DNA of 23,413 nucleotides from Candidatus Gastranaerophilales bacterium (GTDB lineage Bacteria; Cyanobacteriota; Vampirovibrionia; Gastranaerophilales; Gastranaerophilaceae). The DNA lies in NCBI GenBank assembly GCA_944326655.1, contig CALVEX010000159.1, positions 1-23,413 of the forward strand, read 5' to 3'. The notes beneath the pieces are model-generated. The model saw nothing but the letters and a program-made list of their open reading frames with translations, was not told the origin of the DNA and ran no database searches. The translations under genes were made by a program, and so were the position numbers. How positions within the stretch are numbered: position 1 is the first letter of the stretch; each line of letters starts with the position of its first letter. This document shows, piece by piece, positions 1 through 23,413 of this stretch.

Positions 1-112
1 TTGAAGGCGGCAACCGAAGATTCGTTTAATGCCGGCGAGCAAGACTGTCCAACCTTGGGAGTTTTTTATTTTAACACAATCAGAATCACAAGAGAAAGCC
101 TTGTTTTATTAT

Positions 113-3100
113 TTATTTTAACTGATATAAAGTACATGTCTTTGTAAATTTATCTTTATTTGTCCAGCCGCCGTACAGATCCATATAAATTTCATCACAA
201 TCTATATCGCCGAGAAAAGAAACTTGTCTTATTTCTTGTTGTAAATCAGAAATTGGAACATCATTATAAGACCCGCTCATATAAACCGGAGTATTTTCAA
301 CACCGGTAATTTCTTGAGAAACTTTTGCCGCATAATCAGCCATCGCAGATCTAACCTGTACTCCTGTCGCATTTGAAGGTTTATATTTGTTATTAATTTC
401 TATATTATCAATTATAAAAGCAGGTTTTCCATTGTCATCTTTGATAAAATAACACAGAGCATTTCCTATAGTTTTGCCGGAAGTATTATCAACAAGCTCT
501 ATCATATTATAGGCAGTATCCATCACAAAGTGAGGCATTGCAGATCCATTTCCGCCTCCCATACCTATACAACAGGTCGAGTAATTTCCCTGGAAAATAT
601 CTTTTTGCGGATTTCTGTCCCACATTTTTATTGTCAAATCAAGTTTTCTTTCGGATTTTCCTTCTTGTACTGACGAAATATCATCTAATCTTTGATTAAG
701 ATGCTCTAAAATAGTAAGTGTATTTCGAGGTGTCTGGGCTCTTTTAGGATCGGGATTTGCGGCATTTCCCTGTGCGCGTTTCCATACCTGAGCAAGCTGT
801 CCCTGTTCAGAAGTATCTGATAACATTTCAATAAGTTCTTTTAATTTATTTTTATTAGATAAATATTCTTTAGGTATAATAAACTCATCTCCTTTAATGA
901 ATTTAGGAAATTGTTTTTTCAAAAATCCTTTAACAGGAGTTTGCATTAACATATTTATATCTTCCGATACCTGAGCTGCTATTTGTTCTATATGTTCCGC
1001 ATTTTTATCTTTTGATACAAAATGAATTTCATGTTCTTTTGAGGGGTGTAACCATTTTTCATAATTTAAACCTGATGTCTCAAACATATTACGTGTGTTT
1101 TCATTTGCTATGCCATATATATTAGATGTATTGTGGATAAATTGATTAAAATCAGGTTCTAAAGAACCGGCTTTCATGATATCATTGAAAGATAAATCAT
1201 TGCCTGAATTTATTTCTTTTGAAAGCAAATGAATATAATTCATATCCCAAGACAATAATTTATCTTTGGGAATAGATGCGATTTGAGTATCAGTCAAACC
1301 TGAATTTTTCATTATTTGTTGGCATAAATCTGCATTCAACTGCCCTACATCAACTTTTCCCTGATCTATCATAGATTGTATGCCATCAAATGACATATTG
1401 TTTGCTTTATATGCAGTGATTAAATCTATAAATTCAATTTTTTGTGTAGGCATAAACGGTTTGTTGTCTGTATTGCAGGATTCCGACAGATTTTTTAACA
1501 AAGACATTTCATCCGGGGAAAAATCGCGTAAAATATCTATATACTCATCTGCATCATCAAATCTCATTCTCAATAAATGATTTACTGCTTCTTTGTCAAA
1601 AATTTCAGAAGCTGCCATTAAACAGCAATAATTACTATCAACAAATTCTTCTACTTCATCTCTTGCAAGTTCCGGGGTTTCAAATTCGCCATTGACATAC
1701 CATTCAGGATTTTTTAGCATTTTTTGTTTTAGAGCCTTTACCTTTGAATCCAGTTCTACTAAATCCTTATTTTTTAGCATTTTTAAAACATTATCATTAC
1801 GCGTCCAACAAATATCATCAATAAGAGGTTGAATACGCTCATTCGGGAAATCTGGATTGCGGCATAATTCTCTTACAATGTCTATAATATCCTTGCCTTT
1901 ATTTATGTGGCGCAATATACCTTCTATGTGTTCTTTCGGGAAATCTGGATTGTTGCACAATTCTCTTGCTAACTCTATATTGTCTTTATTTGTGCAACCC
2001 AATAATATACCTTCTATGTGTTCATTCGGGAAATCTGGATTGTTGCATAATTCTCTTGCAAGATTTATATTGTCTTTATTTGTGTAAGCCAATATACCTC
2101 TTATTTGCTTTTTCGGGAAATCTGGATTGTTGCACAATTCTCTTGCAAGGTCAATAATATCCTTGTCTTCATATATGTCGAACATTATACCTTTTATGTC
2201 CTCTTTCGGGAAGTCAGGATTGTTACACATTTTTCTTGCAATGTCTATATTATCTTTATCTGTGAATAACAATATACCACGTATGCGCTCTTTCGAGAAA
2301 TCGCCATTGTACATATCTTTTACAAGATCACGACGCTGATATGCATAATCCATATTATTTTTATCTGAGTAGAATAATATATCGCGCATGTATTCATTTG
2401 GAAAATCCGGATCATTGTATAATTCTCTTGCAAACTCTATGTTATCTTTATTTATGCAACCCAATATATCTTTTATTTGCTTTTTCGGAAAATCCGGATT
2501 GTTACACATTTTTCTTGCAATGTCTATAACATCCTTATCTCTACCTGCTAATAACAATATATCTTTTATTTGCTTTTTCGGGAAATCTGGATTGTTACAC
2601 ATTTCTCTTGCAAACTCTATATTATCCTTATGTGTGTAACCCAATATACCTTTTATGTGTTCATTCGGGAAATCTGGATTGTTACAAATTTCTCTTGCAA
2701 ACTCTATGTTATCCTTATGTGTGCAACCCAATATACCTTTTATGTGTTCTTTCGGGAAATCTGGATTGTTGCACAATTCTCTTGCAAGATCTATATTACC
2801 CTTATTTGTGAAGTCCAAAATATTATTAGCATACTCTCCGCCAATTCCTCTAGCCTTAAGTGTTTCAGCAAGCTCATCTTTCATCTTTGCAAATGTTTCA
2901 TCGTCTATCTCGATTTTTGCTGTTTCCGGTGCAGAAAGCTGTGCATGCTCGGGCACGTCTAATTCTTTGCCCTGCCGCGTAATAGGTGTCCCTTCATTCA
3001 TATCCGTTTTTATTTGTTCTCGTATAACTTCCTGTGTTTCCTGAGTTCTTCCCTGTGAAGCACCTGAAGATGTTTCCAATGATTGTTGCACTCTATGATT

Positions 3101-4978
3101 TTCTTCCGATTGTTTAGCAAAGATATTTGCCTGCGCTTGCTGAGGCGTTTCAGGATGGAAGGTCAGAGCTTCGGGAGCTCCTTCCACTTTGTAGCCCTTT
3201 GTTCCAAGTAACAATACGCTCAGTGCAAGTTCATTATCATTCTTTGCTGTTACTATTACTTCTCCGTTTCTAGTTAAGGTATAGGTCCCGTTTTCTTGTT
3301 TTTCTACATTTACGTTATTTAGTTTTGCACCCTTATGTATTGCAGAACCTGCAAACATCATTCCGTAGTTCATAAGTCCGTTTTGTGACAGGGATTCTTG
3401 TATTGTCATATCGCTTGTTAATCTGTCGAATATAACATCTGCTGTTGTTTCTGTCCCTGTTCCGATGATTTTGGGGATTATACTTTTAAATATTTGAGGA
3501 TTTTTTGACAGGATTTTTGCTACGCTGTCTCCTACAGGGCCTGAGACATATGCACCGAAGGCTCCGTACATCATGCCGTTTTTCAATTCTTCCCAGGCTT
3601 CTTGACCGGTTTGTTCTGTTATTCCTTTTTTGCTTGTTGCATCGCTTACTATTGTCACTGCAGGGTTAAATGCTGCAGTTGCTGTAGTTGCTATGCCTTT
3701 TACAGCGGCATTACTTACCATGGCACCTGCCTTTGTACCGAATTTTGCACTTGCTAGCTGCATTGCTTTGGAACCCAAGTTTTGCATGGCTGTTGAGCCC
3801 ATGGCAAAGTATGATGCTGCTATTGTTGTACCAATTTCGATTACGGCAGCCTGCGTCTTCATGTTAGAAATATATTCATTAATTATTTCTTCCGAGTTAT
3901 AATTTCCCATTGCCTGCTTGTATGCAGACTTGTATTCTTGCTCCAGTGTATTTTTGTCTAAAGAATGTATCTGAGAGTCATATTCATTTTTAGCATCTGT
4001 GAGGAAGCTTTTTAGTTCCTGAACGAATTTCTTATCATCATTTTGAGCAATACTATTTAATTGGGATACGTATTGTTGAGCAAGCTCTCTGTTGTTTCCG
4101 ACATGGGGTAAGATGTGGAGCATTGCTGCTTTTCTGACATTAACGGGGGCTGCATTATCTATGTTCGATAGAGTATTTGAAATATTATCTGATAGGTTTT
4201 GATATGCGTTTAGAGTTTGGAGGTTTGTATCTGCTTTCTGAAGATTTTGAAATGCCTGTTCATTATAATCTATACCATAGAGTTCTTTGAAATTTTTATT
4301 AAATTCTTCTGGATTGTTTGTCGTATTCTTAAGTCTGATAATCCCGCCTATTTCATTGCTGATTGCCTCTCCATTTTCCCAGACTGTAACAAAGTCGTTA
4401 CGGCCTGTTATTTTATCCCAGGTATAGTTGCCTATTGATTGAAGCCCCTGTTGAACGGCATCAAATGAAACTTTACCTATGCCGTTGTAGTAGTTTGTAA
4501 GGTTATCTCCGGCATTCCCTGCTTGTTGGAATAATTTATCAGCAGCGAAAGCTCTTGTTTGTTGGGATTGTTGTTCTAATAATTGTTCCTGGGAGAGATT
4601 TTGTTTTTGTTCAGTTTTTGAAGCGGAAATGGGAGATGGCTGTTGTTGAGTTTGATGATTATTTTGTTCTAGTGTGAGAGTAATATCATCCAGATATGTG
4701 CCGTTGTCATAAGTATCATATTTCCCAAAACTGAATCCATTGCCAAAGATAGAAGTAGAATTGAATCTGGAGTTGTATGAGTCCTGCCCTTCTTTTGTGC
4801 CAAAAGCCCATTCTTCGAATTCATCGCGGGACAGAATTCCGTTTGCAAGCATTTGTGCGGCAACATCATATTTTGACATATCTTTTTTTGATATATATTC
4901 ATTGCTTCTGAGTTGATCCAGGTGTGCCATAGCATAATCATCAATTTTTTTAGATATTGAATCGTTTGTTCCTGACAT
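113..4978 (-). CDS. Giant (1621 aa) multi-domain protein. The N-terminal region is Q/N-rich and polar. A Gly/Ala-rich hydrophobic segment follows (aa ~380-520). The central part has about 11-12 tandem 30-aa repeats (NIEFARELCNNPDFPKEHIKGILGCTHKD). The C-terminal ~250 aa domain is Cys-containing (QGNYSTCCIGMGGGNGSAMPHF...). No signal peptide. Candidate secreted effector, toxin or adhesin-like protein.
   Basis: Single uninterrupted 4866-nt ORF on the minus strand. ATG at 4978 is preceded by GAAGGAAG, with in-frame stops upstream. Plus-strand ORFs inside it are short, repeat-derived artefacts. Repeat periodicity is visible at both protein and nucleotide level. Confidence 0.8.
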   Translation of the reverse strand: MSGTNDSISKKIDDYAMAHLDQLRSNEYISKKDMSKYDVAAQMLANGILSRDEFEEWAFGTKEGQDSYNSRFNSTSIFGNGFSFGKYDTYDNGTYLDDITLTLEQNNHQTQQQPSPISASKTEQKQNLSQEQLLEQQSQQTRAFAADKLFQQAGNAGDNLTNYYNGIGKVSFDAVQQGLQSIGNYTWDKITGRNDFVTVWENGEAISNEIGGIIRLKNTTNNPEEFNKNFKELYGIDYNEQAFQNLQKADTNLQTLNAYQNLSDNISNTLSNIDNAAPVNVRKAAMLHILPHVGNNRELAQQYVSQLNSIAQNDDKKFVQELKSFLTDAKNEYDSQIHSLDKNTLEQEYKSAYKQAMGNYNSEEIINEYISNMKTQAAVIEIGTTIAASYFAMGSTAMQNLGSKAMQLASAKFGTKAGAMVSNAAVKGIATTATAAFNPAVTIVSDATSKKGITEQTGQEAWEELKNGMMYGAFGAYVSGPVGDSVAKILSKNPQIFKSIIPKIIGTGTETTADVIFDRLTSDMTIQESLSQNGLMNYGMMFAGSAIHKGAKLNNVNVEKQENGTYTLTRNGEVIVTAKNDNELALSVLLLGTKGYKVEGAPEALTFHPETPQQAQANIFAKQSEENHRVQQSLETSSGASQGRTQETQEVIREQIKTDMNEGTPITRQGKELDVPEHAQLSAPETAKIEIDDETFAKMKDELAETLKARGIGGEYANNILDFTNKGNIDLARELCNNPDFPKEHIKGILGCTHKDNIEFAREICNNPDFPNEHIKGILGYTHKDNIEFAREMCNNPDFPKKQIKDILLLAGRDKDVIDIARKMCNNPDFPKKQIKDILGCINKDNIEFARELYNDPDFPNEYMRDILFYSDKNNMDYAYQRRDLVKDMYNGDFSKERIRGILLFTDKDNIDIARKMCNNPDFPKEDIKGIMFDIYEDKDIIDLARELCNNPDFPKKQIRGILAYTNKDNINLARELCNNPDFPNEHIEGILLGCTNKDNIELARELCNNPDFPKEHIEGILRHINKGKDIIDIVRELCRNPDFPNERIQPLIDDICWTRNDNVLKMLKNKDLVELDSKVKALKQKMLKNPEWYVNGEFETPELARDEVEEFVDSNYCCLMAASEIFDKEAVNHLLRMRFDDADEYIDILRDFSPDEMSLLKNLSESCNTDNKPFMPTQKIEFIDLITAYKANNMSFDGIQSMIDQGKVDVGQLNADLCQQIMKNSGLTDTQIASIPKDKLLSWDMNYIHLLSKEINSGNDLSFNDIMKAGSLEPDFNQFIHNTSNIYGIANENTRNMFETSGLNYEKWLHPSKEHEIHFVSKDKNAEHIEQIAAQVSEDINMLMQTPVKGFLKKQFPKFIKGDEFIIPKEYLSNKNKLKELIEMLSDTSEQGQLAQVWKRAQGNAANPDPKRAQTPRNTLTILEHLNQRLDDISSVQEGKSERKLDLTIKMWDRNPQKDIFQGNYSTCCIGMGGGNGSAMPHFVMDTAYNMIELVDNTSGKTIGNALCYFIKDDNGKPAFIIDNIEINNKYKPSNATGVQVRSAMADYAAKVSQEITGVENTPVYMSGSYNDVPISDLQQEIRQVSFLGDIDCDEIYMDLYGGWTNKDKFTKTCTLYQLK
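1840..2840 (-). repeat. Tandem ~90-bp (30-codon) repeat array inside the giant CDS, about 11-12 units with high unit-to-unit nucleotide identity.
   Basis: The string ttcgggaaatctggattgtt[g/a]cacaattctcttgcaa recurs at ~1843, 1936, 2026, 2113, 2206, 2293, 2400, 2485, 2576, 2666 and 2753 (period 87-93 bp). The translated unit is ...ARELCNNPDFPKEHIKGILGCTHKDNIEF... Confidence 0.85.
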
Positions 4979-5222
4979 TCGATACTTCCTTCTACTTTTT
5001 TGTGTAAGACTTAGAATGTTTGCAATAAATTTATCGGCACTTTTTCTTTGTTCTTTAACTCCTCGACTCTCCTAATGTAATGCTATCAGCCGGAATGACT
5101 GTCTATTTGCTATTTTTACGTGTTTGTATAAATTTCGTTATACTTCTTTAGATTTGTAATTTTATTTATAATCCAAGCAATGTGTTGAACATTTATAATT
5201 CATAGTGATAGTAGTTTATTGA

Positions 5223-5233
5223 GGGGGGGGGGG
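5223..5233. repeat. Homopolymeric G11 tract (C11 on the sense strand of the giant gene), ~245 nt upstream of its ATG. Candidate slipped-strand phase-variation tract.
   Basis: Printed sequence ttgag + 11 g + atttc. The sense-strand context AAGAGGA..TTTTGTT..ATGG..(23 nt)..C11 resembles the uORF/poly-C module of the pilin cassettes (AAGAGGAG TTTTGTT ATGG ..28 nt.. C10). Confidence 0.6.
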
Positions 5234-5331
5234 ATTTCTACAATTATTTATTCCATCGAAAACAAAAATTTCCTCTTACAGGTGATTAAGTATCGTTTGT
5301 TCAGAAGTTTTCAATGCGAGGGCAAAAGCTA

Positions 5332-5760
5332 TTAATTTTCTTGGTTCTGTTCATTCTGTTGTTCAATAAGTTGTTTTTCATATTCCATGCGGGCTTTAAC
5401 TTTTATTTCATGCTTTTCTCCGTGGTGGGGTTCTTCACGCTTGTAACGTTGATCTACCCACCATTTTGCCATATGGTACACAACTCCTTTTTTTACAGGT
5501 TTGGGCTCTGAATATTCGGAAGTTTCCGGGTTAATTTTTTTTGGCCTGCGTTTTATCTTTGTTTTTAGAGGTTTGTCCAAATCATCTATTTTTAATTTCG
5601 GAGACGGGGCAATATCCATATAATCATTTAAATCAGCTTCATTCACCGCATAACTTTCAGGACTTACATAGCCCTCTTCTGCGTATGCACAAGGGATAAG
5701 AATAGAAAGAACCGACATCAGTATTAATATTTTTAAATCTTTTTTACATATAACTACCAT
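5332..5760 (-). CDS. Small secreted lysine-rich hypothetical protein (142 aa) with an N-terminal signal peptide (MVVICKKDLKILILMSVLSILIPCAYA/EEG).
   Basis: ORF with a positive n-region, hydrophobic h-region and AYA-E cleavage motif. K/E/P-rich mature part. No obvious SD, so the start is uncertain (an alternative Met lies 14 codons in). Confidence 0.45.
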   Translation of the reverse strand: MVVICKKDLKILILMSVLSILIPCAYAEEGYVSPESYAVNEADLNDYMDIAPSPKLKIDDLDKPLKTKIKRRPKKINPETSEYSEPKPVKKGVVYHMAKWWVDQRYKREEPHHGEKHEIKVKARMEYEKQLIEQQNEQNQEN

Positions 5761-5857
5761 AATTCTATTTTACACAAAAAATCTGCGGAAACAAAATTGA
5801 TAAAGCTGCGTCAAAAATATTAAATGTGTGACAATTTTTAGAAGATGAGGGATGTAA

Positions 5858-6823
5858 ATGGCTGTAATTAAGTATGAGGAAGATTTATATAAAGATTTTC
5901 AATCGGGTGTAAAAGAAGAAGAGCTTGAATTTATTGATATTGACGATGAAGAAGATGAACCTAAGACATTTAATTCAATATCGAATGATGATGATATTCT
6001 GCAAATGTATTTGAAAGATATCGGTAAGGTTAAACTTTTAAATTCTAAAGAAGAAAAAGCTCTGGGCAAACAAATTAAAGAGGGGAAAAAATCTCAGGCT
6101 GAAATTGCTAAAAGAAAGCTTGTACAAGCAAACCTGAGGCTTGTGGTAAGTATCGCGAAAAAATACATAGGCCAGGGTGTTCTTTTTATGGATCTTGTAC
6201 AGGAAGGGTCTTTAGGGTTGATTAAGGCTGCGGAAAAATTCGATTATTCAAAGAATTTCAAATTTTCAACTTATGCAACCTGGTGGATAAAACAGACAAT
6301 AATCAGGGCAATTTCAAATAATTCCCGAACAATCCGTATTCCTGTTCACATGACTGATAAAATAAGAAAATATAAAAAAACATACACAACTTTATCATTT
6401 GAACTCGGTCGTGAGCCATCTGATTTAGAGATTGCTGAACGTTTAGGGATTACTCTGAAACAGCTTTTGACAATAAAAAAATCGATTATTAAAGAGCCGA
6501 TAAGCTTGGAAACTCCGGTTACAGATGATTTGAATATAGGAGATTATATAGAAGACAAATCATACAGGTCTCCTGAAATCCAAACAAAAAATAATGTATT
6601 GAAAGGCAGTATTGAAAACCTTTTGTCAACTCTTCCCGAGCGGGAGAAGAAAATAATAAGCTGCCGTTTCGGAATAAACGGAGAAGTTCCGAAAACACTT
6701 GAACAATTGGGTGAAATAATGGGTTATTCAAAAGAGAGGATAAGGCAGTTAGAGGATTCCGCATTATCAAAAATCAGAGAGCGTAAGGAATTACAACATT
6801 TCAGGGATTTTATAGAGGATTGA
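5858..6823 (+). CDS. rpoD: RNA polymerase sigma-70 family factor (RpoD/SigA-like, 321 aa) with regions 1.2, 2.1-2.4, 3 and 4 recognisable.
   Basis: Region 2 signature [41 protein letters not shown]. Region 4 helix-turn-helix [27 protein letters not shown]. Start ATG preceded by GAGGGATG. Hairpin terminator follows. Confidence 0.9.
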
Positions 6824-6829
6824 TTGTAT

Positions 6830-6858
6830 GTGAAGGATGCTTTTGCATCCTTTTTATT
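6830..6858 (+). terminator. Rho-independent terminator of the sigma-factor gene (GGATGC-TTTT-GCATCC followed by a T run).
   Basis: Perfect 6-bp stem followed by TTTTTATTTTATT immediately after the stop codon. Confidence 0.6.
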
Positions 6859-6895
6859 TTATTCAATAAGTATTATCGAAAGTTGTAAATAGGCA

Positions 6896-6930
6896 AAAAG
6901 ACAGAGCATTATAACTCTGTCTTTTAAATC
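6896..6930 (-). terminator. Rho-independent terminator for the minus-strand SPFH/recN operon (GACAGAG-loop-CTCTGTC, T-run on the minus strand).
   Basis: Sequence aaaagacagagcattataactctgtcttttaaa lies 15-50 nt downstream of the stop of the 6947..8233 CDS. Confidence 0.5.
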
Positions 6931-6946
6931 TGTTTTTATAAATATA

Positions 6947-8233
6947 TTATACTAAGTTATTCTTTATAACCGGCTGTGCTTCTTTGTTTGCGCAGAGTAT
7001 AACCAGAAGGTTATTGACCATTTTTGCTTTCTCAAGTTCATCAAGTTGTACAATATTATTTTTGCTGAGTCTGTTAAGCGCCATTTCAACCATTCCTACG
7101 GCACCTTCAACGATTGTATTTTTTGCATCAACAACAGCAGCGGCCTGTTGCCTTTGAAGCATTGCTGCTGCAATTTCAGGTGCATAGGCAAGGTGGGTAA
7201 TTTTTGCATCAACAACATTTATCCCTGCAACTTTTACATTTCGTTGAATTTCCGCTTTTAGTTTAGTTGAAATTTCGGCGCTGTCCCCTCTTAATGATTG
7301 GATATTAGTGTTTTCTGGTGCATCATAAGGATACATTCTGACAATTGTTCTTAAAGCTGAATCACTTTGTGCCGAAATAAATGTTTTGTAATCATTTACG
7401 TTGAATATTGCCTTTGCAGTATCCTGAACTTCCCATATTACAATAATTCCTACTTCTATTGGGTTTCCGAGTTCATCGTTAATTTTTTGTTTACCGTTAT
7501 CTAGAGTCATTGCTTTCAGTGAAATCGGTACAAATGGGGTAACACTTTGTGCAAGCGGGTTTACATAATGAAAACCTGCTCCTCGCAGCGTTCCGATATA
7601 TTTTCCGAAAACTGTCAAAACCAGCGCTTCTTGAGGTTTAAGGATTTTAAATCCCATACCGGTTATAACAAACAATATGACTAAAAGAGGTAAAAGCCAC
7701 ATCGCACTGCCTACAACAGCTATTATATATACAAAAAAGGCTATAAAAAGCATCATAAACAATACGAGAAAGCCCGGAAGTGATGCTGCACGCTTTTCTT
7801 TTTCTTTGCTCTGGATTTCAATTTCAGGGTATTCAATTTCAGGTTCTTGTTTCCCTTTGCAGTATCTTGTTATGAAAATTAAATTGTCCATAAGAGGGGG
7901 AGTTTTTTGCATAAAAAGCCCGAAAAATTTTGATAATTCCCCGTTATCAAACAATATACTGTTGCAGTCTCTGCATTTATCCACAATAATCCCGTTAAAA
8001 TAAACTTTTTCCATAGGTTTTGCGCAGGCTGGACAGGGTCTTGCTGCTTCTTTTACTTTTACTGCCTGCATATCTACAGGATTGATAATCTGTGTTTTTA
8101 AAGCCAGCATTTCTCCAAGTTTTTGTAGTGTTGGAAAAGACAGCCATGCTGCTTTACAATTTTTGCAGTATTGAAATTTAATACCATTGTGTTCAATTAC
8201 ATCAAATTCTGCGCCGCATTTCGTACAATTCAT
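6947..8233 (-). CDS. SPFH/band-7 (stomatin/prohibitin/flotillin-like) membrane protein with two N-terminal CxxC...CxxC zinc-ribbon modules and a triple-TM segment (428 aa from the RBS-supported ATG).
   Basis: The C-terminal 250 aa match the SPFH fold (LVLTVFGKYIGTLRGAGFHYVNP...EIAAAMLQRQQAAAVVDA). N-terminus is MNCTKCGAEF...YCKNCKAAW and CPACAKPM...CRDCNSILFDNGEL. The ATG at 8233 is preceded by AGGAGGGAACAA. The longer track ORF (to 8311) would overlap recN. Confidence 0.85.
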   Translation of the reverse strand: MNCTKCGAEFDVIEHNGIKFQYCKNCKAAWLSFPTLQKLGEMLALKTQIINPVDMQAVKVKEAARPCPACAKPMEKVYFNGIIVDKCRDCNSILFDNGELSKFFGLFMQKTPPLMDNLIFITRYCKGKQEPEIEYPEIEIQSKEKEKRAASLPGFLVLFMMLFIAFFVYIIAVVGSAMWLLPLLVILFVITGMGFKILKPQEALVLTVFGKYIGTLRGAGFHYVNPLAQSVTPFVPISLKAMTLDNGKQKINDELGNPIEVGIIVIWEVQDTAKAIFNVNDYKTFISAQSDSALRTIVRMYPYDAPENTNIQSLRGDSAEISTKLKAEIQRNVKVAGINVVDAKITHLAYAPEIAAAMLQRQQAAAVVDAKNTIVEGAVGMVEMALNRLSKNNIVQLDELEKAKMVNNLLVILCANKEAQPVIKNNLV

Positions 8234-8249
8234 TTGTTCCCTCCTATTC

Positions 8250-9902
8250 TTAATATGATACAAGCGATTTTGCAAATTCCATAGACTGCTTGTTAATCTC
8301 TCCGCCGGCAAGTTCCGCTAATGCCTTAATTCTGTTTTCTCCGTTCAAAACATATACTTCTACTTTTGTTTCATCGCTTTGAGATTTTCTGACGTAAAAA
8401 TGTTTGTCCGCCCGCGATGCAATTATCGGCTGGTGCGTAATTAATATTATCTGATGATATTTAGAAAGCTCTGCTATTTCATCAGCAACGCTTTGTGATG
8501 CTTTACCTGAAATCCCTGTATCGATTTCATCAAAAATTACGGTATTTATATCATCGCTTTGTGCAAAAATTGATTTTATTGCAAGCATTACGCGGGAAAT
8601 TTCTCCGCCTGACGCAACTTTTGCAAGCGGTTTTAAATCCTCTGATACATTTGTTGATATCAAAAATTCAACATTATCAATTCCGTCAGTATTTAATTCT
8701 TTCGGCTGAACAGAAATTTCAAATCTTGCTTTCGGAAGCTCCAGTTTTTCAAGTTTTTCCTGAATTAACACAGATAAGACCTGTGCATAATTTTTTCTGT
8801 TTTCGCTGATTTCTGACGCGGATTTTTCCAATTCAGCCCGTGTGAGTTTAATTTTTTCTTCTAATTCTTCAATATTTTGTGTTGAAAACTCTATTGCATT
8901 TAACTCTTTTGACAGATTGTCAAAAGTTTCCATTATTGATTGAAGCGTTCCGCCGTATTTGCGTTTAAGCTTATCCAGTAAAAATAATCTTTCCTGAATT
9001 TGGTTTAGTCTTTCGGTGTCATTATCAAGATTTTGGCTGTAATTTCTAAGCTCACTGCCTATATCTCTTAAGTTTTCTACTGTTTCTATTAAATTTTGTT
9101 CAATTTCTTCAAGCTTTGTATCGTATGATGCCGCTTTTGATACATTTTGTTTAATTTTTCCGAGAGCTTCAAGAATTGAACCCTCGTCGCCGTTAATTGC
9201 CCAGTATGAAGTGCCTGTCAGTTCTTTTAATTTTTCGGCATTTTCTAAAACTTCAAGTTCTTTTATAAGTTCTTCATCTTCACAGTCCGATGTTATATTT
9301 GCGCTTTCTATTTCGTTTACCTGAAATTGTAAAAATTCAATCTGGCTTTCTGTTGCATTGGAGGCTGTTTTTAAACTCTCTAATTGAGATTGAAGATGCT
9401 GGTATTCTTTAAATTTCTCTTTGTATGTATTAAGTTTTTCGCCGTAGGAGTCTTTTGCGTAGTTGTCTAAAAGCGTAATATGGTATTTAGGCTGCATAAA
9501 AGCATAGGTCTGGTGCTGGGAATGTATATCAAGAAAATAGTTTTTAAGCTGTTTTATAAATTCCTGATTAACCAGAGTCCCGTTTACTCTTGAACGGACT
9601 GAATTTTGCGTAATTTCTTTTGACAGGACAATTTCTGTGCCGAAATTGTCAACACCGTTTTCTTCAAATAACCGGCTCAGGTCATGTCTGGTATTTTCGA
9701 TTACAAGTTCAATAACGGCTTTTTCTTTCCCATGCTTTATCACTTCTTTTGAAACACGTGGGGCAAAAGCAATATCTATTGCGTTAATCAGTATGCTTTT
9801 ACCCGCACCTGTTTCGCCTGTTATGACATTTAGGCCTTTATCAAAATTAGCTGTTAATTCATCAATCAGTATATAGTCTTTTATCCTGAGCTGTTTTATC
9901 AT
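8250..9902 (-). CDS. recN: DNA repair protein RecN (SMC-like ATPase).
   Basis: N-terminal Walker A (VITGETGAGKSILINAIDIAF), long coiled-coil middle and C-terminal signature/Walker B (GGEISRVMLAIKSIF...VIFDEIDTGISG). Start taken at the ATG (MIKQLRIK...) that aligns with RecN N-termini. The track ORF begins 6 codons earlier at a TTG. Confidence 0.9.
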   Translation of the reverse strand: MIKQLRIKDYILIDELTANFDKGLNVITGETGAGKSILINAIDIAFAPRVSKEVIKHGKEKAVIELVIENTRHDLSRLFEENGVDNFGTEIVLSKEITQNSVRSRVNGTLVNQEFIKQLKNYFLDIHSQHQTYAFMQPKYHITLLDNYAKDSYGEKLNTYKEKFKEYQHLQSQLESLKTASNATESQIEFLQFQVNEIESANITSDCEDEELIKELEVLENAEKLKELTGTSYWAINGDEGSILEALGKIKQNVSKAASYDTKLEEIEQNLIETVENLRDIGSELRNYSQNLDNDTERLNQIQERLFLLDKLKRKYGGTLQSIMETFDNLSKELNAIEFSTQNIEELEEKIKLTRAELEKSASEISENRKNYAQVLSVLIQEKLEKLELPKARFEISVQPKELNTDGIDNVEFLISTNVSEDLKPLAKVASGGEISRVMLAIKSIFAQSDDINTVIFDEIDTGISGKASQSVADEIAELSKYHQIILITHQPIIASRADKHFYVRKSQSDETKVEVYVLNGENRIKALAELAGGEINKQSMEFAKSLVSY

Positions 9903-9941
9903 ATTTATAGCATAAAACAATATTAAATTTTGGGCAATAGT

Positions 9942-11177
9942 TTAAAAAGGGTAATCATCTTTTATCTGCCATCCGTCACGCATAATTTTTGCAGCGCATG
10001 TGTATCCGCCGGATACTGCTTTAGCGTTGCAAGCCCAGGATGCTGTACTATTAATAGTGTTATCAGGCCAATCGTATCCGTAAGGTTTTAACATTTTGTC
10101 AGCCAGAATAAAGAAAAACAAATCCTTTCCTGCAACATTTGGTCCTTTATCAGAACCATTTATATCAATAAAAAATGCTGCATTATTTATTGATGTTGAA
10201 TAGAGTCCAATACAGACACCGTCTACGGTTTTAAAAGATGCAGTCCCCGGATTTATGGGGGAGGAGAGCCAGACTCCTGTCAACCATTCATACTGTGTAT
10301 TTTCATAAAACATTTTCCCGTTATAACACATATTTTCTGCATAGTCTCCGGGCGGATATGTTTTATCAATTTTAAATTCCGGTGCCAAATAATTATTAAC
10401 TATTTTTTCGGGGGAATTCCAATCCTGCCAGTTTTCCATTTCTCCATGTTTAATTTCTGCCATTATAATGGCCTGATTTGTCAGTGTGTAAGCTCGTTTT
10501 AATTTTGTAACAGTTTCATCCTTTTGATGTTTTGTAATTAATGTTGGTAAAGTCATCGCCGCAACCACGCCGATTATGCCGAGGGTGATTAGGACTTCTG
10601 CGAGTGTAAATGCGGCTCGACGTTGACCGTTCAGCAGGACTACGCGCGTAGCGCCATCTGCGATGGTAAAGGTAGCAAGTTTTTTCTTAAGTGAAGAAGT
10701 TAATAAGTCAATAGGTGAATAAGTTCGTTTCAGGGAATTGATATAGTCCCCTCTCCCCGGCGAATTGACCTTCGCGCGGGAGAGTACTCTTATACTCTTC
10801 CCTCTCCCCCTGCGGGAGAGGGTTAGGGTGAGGGGTGTTTGTTTGAAACCCATCCTAACCTTCCCTAATAAGGGAAGGAATTCTATGTCCCCTCCCTTGA
10901 GGGGAGGGGAATACAAGGGGAGGGTGATGCTCTTAAGTGAATAAGTTAATAGGTCAATAAGTGAATAAGTTCTTATCGGCAGCGTACCGCTGCAAAAGAT
11001 TACCGAGGAAATTTCACTATTATGCGATTGCGACGGTCGTTTCACACGCTGGCAATGACACGTATCTTGTGAGCTTTGCTCACAGATACCGGCATACCTT
11101 ATTACCCTCCTATCTTCCGATCTTCCATTAATGGCCTGCCCTCCTGCCTTCTTGAACTCTTGCCTTCTGTTTGTCAC
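9942..11177 (-). CDS. Prepilin-type (type IV pilin-like / pseudopilin-like) protein, paralog 1. The class-III signal motif AAFTLAEVLITLGIIGVVAAMTLP lies at codon ~189 of an open frame that starts at GTG 11177. The C-terminal ~220 aa globular part has the DINGSDKGPNVAGKDLFFF motif. The true 5' end is unresolved (see findings).
   Basis: Canonical FTLxE + hydrophobic helix. There is no in-frame ATG/GTG/TTG within 60 codons upstream of the motif. The frame stays open for ~188 codons back to a GTG whose UG overlaps the UGA stop of an RBS-equipped upstream ORF. Paralogous to 14013..15209. Confidence 0.6.
   Translation of the reverse strand: MTNRRQEFKKAGGQAINGRSEDRRVIRYAGICEQSSQDTCHCQRVKRPSQSHNSEISSVIFCSGTLPIRTYSLIDLLTYSLKSITLPLYSPPLKGGDIEFLPLLGKVRMGFKQTPLTLTLSRRGRGKSIRVLSRAKVNSPGRGDYINSLKRTYSPIDLLTSSLKKKLATFTIADGATRVVLLNGQRRAAFTLAEVLITLGIIGVVAAMTLPTLITKHQKDETVTKLKRAYTLTNQAIIMAEIKHGEMENWQDWNSPEKIVNNYLAPEFKIDKTYPPGDYAENMCYNGKMFYENTQYEWLTGVWLSSPINPGTASFKTVDGVCIGLYSTSINNAAFFIDINGSDKGPNVAGKDLFFFILADKMLKPYGYDWPDNTINSTASWACNAKAVSGGYTCAAKIMRDGWQIKDDYPF
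10688..11170 (-). repeat. Conserved hairpin-rich upstream cassette of pilin paralog 1 (shared with paralog 2 and partly with 23001..23330). It contains four polypyrimidine-loop-polypurine hairpins (10749-10785, 10800-10822, 10859-10878, 10889-10908) bracketed by a ~45-bp direct repeat (10690-10735 and 10925-10972, cttaagtgaataagttaataggtcaataagtgaataagttc). It also contains the palindrome TGTGAGCTTTGCTCACA (11068-11084).
   Basis: Direct sequence comparison with 14750-15205 (modules are nearly identical, with mosaic indels). Confidence 0.75.
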
Positions 11178-11221
11178 GCTTTCGGGGGGGGGGCGATTCT
11201 CAGCTTCTTATCTTTAACCAT
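11174..11221 (-). CDS. Upstream ORF of pilin paralog 1 encoding MVKDKKLRIAPPPKA (15 codons). It contains the C10 tract (encoding APPP). Its UGA stop overlaps the GUG start of the long pilin frame (gcGUGAca).
   Basis: AAGAGGAG-N7-ATG on the minus strand. The 10-G tract is confirmed independently by the plus-strand track ORF 11076..11297 (..CHAFGGGAILSF..). One extra C fuses this ATG in frame with the 9942..11177 frame. Confidence 0.5.
   Translation of the reverse strand: MVKDKKLRIAPPPKA
11184..11193. repeat. Homopolymeric G10 (C10 on the sense strand) inside the upstream ORF of pilin paralog 1. Candidate phase-variation tract.
   Basis: ttc + 10 g + cgatt, read directly from the sequence. Confidence 0.8.
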
Positions 11222-11255
11222 AACAAAACTCCTCTTAATTTCCAATAACATTTTT

Positions 11256-11284
11256 ATTATTTATGATTTTTCAGGTTTTGTCAA
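11256..11284 (-). promoter_or_regulatory. Sigma70-like promoter for pilin paralog 1 (TTGACA-N17-AATAAT), ~55 nt upstream of the upstream-ORF ATG.
   Basis: Minus strand reads tatTGACAaaacctgaaaaatcataAATAATaaaaatg. A perfect -35 hexamer. Confidence 0.45.
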
Positions 11285-11375
11285 TACGAATAATTAATTA
11301 AAAATTAATTTCAATGACTTTTGAAAAAATAACGTTAAAATGAAAATATAAGTTATTTGAAATGGAGTTTTAATT

Positions 11376-14012
11376 ATGCCTAATTTTGAAAAGTTTACTA
11401 ATTATTCTCAGGAACTTTTGAATTCTGCAGGTGCAATTATGCAAGAACACAGAAATTCCGAGATGCAGCCCGAGCATATAATGCTTGCTATGATTAAGGA
11501 CAGCGGTGCGATAAAAGATTATTTGACCGAGTTAAAACTTTTAAATCAAGGTTTTATAGATAAAATTGTTTCCGTTGTTAATTCTTTCCCGACAATATCC
11601 GGGCCGCCTTCCGGGCAGGTATTTTTGTCTACCCAGACTTACAGACTGTTAGATTTGGCAGGTCAGCAGGCAGAAGAATTTAAGGATGAATTTATAAGCG
11701 CTGAATCAATCCTGCTTGCTATGACACGATTAGATAACAGCCCTATACAACTATTGTTGAAAAATTACAATGTTGATTCAAATAAAGTTTTAAATGTAAT
11801 GAAAAAAATAAGAGGTAATAAGAAAGTGGATAATAAAAATGCTGAAGAAAATATGAAAGCACTTGAAAAATATTCAACTGATTTAACAGCTCTTGCAAGA
11901 AAGGGAAAATTAGACCCTGTAATAGGCAGAGATGAAGAAGTCAGAAGAATTATTCAGGTATTAAACAGAAGAACAAAAAACAATCCTGTTTTGATAGGTG
12001 AGCCGGGAGTCGGTAAAACTGCAATAGTTGAAGGACTTGCCCAGCGTATTGTGCGCGGTGATGTTCCTGAAAGTTTAAAAGATGTTAAACTTGTTTCTCT
12101 TGATATGGGAGCACTTGTTGCAGGGGCTAAGTTCAGAGGCGAGTTTGAAGAACGTTTAAAAGCAGTATTGAAAGAGGTTGAAGATTCAAACGGCGAAATT
12201 GTAATGTTTATTGATGAGTTGCATACAGTTGTTGGTGCAGGTGCAACAGAAGGTTCAATGGATGCAGGAAACCTCTTGAAACCAATGCTTGCCCGTGGTG
12301 TTTTGAGAACAATCGGTGCTACAACAATTAATGAATATCGTAAATATATAGAAAAAGACCCTGCTTTGGAAAGACGTTTCCAGCCTGTTATGGTTGGTGA
12401 GCCCTCTGTGGAGGATACAATTTCTATCCTCAGAGGTTTAAAAGAAAAATATGAAGTTCACCATGGTATAAGAATTTTAGACAGTGCATTAATTGCTGCT
12501 GCAAAATTGTCTGACAGATATATAACTGACAGATTTCTCCCAGATAAAGCAATTGATTTGATTGATGAGGCCGCATCATCTTTGCGTATCGAAATAGATT
12601 CTATGCCCGAAGAAATTGATAAAATGATGCGTCAGAAAATCCAGCTTGAAATTGAAAGAGAAGCCCTTAAAAAAGAGGTTGACCCCTCCCCGAAATCTGA
12701 GATTTCGACCCTCCCTCAAGGGGAGGGTACTACAGAAACCAAAATTGCAGACCTTACTAAACATATAACAGATTTAGAGGGCAAAATTTCAAAATTAAAA
12801 GCTCAATGGGAACAAGAAAAGGCTTCAATTACAGGTGAAGCAGGTATTAAAGAAGAAATCGAAAAAGTTAAAAATAAAATTGAAGAGGCAGAACGGAATA
12901 CCGATTTGCAGACAGCTGCTGAACTTAAATATGGCAGACTGCTTGAGCTTGAAAAGCAATTAAAGGCTGTGCAGAATAAAGAAAAAACAGATAATAAATT
13001 GCTTAAAGAAGAAATAGACGATGAAGACATTGCAAATGTTGTAAGTAAATGGACGGGAATTCCGGTTAATAAACTCGTAGAAAGTGAAAAGCAAAAACTT
13101 CTTAATATGGAAGAAATATTGCATAAGCGTCTTGTCGGTCAGGAAGAAGCTGTTGATACGGTTGCAGATGCTATCCGTCGTGCGCGTTCAGGCCTAAAAG
13201 ACCCGAAACGCCCGATAGGTACCTTCTTATTCTTAGGGCCTACAGGGGTTGGAAAAACAGAGCTTGCAAAATCTCTTGCGGAATTTATGTTTAACGATGA
13301 AGATGCGCTTATACGTATTGATATGTCCGAGTATATGGAAAAACATAACGTTTCTAGATTAGTCGGTGCTCCTCCGGGATATGTCGGCTATGATGAAGGC
13401 GGTCAGTTGACTGAGGCTGTCAGACGTAAACCTTATTCGGTTGTTCTTTTTGATGAAATTGAAAAGGCTCATCCGGATGTATTCAATATTATGCTTCAAA
13501 TCTTTGATGATGGGCGATTAACTGATTCAAAGGGAAGAACTGTTGATTTTAAAAATACATTAATCATTATGACATCAAACATCGGAAGCGACATAATCCT
13601 TGAAAATACTTTAAATTCTCTGGGTTCAAAGCAGAATTTTGAGGATACTAAAGAAAAAGTTCTTGAAGTTTTGAGAAGCAGGTTTAAACCCGAATTTTTA
13701 AACAGAATAGATGAAACGATATTCTTTAGAGCCTTGAATATGCAGGATTTAACAAAAATTGTCGATATTCAAATGGAGTATTTAAGAAAATTGTTAAAAG
13801 ATCAGGAAATCGACTTTGAAATAACTGATGATGCCAAAGAATTTCTTGCAACCCGCGGCTTTAACCCTGTTTACGGTGCAAGACCATTAAAACGTGTCAT
13901 AAGACAGTTAATTGAAAACCCGTTATCAAAACAAATTTTGGCCCAGAAATTCCTGCGCGGCGACAAGGTTATCATTGATGTTGATAACGATGAAATTGTT
14001 TTCAAAAAATAA
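11376..14012 (+). CDS. clpB: Chaperone ClpB (Hsp100/AAA+ disaggregase), 878 aa, carrying an in-frame ~16-aa insertion in the M-domain.
   Basis: Both AAA+ modules ([37 protein letters not shown]), the M-domain coiled coil and the C-terminal [10 protein letters not shown] motif. Collinear with E. coli ClpB except for the extra [17 protein letters not shown] segment. Confidence 0.95.
12681..12729 (+). repeat. In-frame palindromic hairpin element inside clpB. It combines cgaaatc-tga-gatttcg with accctccc-tcaag-gggagggt, and belongs to the same CCCTCCC-loop-GGGGAGGG family found in the pilin cassettes.
   Basis: Sequence gacccctccccgaaatctgagatttcgaccctccctcaaggggagggtac. Its reverse complement (gtaccctcccc TTGA gggagggtc) is near-identical to the cassette hairpin gtcccctccc TTGA ggggagggg at 10889-10908 and 14766-14785. 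Confidence 0.7.
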
Positions 14013-15209
14013 TTACGGATTAATACATTGCCAGTAAGTTTTTGATGTATCTGTTTCACATGTGTTTAAAATTGCCCATTTTGCACATGTGAAACCCTGG
14101 TAATGTTCTTTCTCAGATGTAAAACAGCCCCCAAAGCGTGTATATGGTACTACGTTGTTATTTTTGTCTATGTTGAATGAAAATAAATCGTGTCCCAGAC
14201 GGTTAGGTCCTTTGGCCGGGCCGTTGATATCAATGTGATACCCTCTCGCTCCCCAAGGACTCATAAATATAAGAATACCACTATTAGTTAAAATAGATTT
14301 TTGAGTAAGTGAGTCCGCGTCTATATGTGCATATGTCCCTTTAACAAAAGAGTCATAACTTTTTTCCCTGCGCCCTGTGCAGTCTAAGTAATATTTTGTG
14401 CACAGTTGAGCATTTGGTATATACTTTATAAGTTTGTCTAAATGATTTGAATATGCTGTTCTCATATCAGATTCAGAATTTAAATCTTCATACAGCATCG
14501 GATAATCATTCTGCATAAGCAGATGAGCATTTTGAATTAATGAATAAGCTTTTTTGAACTGTGTTTCCAAAACATGCCGTTTGTAATTTGTAATAACCAC
14601 AGGTAAAGTCATCGCCGCAACCACTCCGATAATTCCGAGGGTGATGAGGACCTCTGCCAATGTAAACGCGGCCTGACGTTGACCATTCGGCATGGCTACG
14701 CGCGTAGCGCACTCAGCCAAAGTGAATGCAGGTATCAACTGAACGCGTTCCATGTCCCCTCCCTTGAGGGGAGGGGAATTCAAGGGGAGGGTGATGCTCT
14801 TAAGTGAATAAGTTAATAAGTCAATAGGTGAATAAGTTCGTTTCGAGAAGGTGTTCTGCCTCTCTTTGGAAAACTCTTGTTCAAATATTTTAAAGTTTAA
14901 TAAATATTGTGGCAGAGGGCGAAAAAGAGGGTTGGGGTGAGGTTCTATTATGTTCTGCGATTGCGACGGTCGTTCCACTCCCTCGCAATGACATGTATTT
15001 TGTGAGCTTTGCTCACCGATTTCAGCATACCCTCCTACCTTCCTATCTTCCAATCTTCCTGAATCAGCCCTCTCTCTAACTATCTCCCGAGGAGAGAAAA
15101 CGCGTTTCAACTTCCTTATACAGGAAAGGAAGTTATTTTTACGCGGGCTCTGCCCGCCGATAATAGCCTGACCTCCTGCCTTCTTGCCCTCCTGACTTCT
15201 TTTTGTCAC
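14013..15209 (-). CDS. Prepilin-type (type IV pilin-like) protein, paralog 2. MPNGQRQAAFTLAEVLITLGIIGVVAAMTLP lies at codon 173, with an in-frame ATG at 14693 just before the motif. The C-terminal part has the DINGPAKGPNRLGHDLFSF motif. The frame is open back to a GTG near 15209 that is coupled to an upstream ORF, as in paralog 1.
   Basis: Same architecture as 9942..11177. The stop codon abuts the clpB stop (convergent, zero spacer). A partial duplicate FTLAE motif (IPAFTLAECATRVAMPNGQRQAAFTLAEV) is present. Confidence 0.65.
   Translation of the reverse strand: MTKRSQEGKKAGGQAIIGGQSPRKNNFLSCIRKLKRVFSPREIVRERADSGRLEDRKVGGYAEIGEQSSQNTCHCEGVERPSQSQNIIEPHPNPLFRPLPQYLLNFKIFEQEFSKERQNTFSKRTYSPIDLLTYSLKSITLPLNSPPLKGGDMERVQLIPAFTLAECATRVAMPNGQRQAAFTLAEVLITLGIIGVVAAMTLPVVITNYKRHVLETQFKKAYSLIQNAHLLMQNDYPMLYEDLNSESDMRTAYSNHLDKLIKYIPNAQLCTKYYLDCTGRREKSYDSFVKGTYAHIDADSLTQKSILTNSGILIFMSPWGARGYHIDINGPAKGPNRLGHDLFSFNIDKNNNVVPYTRFGGCFTSEKEHYQGFTCAKWAILNTCETDTSKTYWQCINP
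14750..15205 (-). repeat. Conserved hairpin-rich upstream cassette of pilin paralog 2. It contains hairpin 14766-14785 (cccctccc-ttga-ggggaggg), hairpins 15083-15095 and 15111-15132, the gaataagt module 14797-14850 and the palindrome TGTGAGCTTTGCTCAC (15001-15016).
   Basis: Module-by-module similarity to 10688-11170. An additional ~140-nt segment is absent from paralog 1. Confidence 0.75.
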
Positions 15210-15253
15210 GCTTTCGGGGGGGGGGCGATTCTCAGCTTCTTATCTTTTTTCAT
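15206..15253 (-). CDS. Upstream ORF of pilin paralog 2 (MKKDKKLRIAPPPKA if the tract is C10). It has the same RBS, poly-C tract and UGA/GUG overlap as paralog 1.
   Basis: AAAAGGAG-N7-ATG on the minus strand. The 3' coordinate depends on the tract length (9 as I read the printed line; 10 implied by the frame of the supplied ORF 14013..15209). Confidence 0.4.
   Translation of the reverse strand: MKKDKKLRIAPPPKA
15217..15225. repeat. Homopolymeric G tract (9-10 nt) inside the upstream ORF of pilin paralog 2.
   Basis: I read gctttc + 9 g + cgatt. The adjacent block reads cctgcccttcttg. The ORF-track translation MTKRSQEGKKAGG requires cctgccttcttg instead, so the G run is most probably 10 and one of my two run counts is off by one. 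Confidence 0.6.
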
Positions 15254-15287
15254 AACAAAACTCCTTTTAATTTCCAATAACATATTT

Positions 15288-15317
15288 ATTATGAGCCAAT
15301 TTAATAGTATTTGTCAA
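15288..15317 (-). promoter_or_regulatory. Sigma70-like promoter for pilin paralog 2 (TTGACA-N18-CATAAT), positionally equivalent to the promoter of paralog 1.
   Basis: Minus strand reads ggaTTGACAaatactattaaattggctCATAATaaatatg. Confidence 0.45.
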
Positions 15318-15531
15318 TCCTTTTCATACGTATTGTTTATTACCGTTTCTTGTGTTCTGTCTTTATAAAAATCTAACCGTCTGCTGCCTTTTTCTTGTTC
15401 TTCGTGTAAATCCGTTCCAGATCAAAGTTATTTAAGTCTTTATATATCCAGGAATTTTGAATTTTAATATTTCCATCATCGGTTAATTCATTAATGGTAA
15501 TTTACCCTGGTTGATTTTCTATTTTATATCT

Positions 15532-16362
15532 TCACAGCCAGATATTAAATTCTATATTGTCTTTTCCCGGAATAATTTCTACCTCTTTGCCCCTGAATGC
15601 TATTCCGCAATAGTTAAAAAACTGAGCATATTTTTTCCCTTTGTATTTAAGAATGTCAAAGCCGTTTATTGCCAGATGGCTGTTTATAGTAATTTTTTTG
15701 CCTTCAAAACTTTTTGTATAGAATTTTTTTAAGTCGATTTGTGCGTTGTCGTATGCCCATCCGTTTTCGCTTACATAATCAACAAGACCGTAAACAGGTG
15801 TGCCTTTTTTAATATATAATTTACCGTTTTTATATACATCCTTCGCGGTTTCAAATTTAATTTTGTCTCCGACTTCTATTTCATTATGGCTGGTCGAAAT
15901 CAGCTGTGCCGGAATAATTTTTACAGGCGTATCTTCTGAATTTATGTAGTTGCTGAAAAATACAACAAGCTCTGTTTTTCCGGGTTTTAAAATTACTTCA
16001 CCGCCTCTTATAAGGTAAGTTGCGGGTGCAATCCCGTTATTTGCAAGCTCCTGATATTTTGCGTGCTCGCCGCCTTTAACGTAAATTTCCCCGTTGAGCC
16101 TCTTCCCTGATTGTTTGTATTGGAAATTATTGATTAAAATAGAGGCCTGTTCACCAGCAAAGCCGTTAGGGTTTAATTCTTTAATCAGTCCTGTTACAAT
16201 TTCTCCGCTTTTTACATCTTTAAAGTCTACATAATCCCCTTCGTGAAGATTTTTATTTGCAGTGGAAATTTTTTCAACGGGTGTTATTGTAACAGGAACT
16301 TCTTCCGCAATGGAAGAAAGTCCTGTTAACAATATTGAAGTTAAAATTAATCTTTTTATCAT
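15532..16362 (-). CDS. Secreted hypothetical protein (276 aa) with a cleavable signal peptide (MIKRLILTSILLTGLSSIA/EE). Translationally coupled to the upstream M48 peptidase gene.
   Basis: Its start ATG overlaps the TAA stop of the peptidase gene (TAATG). Codon usage is consistent with neighbours. No recognisable catalytic motif. Confidence 0.6.
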   Translation of the reverse strand: MIKRLILTSILLTGLSSIAEEVPVTITPVEKISTANKNLHEGDYVDFKDVKSGEIVTGLIKELNPNGFAGEQASILINNFQYKQSGKRLNGEIYVKGGEHAKYQELANNGIAPATYLIRGGEVILKPGKTELVVFFSNYINSEDTPVKIIPAQLISTSHNEIEVGDKIKFETAKDVYKNGKLYIKKGTPVYGLVDYVSENGWAYDNAQIDLKKFYTKSFEGKKITINSHLAINGFDILKYKGKKYAQFFNYCGIAFRGKEVEIIPGKDNIEFNIWL

Positions 16363-17069
16363 TACAAATCACCTTTTTCAAGCTGTTTCATTCTCCGTTT
16401 TTGTTGTTTTTGCTGAAACTCTGTAATGTCATTTTTCATACTGTATTCAAAGTTTTTATATGACGGAGTGCGTGTCAGTGGAGAATTCAGGTATTGCGGG
16501 TACTTCACATAAATATATTTATACATGTCTATTAATCGTTTTGAACCTTTCGGGTGGAGGTAGGTATATCCCCAATCCCAAACCGGTTCTCCGAATATCT
16601 TATTACCCATTGTAATTGCAGCAACAGGATCGTACCCGGATTTAACCATATAGTCTATAGCATTCAAATCAGCTTTTTGCTCATATTTTTTAGAATTTGC
16701 ATTCATCGCCATATATTTAATCATGCCGCCGTAAGCTTCAACGGAGTGTGCGATCTCATGCGACAATACGTATGCAAGTTCATCATCATTGTCTATATAC
16801 ATAAACATTCCGGAATAAATTGTAACAGTTTTATCATAGAGATTTGAATTTGCATTAACTGTTTTTTTATTCTCTACAAAAATCGGAACCCTTCTGGGTA
16901 TTCTGTTGTCAAGCATGATTTTTTGTCCTACTTTAAGGACCTTTTCTTCATCAATACCTTTTTTCCTCCAGAAGTTATTCAAATTTGCTCCTTGAATAAC
17001 CATAATTTCATCTGCAAAAGAACATGTCCCTATAGCAAGTATGCCTAATAAAACTAAAATCTTTTTCAT
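16362..17069 (-). CDS. Exported M48-family zinc metallopeptidase (235 aa) with HEIAH plus a downstream E..ADLNA.DYMVKSGYDP third-ligand region.
   Basis: AAGAGGAA-N6-ATG start (MKKILVLLGILAIGTCSFA signal peptide). HExxH at LSHEIAHSVEAYGG. The track ORF extends 8 codons further upstream without an RBS. Confidence 0.75.
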   Translation of the reverse strand: MKKILVLLGILAIGTCSFADEIMVIQGANLNNFWRKKGIDEEKVLKVGQKIMLDNRIPRRVPIFVENKKTVNANSNLYDKTVTIYSGMFMYIDNDDELAYVLSHEIAHSVEAYGGMIKYMAMNANSKKYEQKADLNAIDYMVKSGYDPVAAITMGNKIFGEPVWDWGYTYLHPKGSKRLIDMYKYIYVKYPQYLNSPLTRTPSYKNFEYSMKNDITEFQQKQQKRRMKQLEKGDL

Positions 17070-17221
17070 AATAATTCCTCTTATCATATACACGAAAATA
17101 TGTTACTATATTATTTTTAAATTTGCAAGCCTAATGTAAAACTTTTATAAGGAAATGTAAATTTAAATGTTTCAATGTTATAATATTTCTATTCGGATAA
17201 ATAGTTATTGAGAGGAAATAT

Positions 17222-19066
17222 ATGTGCGGAATAGTAGGATATGTAGGAAATAAATCGGTTGTTGATATTTTGCTTGATGGATTGGAACAATTAGAATACA
17301 GAGGTTATGATTCATCCGGAATTGCTGTCATGTGTGATGATGAAATTAAAGTTTATAAAGCAATCGGCAAGCTTCAGAATTTAAGAGATGAATTGCGCGG
17401 GCATGAGCATGAATATAACAGCTCAACTATGGGTATAGGTCATATAAGATGGGCAACTCATGGGGCCCCTACTCTTTTAAACGCTCATCCTCAGACTTGT
17501 AATTGCGGAAATTTAGTTGTTGTCCATAACGGAATAATTGAAAATTACAAAGAATTAAGAGAAGAATTGTCTAAGTTGGGATGTGTGTTTAAATCACAAA
17601 CTGATACAGAAGCAGTCGCACATCTTGTAGCCCGTAAATACGCGGAATGCAAGGATTTAACCGAAGCTGTCAGACTCGCTTCGGAAGAAATAGAAGGAGC
17701 TTATGCTCTTTGTGTAATGCATAATGACTGTAAAAATAAACTTGTTATAACAAAAAGAAATGCTCCGCTTCTCGTAGGCATTGGAGAAGGCGAATATTTT
17801 GCGGCATCTGATGTTCCGGCTATTATTAAACATACTAAAAAGGCTGTTTATTTGACTGATAATCAAATAGCTACTTTGACTCCTGATTCTATGCAGATAA
17901 TAGATGAAAACGGATCTAAAATTGAACCGAAAATAGAGCTTTTACCATGGGAGCCTGTTGCATTGAGCAAAATGGGCTATAAGCACTTTATGCTTAAAGA
18001 AATCCATGAACAGCCCGATGTTATAAGAAATATTCTTGTCGGAAGACTTCATGCTCCAGATGAACACATTATTTTAAATGAGGTTAAATTAGATAAAGAA
18101 ACTCTGAAAAAATTAAACAGGATTCAGATTATTGCCTGCGGAACATCTTTACATGCTGCAATGGTTGGTAAATATATAATTGAAAGTTTTTGCGGTATTG
18201 CTGTTGATGTTGAAGCTTCAAGTGAATATATTTACAGAAAAACCGTTACGGATGAACATACTCTTGTTATAGGTGTTTCTCAGTCAGGCGAAACCGCTGA
18301 TACTTTGACCGCAATCAAACAGGCAAAGGCTAAAGGGTCGCATATTCTGATTATTACAAACAGACCGGACAGTTCAATGGCTCGAGAGGCGGACAGTTTA
18401 ATTCCGGTGAATGCGGGTATTGAAGTTTCGGTTGCTGCAACTAAGTCTTATATCGCTCAATTGATGGCATTTTATCTTCTTGCATTATATATGTCAGAAA
18501 TTAAAGACAGTATTGCAGCCTCAACACTAACTTCTTTAAAAGCAGAATTGATGGTTCTTCCTCAAAAGATAGAACAAATTCTTGCTCATAAAGAGGATAT
18601 TCAAAAAGTTGCGAAAACTTATGCAAATACAAAAGACTTCATCTATATTGCACGAGGGATAAATTATCCTACAGCATTAGAGGGGGCATTAAAGCTTAAA
18701 GAAATCAGCTATATTAGTGCTACAGGATATCCTGCCGGCGAGTTGAAGCATGGTCCTATTGCAATGCTTGATGAGACAATGCCTGTTCTGTCAATTTTAA
18801 TGAACGGTTCTGTTTATGACAAACTTCTTTCAAACAGCGAAGAAGCAAAAGCAAGAAACGCAAGGATGATTGCACTTACAAATTCAAAGGACGGAAAACT
18901 GGATGATTTATTTGAAAATATAATAAGAGTTCCGGATGTACAGGAATTGTTCTCGCCAATTATAGCAATTATTCCTTTACAGCTTATGGCTTATTATATT
19001 GCGGAATTTTTGGGTAAAGACGTAGATCAGCCGAGAAATCTTGCAAAATCTGTTACAGTAGAGTAG
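17222..19066 (+). CDS. glmS: Glutamine--fructose-6-phosphate aminotransferase (isomerising).
   Basis: MCGIVGYVG N-terminal nucleophile, two SIS domains, conserved C-terminal ...AYYIAEFLGKDVDQPRNLAKSVTVE. RBS GAGAGGAAAT upstream. Confidence 0.97.
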   Translation: MCGIVGYVGNKSVVDILLDGLEQLEYRGYDSSGIAVMCDDEIKVYKAIGKLQNLRDELRGHEHEYNSSTMGIGHIRWATHGAPTLLNAHPQTCNCGNLVVVHNGIIENYKELREELSKLGCVFKSQTDTEAVAHLVARKYAECKDLTEAVRLASEEIEGAYALCVMHNDCKNKLVITKRNAPLLVGIGEGEYFAASDVPAIIKHTKKAVYLTDNQIATLTPDSMQIIDENGSKIEPKIELLPWEPVALSKMGYKHFMLKEIHEQPDVIRNILVGRLHAPDEHIILNEVKLDKETLKKLNRIQIIACGTSLHAAMVGKYIIESFCGIAVDVEASSEYIYRKTVTDEHTLVIGVSQSGETADTLTAIKQAKAKGSHILIITNRPDSSMAREADSLIPVNAGIEVSVAATKSYIAQLMAFYLLALYMSEIKDSIAASTLTSLKAELMVLPQKIEQILAHKEDIQKVAKTYANTKDFIYIARGINYPTALEGALKLKEISYISATGYPAGELKHGPIAMLDETMPVLSILMNGSVYDKLLSNSEEAKARNARMIALTNSKDGKLDDLFENIIRVPDVQELFSPIIAIIPLQLMAYYIAEFLGKDVDQPRNLAKSVTVE

Positions 19067-19158
19067 AATTGTATTTGTAAAAAACGTATGTAACTCCCCT
19101 AGTATAGTGAAACGGAACATACTTCAAAATTTCACCATGATAATTGAATATTTAAAAA

Positions 19159-19231
19159 GCCGATGTAGCTCAGTTGGTAGAGCAACTCATTCGTAATGAG
19201 TAGGTCAAGGGTTCGAGTCCCTTTATCGGCT
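19159..19231 (+). tRNA. tRNA-Thr (anticodon CGT), 73 nt, CCA not encoded.
   Basis: Manual cloverleaf. Acceptor gccgatg/tatcggc (one G-U pair). D arm tagctcagttggtagagc. Anticodon stem actca/tgagt with loop ttCGTaa. T arm aaggg-ttcgagt-ccctt. Discriminator t. Confidence 0.85.
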
Positions 19232-19458
19232 TGGTTATAAAATTATGATAAAATCCGCTGTCGTGAAAATAAAAAAAGTAAATAATTTTGATAATTCCTA
19301 TATCGAAGATGAATTGGCTAAATTATATAGGGATATAGTTCGTTGGGCTGTTGTTGATGTAGATGAAGCGGACATTTCCATAAGCGTTTCTTACCTAACG
19401 TAATATATATTAATACAATATTTGCTTTTGAAAGTTTTTGGTTGTACACTGTTTCTTA

Positions 19459-19551
19459 ATGGATTGGCCGGGTCGGAATTAAAAACCTTACCGGCCGGAT
19501 TGACGGTGATAGGTTCGCCGGATCCTAAATACAAATTAAGGAGAATTTAAA
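19459..19551 (+). promoter_or_regulatory. GC-rich structured 5' leader of metK. Hairpin GGCCGG-loop-CCGGCC (19465-19495) whose loop (aaCCTTAcc) is complementary to the SD region (atTAAGGag). Candidate pseudoknot-type SAM-responsive element of unassigned class.
   Basis: Stem and loop/SD complementarity read directly. The leader does not match the SAM-I core (no GAGGGA...GGCAACC...). Confidence 0.3.
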
Positions 19552-20826
19552 ATGACACCAAGAAACTTTTTATTCACTTCCGAATCAGTTACGGAAGGAC
19601 ACCCCGACAAAGTCTGCGATCAGATTTCAGACGCAATTTTGGATGAGTTTTTGACAAAATACCCTCAGGCGCGTGTAGCAGCTGAAACTACTGTTACCAC
19701 TGGTATGGCGCTTGTCTGCGGGGAAATTACTGCTGATTGTTATGTTGATATTCCTTCAGTTGTAAGAAATACGATTAAAAATATCGGCTACAACGGAACA
19801 CAAGGCGGCGGTTTTGATTACAAAACCTGTGCCGTTTTGACAAGTATTGATGAACAGTCTTGCGACATTGCGGGCGGTGTAAACAAAGCTTTTGAAACAA
19901 GAAATAACAACGCTGATACTTCAACTTCTGAAACTGAAAATATCGGCGCAGGCGATCAGGGAATTATGTTTGGTTACGCCTGTAACGAAACACCTGAATT
20001 AATGCCTTTGCCTATCAGTTTGGCTCATAAATTATCATATAGATTAGCTCAGGTAAGAAAACAGGGAATTTTAAACTACCTCAGACCGGATGGCAAATCT
20101 CAGGTTACTGTTGAATATGTTGACGGAAAACCTTCTAGAATTCATACAATTCTTATTTCAACACAACATGATCCTGAAATTAACGGTGAATGTGATAACA
20201 GCAAAGTTCAGGAAATTATTAAAAGAGATATTACCGCATACGTAATTGATGAGGTTTTTGCGCACGAAACTATTAAAATTGATAGTGAAACAAAAATTCT
20301 TGTAAACCCGTCAGGAAGATTCGTTGTAGGCGGGCCTCAAGGGGATGCCGGATTGACCGGACGTAAAATTATTGTTGATACTTACGGTGGTTATTCTCGC
20401 CACGGCGGCGGTGCTTTTTCGGGAAAAGATCCTACAAAAGTTGACAGATCTGCTGCTTATGCCGCAAGATGGGTTGCTAAAAATGTTGTAGCTTCAGGTT
20501 TAGCAGAAAAATGCGAAATCGAACTTGCTTATGCAATCGGTGTTGCAGAACCTGTTTCAATCTTGGTTGATACTTTTGGCACAGGTAAAATTTCCGATGA
20601 TGAAATATCTGCTTTAGTATCTAAAAACTTTGATTTAAGACCTGCATCAATTATTAATCAGTTTGACCTTCGCGGGCTGCCTGCTAAAAACGGCGGTAAA
20701 TTCTATCAATTACTTGCCGCATACGGTCATATGGGAAGAACTGATATTGATGTTCCGTGGGAAAGAACAGATAAGGCCGACGCTTTGAAATCTCAGGCTT
20801 GCGGCTGCTGTTCCTGCTCAAAATAA
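19552..20826 (+). CDS. metK: S-adenosylmethionine synthetase with an unusual Cys-rich C-terminal tail (...[11 protein letters not shown]).
   Basis: Conserved MetK blocks ([51 protein letters not shown]). RBS AAGGAGAATTTAAA-ATG. Confidence 0.97.
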
Positions 20827-20832
20827 ATCTTA

Positions 20833-20862
20833 GAAAAGCGGTCTTAAAGGCCGCTTTTCTGT
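20833..20862 (+). terminator. Rho-independent terminator of metK (aaaagcgg-loop-ccgctttt followed by a T run).
   Basis: 8-bp stem and TTTTCTGTC directly after the stop codon. Confidence 0.6.
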
Positions 20863-20889
20863 CAAATTAATATGGCGGCTTGAATTTTA

Positions 20890-21075
20890 GACCGTCACCC
20901 TAAATTTGTTTTAGGGTATGAATTTTTTTTGATTTCTATCGCAGTTTACAAAAGAACCGTAATACTCTCATTCCGAATGTCGGATTGACCTTCGTGTTTC
21001 GGAATCTCTATATTGTTAGACCCTGAAACAAGTTCAGGGTGACATTCAAGATGTTGTTAGTGTAAACTGCGATAT
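20890..21075 (+). repeat. Structured intergenic repeat element. Hairpins accctaaa-tttgtt-tttagggt (20896-20917) and accctgaa-acaa-ttcagggt (21020-21040). A 10-bp inverted repeat gcagtttaca/tgtaaactgc (20941-50 and 21061-70) encloses a nested palindrome attccgaa...ttcggaat and a sigma70-like promoter TTGACC-N18-TATATT (20985-21014) oriented toward the gamma-CA gene.
   Basis: Read directly. A 45-nt core (gtaatacNNtcattcNNNNNtcggattgNNcttNgtgtttcNgaa) recurs at 23003-23050. Shorter pieces recur upstream of the giant gene (5083-5110, minus strand), at 10761-10775 and at 19494-19506. Confidence 0.55.
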
Positions 21076-21152
21076 AAGCCCCGAATTTTTTACTGGCAAA
21101 ATTTTTTATGTTTGGTTTTTTATAATAAAGTATTTAATAAGGAGAAAATTTT

Positions 21153-21788
21153 ATGTTACCTGTTTTACCGCAGATTGCCCCTAAAAATGTAATGCCAAAT
21201 CCTGTAACGAGTTTTACCCCGAACAGATATATGCCTTTGTTGATGCCGAATGATGCTATTCATCCGCAGGCAAGTGTAATTGGAGATGTTATAATCGGAC
21301 AGGATGTTAATATTGCGCCTTTTGCTTCTGTCAGAGGAGATGAAGGCACCCCCATTTATATAGGAGCCGGTTCAAATGTTCAGGACGGTGTTGTTATCCA
21401 CGGACTTAAAAACGGACGTGTAAAGCATGACGGGCAGGAATATTCGGTATATGTAGGAAAAGATGTCAGCCTTGCGCATCAATCACAGGTTCATGGCCCT
21501 GCAAAAATCGGTGATAATGTATTTGTCGGTATGCAGTCATTTGTTTATAAATCGGAAATAGGTAACAATGTTGTAATTGAACCTGCCGCGAAAGTTATAG
21601 GTGTAAAAGTCGCTGATAACAGGTATGTTCCGGCAGGAGAAGTTATAAAGACCCAGGAACAGGCAGATAAACTCCCTGAAATTACTCCTGAATACGTAAA
21701 CAAAGATATGAATCATGAAGTTGTTGAGGTTAATAAAGAACTTGCGTATTCCTATCCTGCAAATTATTATATGGCAAGTTTCGCTTAA
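21153..21788 (+). CDS. Gamma-class carbonic anhydrase-like / left-handed beta-helix (hexapeptide-repeat) protein with a Pro-rich ~35-aa N-terminal extension.
   Basis: Hexapeptide repeats (ASVIGDVIIGQDVNIAPFASVRGDEG...IGAGSNVQDGVVIHG) typical of the CamH/YrdA/PaaY family. RBS AAGGAGAAAATTTT-ATG. Confidence 0.8.
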   Translation: MLPVLPQIAPKNVMPNPVTSFTPNRYMPLLMPNDAIHPQASVIGDVIIGQDVNIAPFASVRGDEGTPIYIGAGSNVQDGVVIHGLKNGRVKHDGQEYSVYVGKDVSLAHQSQVHGPAKIGDNVFVGMQSFVYKSEIGNNVVIEPAAKVIGVKVADNRYVPAGEVIKTQEQADKLPEITPEYVNKDMNHEVVEVNKELAYSYPANYYMASFA

Positions 21789-21795
21789 CTTTAAT

Positions 21796-22935
21796 TTATA
21801 TATCAATTCTTTTTAGATCAAATTCCGTTTGATTTTTGTCCCTGCCCCTTTTTATGAGTATAGCAGCTATTATTGCCGTAACGGGAACACAAACCAAAAT
21901 AGCAATACTTCCCGTAAGCGCTGACAAAATTTCTGTTGCTACCTGATTGAGATTAAAAAATTTGTTCATATCAATATTGCTTGACAAAAGTACAAGCGGC
22001 AGTGCACTTCCGAGGTAAACAAGAATAAGTGTATTTGACATTGTTCCTATTATGTCCCGTCCTACATTCATTCCGGATTTAAAAAGCTGTTTTATGGTTA
22101 AAGAATTGTCGGTTTCGTAAATCTCGTTAATTGTACTTGCTATTGATACCGCGGTATCCATAAGCGCTCCTAATGCTGCTATTACCATTGATGCCGAAAG
22201 AATGCCCGTAAAACTTAAATCAGGTCTTGCTGTGTATAAAAACATCGGTTCTTCTCCCGCAAACCCTGTCAGGTGTGCAAAATATATTGCAATCATAGAT
22301 AATGCTCCGGCAAAAATCAAGCTTGAGCTTGTTCCTATTATTGCTGCCGAACTTTTTGAATTGAAGCCGCCGACAAGATATATGGTTATTGCCGCAGATA
22401 TTATTCCGACAAGAACAGATGACGCAATCGGACAGAAACCGCATAAAATCATAGGCATAAGCATAAAAAATATCAGGGCAATTGTTGACACTATAGAAAT
22501 TATGCTTGTAAGCCCTTTTTTATGCCCCGTTAAAAGCAGCATAGCGAAGAAGATTGCACCAAAAATAAGAATTTGATTATCCCTTTTTATGTCTGCAATG
22601 AAAAAATCCACATCATCCGGAGTTGAAACTGTCTCGGAAACCGGCTCAACGTGAAGCACAACCTTATCGCCTTTATTGAGATTAATATCATAGGCCGGAT
22701 TTCCCGTAAGCATATTTTCCACAATTCTTTCTGTCCCTTTAAAATCTCCTGTAAGAACTTTAACAGTGACAAGCTGCTTTGTTGTTTGTTCTCCCTGGTT
22801 AAGTTCGTTTGCATCAACATACTTTATGTCCTCGACAATTCCGGTTTGCGAGGGCAGAACAGGTTTCTCATCATCTGCAAATGTCGGTAAACATATCCCT
22901 AAAATCAAAAATAATATCGCAATAATTTTTTTCAT
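21796..22935 (-). CDS. YibE/F-family integral membrane protein (379 aa) with signal peptide, a ~120-aa extracytoplasmic domain and multiple TM helices.
   Basis: Topology and length match the YibE/F family. RBS AGGAGAGATAA-ATG. MKKIIAILFLILGICLPTFA signal. Confidence 0.7.
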   Translation of the reverse strand: MKKIIAILFLILGICLPTFADDEKPVLPSQTGIVEDIKYVDANELNQGEQTTKQLVTVKVLTGDFKGTERIVENMLTGNPAYDINLNKGDKVVLHVEPVSETVSTPDDVDFFIADIKRDNQILIFGAIFFAMLLLTGHKKGLTSIISIVSTIALIFFMLMPMILCGFCPIASSVLVGIISAAITIYLVGGFNSKSSAAIIGTSSSLIFAGALSMIAIYFAHLTGFAGEEPMFLYTARPDLSFTGILSASMVIAALGALMDTAVSIASTINEIYETDNSLTIKQLFKSGMNVGRDIIGTMSNTLILVYLGSALPLVLLSSNIDMNKFFNLNQVATEILSALTGSIAILVCVPVTAIIAAILIKRGRDKNQTEFDLKRIDI

Positions 22936-23000
22936 TTATCTCTCCTAACCAGATTAACTTTATCACAAAAATGGAATTTATATAGCGGTTTGCACGAAAT

Positions 23001-23330
23001 ATGTGTAATACAGTCATTCTGTACCTCGGATTGTGCTTTGTGTTTCAGAAGTTAGTTGCAAGAAGTTCGGAAGGCAGGAAGGCAAGAGGTCAAGCCGTTA
23101 TCGGCGGGCAAGGCCCTCGTAATGACAATTACAAGTTTAACTTTTGCAGCGGTACGCTGCCTATACGAACTTCTCGTCCTAACGTCTTTACGTCTTATCG
23201 TCTGAAACAATACGAACCTCACCCCAGCCTCTCCTTGTAAAGGAGAGGGGACGATATCAGCTCGCCGAAACGAACTTATTCACCTAAACTCGTTTCACTC
23301 TTCACTCATCACAGTTCACTTAATATTATT
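23001..23330 (+). repeat. Third, degraded copy of the pilin upstream cassette (plus-strand orientation). It lacks the promoter, upstream ORF and poly-C module, has a frame-breaking stop, and retains one hairpin (cctctcctt-gtaa-aaggagagg, 23228-23249) and a diverged gaataagt module. A new gene starts at ~23405 (AGAGGG..ATGAAAA).
   Basis: Same-frame peptide similarity (VARSSEGRKARGQAVIGGQ...FCSGTLPIRT against paralogs 1 and 2). Nucleotide similarity to 11120-11170 and 15120-15200, including synonymous third-position differences. Confidence 0.6.
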
Positions 23331-23413
23331 AGTAACCGTAATTAATCCTTTATGAGTGAAAAATTTTTTTTATATGGTACAATTTTTTCAAAAAGAGGGT
23401 TATGTGATGAAAA

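Follow-up and report, generated by a model that had tools for sequence, protein, structure and literature searches.

A poly-C tract upstream of a giant Gastranaerophilales gene as a possible orphan remnant of a leader-peptide switch

In a contig of Candidatus Gastranaerophilales bacterium (CALVEX010000159.1; 23,413 nt, all of which was analysed and is hereafter called the window), a giant gene is preceded, on its sense strand, by a run of 11 cytosines. We conclude that this tract is a real feature and that it probably does not control the giant gene, because the gene has its own flagellar-type promoter, predicted further downstream. Our preferred explanation, held tentatively, is that the tract is an orphan, left over from a leader-peptide homopolymer switch and now without a gating role. 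Feature coordinates are collected in Table 1.

Table 1. Positions of the features discussed, in window coordinates unless another contig is named.
Feature	Position	Strand	Remarks
Giant ORF, 1621 aa	113..4978	-	SD AGGA at 4990-4987
Predicted sigma-28 (FliA)-type promoter, TAAAGAAC-N11-GCCGATAA	5031..5057	-	predicted start near 5023
AGTCATTCCGG, truncated 5' end of dispersed repeat (GTAATAC[AT]GTCATTC[CT]G...)	5090..5100	-	no matching 3' arm
Candidate sigma-70-like hexamers TTGTAG (5243-5238) and TAAACT (5218-5213)	5213..5243	-	spacer 19/18/17 nt at C11/C10/C9
C11 homopolymer (G11 on + strand), non-coding	5223..5233	-	C on sense strand of giant gene
Two-codon mini-ORF ATG GAA TAA	5248..5256	-	A of ATG 23 nt before tract; 20 nt between ATG and tract
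ATGG	5256-5253	-
TTTTGTT	5267-5261	-
SD-like AAGAGGA	5271..5277	-	14 nt 5' of mini-ORF ATG
142-aa gene	5332..5760	-	conserved Gastranaerophilales family
Pilin run 1	11184-11193	-	10 nt
Pilin run 2	15216-15225	-	10 nt
Contigs of ERZ16268082 around tract	L001 792-923 (vs window 5222-5091); L003 1-113

The tract lies 98 nt past the stop of the 142-aa gene and 245 nt 5' of the giant-gene ATG, exactly where an earlier note on this DNA had placed it. Only three G/C runs of at least 8 nt occur in the window, namely this one and the two 10-nt runs at 11184 and 15216; all three are C on the minus strand, and the next-longest run is 5 nt. For runs of at least 10 nt, about 0.0016-0.006 are expected from composition, against the three observed. 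Short contigs from the metagenome assemblies of two other samples (L001 and L002) carry C11 with the same flanks as the window, so that all three assemblies compared, as consensus sequences only, agree on C11; a scan of JGI metagenomes for the tract flank gave no match. Since the run lengths are far beyond expectation and C11 recurs in three independent assemblies, we conclude that the tract is real and not a chance feature. The alternative, that it arose by chance or through faulty assembly or sequencing (as with poly-G artefacts in reads), draws on sample ERZ16268082, in which the assembly breaks at the tract: L001 differs from the window at 1 position in the 780 nt before the run and at 20 positions, 12 of them A-to-T changes, in the 132 nt that follow, and L003, from the same sample, starts 20 nt past the tract and agrees with the window. 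We read the L001 tail after the homopolymer as an error-rich read tail rather than a second allele, although it may conceivably be the latter. An artefact is scarcely credible given that assemblies from different samples agree on both flanks as well as on the run, that the run is shorter than any assembly k-mer, that the expected number of such runs is about 0.001 and that pilin genes from many samples have runs of this class at defined positions.

Read on the minus strand from 5277 down, the DNA around the tract consists of AAGAGGA, aat, TTTTGTT, ttcg, ATG GAA TAA, ataa, TTGTAG, aaat, the 11 cytosines, tcaa and TAAACT. The earlier note had likened the order AAGAGGA, TTTTGTT, ATGG, about 25 nt and poly-C to that of the pilin switches; the order is indeed present, with a shorter gap before the run and a wide SD-ATG distance (Table 1), and the ATG is not followed directly by TAA as had been stated, since a GAA codon stands between them. 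In the frame of this ATG the tract would read I-P-P-P, compared with M.K.KKLRIAPPP in the pilin leaders. No ORF beginning with ATG, GTG or TTG crosses the tract on the sense strand at any length from C9 to C13. On the plus strand, a TTG-initiated ORF (5122-5237) starts 4 nt before the G run and encodes 38 aa at G11 and 21-23 aa at other lengths; it is antisense to the end of the 142-aa gene and has no SD, and we judged it spurious. A 372-nt stretch spanning the intergenic region folds no better than shuffled sequences (z = +0.9), an Rfam search of the window returned tRNA only, with nothing at the intergenic stretch, and a masked blast of the 353-nt intergenic region against 1.08 Mb of related loci found no match near the tract.

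The two 10-nt runs of the window each lie 28 nt past the ATG of a gene with a prepilin N-terminal methylation motif; at C10 a stop closes the ATG frame after 15 codons, and at C11 the frame enters the pilin ORF. Every other resolved G/C run of at least 10 nt, in the window and in about 1.08 Mb of related DNA, is positioned 26-33 nt past the ATG of a type IV pilin-like ORF that is open at one run length. The sense strand of these switches has either C or G in the run, and the SD precedes the ATG by 6-8 nt. The resolved loci comprise the two in the window and those in L006-L009, L014, L019, L044, L048, L060 and L080. Assembled run length is 10 in 13 of the 14, with a frame that opens at 11 (at 9 in one case); in L008 the run is C11 and the frame is open. 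An exact-pattern scan of one genome per species detected the pilin-type module only in MAGs labelled Candidatus Gastranaerophilales. Within a species, run length is identical across 3-4 independent samples. Such uniform lengths, always one base short, are odd for free phase variation and hence raise transcriptional slippage or sequencing bias as alternatives.

Both window pilin genes have about 170-190 codons between the run and the prepilin FTLAE motif (10640-11177 and 14690-15209, minus strand), and this stretch is dense in dispersed repeat elements, yet open in the C11 frame. In relatives such as L007 and L008, by comparison, only 15-30 codons separate the two. A third stretch resembling the pilin leader repeats lies on the plus strand at 23060-23286, in the opposite orientation to 10712-11019 and 15139-15201; a homopolymer run is missing from it, and an SD and an ATG at 23407 come just after it, at the window edge.

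We compared the C11 site with these switches. A C/G run of at least 10 nt on the sense strand is common to both. The spacings fall outside the range of the switches, with 14 nt from SD to ATG (6-8 in the switches) and 23 nt from the A of the ATG to the run (26-33 in the switches). A TAA at codon 3 closes the frame, no ORF crosses the run into a prepilin FTLAE motif, and neither pilin-like sequence nor a pilin remnant was found downstream of the tract. A profile HMM of seven switch modules recovered both window pilin modules (E 6e-22 to 7e-8), and did so again in leave-out form (E 3e-14 and 7e-8); the same seven-module profile did not recognise the C11 site, where its only match was E = 90 over 22 nt. 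Pairwise comparisons gave p values of 0.02-0.5 overall: Smith-Waterman alignment with shuffles yielded p of about 0.02-0.05 against pilin module 1, and local alignment to module 2 was not significant. Searches of the site against the switch modules with blastn and nhmmer were marginal or negative. A layout of SD, ATG and a further 18-32 nt occurs at 1.1-2.1% of window positions. The likeness of the site to a pilin module thus appears to exceed chance only weakly. Because its frame is closed, its spacings are out of range and it has no HMM match, the C11 site does not belong to the switches by their defining features, and what remains is a loose architectural resemblance.

A homopolymer in the coding region of a signal or leader peptide is a known form of translational phase switch, exemplified by the poly-G run of Neisseria pilC and the poly-G contingency genes of Campylobacter jejuni. 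These elements have in common with the sites described here a G/C run of 10-11 nt soon after a start codon that is preceded by an SD, and the Gastranaerophilales pilin genes follow exactly that design. The C11 site differs in that its leader frame stops at codon 3, the run is not followed by an ORF and at no run length is a gene fused to it. It is, at most, a dead copy of a translational phase switch.

How might such a remnant have come about? A working switch consists of a promoter, an SD, an ATG, about 8 codons, a C/G run of 10-11 and the pilin, such that one run length fuses the short leader ORF to the pilin frame and other lengths yield a peptide of 15-25 aa. At the C11 site only the front end of this arrangement (SD-like motif, ATG and run) would be left; the leader frame would have been shut by the TAA at codon 3, and the pilin body would be gone, with no ORF after the run in any frame. 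The giant gene would have arrived with its own sigma-28-type promoter and would be transcribed from there, 165 nt past the run, so translation of the gene would not depend on the length of the run, and its main transcription probably would not either. A derivation of the run from a pilin-type switch is plausible, and we infer that the run now has no regulatory effect. Consistent with this, the other resolved runs are all in pilin leaders, and an SD-like motif and an ATG precede the run in a layout expected by chance at only about 1% of positions. Against it, homology to the real switches is not demonstrable, given the HMM miss and the marginal pairwise scores; the suggestion in the earlier note of a decayed upstream-ORF module therefore survives as a plausible idea and not as one that sequence similarity can establish. 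The perfection of the run also points to an origin in the very recent past or to a function at present, since an uninterrupted 11-nt run that was not under selection should shrink or be broken quickly.

The N-terminal ~600 aa of the giant protein are conserved and contain a Gly/Ala-rich hydrophobic core. The protein also has tandem repeats, each about 29-31 aa long (ARELCNNPDFPKEHIKGIL...), and its C-terminal module ends in a GNAT fold. Searches of Pfam, NCBIfam and PDB sequences returned no match to it; the model of the N-terminal domain was poor (pLDDT 54) and was left out of the fold search. We identified 18 homologues that share the first ~600 residues and differ in their C-terminal parts, which are swapped among them, with precomputed HD or ABC1 Pfam hits there in two. 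One protein from another sample (P0001) is 98% identical to the giant protein and 29 aa shorter, which fits one repeat fewer.

A box upstream of the giant gene, 52 nt before its ATG and 165 nt downstream of the tract, is the sole perfect match in the window to TAAA-N15-GCCGATAA. The consensus for late flagellar promoters recognised by sigma-28/FliA (SigD) is TAAAGTTT-N11-GCCGATAA (PMC2859248), with which the box agrees at 5/8 and 8/8 positions and has the exact 11-nt spacer. We compared the upstream regions of eight loci encoding giant homologues (L004, L005, L021, L017/L022, L019, L023 and L024), and all eight have a sigma-28-type block close to the gene, 60-130 nt from the ATG. In its full form in the lineage, this block consists of an upstream element, N13, TAAAGTTT, N11 and GCCGATA[AT]. 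A metagenome scan with the conserved 19-mer TGTAAATTTTTGTAACAAT retrieved more than 120 contigs; in 55 of them TAAA[N][AT] lies 16-19 nt after TTGTAA, followed by a CCG[AT]TA box in 39 of the 55. Downstream of the block in other contigs are genes for flagellin (Flagellin_N/C) and FliD. Since the -35 and -10 elements match the consensus and flagellin and FliD genes lie downstream, we assign the block to the sigma-28/FliA type, and we infer that the box is the active promoter of the giant gene, as a predicted promoter. Flagellar gene sets have been reported for some Gastranaerophilales (PMC4040986), and the window itself contains no fliA gene. The window copy of the promoter differs from the usual block of the lineage in lacking the upstream 19-mer, and a profile built from the upstream regions of the family had no significant hits in the window, the GCCGATAA box region alone being picked up at E = 2. 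The likeness to sigma-28 late flagellar promoters is hence a property of the proximal promoter of the giant gene, not of the tract.

The 19-mer itself contains two TGTAA half-sites 10 nt apart. It is found before genes for flagellin, FliD, a recurrent protein family (MG[LM][AS]ASQARLL...) and several very large proteins, and loci with both the 19-mer and the sigma-28-type promoter are L004, L005, L017, L019, L021-L024 and L025-L144. Judged from these sequences, the combination looks like the late flagellar regulon signal of the lineage.

The hexamers on either side of the tract point to a different possibility, namely a sigma-70-type promoter (TTGTAG, then AAAT + Cn + TCAA, then TAAACT) in which C11 serves as the variable spacer. 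Such a promoter would provide a second transcript of the giant gene, stochastic and independent of sigma-28, with a leader of about 230 nt; it would be on at C9, with a 17-nt spacer, would have an 18-nt spacer at C10 and would be weak or off at C11 (19 nt), the state found here. Among promoter-spacer repeats of this type is the poly-C run of the Bordetella fim promoters. The mechanism is established for the poly-G run between the -35 and -10 elements of Neisseria meningitidis porA and for the TA repeats of Haemophilus influenzae hifA/hifB (PMC3899988). Here, as there, a hypermutable run lies between TTG-type and TAnnnT hexamers, with a spacer that reaches 17 nt within two steps. The hexamers do flank the run at a spacing of 17-19 nt from C9 to C11, no other sigma-70-like site in the 353-nt region outscores the tract-spanning pair at C8-C10, which also counts against a remnant, and a perfect 11-nt run in otherwise unconstrained DNA suggests upkeep by selection.

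The scores of the tract-spanning pair speak less well for this model. As a sigma-70 promoter the pair reaches 6.8, 5.8 and 3.8 bits at C9, C10 and C11, respectively. For comparison, the best site in any 350-nt chunk of the window has a median score of 7.0, and the pilin promoters on this contig are far stronger, at 10.7-10.9 bits. The resemblance to porA and hifA/hifB breaks down at the same point, with hexamers at background score and a downstream gene that has an independent and much better promoter of another sigma class, predicted as a perfect sigma-28-type promoter. The run is absent from the corresponding region of the eight homologue loci, and its length does not differ among the three assemblies, as consensus sequences. 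Nor do the tract-flanking hexamers form a sigma-28 promoter, because they have no GCCGATAA-like -10 (the position reads ATTATAAA). Homologue promoters lend no support to the spacer model, as their TAAAG[AT] is a sigma-28 -35 and not a -10. We had taken TTGTAA-N17/18-TAAAG[AT] upstream of the giant homologues for a -35/-10 pair and rejected this assignment, since TAAAG[AT]TT is the sigma-28 -35 and the -10 is GCCGATA[AT]; a PWM derived from that pair, which seemed to back TTGTAG-N-TAAACT across the tract, was withdrawn for the reason that the -10 position at the tract reads ATTATAAA.

We therefore regard a spacer role for the tract, whose positive support lies in the placement of the hexamers, as unlikely. 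The broader proposal, that C11 is a live contingency locus adding stochastic, run-length-dependent transcription to a giant GNAT-domain protein of the sigma-28 regulon, is likewise doubtful. The suggestion in the earlier note that the tract now sits in a promoter is weakened: the hexamers and their spacing stand, and the background score and the separate sigma-28-type promoter tell against it. That note had also named a transcript start downstream of an invariant tract as evidence against a promoter role; this holds as far as a start predicted downstream of the tract and C11 in three consensus sequences can take it.

Two further ways in which the run could act on the giant gene are speculative. 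The run could work at a distance on the sigma-28 promoter, through helical phasing or distance to an upstream protein site, or through DNA structure, in a graded, rheostat-like manner. In the homologues, the strongly conserved TGTAAATTTTTGTAACAAT is directly upstream of the sigma-28 -35; the window has no TGTAAATTTTTGTAACAAT at the expected position and a partial look-alike, AATAATTGTAGAAAT, immediately upstream of the run. However, the look-alike agrees at only 10/14 positions and has a single TGTA half, the family profile has no match there, and the 165 nt between the run and the -35 greatly exceed the distances over which single-base changes are known to matter, so that we find this effect very unlikely. 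Alternatively, the run could act in the RNA or during elongation on read-through from the 142-aa gene, by polymerase pausing or by loading of a termination factor at the C-rich stretch, and would in this way govern the amount of transcription that enters the giant gene. No intrinsic terminator is predicted after the 142-aa gene on the minus strand, and the run resembles those of the pilin switches in being C on the transcribed sense strand; this model nonetheless has neither a supporting structure nor conservation, and the giant gene has its own predicted promoter. We give it marginally less credence still. We accordingly retain the orphan remnant as the preferred, and tentative, account of the tract.

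The AGTCATTCCGG motif downstream of the tract had been put forward in the earlier note as shared with repeats at 20958 and 23008, and as linking the giant gene to the system of variable genes. There is a single exact copy of AGTCATTCCGG in the window, and all that it has in common with the repeats near those positions is the core (ACA)GTCATTC[CT]G, of which 11/12 bases are shared with the copy at 23011 and 8 bases with that at 20964. The region matches the opening ~25 nt of a dispersed element (AAATATG.GTAATAC[AT]GTCATTC[CT]G...), the rest of which is absent, and the same repeat family is found in ordinary intergenic DNA of relatives, including after their 144-aa gene. Because AGTCATTCCGG is a fragment of a common intergenic repeat, a tie between the giant gene and the variable genes is not supported by these sequences.

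The gene upstream of the tract belongs to a family of 188 homologues, apparently all from the lineage, with no known domain. No terminator-like site was predicted after it on the minus strand. The segment 5761-5800 (minus strand) contains TTGTTT-N16-TAAAAT before this gene; since the element ends 6 nt before the ATG, it suggests that the mRNA may be leaderless or nearly so.

Comparison with related genomes places the tract in a recent context. Upstream of the gene in the eight giant-homologue loci we found no G/C run of at least 7 nt, and relatives whose 144-aa gene is 73-74% identical (L009-L016) have a tRNA gene and dispersed repeats at this place, and no giant gene. As the homologues have no run and the relatives have a tRNA gene and repeats there, the arrangement of tract and giant gene is recent and specific to this species. 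In L019 (1762-3001), a giant homologue is found between glmS and metK, with a divergently oriented pilin switch about 370 nt away; in the window glmS and metK lie next to each other (17222-20826), and the giant gene is located after the 142-aa gene. The L019 arrangement indicates that giant genes and pilin genes move and can become neighbours. Across L019, the window and the closer relatives, the location of the giant gene is not constant.

Taken alone, the tract is of minor importance, being a homopolymer of a familiar hypermutable type for which no target can be demonstrated. If it is a remnant, it documents the decay of such switches, which can be left beside unrelated genes. The giant gene family sits behind a conserved flagellar-type promoter, and the corresponding regulon would include giant proteins with variable C-termini. 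A literature search found no paper that combines "Gastranaerophilales" with "phase variation", and none on homopolymeric-tract switching in Melainabacteria. Gastranaerophilales, uncultured gut relatives of Cyanobacteria, have many pilin genes gated by G/C runs of 10-11 nt, and the homopolymer switch, a known kind of element, is found in a lineage from which it had not been described in the literature searched. Should the tract prove to be a live locus, a gut Melainabacterium would combine translational homopolymer switches, in its pilins, with a transcriptional one, at the giant gene. No repertoire of contingency loci would have been described earlier from this uncultured sister lineage of Cyanobacteria. 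If the tract varies and affects expression, that repertoire would extend from translational to transcriptional switching.

What the first reader, a model, noticed from the sequence alone, without database searches (positions are those of the whole stretch)
11174..11290. Promoter + RBS + poly-C upstream ORF + UGA/GUG overlap in front of pilin paralog 1: a built-in translational phase-variation switch
On the minus strand the order is TTGACA-N17-AATAAT, then AAGAGGAG-N7-ATG, then a 15-codon ORF (MVKDKKLRIAPPPKA) whose APPP is encoded by a C10 homopolymer. Its UGA stop overlaps the GUG start of the long pilin frame (gcGUGAca), so termination-reinitiation coupling is possible. With C11 (or C8) the ATG is fused in frame to the whole 411-codon pilin frame. 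With C9 the upstream ORF runs 31 codons in a third frame and ends far from the GUG, so coupling would be lost. The pilin frame itself has no RBS or start codon near the FTLAE motif, so its expression must depend on this module. Homopolymers of 9-11 G/C in such positions are the classical substrate of slipped-strand mispairing. The poly-Pro encoded by the tract would additionally make the upstream ORF EF-P dependent.
Basis: partly seen in the sequence, partly recalled or inferred. Interest (0 to 1): 0.85.

Follow-up and report, generated by a model that had tools for sequence, protein, structure and literature searches.

The report
Poly-C frame switch before pilin genes
A run of ten C's sits between the real start codon and the body of a pilus-subunit gene and puts them out of frame; the same design occurs in about half of this gene family in an uncultured gut lineage (Gastranaerophilales), so it is most likely a slipped-strand on/off switch caught in the off state.

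Summary
On the minus strand there is TTGACA-N17-AATAAT, AAGAGGAG-N7-ATG, a 15-codon ORF through a C10 tract, and a UGA overlapping the GUG of a 411-codon frame. An almost identical module precedes a second paralog (C10 at 15216-15225).

Relatives show that the ATG is the true start of the long frame. A closely related assembly carries an 11-nt tract (C-T-C9) in paralog 2 that fuses ATG to pilin. Other homologues are fused as well.

In 80 Gastranaerophilales loci, 50 G/C runs of 8 or more occur against 0.6 expected, and 44 lie in pilin leader regions. Length is 10 in 36 of these 44. Of 48 loci scored for frame, 42 are out of frame and 33 have length 10 and need one more base. Tract length differs between samples (C9/C10/C11; G10/G13).

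The best reading is homopolymer phase variation of type IV pilin-like genes, mostly off in the assembled consensus. UGA/GUG coupling and EF-P dependence do not generalise. Programmed slippage at a fixed 10-nt tract is not excluded.

The 189-codon leader is a translated mosaic of hairpin repeat modules kept in frame.

The parts
11279..11284 (-). -35 box TTGACA of the paralog 1 module
   Evidence: 11 of 12 consensus matches with AATAAT at a 17-nt spacing. The same TTGACA lies upstream of paralog 2 and in L001, L003 and L090.
11256..11261 (-). -10 box AATAAT (within TAAATAAT)
   Evidence: A TAAATAAT-like box 20-35 nt upstream of the ATG recurs in C-type loci of other species (sequences).
11229..11236 (-). 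Shine-Dalgarno sequence AAGAGGAG, 7 nt before the ATG
   Evidence: An SD plus ATG lies 7-12 codons upstream of the tract in most of the 46 of 48 tract-bearing loci where a start could be assigned (range 4-36).
11219..11221 (-). ATG, the true start codon of the pilin precursor when the tract is in the on length
   Evidence: Homologues P0002, P0040 and P0125 start at the equivalent ATG and run through to the pilin.
11184..11193 (-). C10 homopolymer (encodes A-PPP); one more C (or two fewer) is needed to join ATG to the pilin frame
   Evidence: (F-ATG) mod 3 = 2.
11174..11221 (-). 15-codon off-frame ORF MVKDKKLRIAPPPKA*, the truncated product when the tract is C10
   Evidence: In off loci the ATG-frame stop lies a median of about 8 nt after the tract.
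11175..11177 (-). GTG overlapping the TGA; a Val codon in fused alleles and a possible weak reinitiation codon at C10
   Evidence: P0125 reads ...PPPESVTN.... The overlap is confined to 5 of 42 loci.
10611..11177 (-). 189-codon leader: a mosaic of hairpin-rich repeat modules kept open in the pilin frame
   Evidence: It has 0 stops in the pilin frame against 15 and 11 in the other two frames, and 48% GC against 37% for the window. The two clearly delimited indels relative to paralog 2 are 99 and 189 nt, both multiples of 3. Modules come and go in frame among homologues. RNA folding z-score is -4.65.
9942..10610 (-). Mature type IV pilin-like protein (FTLAEVLITLG N-terminal helix plus DUF6613), with its stop codon
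   Evidence: Pfam PF07963 N_methyl at 22.9 bits and PF20318 DUF6613 at 25.4 bits, both above the curated cut-offs. The family has more than 6,700 homologous clusters.
15206..15317 (-). Second copy of the module before paralog 2: TTGACA 15317-15312, ATG 15253-15251, C10 15225-15216, TGA/GTG overlap 15209-15206
   Evidence: It is 91% identical to the paralog 1 module over 132 nt (D5).
14013..15209 (-). Paralog 2 long frame (181-codon mosaic leader plus pilin-like domain)
   Evidence: Leader stops per frame are 0/12/12. The on allele P0125 occurs in L003 and L004.

Best explanation
The module is a homopolymeric-tract contingency switch built into the leader-peptide coding region of a type IV pilin-like (DUF6613) gene of a Gastranaerophilales (Melainabacteria) gut bacterium.

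A sigma-70-type promoter, a strong SD and an ATG start translation. Nine codons later the ribosome reads a C10 run. With 11 (or 8) bases in the run, the ATG frame continues through a 189-codon cleavable leader into the pilin. With 10 bases it stops after 15 codons and no pilin is made, or only a trace through slippage or reinitiation.

Slipped-strand mispairing at replication changes the run by one base and so flips individual paralogs on or off. Both copies in this window are in the off length.

Shown: the anatomy, the ATG as the true start, the frame dependence on tract length, family-wide enrichment of the tract, and length differences between samples. Inferred: that the changes are frequent and reversible within a clone, that C10 is phenotypically off, and that the long leader is removed by prepilin peptidase.
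For: 1. The anatomy is confirmed and duplicated at paralog 2.

2. ATG-fused alleles exist. P0125 is the ortholog of paralog 2 from two independent ENA assemblies. It has G-C-T-C9-G (11 nt) and reads MKKDKKLRIAPPPESVT... into the pilin. P0002 and P0040/L001 are fused too.

3. Across 80 Gastranaerophilales loci there are 50 G/C runs of 8 or more against 0.6 expected. Of these, 44 lie in pilin leader regions, which is 44 of 92 pilin motifs. Most of the other six belong to the same module type.

4. Sixteen of 42 out-of-frame loci have no ATG/GTG/TTG in the pilin frame before FTLAE, so a frame change at the tract is the only route to expression.

5. Length varies between samples. One gene shows C10 (10 contigs read), C9 (L089) and C11 (L107, the fused allele P0144). 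Another shows G13 (L108-L112, listed contig coverage 22-39x) and G10 (L113, 10x), plus protein variants whose N-termini imply G14 and G15, though their DNA was not read.

6. In-frame alleles often carry an interrupted tract (C-T-C9; C10+T in L028; CCCCCTCCCC in L001), as expected for locking a switch on.

7. A sharply peaked G/C tract length has a precedent in Campylobacter jejuni. There, insertion bias at G8-9 and deletion bias at G10-11 give a modal length of 9 (PMC3401435).
Against: Every sequence is an assembly consensus, so no within-population length heterogeneity was seen directly.

The off configuration is strikingly uniform. Forty-two of 48 loci are out of frame, and 33 of 48 have length 10 and need exactly one more base. 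Random switching alone would not give that.

Paralog 1 is C10 in both assemblies available. Predicted C11 proteins for paralog 1, for the third paralog (L005) and for the P0053 gene are absent from the 15-billion-protein collection.

The C9 variant comes from a low-coverage contig (L089, about 4x) and the C11 variant from a short 1.5-kb contig (L107, coverage not listed), where homopolymer miscalls are possible.
Confidence: 0.58

Rival explanations
1. Programmed recoding. The 10-nt run is the fixed, functional state. RNA polymerase slippage (adding one C or G to a fraction of transcripts) or -1 ribosomal slippage on the run produces a set low level of in-frame pilin precursor. The gene is then never truly off, and DNA length variants are incidental mutations.
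For: Length 10 is nearly invariant across species and across both G and C versions (36 of 44), and 33 of 48 loci need exactly one added base. The ATG-to-tract distance is tightly conserved at mostly 7-12 codons, and the ATG-frame stop follows closely. Downstream ORFs, including leaders of 100-280 codons, stay intact, which implies regular expression. In-frame majority alleles are rare, and none was found for paralog 1. The bacterial RNA-DNA hybrid is 9-10 bp, and runs of 9 A or T slip efficiently (PMC5009743).
Against: Known efficient bacterial slippage sites are A or T runs. No case with a G/C run was retrieved here. There is no structured element just downstream of the tract (89 nt, z = -0.11). 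Tract lengths do differ among samples (C9/10/11; G10/13), and fused alleles exist. Four loci of length 10 need a deletion rather than an insertion.
Confidence: 0.22
2. At C10 the 15-codon upstream ORF terminates at UGA and the ribosome reinitiates at the overlapping GUG. C10 is then an on state, and only C9 uncouples expression.
For: The GUGA overlap is present in both window copies and in L005. In L033 the overlapping codon is AUG (AUGA), so a start codon is kept there.
Against: The overlap is found in only 5 of 42 out-of-frame loci, all from one closely related C-type subfamily. Sixteen loci have no start codon at all in the pilin frame. In fused alleles the GTG is an ordinary internal Val codon. 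No SD precedes the GTG.
Confidence: 0.08
3. Artefact or decay. The true tract is C11 and is under-called by sequencing, or the genes are pseudogenes with a chance frameshift.
For: Homopolymers of 10 or more are error-prone, and many contigs have low coverage.
Against: Contigs from the same sample series (ONAT22-1_*, BRZ_*) report 9, 10, 11 and 13 for different samples. High-coverage contigs (22-39x) carry G13. The same design occurs in more than 40 loci from many species. Downstream frames of 400 codons or more stay open, with 0 stops against 11-15 in the other frames.
Confidence: 0.05

Closest known systems
Poly-G tract in the signal-peptide coding region of Neisseria pilC (from my own knowledge, not checked here)
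   Same: A G/C homopolymer a few codons after the start codon, inside the cleaved N-terminal peptide of a pilus protein. One-base changes switch the gene on or off.
   Different: Here the switched genes are the pilin-like subunits themselves (class III signal). There are dozens of paralogs per genome, the lineage is an uncultured cyanobacterial sister group, the length is almost uniformly 10, and the consensus is mostly off.
Campylobacter jejuni polyG/polyC contingency genes (PMC3401435)
   Same: Many loci per genome, intragenic G/C runs of 8-11, a peaked length distribution explained by length-dependent insertion/deletion bias, and on/off switching by frameshift.
   Different: The C. jejuni modal length is 9, and the genes are mostly surface-glycan modification enzymes. 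In this study no within-population switching was measured.
Programmed transcriptional slippage (Thermus thermophilus dnaX, Shigella spa13; review PMC5009743)
   Same: A homopolymer about as long as the RNA-DNA hybrid, a conserved out-of-frame arrangement, and nearby stops in the non-productive frame.
   Different: The known bacterial cases use A or T runs. Here the runs are G or C, and DNA length variants including fused alleles exist.
Rickettsia palindromic elements inserted in frame into protein genes (from my own knowledge, not checked here)
   Same: Short hairpin-forming repeats are tolerated inside ORFs because they keep the frame. This matches the modules that make up the 189-codon leader and an insert in clpB.
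   Different: The sequences are unrelated. Here the elements pile up in a leader peptide that is presumably cleaved off, and their mobility was not shown.

Membership tests
Simple-sequence-repeat phase-variable (contingency) locus | Homopolymer long enough to be hypermutable (about 8 or more) and far more frequent than composition predicts | tested here: met
   C10 occurs twice in the window. In 419 kb of related DNA there are 50 runs of 8 or more against 0.6 expected.
Simple-sequence-repeat phase-variable (contingency) locus | Tract lies between the start codon and the body of the ORF, so that length sets the reading frame | tested here: met
   ATG plus 9 codons, then the tract. (F-ATG) mod 3 = 2 at C10. 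The 11-nt allele P0125 is fused.
Simple-sequence-repeat phase-variable (contingency) locus | Tract length differs between closely related strains or samples at the same locus | tested here: met
   Paralog 2 is C10 in the window and C-T-C9 in L003/L004. Gene A is C9/C10/C11 and gene B is G10/G13. Paralog 1 itself is C10 in both assemblies.
Simple-sequence-repeat phase-variable (contingency) locus | High-frequency reversible switching within a clonal population | not testable with these tools
   Only assembly consensus sequences are available, with no reads and no culture.
Type IV pilin / pseudopilin (class III signal peptide) | N-terminal methylation motif and hydrophobic helix with Glu at position 5 of the mature protein | tested here: met
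   PF07963 scores 22.9 and 23.8 bits against a cut-off of 21.2. F-T-L-A-E-VLITLGIIGVVAA is invariant in the family alignment.
Type IV pilin / pseudopilin (class III signal peptide) | Short (about 5-30 aa) basic leader ending in Gly at position -1 | tested here: not met
   The leader from the ATG would be about 204 aa, with Ala at -1. Many family members do have MKKGFTLAEV-type leaders.
Type IV pilin / pseudopilin (class III signal peptide) | Cleavage and N-methylation by prepilin peptidase, and assembly into a filament | not testable with these tools
   This needs biochemistry.
Pfam DUF6613 | Score above the Pfam gathering threshold | tested here: met
   Paralog 1 scores 25.4 bits against a cut-off of 24.3. 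Most homologues carry PF20318. Paralog 2 falls below the reporting threshold.
Programmed transcriptional slippage or -1 frameshift site | Out-of-frame arrangement conserved across orthologs and paralogs | tested here: inconclusive
   Forty-two of 48 loci are out of frame and 33 of 48 have length 10 and need +1. However, fused alleles and other lengths exist, and the loci are not independent because they share ancestry.
Programmed transcriptional slippage or -1 frameshift site | Stimulatory RNA structure next to the slippery run | tested here: not met
   The 89 nt downstream of the tract fold no better than shuffles (z = -0.11).
Programmed transcriptional slippage or -1 frameshift site | Length-heterogeneous mRNA or a frameshifted protein product | not testable with these tools
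   This needs RNA sequencing or proteomics.
Termination-reinitiation (translational coupling) | Stop/start overlap conserved wherever the arrangement occurs | tested here: not met
   The overlap is present in 5 of 42 out-of-frame loci, and 16 have no start codon in the pilin frame.
Known structured RNAs (riboswitch, group I/II intron) in the 570-nt leader | Match to an Rfam covariance model at the gathering score | tested here: not met
   The only hit in the window is a tRNA at 19159-19231.

The most novel reading that the evidence does not exclude
The 10-nt G/C run may not be an on/off mutation switch. It may instead be a conserved recoding site: the out-of-frame 10-mer is the selected state in most paralogs. 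Polymerase or ribosome slippage on a G/C run would then deliver a small fixed fraction of pilin precursor. That precursor carries giant leader peptides of up to about 280 aa, built from in-frame mobile hairpin elements and discarded by prepilin peptidase. This would be the first family-wide use of G/C-run slippage in bacteria and by far the longest class III signal peptides.
Probability: 0.2. Interest if true: 0.8.

Novelty: new member of a known kind. Interest (0 to 1): 0.6.

Why it matters
Gastranaerophilales are widespread, uncultured gut relatives of cyanobacteria with almost no known surface biology.

This result says that about half of their many pilin-like genes carry a poly-G/C tract in the leader-coding region. 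That gives combinatorial, stochastic variation of pilus or pseudopilus composition. It is a likely route to evade phage or host immunity, or to vary adhesion.

It has a practical side too. Gene callers mis-start or truncate these genes: the same gene is recorded as products of 195, 206, 230 and 238 aa. Annotations of this family are therefore systematically wrong.

It also provides more than 40 natural tracts for studying why one length (10) dominates. And it exposes a case where a cleaved leader peptide has become a dumping ground for in-frame repeat elements.

Tried and rejected
1. An intron, riboswitch or other known RNA in the 570-nt gap between ATG and FTLAE. Rfam gave only a tRNA elsewhere. 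The gap is kept open in the pilin frame (0 stops against 11-15), which argues for translation rather than removal.

2. An exact 25-mer of the SD/ATG region against GTDB representative genomes gave 0 hits.

3. A tract-spanning pattern against JGI metagenomes gave two chance matches in unrelated 55% GC contigs.

4. A leader-only protein search returned just 8 hits and missed known relatives.

5. P0002 and P0099 could not be traced to DNA.

6. Exact look-ups of predicted C11 proteins for paralog 1, paralog 2 (window allele), the L005 paralog and the P0053 gene, and of the off form of the ENA paralog 2: none is in the collection.

7. A stimulatory hairpin after the tract: none found.

8. EF-P/poly-Pro dependence: rejected as general, because G tracts (Gly) outnumber C tracts 30 to 14 in the same position.

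9. Literature searches for Gastranaerophilales or Melainabacteria together with homopolymer, phase variation or pili found nothing describing this.
Full report
**Observation**

- TTGACA is at 11284-11279, followed by a 17-nt spacer and AATAAT at 11261-11256. The consensus scan scores this 11 of 12, the best promoter-like site in 9800-11450.
- AAGAGGAG is at 11236-11229, seven bases before the ATG at 11221-11219.
- The ORF MVKDKKLRIAPPPKA spans 11221-11174 and contains a C10 run at 11193-11184.
- The stop TGA (11176-11174) overlaps GTG (11177-11175), the first possible start of the 411-codon frame 9942-11177.
- Adding one C or removing two joins the ATG to the long frame. Removing one gives a 30-codon ORF in the third frame.
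- The pilin signature (AAFTLAEVLITLGIIGVVAA; Pfam N_methyl and DUF6613) begins only 189 codons into the frame. The nearest in-frame ATG/GTG/TTG is 81 codons upstream of it.

**The module occurs twice**

A second pilin-like paralog (14013-15209, minus strand) is preceded by a near-identical cassette.
- It has TTGACA, an SD, ATG at 15253, the ORF MKKDKKLRIAPPPKA*, C10 at 15225-15216, and the same gcGTGAca overlap.
- The window has only three G/C runs of 6 or more. Two are these, and the third is noted below.

**What lies between tract and pilin**

The 567-nt and 543-nt leaders of the two paralogs are mosaics of shared blocks and hairpin-rich insertions.
- The two clearly delimited indels are 99 and 189 nt, both multiples of three.
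- The pilin frame has no stop codon, while the other two frames have 15 and 11 stops (paralog 1) and 12 and 12 (paralog 2). GC is 47-48% against 37% for the window.
- The leader RNA folds much better than shuffles (z = -4.65).
- Rfam finds no known RNA there.
- Homologues from other assemblies carry the same modules in different combinations, always in frame.
- I infer that the leader is translated, and that insertions survive there only if they keep the frame. That would be tolerable if the leader is cut off by prepilin peptidase.

**The ATG is the true start**

The protein family is large, with more than 6,700 clusters. It belongs to Candidatus Gastranaerophilales (Melainabacteria) gut MAGs.
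- Some homologues begin at the equivalent ATG and run straight into the pilin. P0002 begins MFKDKKLRIIPPPERV.... P0040 begins MVKDKKPNPLPKT....
- The DNA of P0040 (L001) has the same promoter, SD and ATG but a degenerate tract, CCCCCTCCCC.
- The ortholog of paralog 2 in two independent ENA assemblies is the 413-aa protein P0125 (MKKDKKLRIAPPPESVTN...). L003 has the same gene order as the window, and L004 is a shorter contig that carries the gene next to clpB. Its tract is G-C-T-C9-G, 11 bases, so ATG and pilin are in frame.
- On the same L003 contig, paralog 1 is C10 as in the window.
- A third paralog of that strain (L005/L006) again has C10 and the GTGA overlap.

**Family-wide pattern**

I fetched 80 loci from GTDB representative genomes and scanned them with scripts.
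- In 418,593 nt at 35% GC there are 50 G/C runs of 8 or more, against 0.6 expected from composition.
- Forty-four of these lie in the open leader of a pilin-like gene, which is 44 of 92 pilin motifs. Most of the other six belong to the same kind of module.
- Thirty of the 44 are G runs and 14 are C runs.
- Length is 10 in 36, 11 in 3, 9 in 2, 12 in 2 and 8 in 1.
- An SD and ATG lie mostly 7-12 codons upstream of the tract.
- Of 48 scored loci (including the window), 33 have length 10 and need one more base. Four have length 10 and need one fewer. Four are in frame, two of them G11 and one C10 followed by an extra T. The rest are other combinations.
- In 16 of the 42 out-of-frame loci the pilin frame has no ATG, GTG or TTG anywhere between tract and FTLAE. 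A frame change at the tract is then the only way to make the protein.
- A start codon overlapping the upstream ORF's stop occurs in only 5 loci, all in the window's C-type subfamily.
- Short-leader members such as L020 would give an ordinary prepilin (MNYNKALRVPPPPQNVGGSKG|FTLAEV) with one more C. The window genes are therefore the same design plus about 180 inserted codons.

**Length differences between samples**

Gene A lies next to recN, like paralog 1.
- Ten contigs from ten samples have C10 (L097-L106).
- L089 has C9.
- L107 has C11 and encodes the fused protein P0144, MNNKASKVAPPPEKLAPGEWFSAFTLAEV.
- The C9 variant comes from a contig of about 4x coverage and the C11 variant from a short 1.5-kb contig of unlisted coverage, so I treat them with caution.

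Gene B lies between metK and glmS.
- It has G13 in five places (listed contig coverage 22-39x) and G10 in one (10x).
- Protein variants in its cluster have N-termini that imply G14 and a fused G15 allele. I did not read their DNA.

Tract length is therefore not fixed in nature, and on alleles occur. Even so, the assembled consensus is usually off. Predicted C11 forms of paralog 1, of the L005 paralog and of the P0053 gene are not in the protein collection.

**Mechanism**

The best-supported reading is classical slipped-strand phase variation at a homopolymer in the 5' coding region. Here that region encodes the leader peptide of pilin-like genes, and both window copies are in the off length.

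The narrow peak at 10 can be explained by length-dependent mutation bias. In C. jejuni, G8-9 tracts mostly gain a base and G10-11 tracts mostly lose one, which gives a modal length of 9 (PMC3401435). If the same holds here with an equilibrium at 10 and an on length of 11, each paralog would sit off most of the time and turn on rarely and briefly. That is inference.

The uniformity of the off state also fits a rival: programmed slippage on a fixed 10-mer.
- The bacterial RNA-DNA hybrid is 9-10 bp, and runs of 9 A or T slip efficiently (PMC5009743).
- Against it, no G/C-run example was retrieved.
- There is no structure next to the tract (z = -0.11).
- DNA length variants exist.
- The two mechanisms are not exclusive.

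The EF-P idea fails because G tracts encoding Gly are more common than C tracts.

**Comparison and novelty**

The mechanism is that of Neisseria pilC and the C. jejuni contingency genes. The membership features I could test are met: an enriched hypermutable tract, frame control, and between-sample length polymorphism. Within-clone switching could not be tested.

The protein meets the sequence criteria of a type IV pilin but fails the short-leader criterion. I found no paper describing tracts or phase variation in this lineage. I class it as a new member of a known kind, with two unusual features: the near-uniform off 10-mer and the very long mosaic leaders.

Noticed in passing
window 5223-5233 (C11 on the minus strand): This is the third long homopolymer in the window. 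It is intergenic, about 245 nt upstream of the ATG (4978) of a 1621-aa repeat-rich ORF with no confident Pfam domain. By eye it could sit in a promoter spacer (TTGTAG-N17-AATAAA), which would be a promoter-type phase-variable tract, but the consensus scan did not list that site.
   Followed up: partly
window 12690-12745 (+), inside clpB (11376-14012): ClpB carries an in-frame segment, [16 protein letters not shown], encoded by two small hairpins. One of them (CCCTCCC-TCAA-GGGGAGGG) is the same type as the SPPLKGGD module of the pilin leaders. It looks like an in-frame insertion of the repeat element into a housekeeping gene. It was not compared with ClpB from other organisms.
   Followed up: partly
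window 23050-23300 (+): This is a third, decayed copy of the leader modules, with no promoter, no tract and no pilin. It lies in the intergenic region before the gene starting at about 23409. The usual frame is open except for one stop in a hairpin loop.
   Followed up: partly
window 10596-10676 (-) and 14650-14740 (-): The AFTLAE coding segment is duplicated around a 42-nt insert that contains the palindrome GCTACGCGCGTAGC, giving ATFTIADGATRVVLLNGQRRA-AFTLAEV. The same FTLAEGATHV...RRAAFTLAEV arrangement occurs one to three times in many homologues (P0007, P0091, P0096, P0097). It suggests a small element that inserts into the pilin N-terminal coding sequence with a target duplication.
   Followed up: no
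window 1837-2820 (-), inside ORF 113-4978: The 1621-aa ORF contains about nine tandem 87-93-nt repeats that encode a CNNPDFPKEHIKGIL-type unit.
   Followed up: no
protein P0133 (ENA contig, not in the window): This is a predicted protein in which leader-type modules and a pilin-like helix are fused in frame to the C-terminal half of PdxJ (PF03740). It is either a gene-caller artefact or a rearrangement.
   Followed up: no
database clusters of this family: Because of the tract, gene callers give the same gene very different starts, for example products of 195, 206, 230 and 238 aa for one gene. They also call the short upstream ORF as a separate 77-aa protein seen on 33 contigs. Annotations of this family are therefore unreliable at the N-terminus.
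   Followed up: yes

Follow-up and report, generated by a model that had tools for sequence, protein, structure and literature searches.

The genes and their open leaders

The window analyzed here is a 23,413-nt stretch of a Candidatus Gastranaerophilales genome (assembly GCA_944326655.1, contig CALVEX010000159.1, positions 1 to 23,413). It carries two paralogous open reading frames on the minus strand, one of 411 aa (paralog 1; 9942-11177, −) and one of 398 aa (paralog 2; 14013-15209, −). Both contain the prepilin cleavage/methylation motif [G/A]|F-x-x-x-E followed by ~20 hydrophobic residues, present here as AAFTLAEVLITLGIIGVVAAMTLP, with Ala at residue −1 where Gly is usual and with a predicted mature N-terminus of FTLAEVLITLGIIGVVAAMTLPTLITK. 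The N-terminal methylation model PF07963 scored 22.9 bits in paralog 1 and 23.8 in paralog 2 (cut-off 21.2), and TIGR02532 scored 19.4 bits in paralog 2 (cut-off 16.3). The mature pilin-like domain runs from FTLAEV to the stop codon in paralog 1 (9942..10610, −) and occupies 14013..14666 (−) in paralog 2. These domains are intact and conserved, and are predicted to fold as a long N-terminal α-helix packed on a β-sheet globular domain. Paralog 1 belongs to family DUF6613 (PF20318; 25.4 bits vs. a gathering threshold of 24.3); the model gave no match in paralog 2, so that only paralog 1 is a member by Pfam score. No gene for a prepilin peptidase or for pilus assembly was found within the 23-kb window. 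The presence of pilA-D and pilT has been reported in a Gastranaerophilus genome (PMC5877343).

In neither paralog does the start codon lead straight into a short basic leader of about 5-30 aa. Between the F codon of the motif (10610; 14666) and the first in-frame stop on its upstream side, the pilin frame preceding AAFTLAEVLITLG is open for 199 codons in paralog 1 (10611..11207, −) and for 191 in paralog 2 (14667..15239, −). Counted from the first GTG, the open lengths are 189 and 181 codons, close to the 172-188 given in an earlier note on this DNA. The other five frames carry about 6-17 stops each over the same spans (two forward frames, 12-15; three reverse frames, about 6-16). Using mononucleotide shuffles as the null for stop counts, ~9.8 stops were expected per leader, and a chance open frame was rejected because none of 20,000 shuffles was stop-free and the other frames are rich in stops. 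The net charge and hydrophobicity of the leader in the pilin frame were no different from those in the other frames.

The leader frame was open at every related locus examined, with 104-233 stop-free codons in L001, L003, L064 (two genes), L065, L068, L070, L073 and L075. Moreover, the sequence next to the motif, ...YSLKKK(x)AAFTLAEV, is without a start codon. No ATG, GTG or TTG precedes the motif within 81 codons in paralog 1, 104 in L001 or 78 in the plus-strand gene of L064 (L064+), and near-motif start codons are likewise absent in L068 and L070. In paralog 2, translation could bypass the long leader by beginning internally, at GGGAGGGGAC-ATG (14763-14745) or at a further ATG 9 codons before the motif. 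As to whether homologs begin at the motif or carry the extension, a check proposed in the earlier note, both kinds of gene were found. Conventional short-leader homologs (MKNKAFTLAEV, MKKGFTLAEV) exist even in a genome with a long-leader gene (L075), and are not decisive because the two kinds co-occur in that one genome.

The start cassette and its C10 tract

A promoter-like site of paralog 1 (TTGACA, 17 nt, AATAAT; 11256..11284, −) matches the consensus at 11 of 12 positions. It was the best site in a scan of 10500-11400, which revealed no minus-strand promoter-like site near the pilin motif, and its sequence is kept in L064(-) and L001. The corresponding site of paralog 2 (TTGACA ... CATAAT; 15281..15317, −) was assigned by reading of the sequence and by homology to paralog 1. 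Downstream of these sites lie the ribosome-binding site AAGAGGAG, a 7-nt spacer and an ATG (11221-11219) in paralog 1 (11219..11236, −), and AAAAGGAG, a 7-nt spacer and an ATG (15253-15251) in paralog 2 (15251..15268, −). The promoter, ribosome-binding site and ATG together form the 5' edge of the open frame and are kept across copies. The paralog 1 cassette recurs in L001, where the ATG is directly in the pilin frame over 157 codons. The GTG codons at 11177 and 15209, previously taken as the starts of the reading frames, are probably not the true starts, which likely lie upstream at the ATGs at 11221 and 15253.

As sequenced, the ATG frame of paralog 1 encodes MVKDKKLRIAPPPKA and then stops (15 codons; 11174..11221, −), and that of paralog 2 encodes MKKDKKLRIAPPPKA and then stops (15206..15253, −). 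The TGA of the paralog 1 ATG frame overlaps the GTG of the long frame (GTGA) at 11177-11174, and the same overlap occurs in paralog 2 at 15209-15206. Each ATG frame includes a C10 homopolymer, i.e., 11184..11193 (−; G10 on the plus strand) in paralog 1 and 15216..15225 (−) in paralog 2, which we propose as the frame switch of the respective gene. In simulations of paralog 1, C8 yielded 425 aa and C11 yielded 426 aa. In these products the pilin motif falls at residue 204 or 205; C9, C10 and C12 yielded only 15-31 aa. For paralog 2, C11 yielded 413 aa. The gain of one C would therefore give a predicted prepilin of 426 aa (paralog 1) or 413 aa (paralog 2), and in the in-frame configuration the motif lies 204 (paralog 1) or 196 (paralog 2) residues from the ATG that bears the ribosome-binding site. 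Both window copies are read as OFF in the assembly, because C10 puts the ATG out of the pilin frame.

Tract lengths across loci and alleles

Tract lengths were compared at 14 related loci of Candidatus Gastranaerophilales, each with a G or C tract 9-23 codons downstream of the start codon bearing the ribosome-binding site. Across the ~128 kb of these loci, 14 G/C runs reach 8 nt or more, and 13 of them are located at pilin starts. By simulation, one tract length class per locus gives the full-length prepilin, and the other classes stop after 13-62 aa. Out-of-frame tracts measure 10 nt at nine loci and 12 nt at two. Complete versions in frame from the ribosome-binding site and ATG were represented by L068 (=L069; 8-nt tract, 305 aa), L075 (11-nt tract, 402 aa), L001 (=L002; in frame without an intact tract) and the protein P0147. 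At L067 (G11) the tract is in frame, yet a later phase break leads to a stop at codon 99.

P0147 (MKKDKKLRIAPPPESV...) is a 413-aa allele of paralog 2 from another assembly, called from the ATG. It begins MKKDKKLRIAPPPESVT, in which APPPE is the reading predicted for C11; the C11 length is deduced from the protein, whereas the window copy is C10. Paralog 2 is accordingly found in both an ON and an OFF state at one locus, the former as read from P0147. Three 204-aa cluster mates of paralog 1 (P0143, P0145 and P0146) have the internal Met of AAMTLP as their annotated start. In those assemblies the frame upstream of it is probably interrupted, so that some paralog 1 alleles may be pseudogenes. 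P0002 (MFKDKKLRIIPPPERV...), P0099 and P0081 are NCBI protein records.

Composition of the leaders

The leaders consist of hairpin-forming repeat modules that are common to the leaders of different genes and genomes. Among 59 blastn matches between leaders, which occur at differing positions, 58 keep a common codon phase (4,336 nt vs. 54 nt). A 99-nt block is unique to paralog 2 and a 189-nt block to paralog 1, and one stretch has been replaced between them at a net difference of 66 nt; all of these lengths are multiples of three. Large insertions/deletions between the paralogs were thereby confirmed, the ~140-nt block described earlier being only an approximation. Leader mismatches were spread over the three codon positions (168, 172 and 219 of ~1,418 each), suggesting that the amino acid sequence is under almost no constraint; synonymous third-position changes, which the earlier note took as a hint of coding constraint, are weak evidence in this light. 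With amino acid constraint almost absent, any coding constraint on the leader would amount essentially to the avoidance of stops and the keeping of phase.

The leader RNA of paralog 1 is strongly structured (fold z-score −5.8), and the leader peptide is predicted to be disordered (AlphaFold pLDDT 31-59). A folded or conserved leader domain was rejected on the low pLDDT and the distribution of mismatches by codon position. Just ahead of the motif in paralog 1 lies a 60-nt in-frame block (10614..10673, −), with a degenerate copy of the motif at its start (TFTIAD; the true motif reads AFTLAE) and the palindrome GCTACGCGCGTAGT inside. It is bordered by an 18-nt direct repeat and occurs at five of 10 compared loci, always in frame. 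Predicted leader peptides include TYSPIDLLTYSLK, AGGQAINGR and SITLPLYSPPLK.

When the leaders alone were searched against 5.8 and 1.84 billion proteins, the only match outside the pilin-like proteins of this clade and a few short leader fragments was a repeat artefact (P0138). The attachment of leader modules to other protein families was rejected on these results, among which one protein is a PdxJ chimera (P0128). Rfam identified only a tRNA over the whole window, and the leaders match no known RNA family. A metagenome scan with AAAGAYAAGAAGCTGAGAAT matched groEL-like genes and a gut gene that is abundant but unrelated, and the loci it contributed (L004-L063) are irrelevant; from a scan of a genome collection, L003 alone was of use, and it identified the clade.

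A decayed leader copy and an intergenic element

A third, decayed leader copy (23040..23330, +) comprises the same modules in the same frame, with one in-frame TAA and no pilin sequence downstream. Beyond the copy lie an AT-rich stretch that resembles a promoter and, at 23408, the start of a new gene. The copy had been reported as having lost the frame, which is an overstatement given that the module frame is kept but for the single TAA. In addition, an intergenic MITE-like composite (20937..21074, unstranded), with terminal inverted repeats TATCGCAGTTTACA and TGTAAACTGCGATA, carries hairpin modules also found in the pilin leaders. The same MITE-like element lies downstream of the pilin gene in L068 (L068 3920-4085).

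Proposed mechanism

We propose that these are phase-variable, contingency-type genes for pilin-like proteins, the cleavable leaders of which have accumulated selfish hairpin elements in frame, and we assign this reading a probability of about 0.68. Transcription would start at the sigma-70-like promoter ~600 nt upstream of the pilin motif, and translation at the strong ribosome-binding site and ATG (11221; 15253). Nine codons past the ATG, the ribosome would meet the 10-nt C tract. With a tract of class 8 or 11 it would translate all 190-200 codons of the leader and continue into the class III signal (A|FTLAEV...), and prepilin peptidase would then remove the whole leader on the cytoplasmic side. 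With C10, the ATG frame would end after 15 codons and the gene would be OFF, until the slipped-strand gain of one C turned it ON. Over time, palindromic modules of a dispersed, MITE/REP-like kind would have built up in the leader, every one in the same codon phase. Since the leader would be discarded, almost any leader sequence would be tolerated if in frame and stop-free.

One of the two readings offered in the earlier note, that of pilin-like proteins in which a very long element-derived region precedes the class III signal, is favored by the comparative evidence, although the true start and the C10 tract had been missed. It is favored because the frame is kept open everywhere examined, the modules share one phase, near-motif starts are lacking and complete in-frame versions exist.

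Alternative explanations

The 10-nt G/C run might instead be a conserved site of programmed recoding, at which slippage by RNA polymerase (+1 nt) or the ribosome (−1) yields a full-length fraction without any change in the DNA. Nine of the 14 tracts are exactly 10 nt long and call for one and the same correction (+1 nt/−1 frame), tract lengths are identical at the consensus level for four loci present in 2-3 samples each, and a stop in the ATG frame invariably follows within a short distance of the tract. This spread of lengths is narrower than for freely drifting tracts and leaves room for recoding. Nevertheless, a shift common to all members with no in-frame alleles was not observed, even though the nine N10 loci fit such a pattern. 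The alleles of L068 (8 nt) and L075 (11 nt) and the P0147 allele of paralog 2 are in frame, and the two G12 loci of L076 require opposite corrections. Furthermore, efficient transcriptional slippage in bacteria has been described for A/T runs, and ribosomes slip poorly on G/C homopolymers. On balance, we consider recoding unlikely. An elaborated form, in which programmed slippage would feed a small regulated fraction of ribosomes into the >190-aa leader and the stacked hairpins would tune the process, appears just as doubtful; to our knowledge, such recoding is undescribed for bacterial G/C homopolymers. If true, it would be a mechanism operating across the whole pilin gene family.

The other reading in the earlier note was that of an untranslated leader, i.e., a ~600-nt structured 5' UTR of hairpin elements whose open frame is a by-product of composition, with the pilin initiated near the motif. 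The strong RNA structure and the very weak amino acid constraint agree with it, as does an ATG after GGGAGGGG, within a hairpin module, that lies 29 or 9 codons before the motif (paralog 2, L064(-)). It explains less, however, of the 6-17 or so stops in each of the other five frames, the module phase kept in all but one match, the lack of a near-motif start in paralog 1, L001, L064+, L068 and L070, and the in-frame distal ATG of L001, L068 and L075. The decayed copy, which has no pilin, has already acquired a stop, and we regard this reading as very unlikely. We give still less credence to termination-reinitiation, whereby restart at the GTG overlapping the TGA would make the 411- and 398-aa products constitutively by translational coupling. 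The GTGA overlaps of the two window genes suit this idea, but L003, both genes of L064, L065, L070 and L073 lack the overlap, and there no start codon lies near the end of the ATG frame in the long frame; as a general mechanism it was dropped because the overlap is not conserved. Equally hard to credit is that the long-leader copies are silent or dying paralogs with a remnant frame, as might be thought from the two window copies being out of frame with their own ATG, the three paralog 1 alleles called only from an internal Met and the phase break in L067. Neutral decay would give ~10 stops per leader, the mature domains are intact and conserved, and a promoter, ribosome-binding site and ATG are retained in every copy. 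Silent cassettes of the pilS kind were likewise rejected because each copy has kept its own promoter, ribosome-binding site and ATG.

Relation to known systems

The phase-variable reading has its closest parallels in homopolymer contingency loci, among which are the poly-G genes of Campylobacter jejuni. Neisseria contingency loci (pilC, pglA, lgtA and others) have G or C runs of 9-20 within the reading frame (PMC5953494, citing Jonsson et al. 1991). As in both of these systems, the frame is set by a G/C run located early in the coding sequence, tract length varies among related alleles, some of which are ON and others OFF, and the genes are pilus- or surface-related, with many paralogs each having a switch of its own. 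A frame-setting 5' homopolymer of at least 8 nt and tract lengths that differ between ON and OFF, by which contingency loci are recognized, are both present here. In contrast to those systems, the switched genes encode the pilin-like subunits themselves, with switching inferred from sequence, the tract precedes the mature protein by 100-230 codons, within a class III leader, and the host is an uncultured non-photosynthetic relative of cyanobacteria. We found no paper on phase variation in this host group.

Rickettsia palindromic elements (RPEs) and other MITEs are known to insert in frame into protein-coding genes (PMC10969869, review). Similarly, the palindromic repeats described here are dispersed and stop-free, lie in frame within open reading frames as part of the predicted protein, and belong to families that also occur at intergenic sites, so that two hallmarks of RPE-like elements, dispersal including intergenic copies and frame-keeping copies in genes, were found. 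RPEs, however, are scattered singly in unrelated housekeeping genes and retained in the mature protein, whereas up to ~ten modules are stacked here in one segment expected to be cleaved off. The leader modules are also much shorter than RPEs (~150 bp), and terminal inverted repeats were observed on the intergenic composite only.

Type IVb prepilins and other "long" class III leaders measure about 15-30 aa, and we know of no precedent for a leader of 100-240 aa. Indeed, a 26-aa archaellin leader has been termed unusually long (PMC12448462). The proteins described here share with such prepilins a basic leader followed by [G/A]|F-x-x-x-E and a hydrophobic helix, and a mature part with a predicted pilin-like helix-plus-sheet fold. 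They differ in the predicted leader, which at 90-240 aa exceeds theirs in length 5- to 10-fold, is a poorly conserved mosaic and is predicted to be disordered, and in having Ala at −1.

If the phase-variable reading is true, class III signal peptides could be an order of magnitude longer than any described, which bears on how prepilin peptidase and membrane insertion handle a cytoplasmic extension of 100-240 residues. Gut Melainabacteria, as yet uncultured, would operate many pilin-like surface genes that can each be switched individually, and this contingency-locus strategy, so far mainly one of host-adapted pathogens, would suggest immune or phage pressure on commensals. The cleaved leader would serve as a safe harbor for selfish palindromic DNA, with selection acting on frame and stop avoidance alone. 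This would also explain the many different wrong N-termini assigned by gene callers, and the annotation of these genomes would mis-delimit dozens of such genes.

An open frame far upstream of the pilin motif

Paralogs 1 and 2 are minus-strand open reading frames of 411 aa (9942-11177) and 398 aa (14013-15209), in which AAFTLAEVLITLGIIGVVAAMTLP lies at residues 186 and 178, respectively. Both exceeded the 21.2-bit cut-off of PF07963, the prokaryotic N-terminal methylation motif, scoring 22.9 and 23.8 bits. Paralog 1 additionally matched DUF6613 (25.4 bits, cut-off 24.3), and paralog 2 passed the TIGR02532 threshold. AlphaFold predicted a pilin-like fold for the mature part, with an N-terminal helix of 53 residues next to a beta-sheet; a Foldseek search returned no match.

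The earlier note had claimed that the frame stays open far upstream of the motif in both paralogs, and that it does so across large length differences. Both observations held. Counting back from the F codon (10610 and 14666) to the nearest in-frame stop, 199 and 191 codons were open, while the same leader DNA contained 12-15 stops in the other two forward frames and 6-16 in the three reverse frames. None of 20,000 same-composition shuffles of the leader was stop-free (approximately 9.8 stops expected). The open frame is thus genuine, and chance does not explain it. Three length differences separate the paralogs, each a multiple of three: a 99-nt block is unique to paralog 2, a 189-nt block is unique to paralog 1, and one replaced stretch changes the length by a net 66 nt.

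A probable distal start followed by a homopolymeric tract

Directly upstream of the opening of the long frame, both paralogs possess a start cassette, which was missed in the earlier sequence-only reading. All of its elements lie on the minus strand. In paralog 1 it begins with the best promoter-like site of the region (TTGACA-17-AATAAT, 11284-11256, 11 of 12 matches); such a site is also present upstream of paralog 2. The ribosome-binding site is strong (AAGAGGAG or AAAAGGAG) and is followed after 7 nt by an ATG (11221 in paralog 1, 15253 in paralog 2), nine codons (M-V/K-KDKKLRIA) and a C tract of exactly 10 nt (11193-11184 and 15225-15216). As assembled, the ATG frame of both paralogs encodes MxKDKKLRIAPPPKA and then stops. 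When tract lengths were simulated, the gain of one C or the loss of two fused the ATG with the full leader and pilin, yielding 426 aa for paralog 1 and 413 aa for paralog 2; lengths of 9, 10 and 12 gave only 15-38 aa.

DNA of related pilin-like genes was examined in several metagenome assemblies (loci L001/2, L003 and L064-L076). The clade is named by the sole match in a species-representative genome collection, L003, from Candidatus Gastranaerophilales. In every related locus the pilin frame was open for 104-233 codons upstream, with stops abundant in the other frames. Fourteen loci carried a G or C tract (8-12 nt) 9-23 codons past a start codon that is preceded by a ribosome-binding site, and in all 14 just one tract length class per locus gave the full-length prepilin. 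Nine loci carried a 10-nt, out-of-frame tract requiring the identical correction, and two, both in L076, a 12-nt, out-of-frame tract requiring opposite corrections. The frame was intact and complete with an 8-nt tract in L068 (the same locus as L069; 305 aa, 94-aa leader) and with an 11-nt tract in L075 (402 aa, 163-aa leader). The 11-nt tract of L067 is in phase, with a later phase break leading to a stop at codon 99. In L001 (the same locus as L002) the tract is degenerate (CCGAACCCCCTCCCC) and the ATG already shares the pilin frame, over 157 codons; no alternative start is closer than 104 codons to the motif.

Clustered at 90% identity, paralog 2 groups with a 413-aa protein from another assembly that begins MKKDKKLRIAPPPESVT and corresponds to the predicted C11 product. 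In-frame and out-of-frame lengths are thus seen both among loci and at one locus, indicating that the paralog 2 locus probably occurs in both OFF and ON states. In the paralog 1 cluster, three alleles of about 90% identity from other assemblies (P0143, P0145 and P0146) are called as 204 aa from the Met in AAMTLP. This implies an interrupted upstream frame, such that some paralog 1 copies may be broken.

The earlier note also raised the question of whether homologs carry the extension. Long-leader relatives do exist, as described for the related loci, but most homologs elsewhere have ordinary leaders (MKNKAFTLAEV, MRKTVSFTLAEV). L075 combines a conventional gene (MKKGFTLAEV) with the long-leader G11 gene, the leader of which is devoid of the window's modules. 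L076 is syntenic with L064 and L001, whose corresponding genes carry long, module-laden leaders; its own two pilin-like genes have G12 tracts (1884-1895 and 10011-10022), GTG starts and leaders of 21-42 aa. L075 and L076 therefore indicate that the tract-in-leader design predates the giant, repeat-laden leaders and is more widespread than they are.

Leaders are mosaics of hairpin modules

The leaders are mosaics of short modules common to different genes and genomes, in varying order. Codon phase was the same in 58 of 59 blastn matches between leader copies (4,336 nt vs. 54 nt). Synonymous changes had been taken earlier as a hint of coding constraint. This hint proved weak, as mismatches were almost evenly distributed over the three codon positions (168/172/219 of approximately 1,418 each, in comparisons that are not independent), pointing to selection for an uninterrupted, in-phase frame and not for a particular peptide. 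The leader RNA is hairpin-rich (z -5.8), and the leader protein is predicted to be disordered (AlphaFold pLDDT 31-59 for residues 1-185, compared with 82-98 in the mature part).

When the leader alone was searched against 5.8 and 1.84 billion proteins, the only matches were this clade's pilin-like proteins and a few short leader fragments, one of them a PdxJ chimera (P0128), apart from one unrelated repeat artefact. Both P0128 and P0141 combine leader modules with a pilin-like N-terminus of divergent sequence (AAYTLTEIVIVMLIISVIVAVT), fused in P0128 to a PdxJ-like C-terminus and in P0141 to a 720-aa protein; these are possibly chimeras, or assembly or frameshift artefacts.

The third leader copy (23040-23330, plus strand) had been described as having lost the frame. 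It does contain one in-frame TAA, but its modules remain in the usual frame. With no pilin behind it, the stop fits what relaxed selection predicts. Past this copy (23331-23413), an AT-rich stretch contains TGGTACAAT; AAAGAGGG comes next, and an ATG at 23408 opens a further gene that is cut by the window end.

Some leader modules also occur in intergenic MITE-like composites (window 20937-21074; L068 3920-4085), in which terminal inverted repeats, TATCGCAGTTTACA / TGTAAACTGCGATA, enclose hairpin modules shared with pilin leaders. We infer a selfish origin for the leader modules. A short version of this repeat pair lies upstream of the promoter in L003. In addition, an in-frame 60-nt block (10614-10673 and 14670-14729, minus strand; G/C-ATRVxxxNGQRR-A) duplicates the AFTLAE coding sequence, with an 18-nt direct repeat encoding AFTLAE on its flanks and the palindrome GCTACGCGCGTAGC inside. 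It occurs in five of the 10 loci compared, both window genes among them, and could derive either from insertion with target duplication or from tandem duplication.

A model for expression and its alternatives

The best-supported model combines a distal start, a homopolymer switch and a translated, cleaved leader. The distal promoter would drive transcription, translation would initiate at the distal ATG, and slipped-strand mispairing at the homopolymer would turn the gene ON or OFF, as described for contingency genes such as Neisseria pilC (PMC5953494). The translated leader would then be cut off between A and F by prepilin peptidase; pilD has been reported in a Gastranaerophilus genome (PMC5877343). 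Being discarded, the leader would tolerate frame-keeping insertions, which would explain the stacked in-frame palindromic modules.

Programmed recoding at the homopolymer would agree with the predominance of exactly 10 nt and with tract lengths identical across samples at four loci. We consider it improbable, given that in-frame alleles exist and that the two L076 tracts need opposite corrections. Reinitiation is suggested by GTGA (11174-11177 and 15206-15209), in which the long-frame GTG shares nucleotides with the stop that ends the 15-codon ATG frame, a classic arrangement for translational coupling; this overlap, however, is confined to the window's two genes and is not kept in other loci.

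An untranslated leader with proximal initiation of the pilin is ruled out for paralog 1, L001, L064+, L068 and L070, which have no proximal start. It is possible for paralog 2 and L064(-), one of the two genes of L064, where GGGAGGGGAC-ATG lies inside a hairpin. The module concerned, ending in CCCCTCAAGGGAGGGGAC, occurs at 14745-14763 in paralog 2 and 10878-10896 in paralog 1. The three nucleotides after it are ATA in paralog 1 and ATG in paralog 2 and L064(-), yielding MERVQLIPAFTLAE in the latter two, where the Shine-Dalgarno-like GGGAGGGG is sequestered in the stem. This may be a structure-gated internal start.

Relation to known systems

The best-known other case of in-frame palindromic modules is that of the Rickettsia palindromic elements (PMC10969869); here, such modules are stacked in a leader. 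An archaellin leader of 26 aa has already been termed unusually long (PMC12448462). None of the components is new by itself: homopolymer phase variation, class III signal peptides and in-frame palindromic repeats have all been described. To our knowledge, their combination is new, i.e., a switch within the leader of pilin-like subunits, giant leaders and a build of putatively selfish hairpins. We know of no leaders longer than one-fifth to one-tenth of those described here. A literature search found no paper describing any of these features in this uncultured gut lineage.

A further long tract in the window

These loci, approximately 128 kb in total, contain 14 G/C runs of 8 nt or longer, 13 of which are located at pilin starts. 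The sole long run elsewhere is G11 on the plus strand (C11 on the minus strand) at window 5223-5233. It lies in an intergenic gap, approximately 245 nt upstream of the ATG of a repeat-rich 1621-aa ORF (113-4978, minus strand), and could act as a phase switch, at the promoter level or otherwise. The 1621-aa protein had no match in an NCBIfam search; it looks like a repeat-rich surface protein, with arrays of up to nine copies of an 87-nt (29-aa) direct repeat of 60-100% identity at 1837-2820.

Follow-up and report, generated by a model that had tools for sequence, protein, structure and literature searches.

BoxC/PIT/TM-type repeats in long, stop-free leaders of pilin-like genes behind C10/G10 tracts in a gut Gastranaerophilales genome

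The window, i.e., the whole 23,413-nt stretch of contig CALVEX010000159.1 (assembly GCA_944326655.1, Candidatus Gastranaerophilales bacterium) that was analyzed, contains two pilin-like genes on the minus strand (hereafter paralogs 1 and 2), ClpB, and a decayed leader remnant. Each start module runs from a promoter-like site and a ribosome-binding site to an ATG, which is followed by nine codons and then by a C10 or G10 tract. An earlier sequence-only reading of this DNA had described a family of hairpins as building pilin cassettes and had recognized neither the open reading frame with its ATG-C10 start module nor the minus-strand orientation. The hairpins lie instead N-terminal to the FTLAEV cleavage motif, in a stop-free leader, and none is found in the pilin body.

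9942-10610, minus strand: pilin-like body of paralog 1 (FTLAEVLITLGIIGVVAAMTLP..., N_methyl and DUF6613)
10611-11183, minus strand: leader of paralog 1, 573 nt, built of repeat modules, 0 stops in the pilin frame
11174-11177, minus strand: GTGA, in which a pilin-frame GTG shares bases with the TGA that ends the 15-aa ATG-frame peptide MVKDKKLRIAPPPKA
11184-11193, minus strand: C10 tract of paralog 1 (G10 on the plus strand), placing the ATG one base off the frame of the long ORF
11219-11233, minus strand: Shine-Dalgarno AGGAG and ATG (11219-11221) of the paralog 1 start module
11256-11284, minus strand: promoter-like site of paralog 1 (TTGACA, 17 nt, AATAAT; consensus match 11/12)
12684-12725, plus strand: in-frame insertion (42 nt, 14 aa) within the ClpB middle domain, of the element type found in the leaders
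14013-14666, minus strand: pilin-like body of paralog 2
14667-15215, minus strand: leader of paralog 2, 549 nt, stop-free
15216-15225, minus strand: C10 tract of paralog 2 (ATG at 15251-15253, TTGACA at 15312-15317)
23050-23324, plus strand: decayed leader remnant

Both paralogs match PF07963 (N_methyl) and have the N-terminal methylation motif, Glu at +5, and hydrophobic helix of type IV pilins; in the family alignment, positions F3, T4, E7, and G13 do not vary. As in class III (type IV prepilin) signal peptides, [A/G]-FTLAEV is followed by the hydrophobic helix. However, the leader is not short and basic. Counted from the ATG, it ranges from 47 aa (L005) to ~200-240 aa (window, P0002), whereas characterized prepilin leaders have about 6-30 aa; position -1 is often Ala, and the leader is composed of repeat DNA. 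To our knowledge, lengths of 47-240 aa far exceed those of any characterized prepilin leader.

The other two frames of the paralog 1 leader contain 11 and 15 stops. Among 22 leaders (4889 nt in total), the pilin frame is stop-free in 21, and the other frames carry 130 and 113 stops; since this contrast of 0 with 130 and 113 is seen within one set of sequences, base composition is ruled out as its source. Paralog 1 has no in-frame ATG, GTG, or TTG within 80 codons of the pilin N-terminus, and the ortholog L005 and others likewise lack a start codon of their own near it. When the leader alone was used in a protein search, five matches were obtained, three joined to pilin N-termini and two fragments, and the leader gave no Pfam domain match. 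Between the leaders of paralogs 1 and 2, substitutions fall evenly on the codon positions (28, 21, and 31), elements of one type occur in different reading frames, and both element orientations are present within one leader. The predicted leader peptides include TPLTLTLSR, AKVNSPGR, and TYSPIDLLTSSLK. AFTLAE is duplicated in the paralog 2 leader; translational bypassing between the two motifs was rejected as unneeded, since the frame is open throughout.

A TTGACA...TAAATAAT module lies upstream of nearly all start modules in related loci. In the first set of loci, the ATG-to-tract distance is exactly 28 nt for the poly-C type and 30 nt for the poly-G type, and the tract is exactly 10 in 19/22 loci. 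Since a metagenome scan for the start module gave 0 matches, a second scan was built on the pilin protein alignment. Tracts of 8-13 (mode 10; exactly 10 in 25/40) are present in 40 of 82 further pilin-like genes, and 33 of these 40 obey the frame rule offset = (length - 11) mod 3, with 5/40 in frame. The in-frame fraction of tract-bearing genes in consensus assemblies is ~10%, and the in-frame variants include L019 (C11), L003 (interrupted tract), and P0002; the paralog 1 ATG would be in frame with the long ORF at C11 or C8. In three ortholog pairs, each drawn from different assemblies, both members have the same tract length, and variation was seen only between loci. The ATG frame has a conserved stop 3-6 codons past the tract. 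The GTGA overlap occurs in the window, the duplicate L021, and L006-type modules; termination-reinitiation at GTGA as a general mechanism was rejected, since the overlap is absent at other loci.

Since a tract of 10 leaves the ATG one base off frame, the gene would be OFF, and gain of one base, to 11, or a tract of 8 would turn it ON, so that the tract may act as a contingency (phase-variation) switch. The contingency loci of C. jejuni (polyG/C), Neisseria (pilC and opc), and Helicobacter likewise have a G/C run of 8-13 just past the start codon of surface-protein genes, with the length of the 5′ coding tract setting the reading frame, a modal tract length, and ON and OFF alleles one base apart. 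The present loci differ in that nearly all have the same OFF length and that the tract precedes a long, seemingly non-functional leader rather than the mature protein; switching here is suggested by tract lengths compared between loci.

The switching step, and that step only, could be replaced by recoding, in which RNA polymerase adds a base on C10/G10 or ribosomes slip -1 on C CCC CCC; the frame would then be restored without DNA mutation, and C10 would be the working state with a low, fixed pilin level. The recurrence of the same one-base deficit at exactly 10 in both sets, the tract length shared by independent assemblies of the same locus, and the conserved ATG-frame stop are consistent with such recoding, and a run of 10 is about the length of the RNA-DNA hybrid in the transcription complex. 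However, lengths 8, 9, 11, 12, and 13 follow one frame rule, and in-frame and locked-ON alleles exist, which is the pattern of a mutable DNA tract. No conserved stimulatory structure was found downstream of the tract, and bacterial transcriptional slippage is documented on A/T runs (PMC1088944). True phase-variable C. jejuni genes also show a modal tract length, which in their polyG tracts is set by mutational bias (PMC3401435). We consider recoding rather unlikely and infer that switching occurs at the DNA level.

In the paralog 1 leader, the hairpins form a block between two copies of an octamer-periodic 'gaataagt' module.

10686-10726, minus strand: 'gaataagt' module copy B, ending in CACTTAAGAAAAAA directly before the pilin N-terminus
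10751-10784, no strand: composite hairpin (CTCTCCC..GGGAGAG, CTCTCCCGCGCGAAGG..TTCGCCGGGGAGAG; inner stem GCGAA/TTCGC)
10781-10798, no strand: hairpin AGAGTAT-AAGA-GTACTCT, arms not of the pyrimidine/purine type
10800-10834, plus strand: TMECO/BoxC element, type A (second loop TTA), exact consensus match; its hairpin part is 10800-10822 (CCCTCTCCC-CCTGC-GGGAGAGGG)
10849-10878, minus strand: triplex-type element 2 (CCTTCCCT-TATT-AGGGAAGG-TTA-GGATGGG), in the opposite orientation; its hairpin part is 10859-10878 (CCTTCCCT-AATA-AGGGAAGG)
10888-10924, plus strand: triplex-type element 1 (TCCCCTCCC-TTGAG-GGGAGGGGA-ATACA-AGGGGAGGG), third block a perfect mirror; its hairpin part is 10888-10910 (TCCCCTCCC-TTGAG-GGGAGGGGA)
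10932-10972, minus strand: 'gaataagt' module copy A, translation KRTYSLIDLLTYSLK

The paralog 2 leader contains the following elements.

14695-14708: palindrome GCTACGCGCGTAGC
14755-14791, plus strand: triplex-type element, the same as 10888-10924; hairpin 14755-14777
14799-14839: 'gaataagt' module
15083-15095, 15111-15132, and 15143-15158: hairpins

All palindromes named in the sequence-only reading were found at their positions, and its family of small repeated palindromic elements is borne out; one of them, tctcc-cga-ggaga (15083-15095), exists but is weak, with 5 base pairs only. When perfect pyrimidine-arm/purine-arm pairing with a stem of at least 7 was counted, the whole window gave 8 hairpins versus 0.3 in dinucleotide shuffles (shuffle maximum 2), and leader 1 alone gave 3 versus 0.005. 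C-rich hairpins have a density of 0.37 per kb in leaders and 0.028 per kb in flanking DNA, a ~13-fold difference that pure neutrality does not obviously predict. Triplex-type elements 2 (10849-10878) and 3 form an inverted pair. At least 12 of 18 elements have a third block; over all elements it scores 113/155 as a mirror and only slightly less, 102/155, as a direct repeat, the blocks being symmetric in themselves. The mirror relation is perfect (9/9) in the CCCCTCCC-type element, and the third block of element 1 mirrors at 9/9 positions (shuffle p 0.002). An aside of the sequence-only reading on H-DNA and mirror tracts seems in line with the three-block design of the intrastrand-triplex family.

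The window hairpins do not make up a new family but belong, as copies or variants, to the known BoxC / PIT (potential intrastrand triplex) / TM-TMECO repeats; the name is taken from the literature, where the motif is described in E. coli and >260 genomes (Holder et al. 2015, PMC4666352). The element at 10800-10834(+) exactly fits the TMECO consensus CCCTCNCCC-N3-6-GGGNGAGGG-N3-GGGNGAGGG (PMC4666352), with 1 match versus 0 in 100 shuffles, and is 87% identical over 44 nt to E. coli copies; similar copies number a median of 17 per E. coli genome. Strict matches are also present in L003, L004, L021, and the E. coli control loci, and the other hairpins of the leader 1 block fall outside the strict pattern as looser three-block variants. 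The E. coli K-12 annotation has no repeat feature at the fabI-ycjD copy. Besides the sequence, the three-block design, and the type A TTA loop at 10800-10834, the window copies share with the E. coli family inverted element pairs, the lack of a fixed orientation, and association with variable loci. They differ in host, here a Gastranaerophilales (Melainabacteria) genome with ~36% G+C, and in the divergence of many copies (arms CCTTCCC, CCCCTCCC, and CCTCTCCTT). Moreover, the E. coli K-12 motif is reported to be invariably intergenic (PMC4666352), whereas the pilin-leader and ClpB copies lie in frame within stop-free ORFs; intergenic copies do occur in some relatives. The repeat family is known, and what is new is this context, BoxC-type repeats in frame in long stop-free pilin leaders. 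We found no earlier report in the literature of BoxC/PIT/TM repeats within translated sequence.

The direct repeat that the sequence-only reading had placed around the block is present (10685-10731 versus 10931-10977, 89%), has an internal period of 8 nt, and recurs once more at 14798-14844. Relative to paralog 2, the block together with one copy of the repeat forms a clean 189-nt indel (63 codons), and the indels between the two paralogs (99, 66, and 189 nt) are all multiples of 3. Since the block is bounded by 41-47-nt module repeats, it seems to have arisen by recombination or duplication, not transposition. Presence/absence polymorphism between syntenic loci, which the earlier reading had proposed to look for, was seen: the leader of the syntenic ortholog L005/L022 is 105 nt long and lacks the block entirely. 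The independent assembly L021 has an identical leader, so the assembly artefact that the earlier reading had considered was rejected; of the 27 differences that separate L021 from the window, 21 are grouped where leader and pilin meet, consistent with recombination. The syntenic L005 locus lacks paralog 2 but retains debris of leader modules.

A hairpin copy overlooked in the sequence-only reading lies inside ClpB (12709-12727). The 42-nt ClpB insertion is absent from a 94%-identical ortholog and from E. coli ClpB, with no target-site duplication at its boundary. That reading had noted features of REP/RPE-type elements, and the in-frame behavior is indeed like that of Rickettsia palindromic elements (RPE), which are in-frame insertions in protein-coding genes, translated and tolerated at permissive sites (PMC10969869). 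The elements share with RPE a small palindromic form and an in-frame position within ORFs, where they would add an extra peptide. However, they are not RPE family members (homology to RPE-1..10, 100-150 bp, Rickettsia host), since the sequence belongs to another known family without sequence relation to RPE; RPE are ~100-150 bp with a conserved peptide, whereas the present elements span ~35-45 nt, occur in several reading frames, and cluster in a leader that is presumably discarded. REP/BIME, ERIC, Correia, and other MITE-like repeats are likewise short, dispersed, imperfect palindromes of modular build, but are extragenic by definition, unlike the window copies; REPs depend on RAYT transposases, and MITEs carry terminal inverted repeats and target duplications. 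A transposon-type MITE was rejected, since neither terminal inverted repeats nor target-site duplications were found. The elements are therefore 'mobile', as the earlier reading put it, in the sense of gain and loss between loci, not of a mechanism. The remnant at 23050-23324 has the same modules in the same order, without a start module and without a pilin gene; its triplex-type element (23217-23252, hairpin 23228-23248) carries an in-frame TAA in the hairpin loop.

Taken together, we propose, with a probability of roughly 0.6, that BoxC/PIT/TM repeats are tolerated in a disposable, translated, phase-variable prepilin leader gated by the C10/G10 tract. Elements of the family design (C-rich arm, loop, G-rich arm, short loop, often TTA, and second G-rich block), with the small palindromic and octamer-periodic modules that sit beside them, would have piled up in pilin leaders by gain, by duplication between 'gaataagt' repeats, and by paralog recombination. 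Translation of the leader would begin at the ATG of its start module and continue without a stop to the FTLAEV prepilin motif. Since prepilin peptidase would remove it, the leader sequence would be nearly free; only frame-keeping, stop-free insertions would survive, and the repeats would thus be tolerated passengers like Rickettsia palindromic elements. They probably also add to local instability and recombination. Counting against this proposal are the great length of the leaders, the near-uniform tract of 10 with few genes in frame, and the excess of C-rich hairpins in leaders.

A stronger role would be adaptive, in which triplex-type repeats are kept because they promote breakage and recombination and thereby drive turnover and exchange of the pilin gene and leader. 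The motifs mark rearranged loci in E. coli (PMC4666352), and the enrichment in leaders, the paralog 2 missing at the syntenic L005 locus with module debris left, the remnant at 23050-23324, and the gene-conversion-like patch at the leader/pilin junction all fit this role. However, many leaders with a tract have no triplex-type repeat, the L005 ortholog lacks such repeats, and in E. coli the evidence did not support stable triplexes in vivo (PMC4666352). The association could reflect tolerance, not cause, and we regard adaptive instability as unlikely.

The tolerated-passenger reading also differs from the selection on structure proposed in the sequence-only reading, in which an RNA or DNA structure in the leader would serve translation speed, mRNA stability, or termination. 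The block at 10736-10930 folds strongly (z = -5.8 for RNA and -5.5 for DNA, with tools that model Watson-Crick pairs only; 0/200 shuffles fold equally well), and its hairpins, enriched in leaders, differ in stem sequence and are all perfectly paired. That reading took the latter as covariation, with selection acting on structure rather than on sequence. The case for this is weaker than it was put, since the stems were chosen for perfection and the primary sequence itself is conserved, with a core identical to the E. coli consensus. The elements come and go between close orthologs and are found in both orientations, and the conserved variant at 14926-14942 (PHPNPLFRPLP) has lost its G-rich arm. 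In E. coli, the family is intergenic, and no promoter or terminator activity was found (PMC4666352). At Rfam gathering thresholds, the sole match was a tRNA-Thr, with no leader RNA family, and the E-value mode gave only sub-threshold chance matches to miRNA and snoRNA models; a riboswitch or leader RNA family was rejected, since Rfam offers no match and the elements are polymorphic. A specific function of the structures thus seems very doubtful.

That the leaders are untranslated 5′ regions or decaying pseudogenes with an open frame as a by-product of base composition is extremely improbable. In its favor, the ATG is off frame at most loci of the consensus assemblies, and the leader peptides resemble low-complexity junk. 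Pseudogenes, however, would collect stops and frame-breaking indels, yet the frame rule holds at 33/40 loci, and the true remnant does carry a stop.

The tolerated-passenger reading may extend beyond the window. Tentatively, and with somewhat less than even odds, gut Gastranaerophilales may have prepilins with translated leaders of 50-240 residues, composed of repeats, selfish triplex-type ones among them, and one-base-off C10/G10 gating in roughly half of a large pilin-like family. The leader would be a safe harbor in which repeats multiply, spread by paralog recombination, occasionally enter ClpB-like housekeeping genes, and make the pilin repertoire turn over faster. A pan-bacterial repeat that is still poorly understood would, when present in translated sequence, provide a natural test of how repeats spread and are tolerated, and an uncultured human-gut lineage would have a large, probably phase-variable repertoire of surface proteins. 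Such precursors, if real, would stretch the limits of the prepilin leader and have by far the longest class III signal peptides. The arrangement also points to a systematic annotation error in which gene callers miss the ATG-tract module and the true N-terminus; the starts called for these genes are a spurious GTG (411 aa) or an internal Met (204 aa).

The palindromes that the sequence-only reading had reported at 10688-10975, each with pyrimidines alone in the 5′ arm and purines alone in the 3′ arm, are present in the sequence. Hairpins of this kind (perfect pairing, stem ≥7) number eight in the window, against a mean of 0.3 in dinucleotide shuffles, and the leader of paralog 1, the stop-free stretch upstream of its pilin body, alone has three against 0.005. 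Folding of the hairpin cluster at 10736-10930 (hereafter the block) scores z = -5.8 for RNA and z = -5.5 for DNA. One further copy, at 12709-12727 within ClpB, had been overlooked. The C-rich hairpins usually have a third block, which takes one of two forms: a box rich in C lying 2-5 nt upstream, or a box rich in G on the other strand, past a short loop that in many cases is TTA.

These hairpins belong to a repeat family that is already known, here in a new context. BoxC, also named PIT, TM or TMECO, has the consensus CCCTCNCCC-N3-6-GGGNGAGGG-N3-GGGNGAGGG, with TTA as the second loop in type A (PMC4666352). Positions 10800-10834 match this consensus exactly, where none is expected by chance, and the related loci L003 and L004 likewise fit it. 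In a BLAST search with the element at 10800-10835, E. coli genomes had a median of 17 copies each, 80-95% identical, for example CCCCTCACCCTAACCCTCTCCCCAGAGGGGCGAGGGGAC between fabI and ycjD. The window also holds the following elements:

10888-10924, variant of the BoxC design
10849-10878, variant of the BoxC design in the opposite orientation, an inverted pair with the consensus copy at 10800-10834
14755-14791, variant of the BoxC design
23217-23252, variant of the BoxC design

The 23 BoxC copies of K-12 (PMC4666352, PMC2267715) are all intergenic, show no strand bias and include five inverted pairs; BoxC has neither promoter nor terminator activity, its motifs are linked with rearranged loci, and its purine-motif triplex is stable in vitro, with formation in vivo not demonstrated (PMC4666352). 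In contrast to the K-12 copies, those of the window lie in frame in pilin-like leaders, much as Rickettsia palindromic elements behave (PMC10969869). Leaders have about 13 times the density of C-rich hairpins seen in the flanking DNA, and intergenic copies also occur in relatives. On the sense strand of leaders, the C-rich orientation predominates (roughly 13 versus 3 by our count), which fits stop avoidance, because the G-rich type A orientation has TAG or TGA in two of the three frames and the C-rich orientation TAA in only one. The repeat copies seem to have no dedicated function.

The leaders belong to two pilin-like genes:

9942-11177, minus strand, 411-aa ORF of paralog 1, containing the block
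14013-15209, minus strand, paralog 2

The final 223 residues of the first ORF make up a type IV pilin-like protein (FTLAEVLITLGIIGVVAAMTLP...; N_methyl PF07963, DUF6613 PF20318). Neighboring genes are housekeeping genes (sigma-70 factor, RecN-like ATPase, ClpB, GlmS, MetK, tRNA-Thr), and a pattern scan of species genomes assigned the sequence type to Candidatus Gastranaerophilales MAGs. On the sense strand, each pilin body is preceded by, in order, a promoter-like site (TTGACA-17-AATAAT, 11/12 match), AGGAG, an ATG, nine codons, a C10 tract and a module-built stretch. The pilin frame is stop-free over 573 nt in paralog 1 and 549 nt in paralog 2. Across 4889 nt of leader sequence (22 distinct leaders, taken from the window and from related loci), it lacks stops in 21 of the 22, against 130 and 113 stops in the other two frames. 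Indels between the two paralog leaders (99, 66 and 189 nt) are all multiples of three, substitutions are evenly spread over codon positions (28, 21 and 31), and a Pfam search of the leader gave no domain. Therefore, the constraint on the leader is on frame and stops rather than on its peptide. No ATG, GTG or TTG is found near the pilin N-terminus in paralog 1, its syntenic ortholog L005 and several others. The leader would be translated and then presumably cleaved by prepilin peptidase.

In the first set of loci, the ATG-to-tract distance is exactly 28 nt in poly-C modules and 30 nt in poly-G modules, and the tract is exactly 10 long in 19 of 22. With a tract of 10, the pilin frame is offset by 2, one extra base is required, and the ATG frame closes after 13-18 codons (MxKxKKLRIAPPPK[ARS]*). 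L019, with C11, is in frame; L003, whose tract is interrupted, is in frame from the ATG; and P0002 is in frame too. A second set, drawn from gut metagenomes, added 82 pilin-like genes: 40 have a tract of 8-13 within the open frame (mode 10, 25/40), and 31 begin in the usual short form ('MKKAFTLAEV') and lack a tract. The rule offset = (length - 11) mod 3 is obeyed by 33 of the 40, and five tracts are in frame (two G8, three G11). This pattern is characteristic of homopolymer contingency switches; a modal length is likewise known for the homopolymer tracts of C. jejuni, where it arises from mutational bias (PMC3401435). Pilin-like genes with such a disposable leader are probably phase-variable, and we infer switching at the DNA level. 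Recoding of the frame by RNA polymerase or the ribosome is a live rival, since the tract length is identical within each of three ortholog pairs from independent assemblies. The short ATG-frame peptide ends, at 11174-11177 and at 15206-15209 (-), in a stop codon that overlaps a pilin-frame GTG (GTGA), an arrangement that would allow termination-reinitiation at these two loci despite C10; the window shares this overlap with its duplicate L021 and with L006, and other loci lack it.

The 'gaataagt' direct repeat said to border the block is genuine (10931-10977 versus 10685-10731, 89%) and has a third copy at 14798-14844. Its period is 8 nt. Together, the block and one such copy form the 189-nt indel relative to paralog 2. 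The presence/absence comparison proposed by the sequence-only reading showed gain and loss: in GCA_949296425.1, the syntenic locus (L005, with L022 as its counterpart in another sample) shares the start module and C10 and has a leader of only 105 nt, containing neither the block nor the gaataagt module. Paralog 2 is absent there with leader-module debris left, which indicates pilin gene turnover; L005 2086-3051, syntenic with window 14013-15530, carries an unrelated gene (226 aa) in the opposite orientation, along with leader-module fragments. The window ClpB (11376-14012) has a 42-nt in-frame triplex-type repeat insertion in its middle domain (12684-12725, +), found neither in a 94%-identical ortholog nor in E. 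coli ClpB, and at 23050-23324 there remains part of a leader, containing an in-frame TAA and lacking a pilin gene. The window and L021, a near-identical assembly of the locus, share 99.63% identity over 7236 nt; 21 of their 27 differences are grouped at the leader/pilin N-terminus junction (10400-10799), suggesting gene conversion from another paralog.

Other leader modules were also seen. Those at 10688-10724, 10934-10970 and 11108-11126 are degenerate octamer tandem repeats of the TAAGTGAA and GGAAGATC types; since the unit of 8 nt is not divisible by three, gaining or losing copies would shift the frame as well. A conserved BoxC-like variant at 14880-14942 (-), PHPNPLFRPLPQYLLNFKIFEQ, has lost its G-rich arm, and an AT-rich palindrome is apparently nested at the former loop position. 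The module GTCATTGC.AG.G.GTG.AACGACCGTCGCAATC at 11026-11059 and 14959-14992 (-), with GTCATCCTGAACTTGTTT... in other loci, presumably resembles the short palindromic repeats of many phyla (peptides such as SLRG... and VILNLFQDL). At 14695-14726 and 10620-10670, and in many loci, a duplicated N-terminal motif, AFTLAE-[G/C]ATRVA.PNGQRxA-AFTLAEV, surrounds GCTACGCGCGTAGC, a perfect palindrome of 14 nt. The module (FTLAEGATHVA...) is common throughout the pilin-like family. Automatic gene calls in related loci disagree: one gene is called either from a spurious GTG (411 aa) or from the internal Met of AAMTLP (204 aa), and both calls skip the ATG-tract start. Elsewhere, a 1621-aa ORF at 113-4978 (-), without a match in a Pfam search, contains a long tandem array at about 1837-2820, with a repeat unit of 87 nt (29 aa).

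Follow-up and report, generated by a model that had tools for sequence, protein, structure and literature searches.

MITEs, which are IS-derived, are bounded by terminal inverted repeats and a target-site duplication and are usually 70–300 bp long. Small dispersed repeats (SDRs) of 21–27 nt, forming hairpins and nested in other repeats and in genes, were reportedly described in Nostocaceae by Elhai et al. in 2008. PMC5861425 gives SDRs as confined to Nostocaceae. REPs and REPINs are dispersed stem-loops of 20–50 nt (PMC3733652; Bertels & Rainey 2011, PMC3116915), and one end of the REP stem-loop carries a conserved tetranucleotide, GTAG or CGTC (PMC3733652). They are mobilised by RAYT (Y1 transposase), the gene of which is itself flanked by the repeats, and their numerous copies are mainly extragenic and frequently form inverted doublets. 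For several species, Di Nocera et al. 2013 (PMC3733652) describe REPs contained completely in ORFs, many of them genes for replication and repair. The palindromic elements of Rickettsia (RPEs), as summarised in PMC10969869 and PMC3733652 after Ogata et al. 2000/2002, are dispersed repeats of ~100–150 bp found in intergenic DNA and in frame in conserved genes, and each family encodes a conserved peptide. Intragenic palindromic repeats are thus already known as RPEs and some REPs.

The subject of this analysis is a stretch of 23,413 nucleotides from Candidatus Gastranaerophilales bacterium, a melainabacterium of the gut (the window), whose clpB gene contains a palindromic insert. In our opinion, the 14 extra residues of this ClpB quite probably arose by translation of a palindromic DNA repeat that is dispersed and very small. 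This would extend in-frame insertion of palindromic repeats to Melainabacteria, the non-photosynthetic sisters of cyanobacteria, with an unusually small element, and would offer a natural experiment on tolerance at the tip of the regulatory M-domain of ClpB.

Like RPEs, the element is dispersed and occurs both in non-coding DNA and in frame in conserved, apparently functional genes, and the peptide which it adds sits where the fold tolerates insertion. Unlike RPEs, going by their description, it has a core of only 44–48 nt, a Gastranaerophilales host and three homopurine/homopyrimidine arms, and its coding insertions number two. Size class, stem-loops and dispersal bring it near REPs, as does its second coding host, a DnaQ-like exonuclease; however, it has a third arm and an internal hairpin and no conserved GTAG/CGTC tag: the sole GTAG lies 2 nt off the window copy, on the antisense strand, and neither the clpB copy of another species (L001) nor four copies outside clpB (L132–L135) have one. 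Inverted doublets of the composite were not seen at the five loci, clpB and these four. Arms 1 and 3 may be compared with the ends of MITEs, being terminal inverted repeats of 8–9 nt, and the element is below the usual MITE size. By description, it may also be likened to the SDRs of Nostocaceae, in the sister phylum, which are mobile, form hairpins and are likewise very small.

Host gene and architecture of the insert

The gene clpB (11376..14012, plus strand) is intact and, according to the ORF list and translation, encodes 878 aa. ClpB proteins consist of an N domain, two AAA+ modules, a coiled-coil M-domain within NBD1 and a C-terminal D2-small domain. The window protein has the complete set of Pfam domains (Clp_N, AAA, AAA_lid_9, AAA_2 and ClpB_D2-small) and is 96% identical to an 865-aa ClpB of Gastranaerophilales. 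Apart from the insert, it is collinear with 1qvr and 4d2q in the PDB alignment, where E. coli ClpB has the same 14-residue gap and T. thermophilus ClpB two gaps of 7 residues. The insert corresponds there to positions ~424–437 of T. thermophilus and ~431–446 of E. coli. AF2 predicted coil at 435–452 between helices 410–434 and 453–507, with pLDDT <50 for residues 436–451; this model of full ClpB, made from a shallow alignment, has a mean pLDDT of 38.8, and only its local helix-coil-helix pattern was used. By alignment and prediction together, the insert falls on the tip of motif 1 of the M-domain and separates the first two coiled-coil helices; there, the translated sequence now reads as a putative Pro/Ser/Gly-rich loop of ~14 residues.

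The block conserved at the nucleotide level (12678..12732, plus strand) comprises codons V435–T452 in frame within the clpB ORF, and the palindromic element proper spans 12683–12728. Its parts, all on the plus strand, were found by an inverted-repeat search, supplemented by a three-arm pattern match for arm 1 and an RNA MFE structure for the internal hairpin. Arm 1, CCCCTCCCC, is an unpaired third C-rich arm (12683..12691). It is followed by the internal, or spacer, hairpin CGAAATCT-g-AGATTTCG (12691..12707) with arms 12691–12698 and 12700–12707, and then by arm 2, loop and arm 3, ACCCTCCC-TCAAG-GGGAGGGT (12708..12728), with arms 12708–12715 and 12721–12728 (CCCTCCC/GGGAGGG). The sequence at 12681–12729 agrees with the description in the first-pass annotation. 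The arms of both hairpins are 100% complementary (8+8 in each), and positions 12720–12727 are also complementary to arm 1. The core of the repeat, ~44–48 nt, can be written as ACCCCTCCCC, a 17-nt hairpin, then ACCCTCCC-NCAA-GGGGAGGGTA, and its ends are AC...TA. As mirror repeats, the arms are homopurine/homopyrimidine, and four G-tracts occur on the antisense strand.

Such motifs are in excess in the window, and the composition of the element is foreign to its gene. The pattern CCCTCCC-N3-8-GGGAGGG was matched three times against 0.00 expected from 100 shuffles, and the heptamer CCCTCCC occurs in 9 copies, with 1.0 expected from shuffles. GC3 is ~62% in the element (hand count over 16 codons) versus 28% in the clpB gene. 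The sense-strand RNA of the whole block folds with −22.9 kcal/mol (z = −2.8).

Four to five of the six reading frames are open in the element, and 59% of composition-matched shuffles also have at least four. The coding compatibility proposed earlier for this family looks like survivorship because so many open frames are not unusual for the base composition; a "designed" compatibility was rejected for the same reason. Two candidate translational signals were also dropped: an internal start after the Shine-Dalgarno-like arm, which has no ATG, GTG or TTG downstream, and a −1 frameshift at the upstream T-AAA-AAA, a non-canonical motif present in empty alleles as well.

Filled and empty alleles of clpB

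Among the 120 best ClpB clusters (94–96% identity), 118 have a 14-residue gap exactly at the palindromes. These empty proteins are 863–867 aa long and read 'KKE-DDDDAKAK-VADL' at the site. The insert thus coincides exactly with the palindromes, and nearly all close orthologs do without it. Within these clusters, only one other lineage, belonging to a different species (L001/L124), is filled, and its palindromic DNA is intact; the same peptide in the absence of palindromic DNA was not seen among the nearest ClpB clusters. The segment is therefore lineage-specific. In total, two independent filled clpB lineages were noted. An exact look-up of the window ClpB returned no record and no same-species genomes. 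The filled allele is stable: it recurs across independent samples and assemblies (ENA, Logan and NCBI), on more than 16 contigs.

Filled alleles are longer than empty ones by a net 14 codons (42 nt); the inserted length lies between 42 and 54 nt, the flanks in clpB having no base-for-base alignment to empty alleles. The repeat would have gone into the codons of the turn that forms the tip of motif 1. The insertion probably survived because its length is divisible by three, its reading frame is free of stop codons and the turn is exposed to solvent.

The two filled genes differ much more outside the insert than within it. Their clpB DNA is 83% identical and the 45 nt adjoining the insert are 69% identical, whereas in the conserved 54-nt block there is a single difference, a T to A change in the loop of the internal hairpin. 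Of the 18 codons of this block 17 match, compared with a rate of 0.618 over the whole gene (P = 0.002). One more substitution, a C-to-T in arm 2, was found in L130/L131, and it retains a G-U pair on the sense RNA.

Outside the insert region, the identity of the window ClpB is higher with empty alleles (98.3%) than with the other filled lineage (93%). At informative sites, however, it agrees with the filled clade in a ratio of 13:5 in the flanks versus 66:179 elsewhere (Fisher P = 1.6e-4), and V435 and KIADLTKHI are flank residues common to both filled lineages. A tract of ~0.2 kb around the insert looks recombinant by these sequence comparisons. One insertion event may have been followed by transfer of the filled segment between species through homologous recombination over about this length.

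Low divergence of the block may also have another meaning, namely that the palindromic block is kept in clpB as a working nucleic-acid structure and its origin from a repeat is secondary. Such a structure might be a stable pair of mRNA hairpins in which the Shine-Dalgarno-like GGGGAGGG is sequestered, tuning translation, pausing or the temperature response of the heat-shock gene clpB, or triplex- or G4-prone DNA. One difference in 54 nt between species whose clpB differs by 17%, the codon identity given above, two substitutions that both spare the structure, the stability of the sense fold, and the mirror-repeat arms with four antisense G-tracts all agree with this proposal, and slower change of the element than of its flanks could indeed mean local function. 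We nevertheless consider a structural role unlikely. The same sequence stands at unrelated loci in either orientation relative to genes, 118 of the 120 related clusters manage without the insert, no start codon follows the internal Shine-Dalgarno-like arm, a promoter and terminator scan around the insert gave nothing at the element, and two substitutions do not suffice as evidence of selection on pairing.

Copies of the element at other loci

When metagenome contigs were scanned with a codon-degenerate pattern, only the canonical nucleotide sequence came back. The same 44-nt composite was obtained at four loci outside clpB, L132, L133, L134 (= L136/L137) and L135, all on low-GC metagenome contigs, and these copies are 43/44 identical to the clpB copy of L001. 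Together with clpB, this makes five composite loci, two of them in-frame coding and three non-coding, as counted from the contig scan plus clpB. At the unrelated loci, both orientations relative to genes occur.

The second coding case, produced by the search for further in-frame copies that the first-pass annotation had proposed, is a Gastranaerophilales 3'-5' exonuclease (P0153, DnaQ-like), the homologs of which are named Gastranaerophilales. The element lies there within a 31-aa insertion that is absent from 7 orthologs with aligning N-termini. When the four open frames of the element were compared with the whole protein database as a 68-aa concatenate, only two clusters had words in common with any of them, neither at E <= 10, which sets a bound on coding copies; the two are taken to be ClpB P0096 and P0153.

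Because the same composite occurs at four unrelated loci, the insert is better explained as a dispersed repeat than as an ordinary indel. A lineage-specific indel with a coincidental palindrome would find some ground in the variability of the turn, which differs in sequence among T. thermophilus, E. coli and the empty alleles, but the chance expectation for such hairpins is zero and the near-identical 44-mer recurs at four other loci. An assembly artefact disagrees with the recovery of the filled allele from independent assemblies, and both of these explanations are extremely improbable.

The borders of the copies are not uniform. Three of the four environmental copies, all except L134, have TA on both sides, and the clpB copy is flanked by GA...TA; the environmental copies have common extra AT-rich flanks that are missing at clpB. 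No clean target-site duplication was found at clpB or at the environmental copies, and no transposase or RAYT in the window or any locus read. A scan of viral contigs for the core gave 0 matches, and blastn of the element against plasmids gave two half-length matches at chance level with no annotation beneath.

The earlier view of a selfish, RPE-like element inserted in frame is supported by dispersal and by the exonuclease, but its selfish or mobile nature is deduced from dispersal and presence or absence only. If the repeat does move, it may be copied in trans by an enzyme that recognises hairpins, REP/RAYT-like or IS200/IS605-like, or else by templated repair, and the near-identity of copies would reflect recent spread or constraints of recognition. 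A repeat nearly unchanged across distant relatives gives a concrete direction to the search for a mobilising or binding factor.

Pilin-leader modules and the Whalefall-1 family

Related modules occur in the window outside clpB. In the leader of pilin-like gene A, a pattern match revealed a three-arm module that has no internal hairpin (10888..10926, minus strand), reading ACCCTCCCC-ttgtatt-CCCCTCCCC-tcaa-GGGAGGGG on the minus strand and lying in frame in a long leader ORF, where it encodes ITLPLYSPPLKGGD. Another three-arm module was matched in the leader of pilin-like gene B (14755..14793, minus strand), its G arm ending 2 nt before an in-frame ATG. A module of the same architecture with CUCUCC-type arms (10800..10835, minus strand; CCCTCTCCC-cctgc-GGGAGAGGG-tta-GGGTGAGGGG on the plus strand) resembles the consensus arms of Whalefall-1 without hairpin 2. 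At the window end, the module CCTCACCCC-ag-CCTCTCC-ttgtaaa-GGAGAGG (23217..23250, plus strand) is followed by the leader motif 'cgaaacgaactta'.

The likeness of the insert to the pilin hairpin, pointed out in the first reading, holds for the three arms and the TCAA loop; the two are not identical, and the insert is a distinct sub-type with a 17-nt internal hairpin missing from every pilin leader read. The orientation has to be corrected: judging by the position of the third arm and the TCAA loop, the sense strand of clpB equals the pilin-sense (minus) strand of the pilin copies and is not their reverse complement. The insert had also been held to support a translated pilin leader. Better support for the idea of such translation comes from an SD-ATG-C10 tract in the window, which a change of one C would fuse to each long leader ORF.

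Module-rich pilin leaders adjoin clpB within 2 kb in both filled lineages and in no empty ones; the nearest empty genomes (82 kb; L003, L138–L140) have no three-arm modules. This proximity, the common arms and loop, and flanks which lack a target-site duplication and are rearranged instead of being cleanly interrupted would fit ectopic gene conversion or templated break repair from a nearby leader module, or two independent insertions at a hot spot. We regard these possibilities as quite unlikely, since the internal hairpin, absent from the leaders read, is identical in distant non-pilin loci. Against two insertions, the shared flank residues and the excess of filled-clade sites favour a single event with recombination.

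Weinberg et al. 2010 (PMC2864571) described Whalefall-1, from whale-fall metagenomes, as a non-coding RNA, an orphan not associated with any gene. The antisense strand of the insert aligns to the full 56-position Rfam model RF01762 with 29.6 bits (E = 4e-4, whole window) versus a gathering threshold of 37, and L122, L060, L132, L133 and L135 scored 21.3–27.2 bits, all below 37. As in Whalefall-1, there is a hairpin 1 with pyrimidine/purine arms and a UUGN loop, then a hairpin 2 that varies with covariation, and a G-rich 3' tail, whereas the consensus arms are CUCUCC/GGAGAG there and CCCUCCC/GGGAGGG here. Whalefall-1 was described as an RNA and not as a repeat or coding insert. Among 13 hand-picked sequences, both partners have changed in 8 of the 9 pairs of the spacer hairpin, and pairing holds in 95% of cells, the hairpins having been aligned in register by MAFFT; in an unselected count, 9 of 16 long non-tandem spacers have stems of at least 5 bp (shuffles, ~2.8 bp). 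The finding as a whole suggests that this orphan Rfam entry might represent a class of repeats and not a free-standing sRNA.

The three-arm architecture recurs in other phyla, where 143 matches had no consistent position relative to genes in a start-codon/ORF test (among the matches listed). It is conceivable, though rather doubtful, that the three-arm mirror-repeat module represents an unrecognised phylum-spanning class of structured, mobile or recombination-prone DNA that includes Whalefall-1. Its members would consist of a C-arm, an optional covarying hairpin, a second C-arm, a loop and a G-arm, possibly forming an intramolecular triplex or G-quadruplex. If so, the class would build long, phase-variable, translated pilin leaders in Gastranaerophilales and occasionally land in essential genes such as clpB, and near-identity across family-level divergence would point to recognition by a conserved enzyme. 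Among the matches listed for other phyla, the looser three-arm motif is often paired in inverted orientation and often stands at contig ends; inverted pairs were found in Acetobacteraceae, Inquilinus and Kaistia.

The palindromic insert in clpB

The intact clpB gene (11376..14012, + strand; 878 aa, all ClpB domains present) contains at 12683-12728 (+) a palindromic block, CCCCTCCCC / CGAAATCT-g-AGATTTCG / ACCCTCCC-tcaag-GGGAGGGT, consisting of two perfect 8+8 hairpins and, in front of them, a third C-rich arm that is complementary to the G arm as well. The block lies in frame, coding for V435-T452, in agreement with the first-pass annotation, where this ClpB segment was described as an in-frame compound palindrome. 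In the window, whose GC content is 36.6%, three hairpins of the type CCCTCCC-N3-8-GGGAGGG were found against 0.00 expected from shuffles; the remaining two lie upstream of two paralogous pilin-like genes flanking clpB. The kinship with the pilin hairpin proposed earlier holds for the arms and the TCAA loop, but not for the reverse-complement orientation. Judged by the third-arm position and the TCAA loop, the clpB sense strand, ACCCCTCCCC-[17-nt hairpin]-ACCCTCCC-TCAA-GGGGAGGGT, corresponds to the pilin-sense strand, ACCCTCCCC-[7 nt]-CCCCTCCCC-TCAA-GGGAGGGG.

Aligned with solved ClpB structures, the insert falls at residues ~424-437 of T. thermophilus ClpB (KKEKDPDSQERLKA) and ~431-446 of the E. 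coli protein (KESDEASKKRL). In the 1QVR structure, we take this site to be the tip of M-domain motif 1, where a turn joins the first two helices. Overall, ClpB is modelled poorly by AlphaFold2 (pLDDT 38.8); the local pattern is helix 410-434, coil 435-452 (pLDDT <50) and helix 453-507. A T-AAA-AAA-G run at 12668-12675 (codons L431-K432-K433), 9 nt upstream of arm 1, resembles a non-canonical slippery site with a strong structure 3' of it; it is probably irrelevant to the insert, since alleles without the insert (empty alleles) have the run too.

Distribution and history of the filled alleles

The nearest ClpB proteins are 94-96% identical, and the few named among them are assigned to 'Clostridium sp. 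CAG:768' and to Candidatus Stercorousia faecigallinarum, the latter being classified in Melainabacteria (order Gastranaerophilales). For the exact window protein there is no database record. In 118 of the 120 best ClpB clusters the protein has 863-867 aa, reads KKE-DDDDAKAK-VADL and shows a 14-residue gap exactly at the palindromes. Among these 120, the insert was found only in the cluster P0096 (members P0121, P0122), so the suggestion that the segment is lineage-specific and coincident with the palindrome was borne out. An assembly artefact is ruled out, because the P0096 lineage is present in >16 contigs from independent assemblies. No such module was found in ~82 kb of sequence from the four nearest empty genomes, and module-rich pilin leaders adjoin clpB in both filled lineages.

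Outside the insert region, the window ClpB is 98.3% identical to the empty alleles P0002, P0007 and P0010 but only 93% identical to P0096, the furthest removed among the 120; hence, the filled alleles are not sisters. At the DNA level, clpB identity is only 83% with the P0096 lineage and 86-87% with the nearest empty alleles. Nevertheless, over 54 nt (GTTGAC...GGGTACT) the filled lineages differ in one base, located in the internal-hairpin loop, whereas the next 45 nt are 69% identical. This near-identity, the identical codons (17/18 in the block vs 0.618 gene-wide for same-amino-acid codons, P = 0.002) and the raised GC3 (~62% in the element by a hand count of 16 codons vs 28% in the gene) make the block unlike ordinary coding sequence in its behaviour. 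In the L130/L131 variant, arm 2 has a C-to-T change that would preserve a G-U pair on the sense RNA.

Flank residues common to both filled alleles are V435 and KIADLTKHI (vs KVADLTKQI). At sites separating the filled and empty clades, the window sides with the filled one 13:5 in the insert flanks vs 66:179 elsewhere (Fisher P = 1.6e-4). The simplest reading would be a single insertion, after which a tract of ~0.2 kb was moved by homologous recombination.

Copies at other loci and kinship to known families

JGI metagenome contigs were scanned with a codon-degenerate pattern accepting any synonymous version of the insert peptide. Only the canonical nucleotide sequence was returned, taC-CCCTCCCCGAAATCAGAGATTTCGACCCTCCCGCAAGGGGAGGG-Taa, at four non-clpB loci on contigs of 34-37% GC, each copy being 43/44 identical to the clpB copy of L001, a contig of the other filled lineage. 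One copy (L132) is intergenic, between two genes, and its G-rich end precedes the start ATG of a GerM-like gene by 8 nt; another (L135) lies ~110 nt upstream of a tRNA, and a third (L133) follows a short ORF, a truncated HAD-like fragment as read by eye. The fourth (L134; L136 and L137 represent this locus too), which two independent assemblies contain, is situated in the opposite orientation within a 3'-5' exonuclease gene, whose named homologs belong to Gastranaerophilales or Gastranaerophilaceae. It is translated as NPPLAGGSKSLISGRG inside a 31-residue insertion that none of seven orthologs has (50-78% identical, N-termini aligned), and thus represents a second, independent case of in-frame insertion into a coding gene. 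Seven residues upstream, this exonuclease (cluster P0153; L136 1300-1330) has a second insertion of 10 aa (RQVSIVIPNC) with no obvious palindrome. When all four open frames of the element were searched by words against 5.8 billion protein clusters, only two candidates emerged, unnamed in the output; we take these to be the clusters of ClpB and the exonuclease. Coding copies are thus rare.

The slow change of the block leaves some room for a function of the palindromic structure within clpB itself, but unrelated loci carry copies in either orientation, which speaks against this as the primary explanation. No transposase was found in the window or the loci read, target duplications were not clean, and the clpB flanks cannot be matched to empty alleles at single-base resolution; thus, we infer mobility of the element from dispersal and presence/absence alone. 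The earlier view of the element as coding-compatible is retained insofar as in-frame copies exist in clpB and the exonuclease gene. Compatibility as a designed property was rejected: four or five open frames of six are ordinary for this base composition, so that the in-frame copies look like the outcome of selection acting on the host gene.

The element behaves like RPEs and intragenic REPs (PMC10969869, PMC3733652), as anticipated by the comparison with Rickettsia, and the exonuclease provides a second coding case. However, it does not qualify as an RPE (size, host), a REP (GTAG/CGTC tag) or Whalefall-1 (score), and is best called one of the small palindromic repeats translatable inside genes. 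Whalefall-1 (Rfam RF01762), an orphan candidate sRNA with no known occurrence outside whale-fall metagenomes (PMC2864571), aligns full-length to the insert on its antisense strand, with hairpin 1, a variable hairpin 2 and a G-rich tail in succession; at 29.6 bits (window E = 4e-4), the score stays short of the gathering score of 37. The model also aligns with 21-27 bits to L132, L133, L135 and copies in two alphaproteobacterial loci (L060, L122).

Among the matches listed for GTDB species genomes, the three-arm pattern is spread over many phyla, frequently in inverted pairs or at the ends of contigs. Spacer hairpins of at least 5 bp and differing sequences were present in 9 of 16 listed long-spacer non-tandem-hairpin matches (Alphaproteobacteria UBA1301, Kaistia, Rhizomicrobium, Acidimicrobiia, Aeoliella, Fimbriimonadaceae); shuffled spacers gave stems of ~2.8 bp. 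Changes on both sides were seen in 8/9 spacer-hairpin pairs of a hand-picked alignment, a count that overstates the support because the sequences were selected for having the hairpin. An Acidimicrobiia MAG contig (L020) has two composite three-arm copies, 111-160 (+) and 6315-6364 (-), whose internal hairpins differ by a compensatory pair (CCTCGAC/GTCGAGG vs CCTCCAC/GTGGAGG). The arms consist of homopurine/homopyrimidine mirror repeats. On their G strand, the pilin copies match the canonical G4 motif; the clpB copy has, on its antisense strand, a G4 motif that includes a hairpin loop. Triplex or G4 formation by the arms is a matter of speculation.

Pilin leaders and other features of the window

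Hairpin-module pilin leaders (window 9942-11260 and 14013-15300; L001 12692-14004; L124, of the same filled lineage, 12661-13662) contain, over ~540 nt upstream of the FTLAEV prepilin motif, chains of small GC-rich modules, among them gtcattgc...gcaatc, gctacgcgcgtagc and the three-arm C/G type; every leader is open in one frame. Between the last module and FTLAEV, no in-frame ATG was found in L124. Filled-lineage contigs repeatedly end within the leader, which suggests a multi-copy repeat.

Each pilin-like cassette (window 11184-11221 and 15216-15253, - strand) combines a strong SD (AAGAGGAG / AAAAGGAG) with an ATG; 8 codons on comes a C10 tract, and the frame as sequenced ends 3 codons beyond it. 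One more C (or two fewer) brings the long ORFs 9942..11177 and 14013..15209 into frame with the ATG, giving uninterrupted ORFs of 426 and 413 aa through all hairpin modules to the pilin stop. This arrangement looks like a slipped-strand phase-variation switch and, if so, implies that the hairpin-module leader would be translated in the ON phase.

Canonical G-quadruplex motifs occur in the window only at 10814-10835, 10901-10924 and 14768-14791 (+), against 0.025 expected per shuffled window; all three lie in the pilin leaders, antisense to the pilin genes. In Neisseria, a G4 upstream of pilE drives pilin antigenic variation. Cassette B (14680-14760, - strand) has tandem prepilin-like N-termini, IPAFTLAEC ... 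AAFTLAEV, with the gctacgcgcgtagc hairpin between them and an in-frame ATG 2 nt after the G arm; the tandem suggests past recombination between pilin 5' ends. Finally, an ORF of 1621 aa (113-4978, - strand), with no convincing Pfam domain, contains at 1837-2820 about nine diverged repeat copies (60-81% identical), spaced 87-93 nt, that is, 29-31 residues, apart.

Follow-up and report, generated by a model that had tools for sequence, protein, structure and literature searches.

Homopolymer runs in the extended leaders of two type IV prepilin genes from a Gastranaerophilales bacterium: a probable case of slipped-strand phase variation

The window analyzed here, the whole stretch of 23,413 nucleotides of contig CALVEX010000159.1 from Candidatus Gastranaerophilales bacterium, contains two pilin paralogs, each preceded by a promoter-like site, a Shine-Dalgarno (SD) sequence, a short ORF and a homopolymer run. 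What does this shared arrangement do for the pilin genes behind it? An earlier note, made from the sequence, had taken it for a switch, had supposed that the tract of paralog 2 is probably in a different state from that of paralog 1, and had argued that the shared module is the selected part of the cassette. We examined the layout of the two cassettes, the run lengths in related strains and the leader between run and pilin, and then compared the readings that may account for them.

Layout of the two pilin cassettes

Every feature of both cassettes is read on the minus strand of the contig (Table 1). The elements that had been claimed ahead of paralog 2 were all recovered, namely the promoter-like TTGACA-N18-CATAAT, which shares 11 of 12 positions with the consensus and scores highest within 13900-15600, the SD sequence spaced by 7 nt from its ATG, the upstream ORF, and the in-frame ATG at 14693 without SD before the prepilin motif. 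The site equivalent to the latter in paralog 1 is CTG CTG AAC and has no ATG. The promoter-like site of paralog 1 is TTGACA-N17-AATAAT (11284..11256), and its SD sequence, short ORF and homopolymer are likewise shared with paralog 2.

Two points of the earlier note had to be corrected. It had read 9 G at 15217-15226, while a recount gives 10 G at 15216-15225 with the adjoining block cctgccttc, which settles its doubt about the translation in favour of the supplied ORF 14013..15209. The run of paralog 1 (11184-11193) is also 10 long and has the same frame relation, and therefore the tract states are not different: both paralogs have C10 as assembled and would need one more base to come into frame. 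In both, the frame from the SD-ATG encodes M(K/V)KDKKLRIAPPPKA and reaches a stop 3 codons past the run, and one added C would fuse the SD-ATG with the pilin frame, which in paralog 2 has 398 codons. The stop TGA of the short ORF of paralog 2 (15208-15206) shares bases with GTG 15209-15207 of the long ORF, and this GTGA overlap is common to both paralogs. The note had also missed that the run sits inside the coding region of a prepilin leader of about 196 codons, not in a separate upstream ORF.

Table 1. Features of the two pilin cassettes in the window
Feature	Coordinates	Strand	Remarks
Promoter-like TTGACA-N18-CATAAT	15288..15317	-	-35 at 15317-15312, -10 at 15293-15288; consensus match
Shine-Dalgarno AAAAGGAG	15261..15268	-	7 nt 5' of ATG 15253
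Short ORF MKKDKKLRIAPPPKA and stop, as assembled	15206..15253	-	starts at SD-ATG
Homopolymer, C10 on coding strand (G10 on plus strand)	15216..15225	-	28 nt past A of ATG 15253
Extended leader, 181 codons free of stops (GTG 15209 up to the residue preceding Phe+1)	14667..15209	-	
GC-rich hairpin modules of paralog 2 leader	15157-15143, 15134-15109, 15097-15083, 15016-15002, 14989-14960, 14777-14755	-	
Hairpin TCCCCTCCC-CTCAA-GGGAGGGGA and in-frame ATG 14753-14751 (MERVQLIPAFTLAE...)	14751..14777	-	
Pre-motif region: first AFTLAE copy (14729-14712), then 14-nt perfect palindrome GCTACGCGCGTAGC (14708-14695)	14695..14729	-	
In-frame ATG (MPNGQRQAAFTLAEV) without SD	14691..14693	-	
Mature pilin, 217 aa from Phe+1 (FTLAEVLITLGIIGVVAAMTLP...)	14013..14666	-	stop 14015-14013
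Paralog 1, same architecture	9942..11284	-	-35 from 11284, SD 11236-11229, ATG 11221, C10 11193-11184, short ORF stop 11176-11174, leader, pilin end 9942

The prepilin motif was confirmed by domain searches. ORF 14013..15209 matches the Pfam family PF07963 (N_methyl) at residues 178-201 with 23.8 bits (cut-off 21.2) and TIGR02532 with 19.4 bits (cut-off 16.3), and it carries the class III/type IV pilin motif A/FTLAEVLITLGIIGVVAAMTLP, with Phe+1, Glu+5 and then about 20 hydrophobic residues. It does not have the usual short basic leader of about 5-30 residues, as the motif is reached only at residue 178-181 of the GTG ORF and the leader is 196 residues long when counted from the SD-ATG; a short leader is obtained only if ATG 14753 or ATG 14693 is the real start. 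A Foldseek search against the PDB gave no significant match. No prepilin peptidase or pilus assembly gene was found within the window, and a T2SSE-type ATPase gene lies close to clpB in the related strain L023.

Elsewhere in the cassettes, the large indels that had been claimed are present. Paralog 2 differs from paralog 1 by indels of 99, 66 (net) and 189 nt, each a multiple of 3. The switch block is 91% identical between the two over 132 nt, and other leader blocks are equally or more similar, with 91% over 105 nt, 96.6% over 88 nt and 97.9% over 47 nt; therefore the conservation between paralogs does not single out the switch, and the similarity may simply be gene conversion. The claim that the module is the selected part is thus only partly supported. 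A stronger case for it comes from the recurrence of this layout in unrelated sequences that use C runs or G runs, together with a frame that is open from the run to the pilin.

Run lengths in related strains

The runs vary in length or are interrupted across assemblies, altering the joining of the ATG to the pilin frame, and in this respect the switch claim held. In the ENA assemblies L010 and L011, which are independent of each other, the mature part of paralog 2 has a single difference from the window over 657 nt. Their paralog 2 run is G-C-T-C9, one base longer than the C10 of the window and in frame, and the product is a 413-aa fusion (P0121), compared with a 15-aa peptide from the C10 of the window. 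The run of paralog 1 in L010 is still C10. Of the 15 instances of the pilin upstream of clpB in a related species, 14, from about 12 assemblies, have C10, and the remaining one (L028) has C11 and encodes a 491-aa fusion; all were fetched via clpB and so blind to tract state. At the switch ..NIKNF-Gn-CACTCTAGG, the run is G10 and out of frame in L012 and L013, and G11 and in frame in L046. A one-unit change in length was found to toggle the reading frame between the full-length product and an early stop at paralog 2, at L029/L028 and at L012/L046.

L047 has the promoter, SD and MVKDKK start as in paralog 1, but its run is interrupted (C5TC4) and in frame. An interrupted CCCTCCCCCC allele, still out of frame, is present in 5 of the 7 strains at one locus; it looks like an OFF-locked form, or one expressed by another route. 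Where the pilin was deleted, the remnant run is 9, 10, 9, 8 and 9 long in five samples, and this range of 8-10 indicates that the runs are intrinsically unstable. In general, the tract length is polymorphic between strains of one species, but the polymorphism is modest and C10 is dominant. Nine of the 10 distinct out-of-frame loci lack exactly one base (offset 2), and L039 needs a correction of opposite sense.

Recurrence was judged on the 8 long-leader loci together with L037 and L039, and three pilin loci on viral contigs served as extra examples only. Pilins are preceded by at least 6 different short N-terminal peptides, each with a C or G run of 9-11 behind it. Short-leader homologues have GGG or PPP a few codons past the start, for example MSGGGNSVAFTLAEV and MPPPEKIVIYRGFKGFTLAEV, which fits a run-in-leader design preceding the expansion of the leader. 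In the window, runs of at least 10 C or G occur four times, compared with none in 100 shuffles, which is far beyond chance. An 11-G run lies at 5223-5233. Scanning public genomes with the switch GATAAGAAGCTGAGAATC gave 9 chance matches only, from unrelated taxa, and a scan of JGI metagenomes for the switch plus run gave no match. A protein search with the in-frame switch peptide returned no candidates, and exact look-ups of P0001, P0010 and the 276-aa neighbour in the window returned no record.

We also compared the mature part of paralog 1 between the window and L010; the leader had too few differences for an informative pN/pS. In the mature part there are 11 synonymous and 2 non-synonymous differences, indicating that the pilin genes are not decaying and that the mature part is under purifying selection.

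The hairpin-rich leader

Between the run and the cleavage motif lie 154-252 codons (462-756 nt) of GC-rich hairpin modules in 8 distinct loci. In all 8 of them the pilin frame is free of stops up to the run, whereas each of the other five frames contains 4-22. In the leader of paralog 2 itself, the pilin frame has none, the other forward frames have 12 and 13 and the reverse frames 8-10 each, and no stop-free leader arose in 5000 shuffles. Because the pilin frame is always open and the other frames are not, the pilin apparently has to be translated from the switch ATG.

The leader modules recur in the pilin leaders of other loci, and within about 100 kb of related loci the DNA-level matches to them are confined to pilin leaders. 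The translated leader of paralog 2 matches 14 cluster representatives among 1.84 billion proteins, and those matches that reach the cleavage motif are all prepilin-type proteins. Among the best 119 homologues, the called leader has at least 40 residues in 86 and at least 100 in 49, with a maximum of 266, and the arrangement AFTLAEGAT(R/H)V...RRxAFTLAEV is present in 43 of the 119. Gene callers mis-start or truncate such genes, giving GTG or internal ATG starts, or 204-aa fragments.

At the RNA level, two compensatory pairs were found (GTGAGC..GCTCAC versus GCGGGC..GCCCGC). The fold of the whole leader has z = -1.8 (20 shuffles), with local hairpins and no convincing global structure. Rfam identified one tRNA only in the window at the gathering threshold, and in 14600-15400 nothing came close to a gathering score, so no known riboswitch or leader RNA lies there. 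A G-quadruplex was also considered and rejected, as a single run cannot form one. The clpB gene in the same window contains an in-frame hairpin insert of 13-14 codons.

Competing readings and known systems

We consider it rather probable that both paralogs are type IV prepilin genes with slipped-strand phase variation in a greatly extended leader. The real translation start of paralog 2 would then be the SD-ATG at 15253, and the gene would be composed of 9 codons, the C run, about 180 codons of repeat-derived leader, the motif A/FTLAEV and the 217-aa pilin. Slipped-strand mispairing would alter the run length. With 10 C, as read from the sequence, ribosomes would halt 3 codons past the run before the pilin frame is reached, leaving the gene OFF or almost silent. 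A gain of one base, whether as an eleventh C or in an equivalent form, would join the ATG to the pilin frame, as in the related strains described above, and the resulting prepilin would carry about 196 leader residues for prepilin peptidase to remove. Since this leader would be discarded, it could tolerate the in-frame gain, loss or exchange of GC-rich hairpin modules, barring a stop or frameshift, and such turnover would explain why the leader is long, modular, fast-changing and always open. More speculatively, in the OFF state the untranslated leader might block internal initiation, for example by hiding GGGAGGGG before ATG 14753.

Some observations do not sit easily with free switching. The out-of-frame length is near-constant, with C10 at one switch in all but one of 15 instances and the one-base deficit shared by 9 of 10 loci, where more spread would be expected, and the C11 of L028 is a single case in an NCBI assembly, so that a homopolymer miscall is possible. 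The internal ATGs 14753 and 14693 and the promoter-like site 14915..14887 within the leader of paralog 2 also count against this reading of the gene, and the GTGA overlap could allow reinitiation in the C10 state. A rather unlikely variant is that the hairpin leader is not tolerated junk but takes part in the switch as a translation-dependent gate, silencing the pilin except when ribosomes come from the switch ATG. Slippage, either -1 ribosomal or transcriptional, would then read through the one-base-short run at a low, set rate, and each of the many pilin paralogues would be made in small fixed amounts besides rare heritable ON switching. If true, this would mean a prepilin peptidase accepting leaders about 10 times longer than any described.

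It is unlikely that the one-base-short length is simply the working state, with ribosomes slipping by -1 on C_CCC_CCC (G_GGG_GGG elsewhere) or RNA polymerase adding a base, so that a low set level of pilin would be made with no change in the DNA. The same correction (offset 2, that is a -1 shift) would serve the 9 of 10 out-of-frame loci mentioned above, the constancy of C10 stands against the drift of the gene-less remnant run, and the zero frame stops 3-5 codons past the run, as at known frameshift sites. The C run is indeed a formal slippery heptamer, though trivially so, as is any homopolymer. However, no conserved stimulatory hairpin or SD-like element is found at a fixed short distance, the downstream sequences being unrelated between loci, and the first strong hairpin of paralog 2 comes only about 58 nt past the run. 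L039 needs the opposite correction, the in-frame alleles C11, G11, C-T-C9 and C5TC4 would overproduce pilin, and the CCCTCCCCCC allele persists in 5 strains with most of the slippery run lost. Moreover, bacterial transcriptional slippage is documented chiefly on A/T runs.

Quite unlikely, in our judgement, is a switch irrelevant to paralog 2, in which the pilin would be made from an internal start (ATG 14753 or 14693), maybe with a promoter in the leader, or by reinitiation at the GTG, and the upstream part would be a pile-up of former 5' ends. ATG 14753 is a possible internal start, with the SD-like GGGAGGGG, the 3' arm of the hairpin at 14777-14755, 4 nt ahead of it; but this element lies within a 9-bp G+C hairpin, and paralog 1 has ATA in place of this ATG, with the nearest ATG, GTG or TTG more than about 85 codons away from its prepilin motif. 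The MERVQLIPAFTLAEV hairpin/SD unit of paralog 2 abuts the mature pilin directly in P0008 (...GGDMERVQLIPAFTLAEVLITLG), serving there as a short leader, close orthologues have leaders of 4-7 residues, and there is the weak promoter-like site (9 of 12 positions) within the leader. The GTGA overlap in both paralogs could allow reinitiation, but it is absent at L012, L021, L029 and L030. An internal start also leaves unexplained the 462-756 nt that are stop-free in exactly the pilin frame at 8 of 8 loci, and the multiple-of-3 indels.

Assembly or sequencing miscounts of the out-of-frame runs, or frameshifted pseudogenes, are very unlikely. Homopolymers of 10-11 are error-prone and several assemblies have only 2-8x coverage according to their contig names; nevertheless, the NCBI window and an independent ENA assembly agree on C10 for paralog 1, C10 was found in the 14 instances described above, and the in-frame allele of L010 and L011 differs by a T and not by count alone. 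The roughly 400 codons open past the run, together with the excess of synonymous differences in the mature part, speak against pseudogenes. Finally, the short ORF encodes APPP right before its stop and might be a regulatory leader peptide with EF-P dependent Pro-Pro-Pro stalling, but this highly improbable reading was rejected because the corresponding switches of other loci have G runs, whose GGG product does not stall ribosomes, because the homopolymer and not proline is conserved, and because it leaves the open frame unexplained.

Slipped-strand phase variation in a leader has partial parallels in known systems. In pilC of Neisseria gonorrhoeae, a poly-G run in the region encoding the signal peptide switches the gene on and off by frameshift (PMC5354566). 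As in pilC, the G/C run lies here a few codons past the start, in the cleaved-leader part of a pilus-related gene. Unlike pilC, which has a Sec signal, the gene here encodes the pilin and has a class III (prepilin) signal, 150-250 leader codons separate the run from the cleavage site, many paralogues across the lineage carry such switches, and the switching is putative. Poly-G/C contingency loci with simple-sequence-repeat phase variation are present in Campylobacter jejuni, Haemophilus and Neisseria; like these, the loci described here have G/C runs of 8-11 in the 5' coding regions of surface-structure genes, with many loci per genome and in-frame and out-of-frame lengths mixed in consensus assemblies. 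They differ in their host, an uncultured gut member of the non-photosynthetic relatives of cyanobacteria, and in the strong bias to one base short. In fim of Bordetella pertussis and hif of Haemophilus influenzae, repeats between -35 and -10 act on transcription, and fimbrial genes are likewise varied on and off by a repeat tract near their start; here, in contrast, the run is 25 nt past the start codon and acts on the reading frame.

The leader itself is harder to match. Known type IV prepilin leaders have about 5-30 residues, and although the genes resemble canonical prepilins in Phe+1, Glu+5, the hydrophobic helix and basic residues just ahead of the site, the leader here is 196 residues long from the ATG. 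A literature search on long prepilin leaders found no precedent, and we know of no case in which prepilin peptidase cleaves a leader of about 190 residues. A search on homopolymer phase variation in Melainabacteria likewise found nothing. Rickettsia palindromic elements (RPEs) are inserted in frame inside protein-coding genes (PMC10969869). Like RPEs, the modules described here are short palindromic units within ORFs that leave the frame unbroken. RPEs, however, are about 150 bp long and scattered over unrelated genes, while the present modules are 20-100 nt long, stacked many deep and, in the searches described above, matched in pilin leaders and prepilin-type proteins only.

If slipped-strand phase variation is true of these genes, a gut lineage related to cyanobacteria would vary its pilus repertoire through many independent homopolymer switches, a strategy known mainly from mucosal pathogens, and this pilus variation could be read straight from metagenomic reads. 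The assumption that prepilin leaders must be short becomes testable, as 150-250 discarded codons apparently need to be translated. The leader would also be a natural coding region in which only the lack of stops and frameshifts is selected, and may serve as a model for how palindromic repeats colonise genes.

Putative switch modules of the two pilin genes

Equivalent features precede both pilin genes of the window, paralog 2 (ORF 14013..15209, minus strand) and paralog 1 (ORF 9942..11177, minus strand), and their positions are compiled in the table together with those of related loci. In front of paralog 2, the promoter-like element, the SD-N7-ATG, the short upstream ORF, the G/C tract and the SD-less in-frame ATG described in an earlier note were all found. 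However, the nine G counted there at 15217-15226 are ten on recount, at 15216-15225. The block beside the run reads cctgccttc, so the supplied translation of ORF 14013..15209, which needs this block plus ten G, is right. The run of paralog 1 is also exactly ten, which refutes the proposal of different tract states for the two paralogs. Large differences elsewhere in the cassettes, as claimed, do exist: common blocks share 85-98% identity and are separated by indels of 99, 66 (net) and 189 nt, each a multiple of three. In the window, runs of ten C or G are present at three sites (four overlapping matches); 100 shuffles contained none.

Features of the putative pilin switch modules and related loci
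Feature	Position or locus	Strand	Remarks
Promoter-like TTGACA-N18-CATAAT, paralog 2	15317..15288	-	11/12 positions match; best such site in 13900-15600
SD AAAAGGAG, paralog 2	15268-15261	-	7 nt spacing to ATG 15253
Start of paralog 2	ATG at 15253	-	ATG AAA AAA GAT AAG AAG CTG AGA ATC G, then C10, then GAAAGCGTGA
Run, paralog 2	15225-15216	-	ten C, = 10 G on plus strand
Weak promoter-like site inside leader, paralog 2	14915..14887	-	
Second in-frame ATG, paralog 2	14753	-	4 nt after SD-like GGGAGGGG; overlooked in earlier note
In-frame ATG, paralog 2	14693	-	without SD
Promoter-like TTGACA-N17-AATAAT, paralog 1	11284..11256	-	
SD AAGAGGAG, then ATG, paralog 1	ATG at 11221	-	
Run, paralog 1	11193-11184	-	exactly 10
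MEALKNIKNF-G10	L012/L013		out of frame
MKVLRNIKNF-G11	L046		in frame
MKEFCTRN-G9	other pilin locus		
MKGLKNLFNL...ACF-G10	other pilin locus		
MKILKNLLNL...ACF-G10	other pilin locus		
MLYSKALRIA-C10	other pilin locus		
MLKNEAMTGFKTL-G9	other pilin locus		
Remnant of deleted clpB-upstream pilin	L023-L027, about 2855-2870	-	TTGACA promoter-like box, fragment agagaagctttg, C run of 8-10

Read from the ATG, either paralog gives M[K/V]KDKKLRIAPPPKA before a TGA that overlaps the long ORF's GTG. Since the pilin frame lies at offset 2, a single extra C would join both frames. We consider it probable that paralog 2 is governed by a slipped-strand frame switch. Translation would begin at ATG 15253 behind the putative promoter, with the frame set by mispairing at the run; C10 would be OFF for both paralogs as assembled and a one-base gain ON, and the long leader, from run to prepilin cleavage motif, would have to be read through by ribosomes.

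The prepilin cleavage/methylation motif lies deep inside the ORFs (residues 178-201 in paralog 2 and 186-209 in paralog 1) and scores above the curated cut-offs of Pfam N_methyl and TIGR02532. The mature part of paralog 2, following the A of AFTLAEV, has 217 aa, and its AlphaFold model (pLDDT 83) combines an N-terminal helix of 52 residues with a sheet. Among the type IV pilin criteria, the motif is present and the short leader is absent; close orthologues (82% and 70% identity) carry the ordinary leaders MKNFTPAFTLAEI and MKRGFTLAEV. A conventional short-leader pilin without a run (MRRFKGFTLTELMVAMAVIG..., L046 6061-6738) shares its contig with an in-frame long-leader pilin, and thus both kinds coexist in one genome. 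The window is a complete NCBI contig, and its MetK clusters at 90% identity with that of Candidatus Scatousia excrementipullorum, whose genus NCBI places in Bacteria incertae sedis and we take to belong to the Gastranaerophilales (GTDB), non-photosynthetic relatives of cyanobacteria.

Tract alleles among strains and alternative readings

Alleles were read from consensus assemblies, several with low coverage; genome and metagenome scans added nothing usable. The protein P0121 (413 aa, beginning MKKDKKLRIAPPPESVTNRSQ...), which falls into one 90% cluster with the product of paralog 2, comes from L010 and L011, contigs of independent ENA assemblies that are almost identical to the window and differ from it at 1 of 657 nt of mature paralog 2. 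At the run they read G-C-T-C9 versus G-C10 in the window, one base longer and in frame, while paralog 1 of L010 is still C10. Other loci were fetched via the neighbouring clpB gene and are thereby blind to tract state. In a related species the clpB-upstream pilin has a different switch, MMYREALNC followed by C10 in 14 instances (17-aa peptide) and by C11 once (L028, 491-aa fusion). The clpB-downstream pilin there has C10 in two strains and, in five, CCCTCCCCCC, which is equally long and likewise out of frame. A third strain group has lost the upstream pilin, and in five samples its remnant run has lengths of 9, 10, 9, 8 and 9 C. L047 shares the promoter, SD and MVKDKK start of paralog 1 and has an interrupted C5TC4 run, in frame. 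The common layout is SD-ATG, 8-25 codons, then a C or G run of 9-11 nt; as it is built from unrelated sequences, the architecture recurs and the sequence does not.

The main point that the switch leaves unexplained is the uniformity of the out-of-frame state, with C10 in 14/15 instances of one switch and nine of ten distinct out-of-frame loci one base short. This uniformity keeps alive -1 ribosomal or transcriptional slippage at the run, which we nevertheless judge unlikely: a conserved stimulator is missing behind the run, a shift in the other direction is needed at one locus, and some alleles are in frame. The protein P0010 (MFKDKKLRIIPPPERV...) implies a locus with ten C's in frame, so ten may be no more than the preferred run length. 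Paralog 2 might also be expressed independently of the tract, from either downstream ATG, from the weak internal promoter-like site or through reinitiation where GTG and TGA overlap (GTGA). This is likewise unlikely, since it leaves the open frame unexplained and most such features are missing in paralog 1 and other loci. An artefact or pseudogene is very unlikely, and polyproline stalling is the least credible of all.

The extended leader

From run to cleavage motif the distance is 154-252 codons. The leader of eight distinct loci (462-756 nt; 45-51% G+C versus 37% for the genome) holds no stop in the pilin frame at any of them, against 4-22 stops per frame in the other five; among 5000 shuffles for every locus, not one was stop-free. 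Upstream of the run, the open frame ends within a few codons. A protein search with the paralog 2 leader against 1.84 billion cluster representatives gave only 14 matches (E <= 0.001), and those reaching a cleavage motif are all prepilin-type proteins, one of 721 aa. Called leaders among the best 119 pilin homologues have at least 40 residues in 86 and at least 100 in 49.

The leader blocks are small hairpins, for which a gating role may be envisaged; the variants GTGAGC-AAA-GCTCAC and GCGGGC-AGA-GCCCGC are two compensatory pairs apart. The leader of paralog 2 differs from its L010 counterpart at 14 of 585 nt, and 12 of these sites lie within 80 nt. At several such sites L010 has the paralog 1 base, which suggests gene conversion between the copies. 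Paralog 1 differs at 7 of about 25 nt before the cleavage site (10600-10625 vs L010 6566-6591; LLNGQRRAAF vs LPNRQHRVAF), with the remaining 583 nt of its leader the same, and this looks like a short conversion patch.

A first AFTLAE copy, followed by G-A-T-[RH]-V, stands about 22 codons before the real AFTLAEV (14695-14729, 10639-10673, and L037 about 1300-1500) in a region with the perfect palindrome GCTACGCGCGTAGC. This arrangement is found in 43/119 homologues, at times as 2-3 tandem copies, and L037 has an insert of about 90 nt exactly at the palindrome. Candidate origins are duplication, target-site duplication and a recombination scar. Gene callers' products of one locus differ widely between assemblies (clusters of P0014 and P0032), including 204-aa fragments starting from MTLPTL within the hydrophobic helix and 351-, 356- and 424-aa forms differing by whole leader modules (68-codon in-frame block); the annotation of these genes is unreliable.

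Elsewhere in the window, ClpB (11376..14012, plus strand) has 878 aa versus 865 aa in relatives that are 96% identical. In its coiled-coil region (12678-12740) 13-14 codons are inserted in frame, and the inserted DNA includes the hairpin ACCCTCCC-TCAA-GGGGAGGGT, resembling the leader hairpin 14777-14755. At 23001-23320 (plus strand) lies a degenerate leader-module copy (84-100% matches to both leaders) with stop codons, no run and no pilin behind; a new gene then begins at the contig end. The third homopolymer of the window, at 5223-5233, counts 11 G (plus strand; C on the minus strand) and is intergenic, about 245 nt upstream of a 1621-aa ORF (113..4978, minus strand). It lacks a surrounding SD-ATG switch module, is not spanned by a promoter-like site and might vary as a tract of its own. 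In the 1621-aa protein, which has no significant Pfam match, a unit of 29-31 residues (ARELCNNPDFPKEHIKGIL...; 1837-2820, DNA period 87-93 nt) is repeated in tandem about a dozen times.

Relation to known systems

The slipped-strand switch proposed here would work in the same way as the homopolymer contingency loci of Neisseria, Haemophilus and Campylobacter, with run length changing within populations. Gonococcal pilC, with a poly-G run inside the coding region of its signal peptide (PMC5354566), is the nearest counterpart. The proposed switch is unlike Bordetella fim and Haemophilus hif, with their promoter-spacer tracts, because here the run comes after the start codon. The palindromic modules that the leaders carry in frame recall the Rickettsia palindromic elements (PMC10969869), but are shorter, stacked and, except for the similar clpB hairpin, placed in prepilin leaders. 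GGG or PPP just behind the start also occurs in short-leader homologues. The ancestral design would have been a run within a short leader, inflated later by in-frame modules, which could be tolerated because the leader is presumably cleaved off.

Follow-up and report, generated by a model that had tools for sequence, protein, structure and literature searches.

A probable MITE with IS1595-type termini between metK and a gamma-CA-like gene in Candidatus Gastranaerophilales

In the gut bacterium analysed here, metK (19552-20826), which encodes three S-AdoMet synthetase domains, is followed by a hexapeptide-repeat, gamma-CA-like gene (21153-21788). The 326-nt spacer between them contains a stretch with strong predicted secondary structure and a promoter-like motif pointing at the downstream gene. 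Is this stretch a device for expressing the gamma-CA-like gene, or did it arrive there for other reasons? The initial annotation of the window (the whole 23,413-nt stretch of DNA that was analysed) left two readings side by side: a MITE-like element that delivers a promoter, or the binding platform of a shared regulator. Gut metagenome assemblies contain contigs that are almost the same as the window; one of them, L001, is from a near-identical strain, has the same insertion as the window and adds 9 kb. Candidatus Gastranaerophilales is placed by the NCBI taxonomy in the phylum Candidatus Melainabacteria, in the Cyanobacteriota/Melainabacteria group. In Rfam, the one real match is a tRNA at 19159-19231; on the structured element nothing reached the gathering threshold, and searching up to E = 10 returned sub-threshold noise only. 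The answer that we consider highly probable is that positions 20929-21082 are a MITE, 154 bp long and non-coding, that derives from, or is parasitic on, a DDE transposon of the IS1595 family. The structured stretch is mainly ordinary mobile DNA and not a dedicated regulatory element.

Anatomy of the element and its insertion site

The MITE lies at 20929-21082 on the + strand, with boundaries taken from alignment with the copies in L022, L026, L038 and L017 and from a table of terminal inverted repeats (TIRs) and target-site duplications (TSDs). When the window is aligned with four copies from the MAG SI.A70.metabat-bins.5, the unit spans GGGACTTATATCGCAGTTTACAC to GTGTAAACTGCGATATAAGTCCC. Its 154 nt are overlapped by zero open reading frames of 60 aa or more, and its layout is terminus, spacer, hairpin on the + strand, hairpin on the - strand, spacer, terminus. 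The terminal inverted repeats are of IS1595 type, about 23 bp long, with the consensus GGGACTTATATCGCAGTTTACAC. At the left terminus (20929-20951, + strand) the inner 15 nt (TATCGCAGTTTACA-) are intact, and the outer 8 nt are degenerate, with 3 of 8 positions in agreement with the right end. The right terminus (21060-21082, - strand; GTGTAAACTGCGATATAAGCCCC, reverse complement GGGGCTTATATCGCAGTTTACAC) fits the 23-nt family consensus. The 10-bp inverted repeat that had been described here is therefore real but too short: the outer repeat measures 17 nt at 94% (20934-50 / 21061-77), its right side runs on to 21082, and the true ends lie 8-12 nt further out.

Two REP-like hairpins sit between these termini. 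The long form (20966-21008, + strand) is what had been called the 45-nt core, and it scores 64.6 bits (E = 5.5e-16) with R1, a covariance model built on the alignment of long-form hairpins. Its outer stem measures 8-9 bp (ATTCCGAA/TTCGGAAT), its inner stem 4 bp (CGGA/TTCG), and the hexaloop reads TTGACC. The palindrome ATTCCGAA-N20-TTCGGAAT is present at 20970-21005, as is the predicted sigma-70-like motif TTGACC-N18-TATATT (20985-21014, + strand, 10 of 12 matches), both as first reported; the -35 of this motif coincides with the loop of the long form, and its -10 falls in the spacer between the two hairpins. H2, a short form in inverted orientation (21017-21044, - strand), reads TGTCACCCTGAAC-TT-GTTTCAGGGTCTA, has its arms ACCCTGAA/TTCAGGGT at 21020-21040 and scores 27.6 bits (E = 6e-5) with R1. 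A third hairpin, H1 (20894-20919, + strand; GTCACCCTAAAT-TT-GTTTTAGGGTAT, arms ACCCTAAA/TTTAGGGT at 20897-20917), is a degenerate short form outside the MITE. H1 and H2 are mutually inverted copies (24 nt, 88%). They had been described as flanking the inverted repeat; both exist, but only H1 lies outside it and H2 is inside. H1 looks terminator-like in a consensus scan and is undetected by R1 at E<=1. A related hairpin module occupies the position of H1 in L039, a relative that lacks the MITE, which indicates that H1 is older than the MITE insertion.

The fold of the stretch is far stronger than that of shuffled sequences (z = -6.3 for the + strand, z = -5.9 for the - strand), which bears out the view that the structure and inverted repeats are far from chance. 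The near-equal strength on the two strands is as expected, because DNA inverted repeats behave in this way. The termini and the two hairpins together account for the whole of the strong predicted fold.

A search for target-site duplications, proposed in the initial annotation, was positive. The 9-nt direct repeat GAATTTTTT, that is the duplication GAATTTTT(T), flanks the element at 20920-20928 on the left and 21083-21091 on the right. If the ends are taken as strictly symmetric, the abutting 8-mers match at 6 of 8 positions, and the perfect repeat requires a 1-nt offset within a T8 run. Relatives of the window were found through the gamma-CA-like protein, and their contigs were then compared. 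Four of them have a metK/gamma-CA spacer without the element: L070 (protein 95% identical, spacer 96 nt), L039 (94%, 191 nt), L042 (89%, 113 nt) and L045 (89%, 118 nt). Once 20929-21090 (the MITE plus one copy of the duplication) is removed, the window is colinear with L039, whose junction reads ...GGGGCT GAATTTTT GTTTTTTACTAGCAAAA..., with one GAATTTTT at the insertion point.

Downstream of the MITE and outside it, the gene-proximal region (21092-21152, + strand) is conserved in L039, L042, L045 and L070 and contains TATAAT (21121-21126) and a Shine-Dalgarno sequence, AAGGAG (21139-21144). This region probably holds the native expression signals of the gamma-CA-like gene. A simple scan of 21092-21152 finds no canonical -35/-10 pair, and the putative native promoter is therefore read from conservation.

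The window carries one further, decayed copy at 22973-23054 (+ strand). It retains a left TIR (22973-22995, GGAATTTATATAGCGGTTTGCAC), a spacer and a long-form hairpin (23012-23054, 44.9 bits with R1); in place of its right half there are other mosaic repeats, and it adjoins the start of a YibE/F gene. A match to the core had been placed at 23003-23050. This is a real copy, with corrected coordinates of 23005-23051 and 36 of 47 positions matching, against 28 for the best of 30 simulated sequences. The homology extends over about 75 nt (20932-21009 vs 22976-23050; blastn E = 9e-9) and hence takes in the left arm of the outer repeat. At exactly the same junction by the YibE/F start, L045 carries a complete MITE of 230 bp with both TIRs and a different interior, so the second copy of the window is an older shared insertion whose right half was overwritten. 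The window and L001 differ by about 20% in this region and are otherwise near-identical. Two partial matches that had also been listed, at 5083-5110 (minus strand) and 19494-19506, are 9-11 nt long, at chance level, and both are missed by the covariance model; the window thus holds two related copies and not three or four.

Dispersed copies and a putative IS1595-family partner

The TIR/TSD table has 12 TIR-bounded entries, namely the insertion of the window as seen in L001, an 8.4-kb element in L048 and ten other MITEs; among these ten, L050 3721 and L067 are apparently one insertion. The ten lie in unrelated flanks, in gut MAGs and metagenomes. A perfect 8-bp duplication flanks four distinct elements (L038, two in L050, and L059) as well as the L067 duplicate. 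In L026, L056 and L063 the duplication matches at 7 of 8 positions, and at the MITEs of L022 and L045 there is none (3/8). The insertion targets in the table are AT-rich throughout.

MAG SI.A70.metabat-bins.5 has four copies with the same termini and internal layout in unrelated flanks, and several human-gut metagenome contigs hold further copies with the same termini and layout. In MAG BRZ_AE__bin22, a sister subfamily whose termini are related is present in at least eight copies; there the strict search for inverted termini finds one end only, and alignment reveals the right end as a diverged GGGACTTATATAGCAAATTCCAC. A scan of metagenomes with the 18-nt inner terminus as query gave nine real stretches, about 13 of 22 being set aside as random, and a terminus scan of viral contigs gave 0 matches.

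The large element in L048 (1762-10188) links these termini to a transposase. It comprises 8,427 bp between inverted copies of the same termini, which the right terminus of the window element matches, and is bounded by a perfect 8-bp duplication, ATAAAAAA. It encodes a 315-aa transposase that matches PF12762 (DDE_Tnp_IS1595, E = 8e-34) and reaches 150 bits against NCBIfam NF033547 (IS1595 family transposase), for which the cutoff is 75; the N-terminal domain Zn_Tnp_IS1595 was not detected in this protein. The passenger genes encode a DUF2130 protein, an HpaII endonuclease, a C5 methylase, Vsr and an HTH protein, and the carriage of passenger genes is a described trait of some IS1595 subgroups. 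L034, a Gastranaerophilales MAG, has the left end of the large element together with the DUF2130 gene; an open reading frame beside this solo terminus was considered as a transposase and rejected, being the DUF2130 passenger gene itself. By tblastn the transposase is matched in L048 only, and not in the window, the extra 9 kb of L001 or the other loci. A transposase partner in the genome of the window is accordingly putative. The window element has inverted termini and a target-site duplication, its site is empty in relatives, its family is dispersed, and its termini are common to it and to a transposase-encoding element.

The hairpin repeat family and other readings of the locus

The hairpins inside the MITE belong to a repeat family of their own. 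A degenerate 25-nt pattern, drawn from three variant copies and scanned against one genome per species, returned 35 stretches, 31 of them with the whole conserved core. The four matches in Leptospira, Geobacteraceae, Fimbriiglobus and Brevibacillus are random and were set aside. Most of the stretches are from MAGs labelled Candidatus Gastranaerophilales and the rest from gut MAGs. Thirty-four long-form copies align gap-free to TGTCATTCYGAACGTCGGATTGACCTCCGTGTTTCRGAATCTC, and 95.7% of cells are paired under the proposed structure. Covariation, another suggested check, was found: pair 15/42 is UA in 16 copies, CG in 14 and UG in 2, pair 23/34 is GC in 24, AU in 6 and GU in 3, and the observed score was reached by none of 500 shuffles. 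This set was ascertained by a pattern that fixes many columns, and the columns of 15/42 and 23/34 were both left free. Model R1 gave 72 matches in 266 kb and also finds about 35 short forms, 28 nt long and without the inner stem-loop, among them H2. The short forms have abundant stem covariation and fixed flanks (5' TGTCA, 3' TCT(C)), and variants of the hairpin carry loop inserts of 2, 17 or ~43-55 nt.

Tail-to-tail doublets of these hairpins are frequent. In addition, 17 of 32 long forms and many short forms are away from any recognisable IS1595-type terminus, and one terminus-less doublet recurs at three unrelated sites, in two MAGs, with 100% identity over ~140 nt. These observations suggest that the hairpin cargo may spread by its own means. 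On this basis we tentatively raise the idea, which we hold to be doubtful but worth stating, that the hairpin (TGTCA-stem-loop-TCT) is an independent, Melainabacteria-wide REP/REPIN-like system and not mere MITE cargo. If so, it would spread unaided and would have been captured repeatedly by IS1595-type MITEs; its loop would be a preferred site for the nested insertions of 2, 17 and ~43-55 nt; and the conserved TTGACC loop of the long form could provide a -35 box that moves with the repeat, or could bind a protein.

A stronger version of this idea would make the hairpins themselves the mobile unit at the locus: REP sequences paired as a long/short REPIN and moved by a RAYT-type (IS200-like, HUH) transposase, with the outer repeat incidental. 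The covarying stems at 15/42 and 23/34, the TGTCA/TCT flanks fixed in long and short forms alike, the frequent doublets, the long forms far from IS1595-type termini and the identical terminus-less doublet all fit such a reading, and the excess of G-U over A-C cells on the TGTCA strand (24 vs 9) is a weak hint of strand-specific selection. Yet the unit inserted in the window is bounded by IS1595-type termini and an 8-bp duplication and not by the hairpins, and to our knowledge RAYT/IS200-type transposition makes no duplication. The canonical 5' tetranucleotide of REP sequences, GTAG/GTGG, is absent as well, and tblastn with IS200 TnpA and E. coli RAYT over 611 kb, a small sample searched with approximate query sequences, gave nothing significant. 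We consider this reading of the window element quite improbable.

That the relevant role of the MITE is to supply a sigma-70 promoter for the gamma-CA-like gene, with a start near 21021-21024, is somewhat less improbable, though we still judge it unlikely. Promoter-carrying MITEs are known in the Correia elements of Neisseria. The TTGACC-N18-TATATT motif, with a score of 10 of 12, is directed at the gene, which begins 146 nt downstream, and, apart from a + strand match spanning H2 and the right terminus, is the sole canonical -35/-10 pair that the scan finds upstream of it; the MITE-less spacer of L070 has zero such pairs in a simple scan, and about 28 of 35 long-form copies have the TTGACC loop. 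On the other hand, the four close relatives without the element keep the proximal region with its TATAAT and Shine-Dalgarno sequence, and the number of promoter-like matches in the region, 2, is what shuffles predict (2.1). Nor is the motif a property of the family. A good -10 at 16-19 nt accompanies just 6 of 35 long-form copies, including those of the window and of the same locus in L001. Within this subfamily only window/L001, L022 and L026 keep the -10; L038 and L017 have TGTGTT and TCTGCT at that position. Long forms point toward a gene 5' end in 17 cases vs 10 toward a 3' end, which amounts to no bias, and the MITE of L022 points at a gene 3' end. In the second copy of the window the corresponding motif is TTGTGC with TAGTTG, which offers no usable -10, and so the proposal of a promoter-bearing repeat upstream of at least three genes fails: the window has two copies, and one of them lacks the promoter. 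Of the MITE-like, promoter-delivering element first envisaged, the MITE stands and the delivery of a family-conserved promoter does not.

We regard as extremely unlikely a structured cis-regulatory RNA (riboswitch, leader or sRNA) or a shared-regulator operator for the gamma-CA-like gene. Such a role would be in keeping with the strong fold (z = -6.3), the covarying inner hairpin and a change in L001, C21021T, that retains a G-U pair on the + strand. It fails on conservation, as the orthologous spacer of the four relatives, at 89-95% protein identity, is without the element; the notion of a shared binding platform is likewise unsupported. The MITE/hairpin unit also occurs beside unrelated genes in either orientation, the fold of the opposite strand is comparable (z = -5.9), and Rfam gives no match above noise.

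The MITE reading, its implications and known systems

The MITE reading accommodates these observations with a simple sequence of events. An IS1595-family transposase supplied in trans would recognise the ~23-bp termini (consensus GGGACTTATATCGCAGTTTACAC) and make a staggered 8-bp cut in AT-rich DNA, leaving the flanking GAATTTTT duplication; mobilisation in trans is what we infer from the termini common to the MITE and the L048 transposon. The element would have landed in the T-tract just past H1, between the metK terminator and the proximal signals of the gamma-CA-like gene itself, and its insertion into the metK/gamma-CA spacer would be recent. Its cargo would be a tail-to-tail doublet of the REP-like hairpin found widely in Candidatus Gastranaerophilales, with the long form (extra inner stem, TTGACC loop) on the + strand and the short form on the - strand. 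Given the decay of the outer 8 nt of the left terminus, the window copy is probably immobile now. The effect of the MITE on the neighbouring genes would be mostly neutral.

Explaining the element as mobile DNA avoids the annotation of a riboswitch, sRNA or operator in Gastranaerophilales MAGs. In the literature that we searched, this is apparently the first described link between a MITE family and an IS1595 transposon in this uncultured gut lineage, and a restriction-modification system is encoded on the linked transposon. As markers of strain-level variation, the families of MITEs and hairpins are useful, and in these MAGs they are likely to cause local recombination and breaks in the assembly.

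An 8-bp duplication is usual at the flanks of IS1595 members, and the termini of eukaryotic Merlin elements, which are related to IS1595, begin with GG (PMC8101967). The L048 element resembles them in both respects, with an 8-bp duplication and with termini that begin GG(G), as those of Merlin begin GG (PMC8101967). The window element differs from IS1595 members in being only 154 bp long and without a transposase.

Like the REP, BIME and REPIN sequences of proteobacteria, the hairpins are short and imperfectly palindromic, are conserved in their flanks and covary in their stems; they occur as inverted pairs and in mosaic arrangement with other small repeats, mostly in intergenic DNA. They differ from REP and REPIN sequences in their conserved flanks, which here are TGTCA/TCT with no GTAG, in riding in a DDE-type MITE and in having loop inserts.

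Bacterial MITEs include the Correia elements of Neisseria, ERIC, RUP and the cyanobacterial Nezha. With these the window element has in common that it is short, non-coding, bounded by TIRs and target-site duplications, and inserted in intergenic, AT-rich targets, that it has a stable fold and many copies, and that its copies sometimes have promoter-like motifs. Correia elements duplicate TA, whereas the duplication here is 8 bp, and the termini differ too. By description, which is the level at which the comparison was made, it differs from the named MITEs in that its interior is a separate, clade-wide hairpin repeat.

Mobile elements and hairpins outside the metK/gamma-CA spacer

The 8.4-kb element on metagenome contig L048 (1762-10188), which has the same termini as the MITE, is an IS1595-family transposon flanked by a perfect 8-bp duplication, ATAAAAAA. 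Its cargo comprises an HpaII-type restriction-modification system, Vsr, a DUF2130 protein, and an HTH protein. The hairpin family of the MITE interior also occurs away from IS1595-type termini, as a doublet with the ends GCCATTTTGTC...GACAAAATGGC in the comparison loci L009 (about 4158-4300), L015 (reverse complement), and L032. The doublet is 100% identical across ~140 nt at these three sites, which lie in two MAGs and have unrelated flanks.

The loop of the TGTCA...TCT hairpin carries differing inserts of ~43-55 nt, each of which forms a hairpin in turn. Such inserts are found in L037 (4891-4956), L045 (12383-12464), L063 (about 4470-4550), and L004, L028, and L034 (alignment A9). The loop may be a hot spot for insertion; alternatively, the arms of the stem may serve as the ends of a tiny element.

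The metK terminator in relatives

The terminator hairpin of metK is present in the window and in L039 and L070, two relatives lacking the MITE at this position, and is absent from the metK/gamma-CA spacers of two further such relatives, L042 and L045. Because of this absence, metK and the gamma-CA-like gene may be co-transcribed in L042 and L045.

Repeats and pilin-like genes in the window

Overlapping the second, decayed MITE copy, window 22984-23260 differs by ~20% from positions 3211-3500 of L001, a contig of a near-identical strain, in a repeat-rich stretch; elsewhere the strains are 100% identical. This divergence suggests recombination or gene conversion between dispersed repeats. Further small repeat modules are common to the spacer after YibE/F (23060-23290) and the pilin leaders (10700-11130 and 14750-15140), for example CCCTCCCCTCAAGGGAGGGGA, GTCATTGCGAG...TCGCAATC, and direct repeats of the TTATTCAC type. 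Separately, a 1621-aa ORF (113-4978, minus strand) contains tandem repeats of 87-93 nt (29-31 aa) at 1837-2820.

The two pilin-like ORFs (9942-11177 and 14013-15209) both have an N_methyl motif near residue ~180-190, and mosaic repeats make up their ~500-nt leaders. A short ORF that has a good SD begins upstream of each leader and enters a 10-nt homopolymer tract (11184-11193 and 15216-15225; G10 on the plus strand, C10 on the coding strand). Grouped with these tracts are a G12 tract at about 5217-5228 and comparison locus L047 (2950-3260). Since a slip of +/-1 in the tract would shift the frame of the short ORF relative to the long pilin-like ORF, the pilin-like genes with homopolymer tracts are candidates for phase variation.
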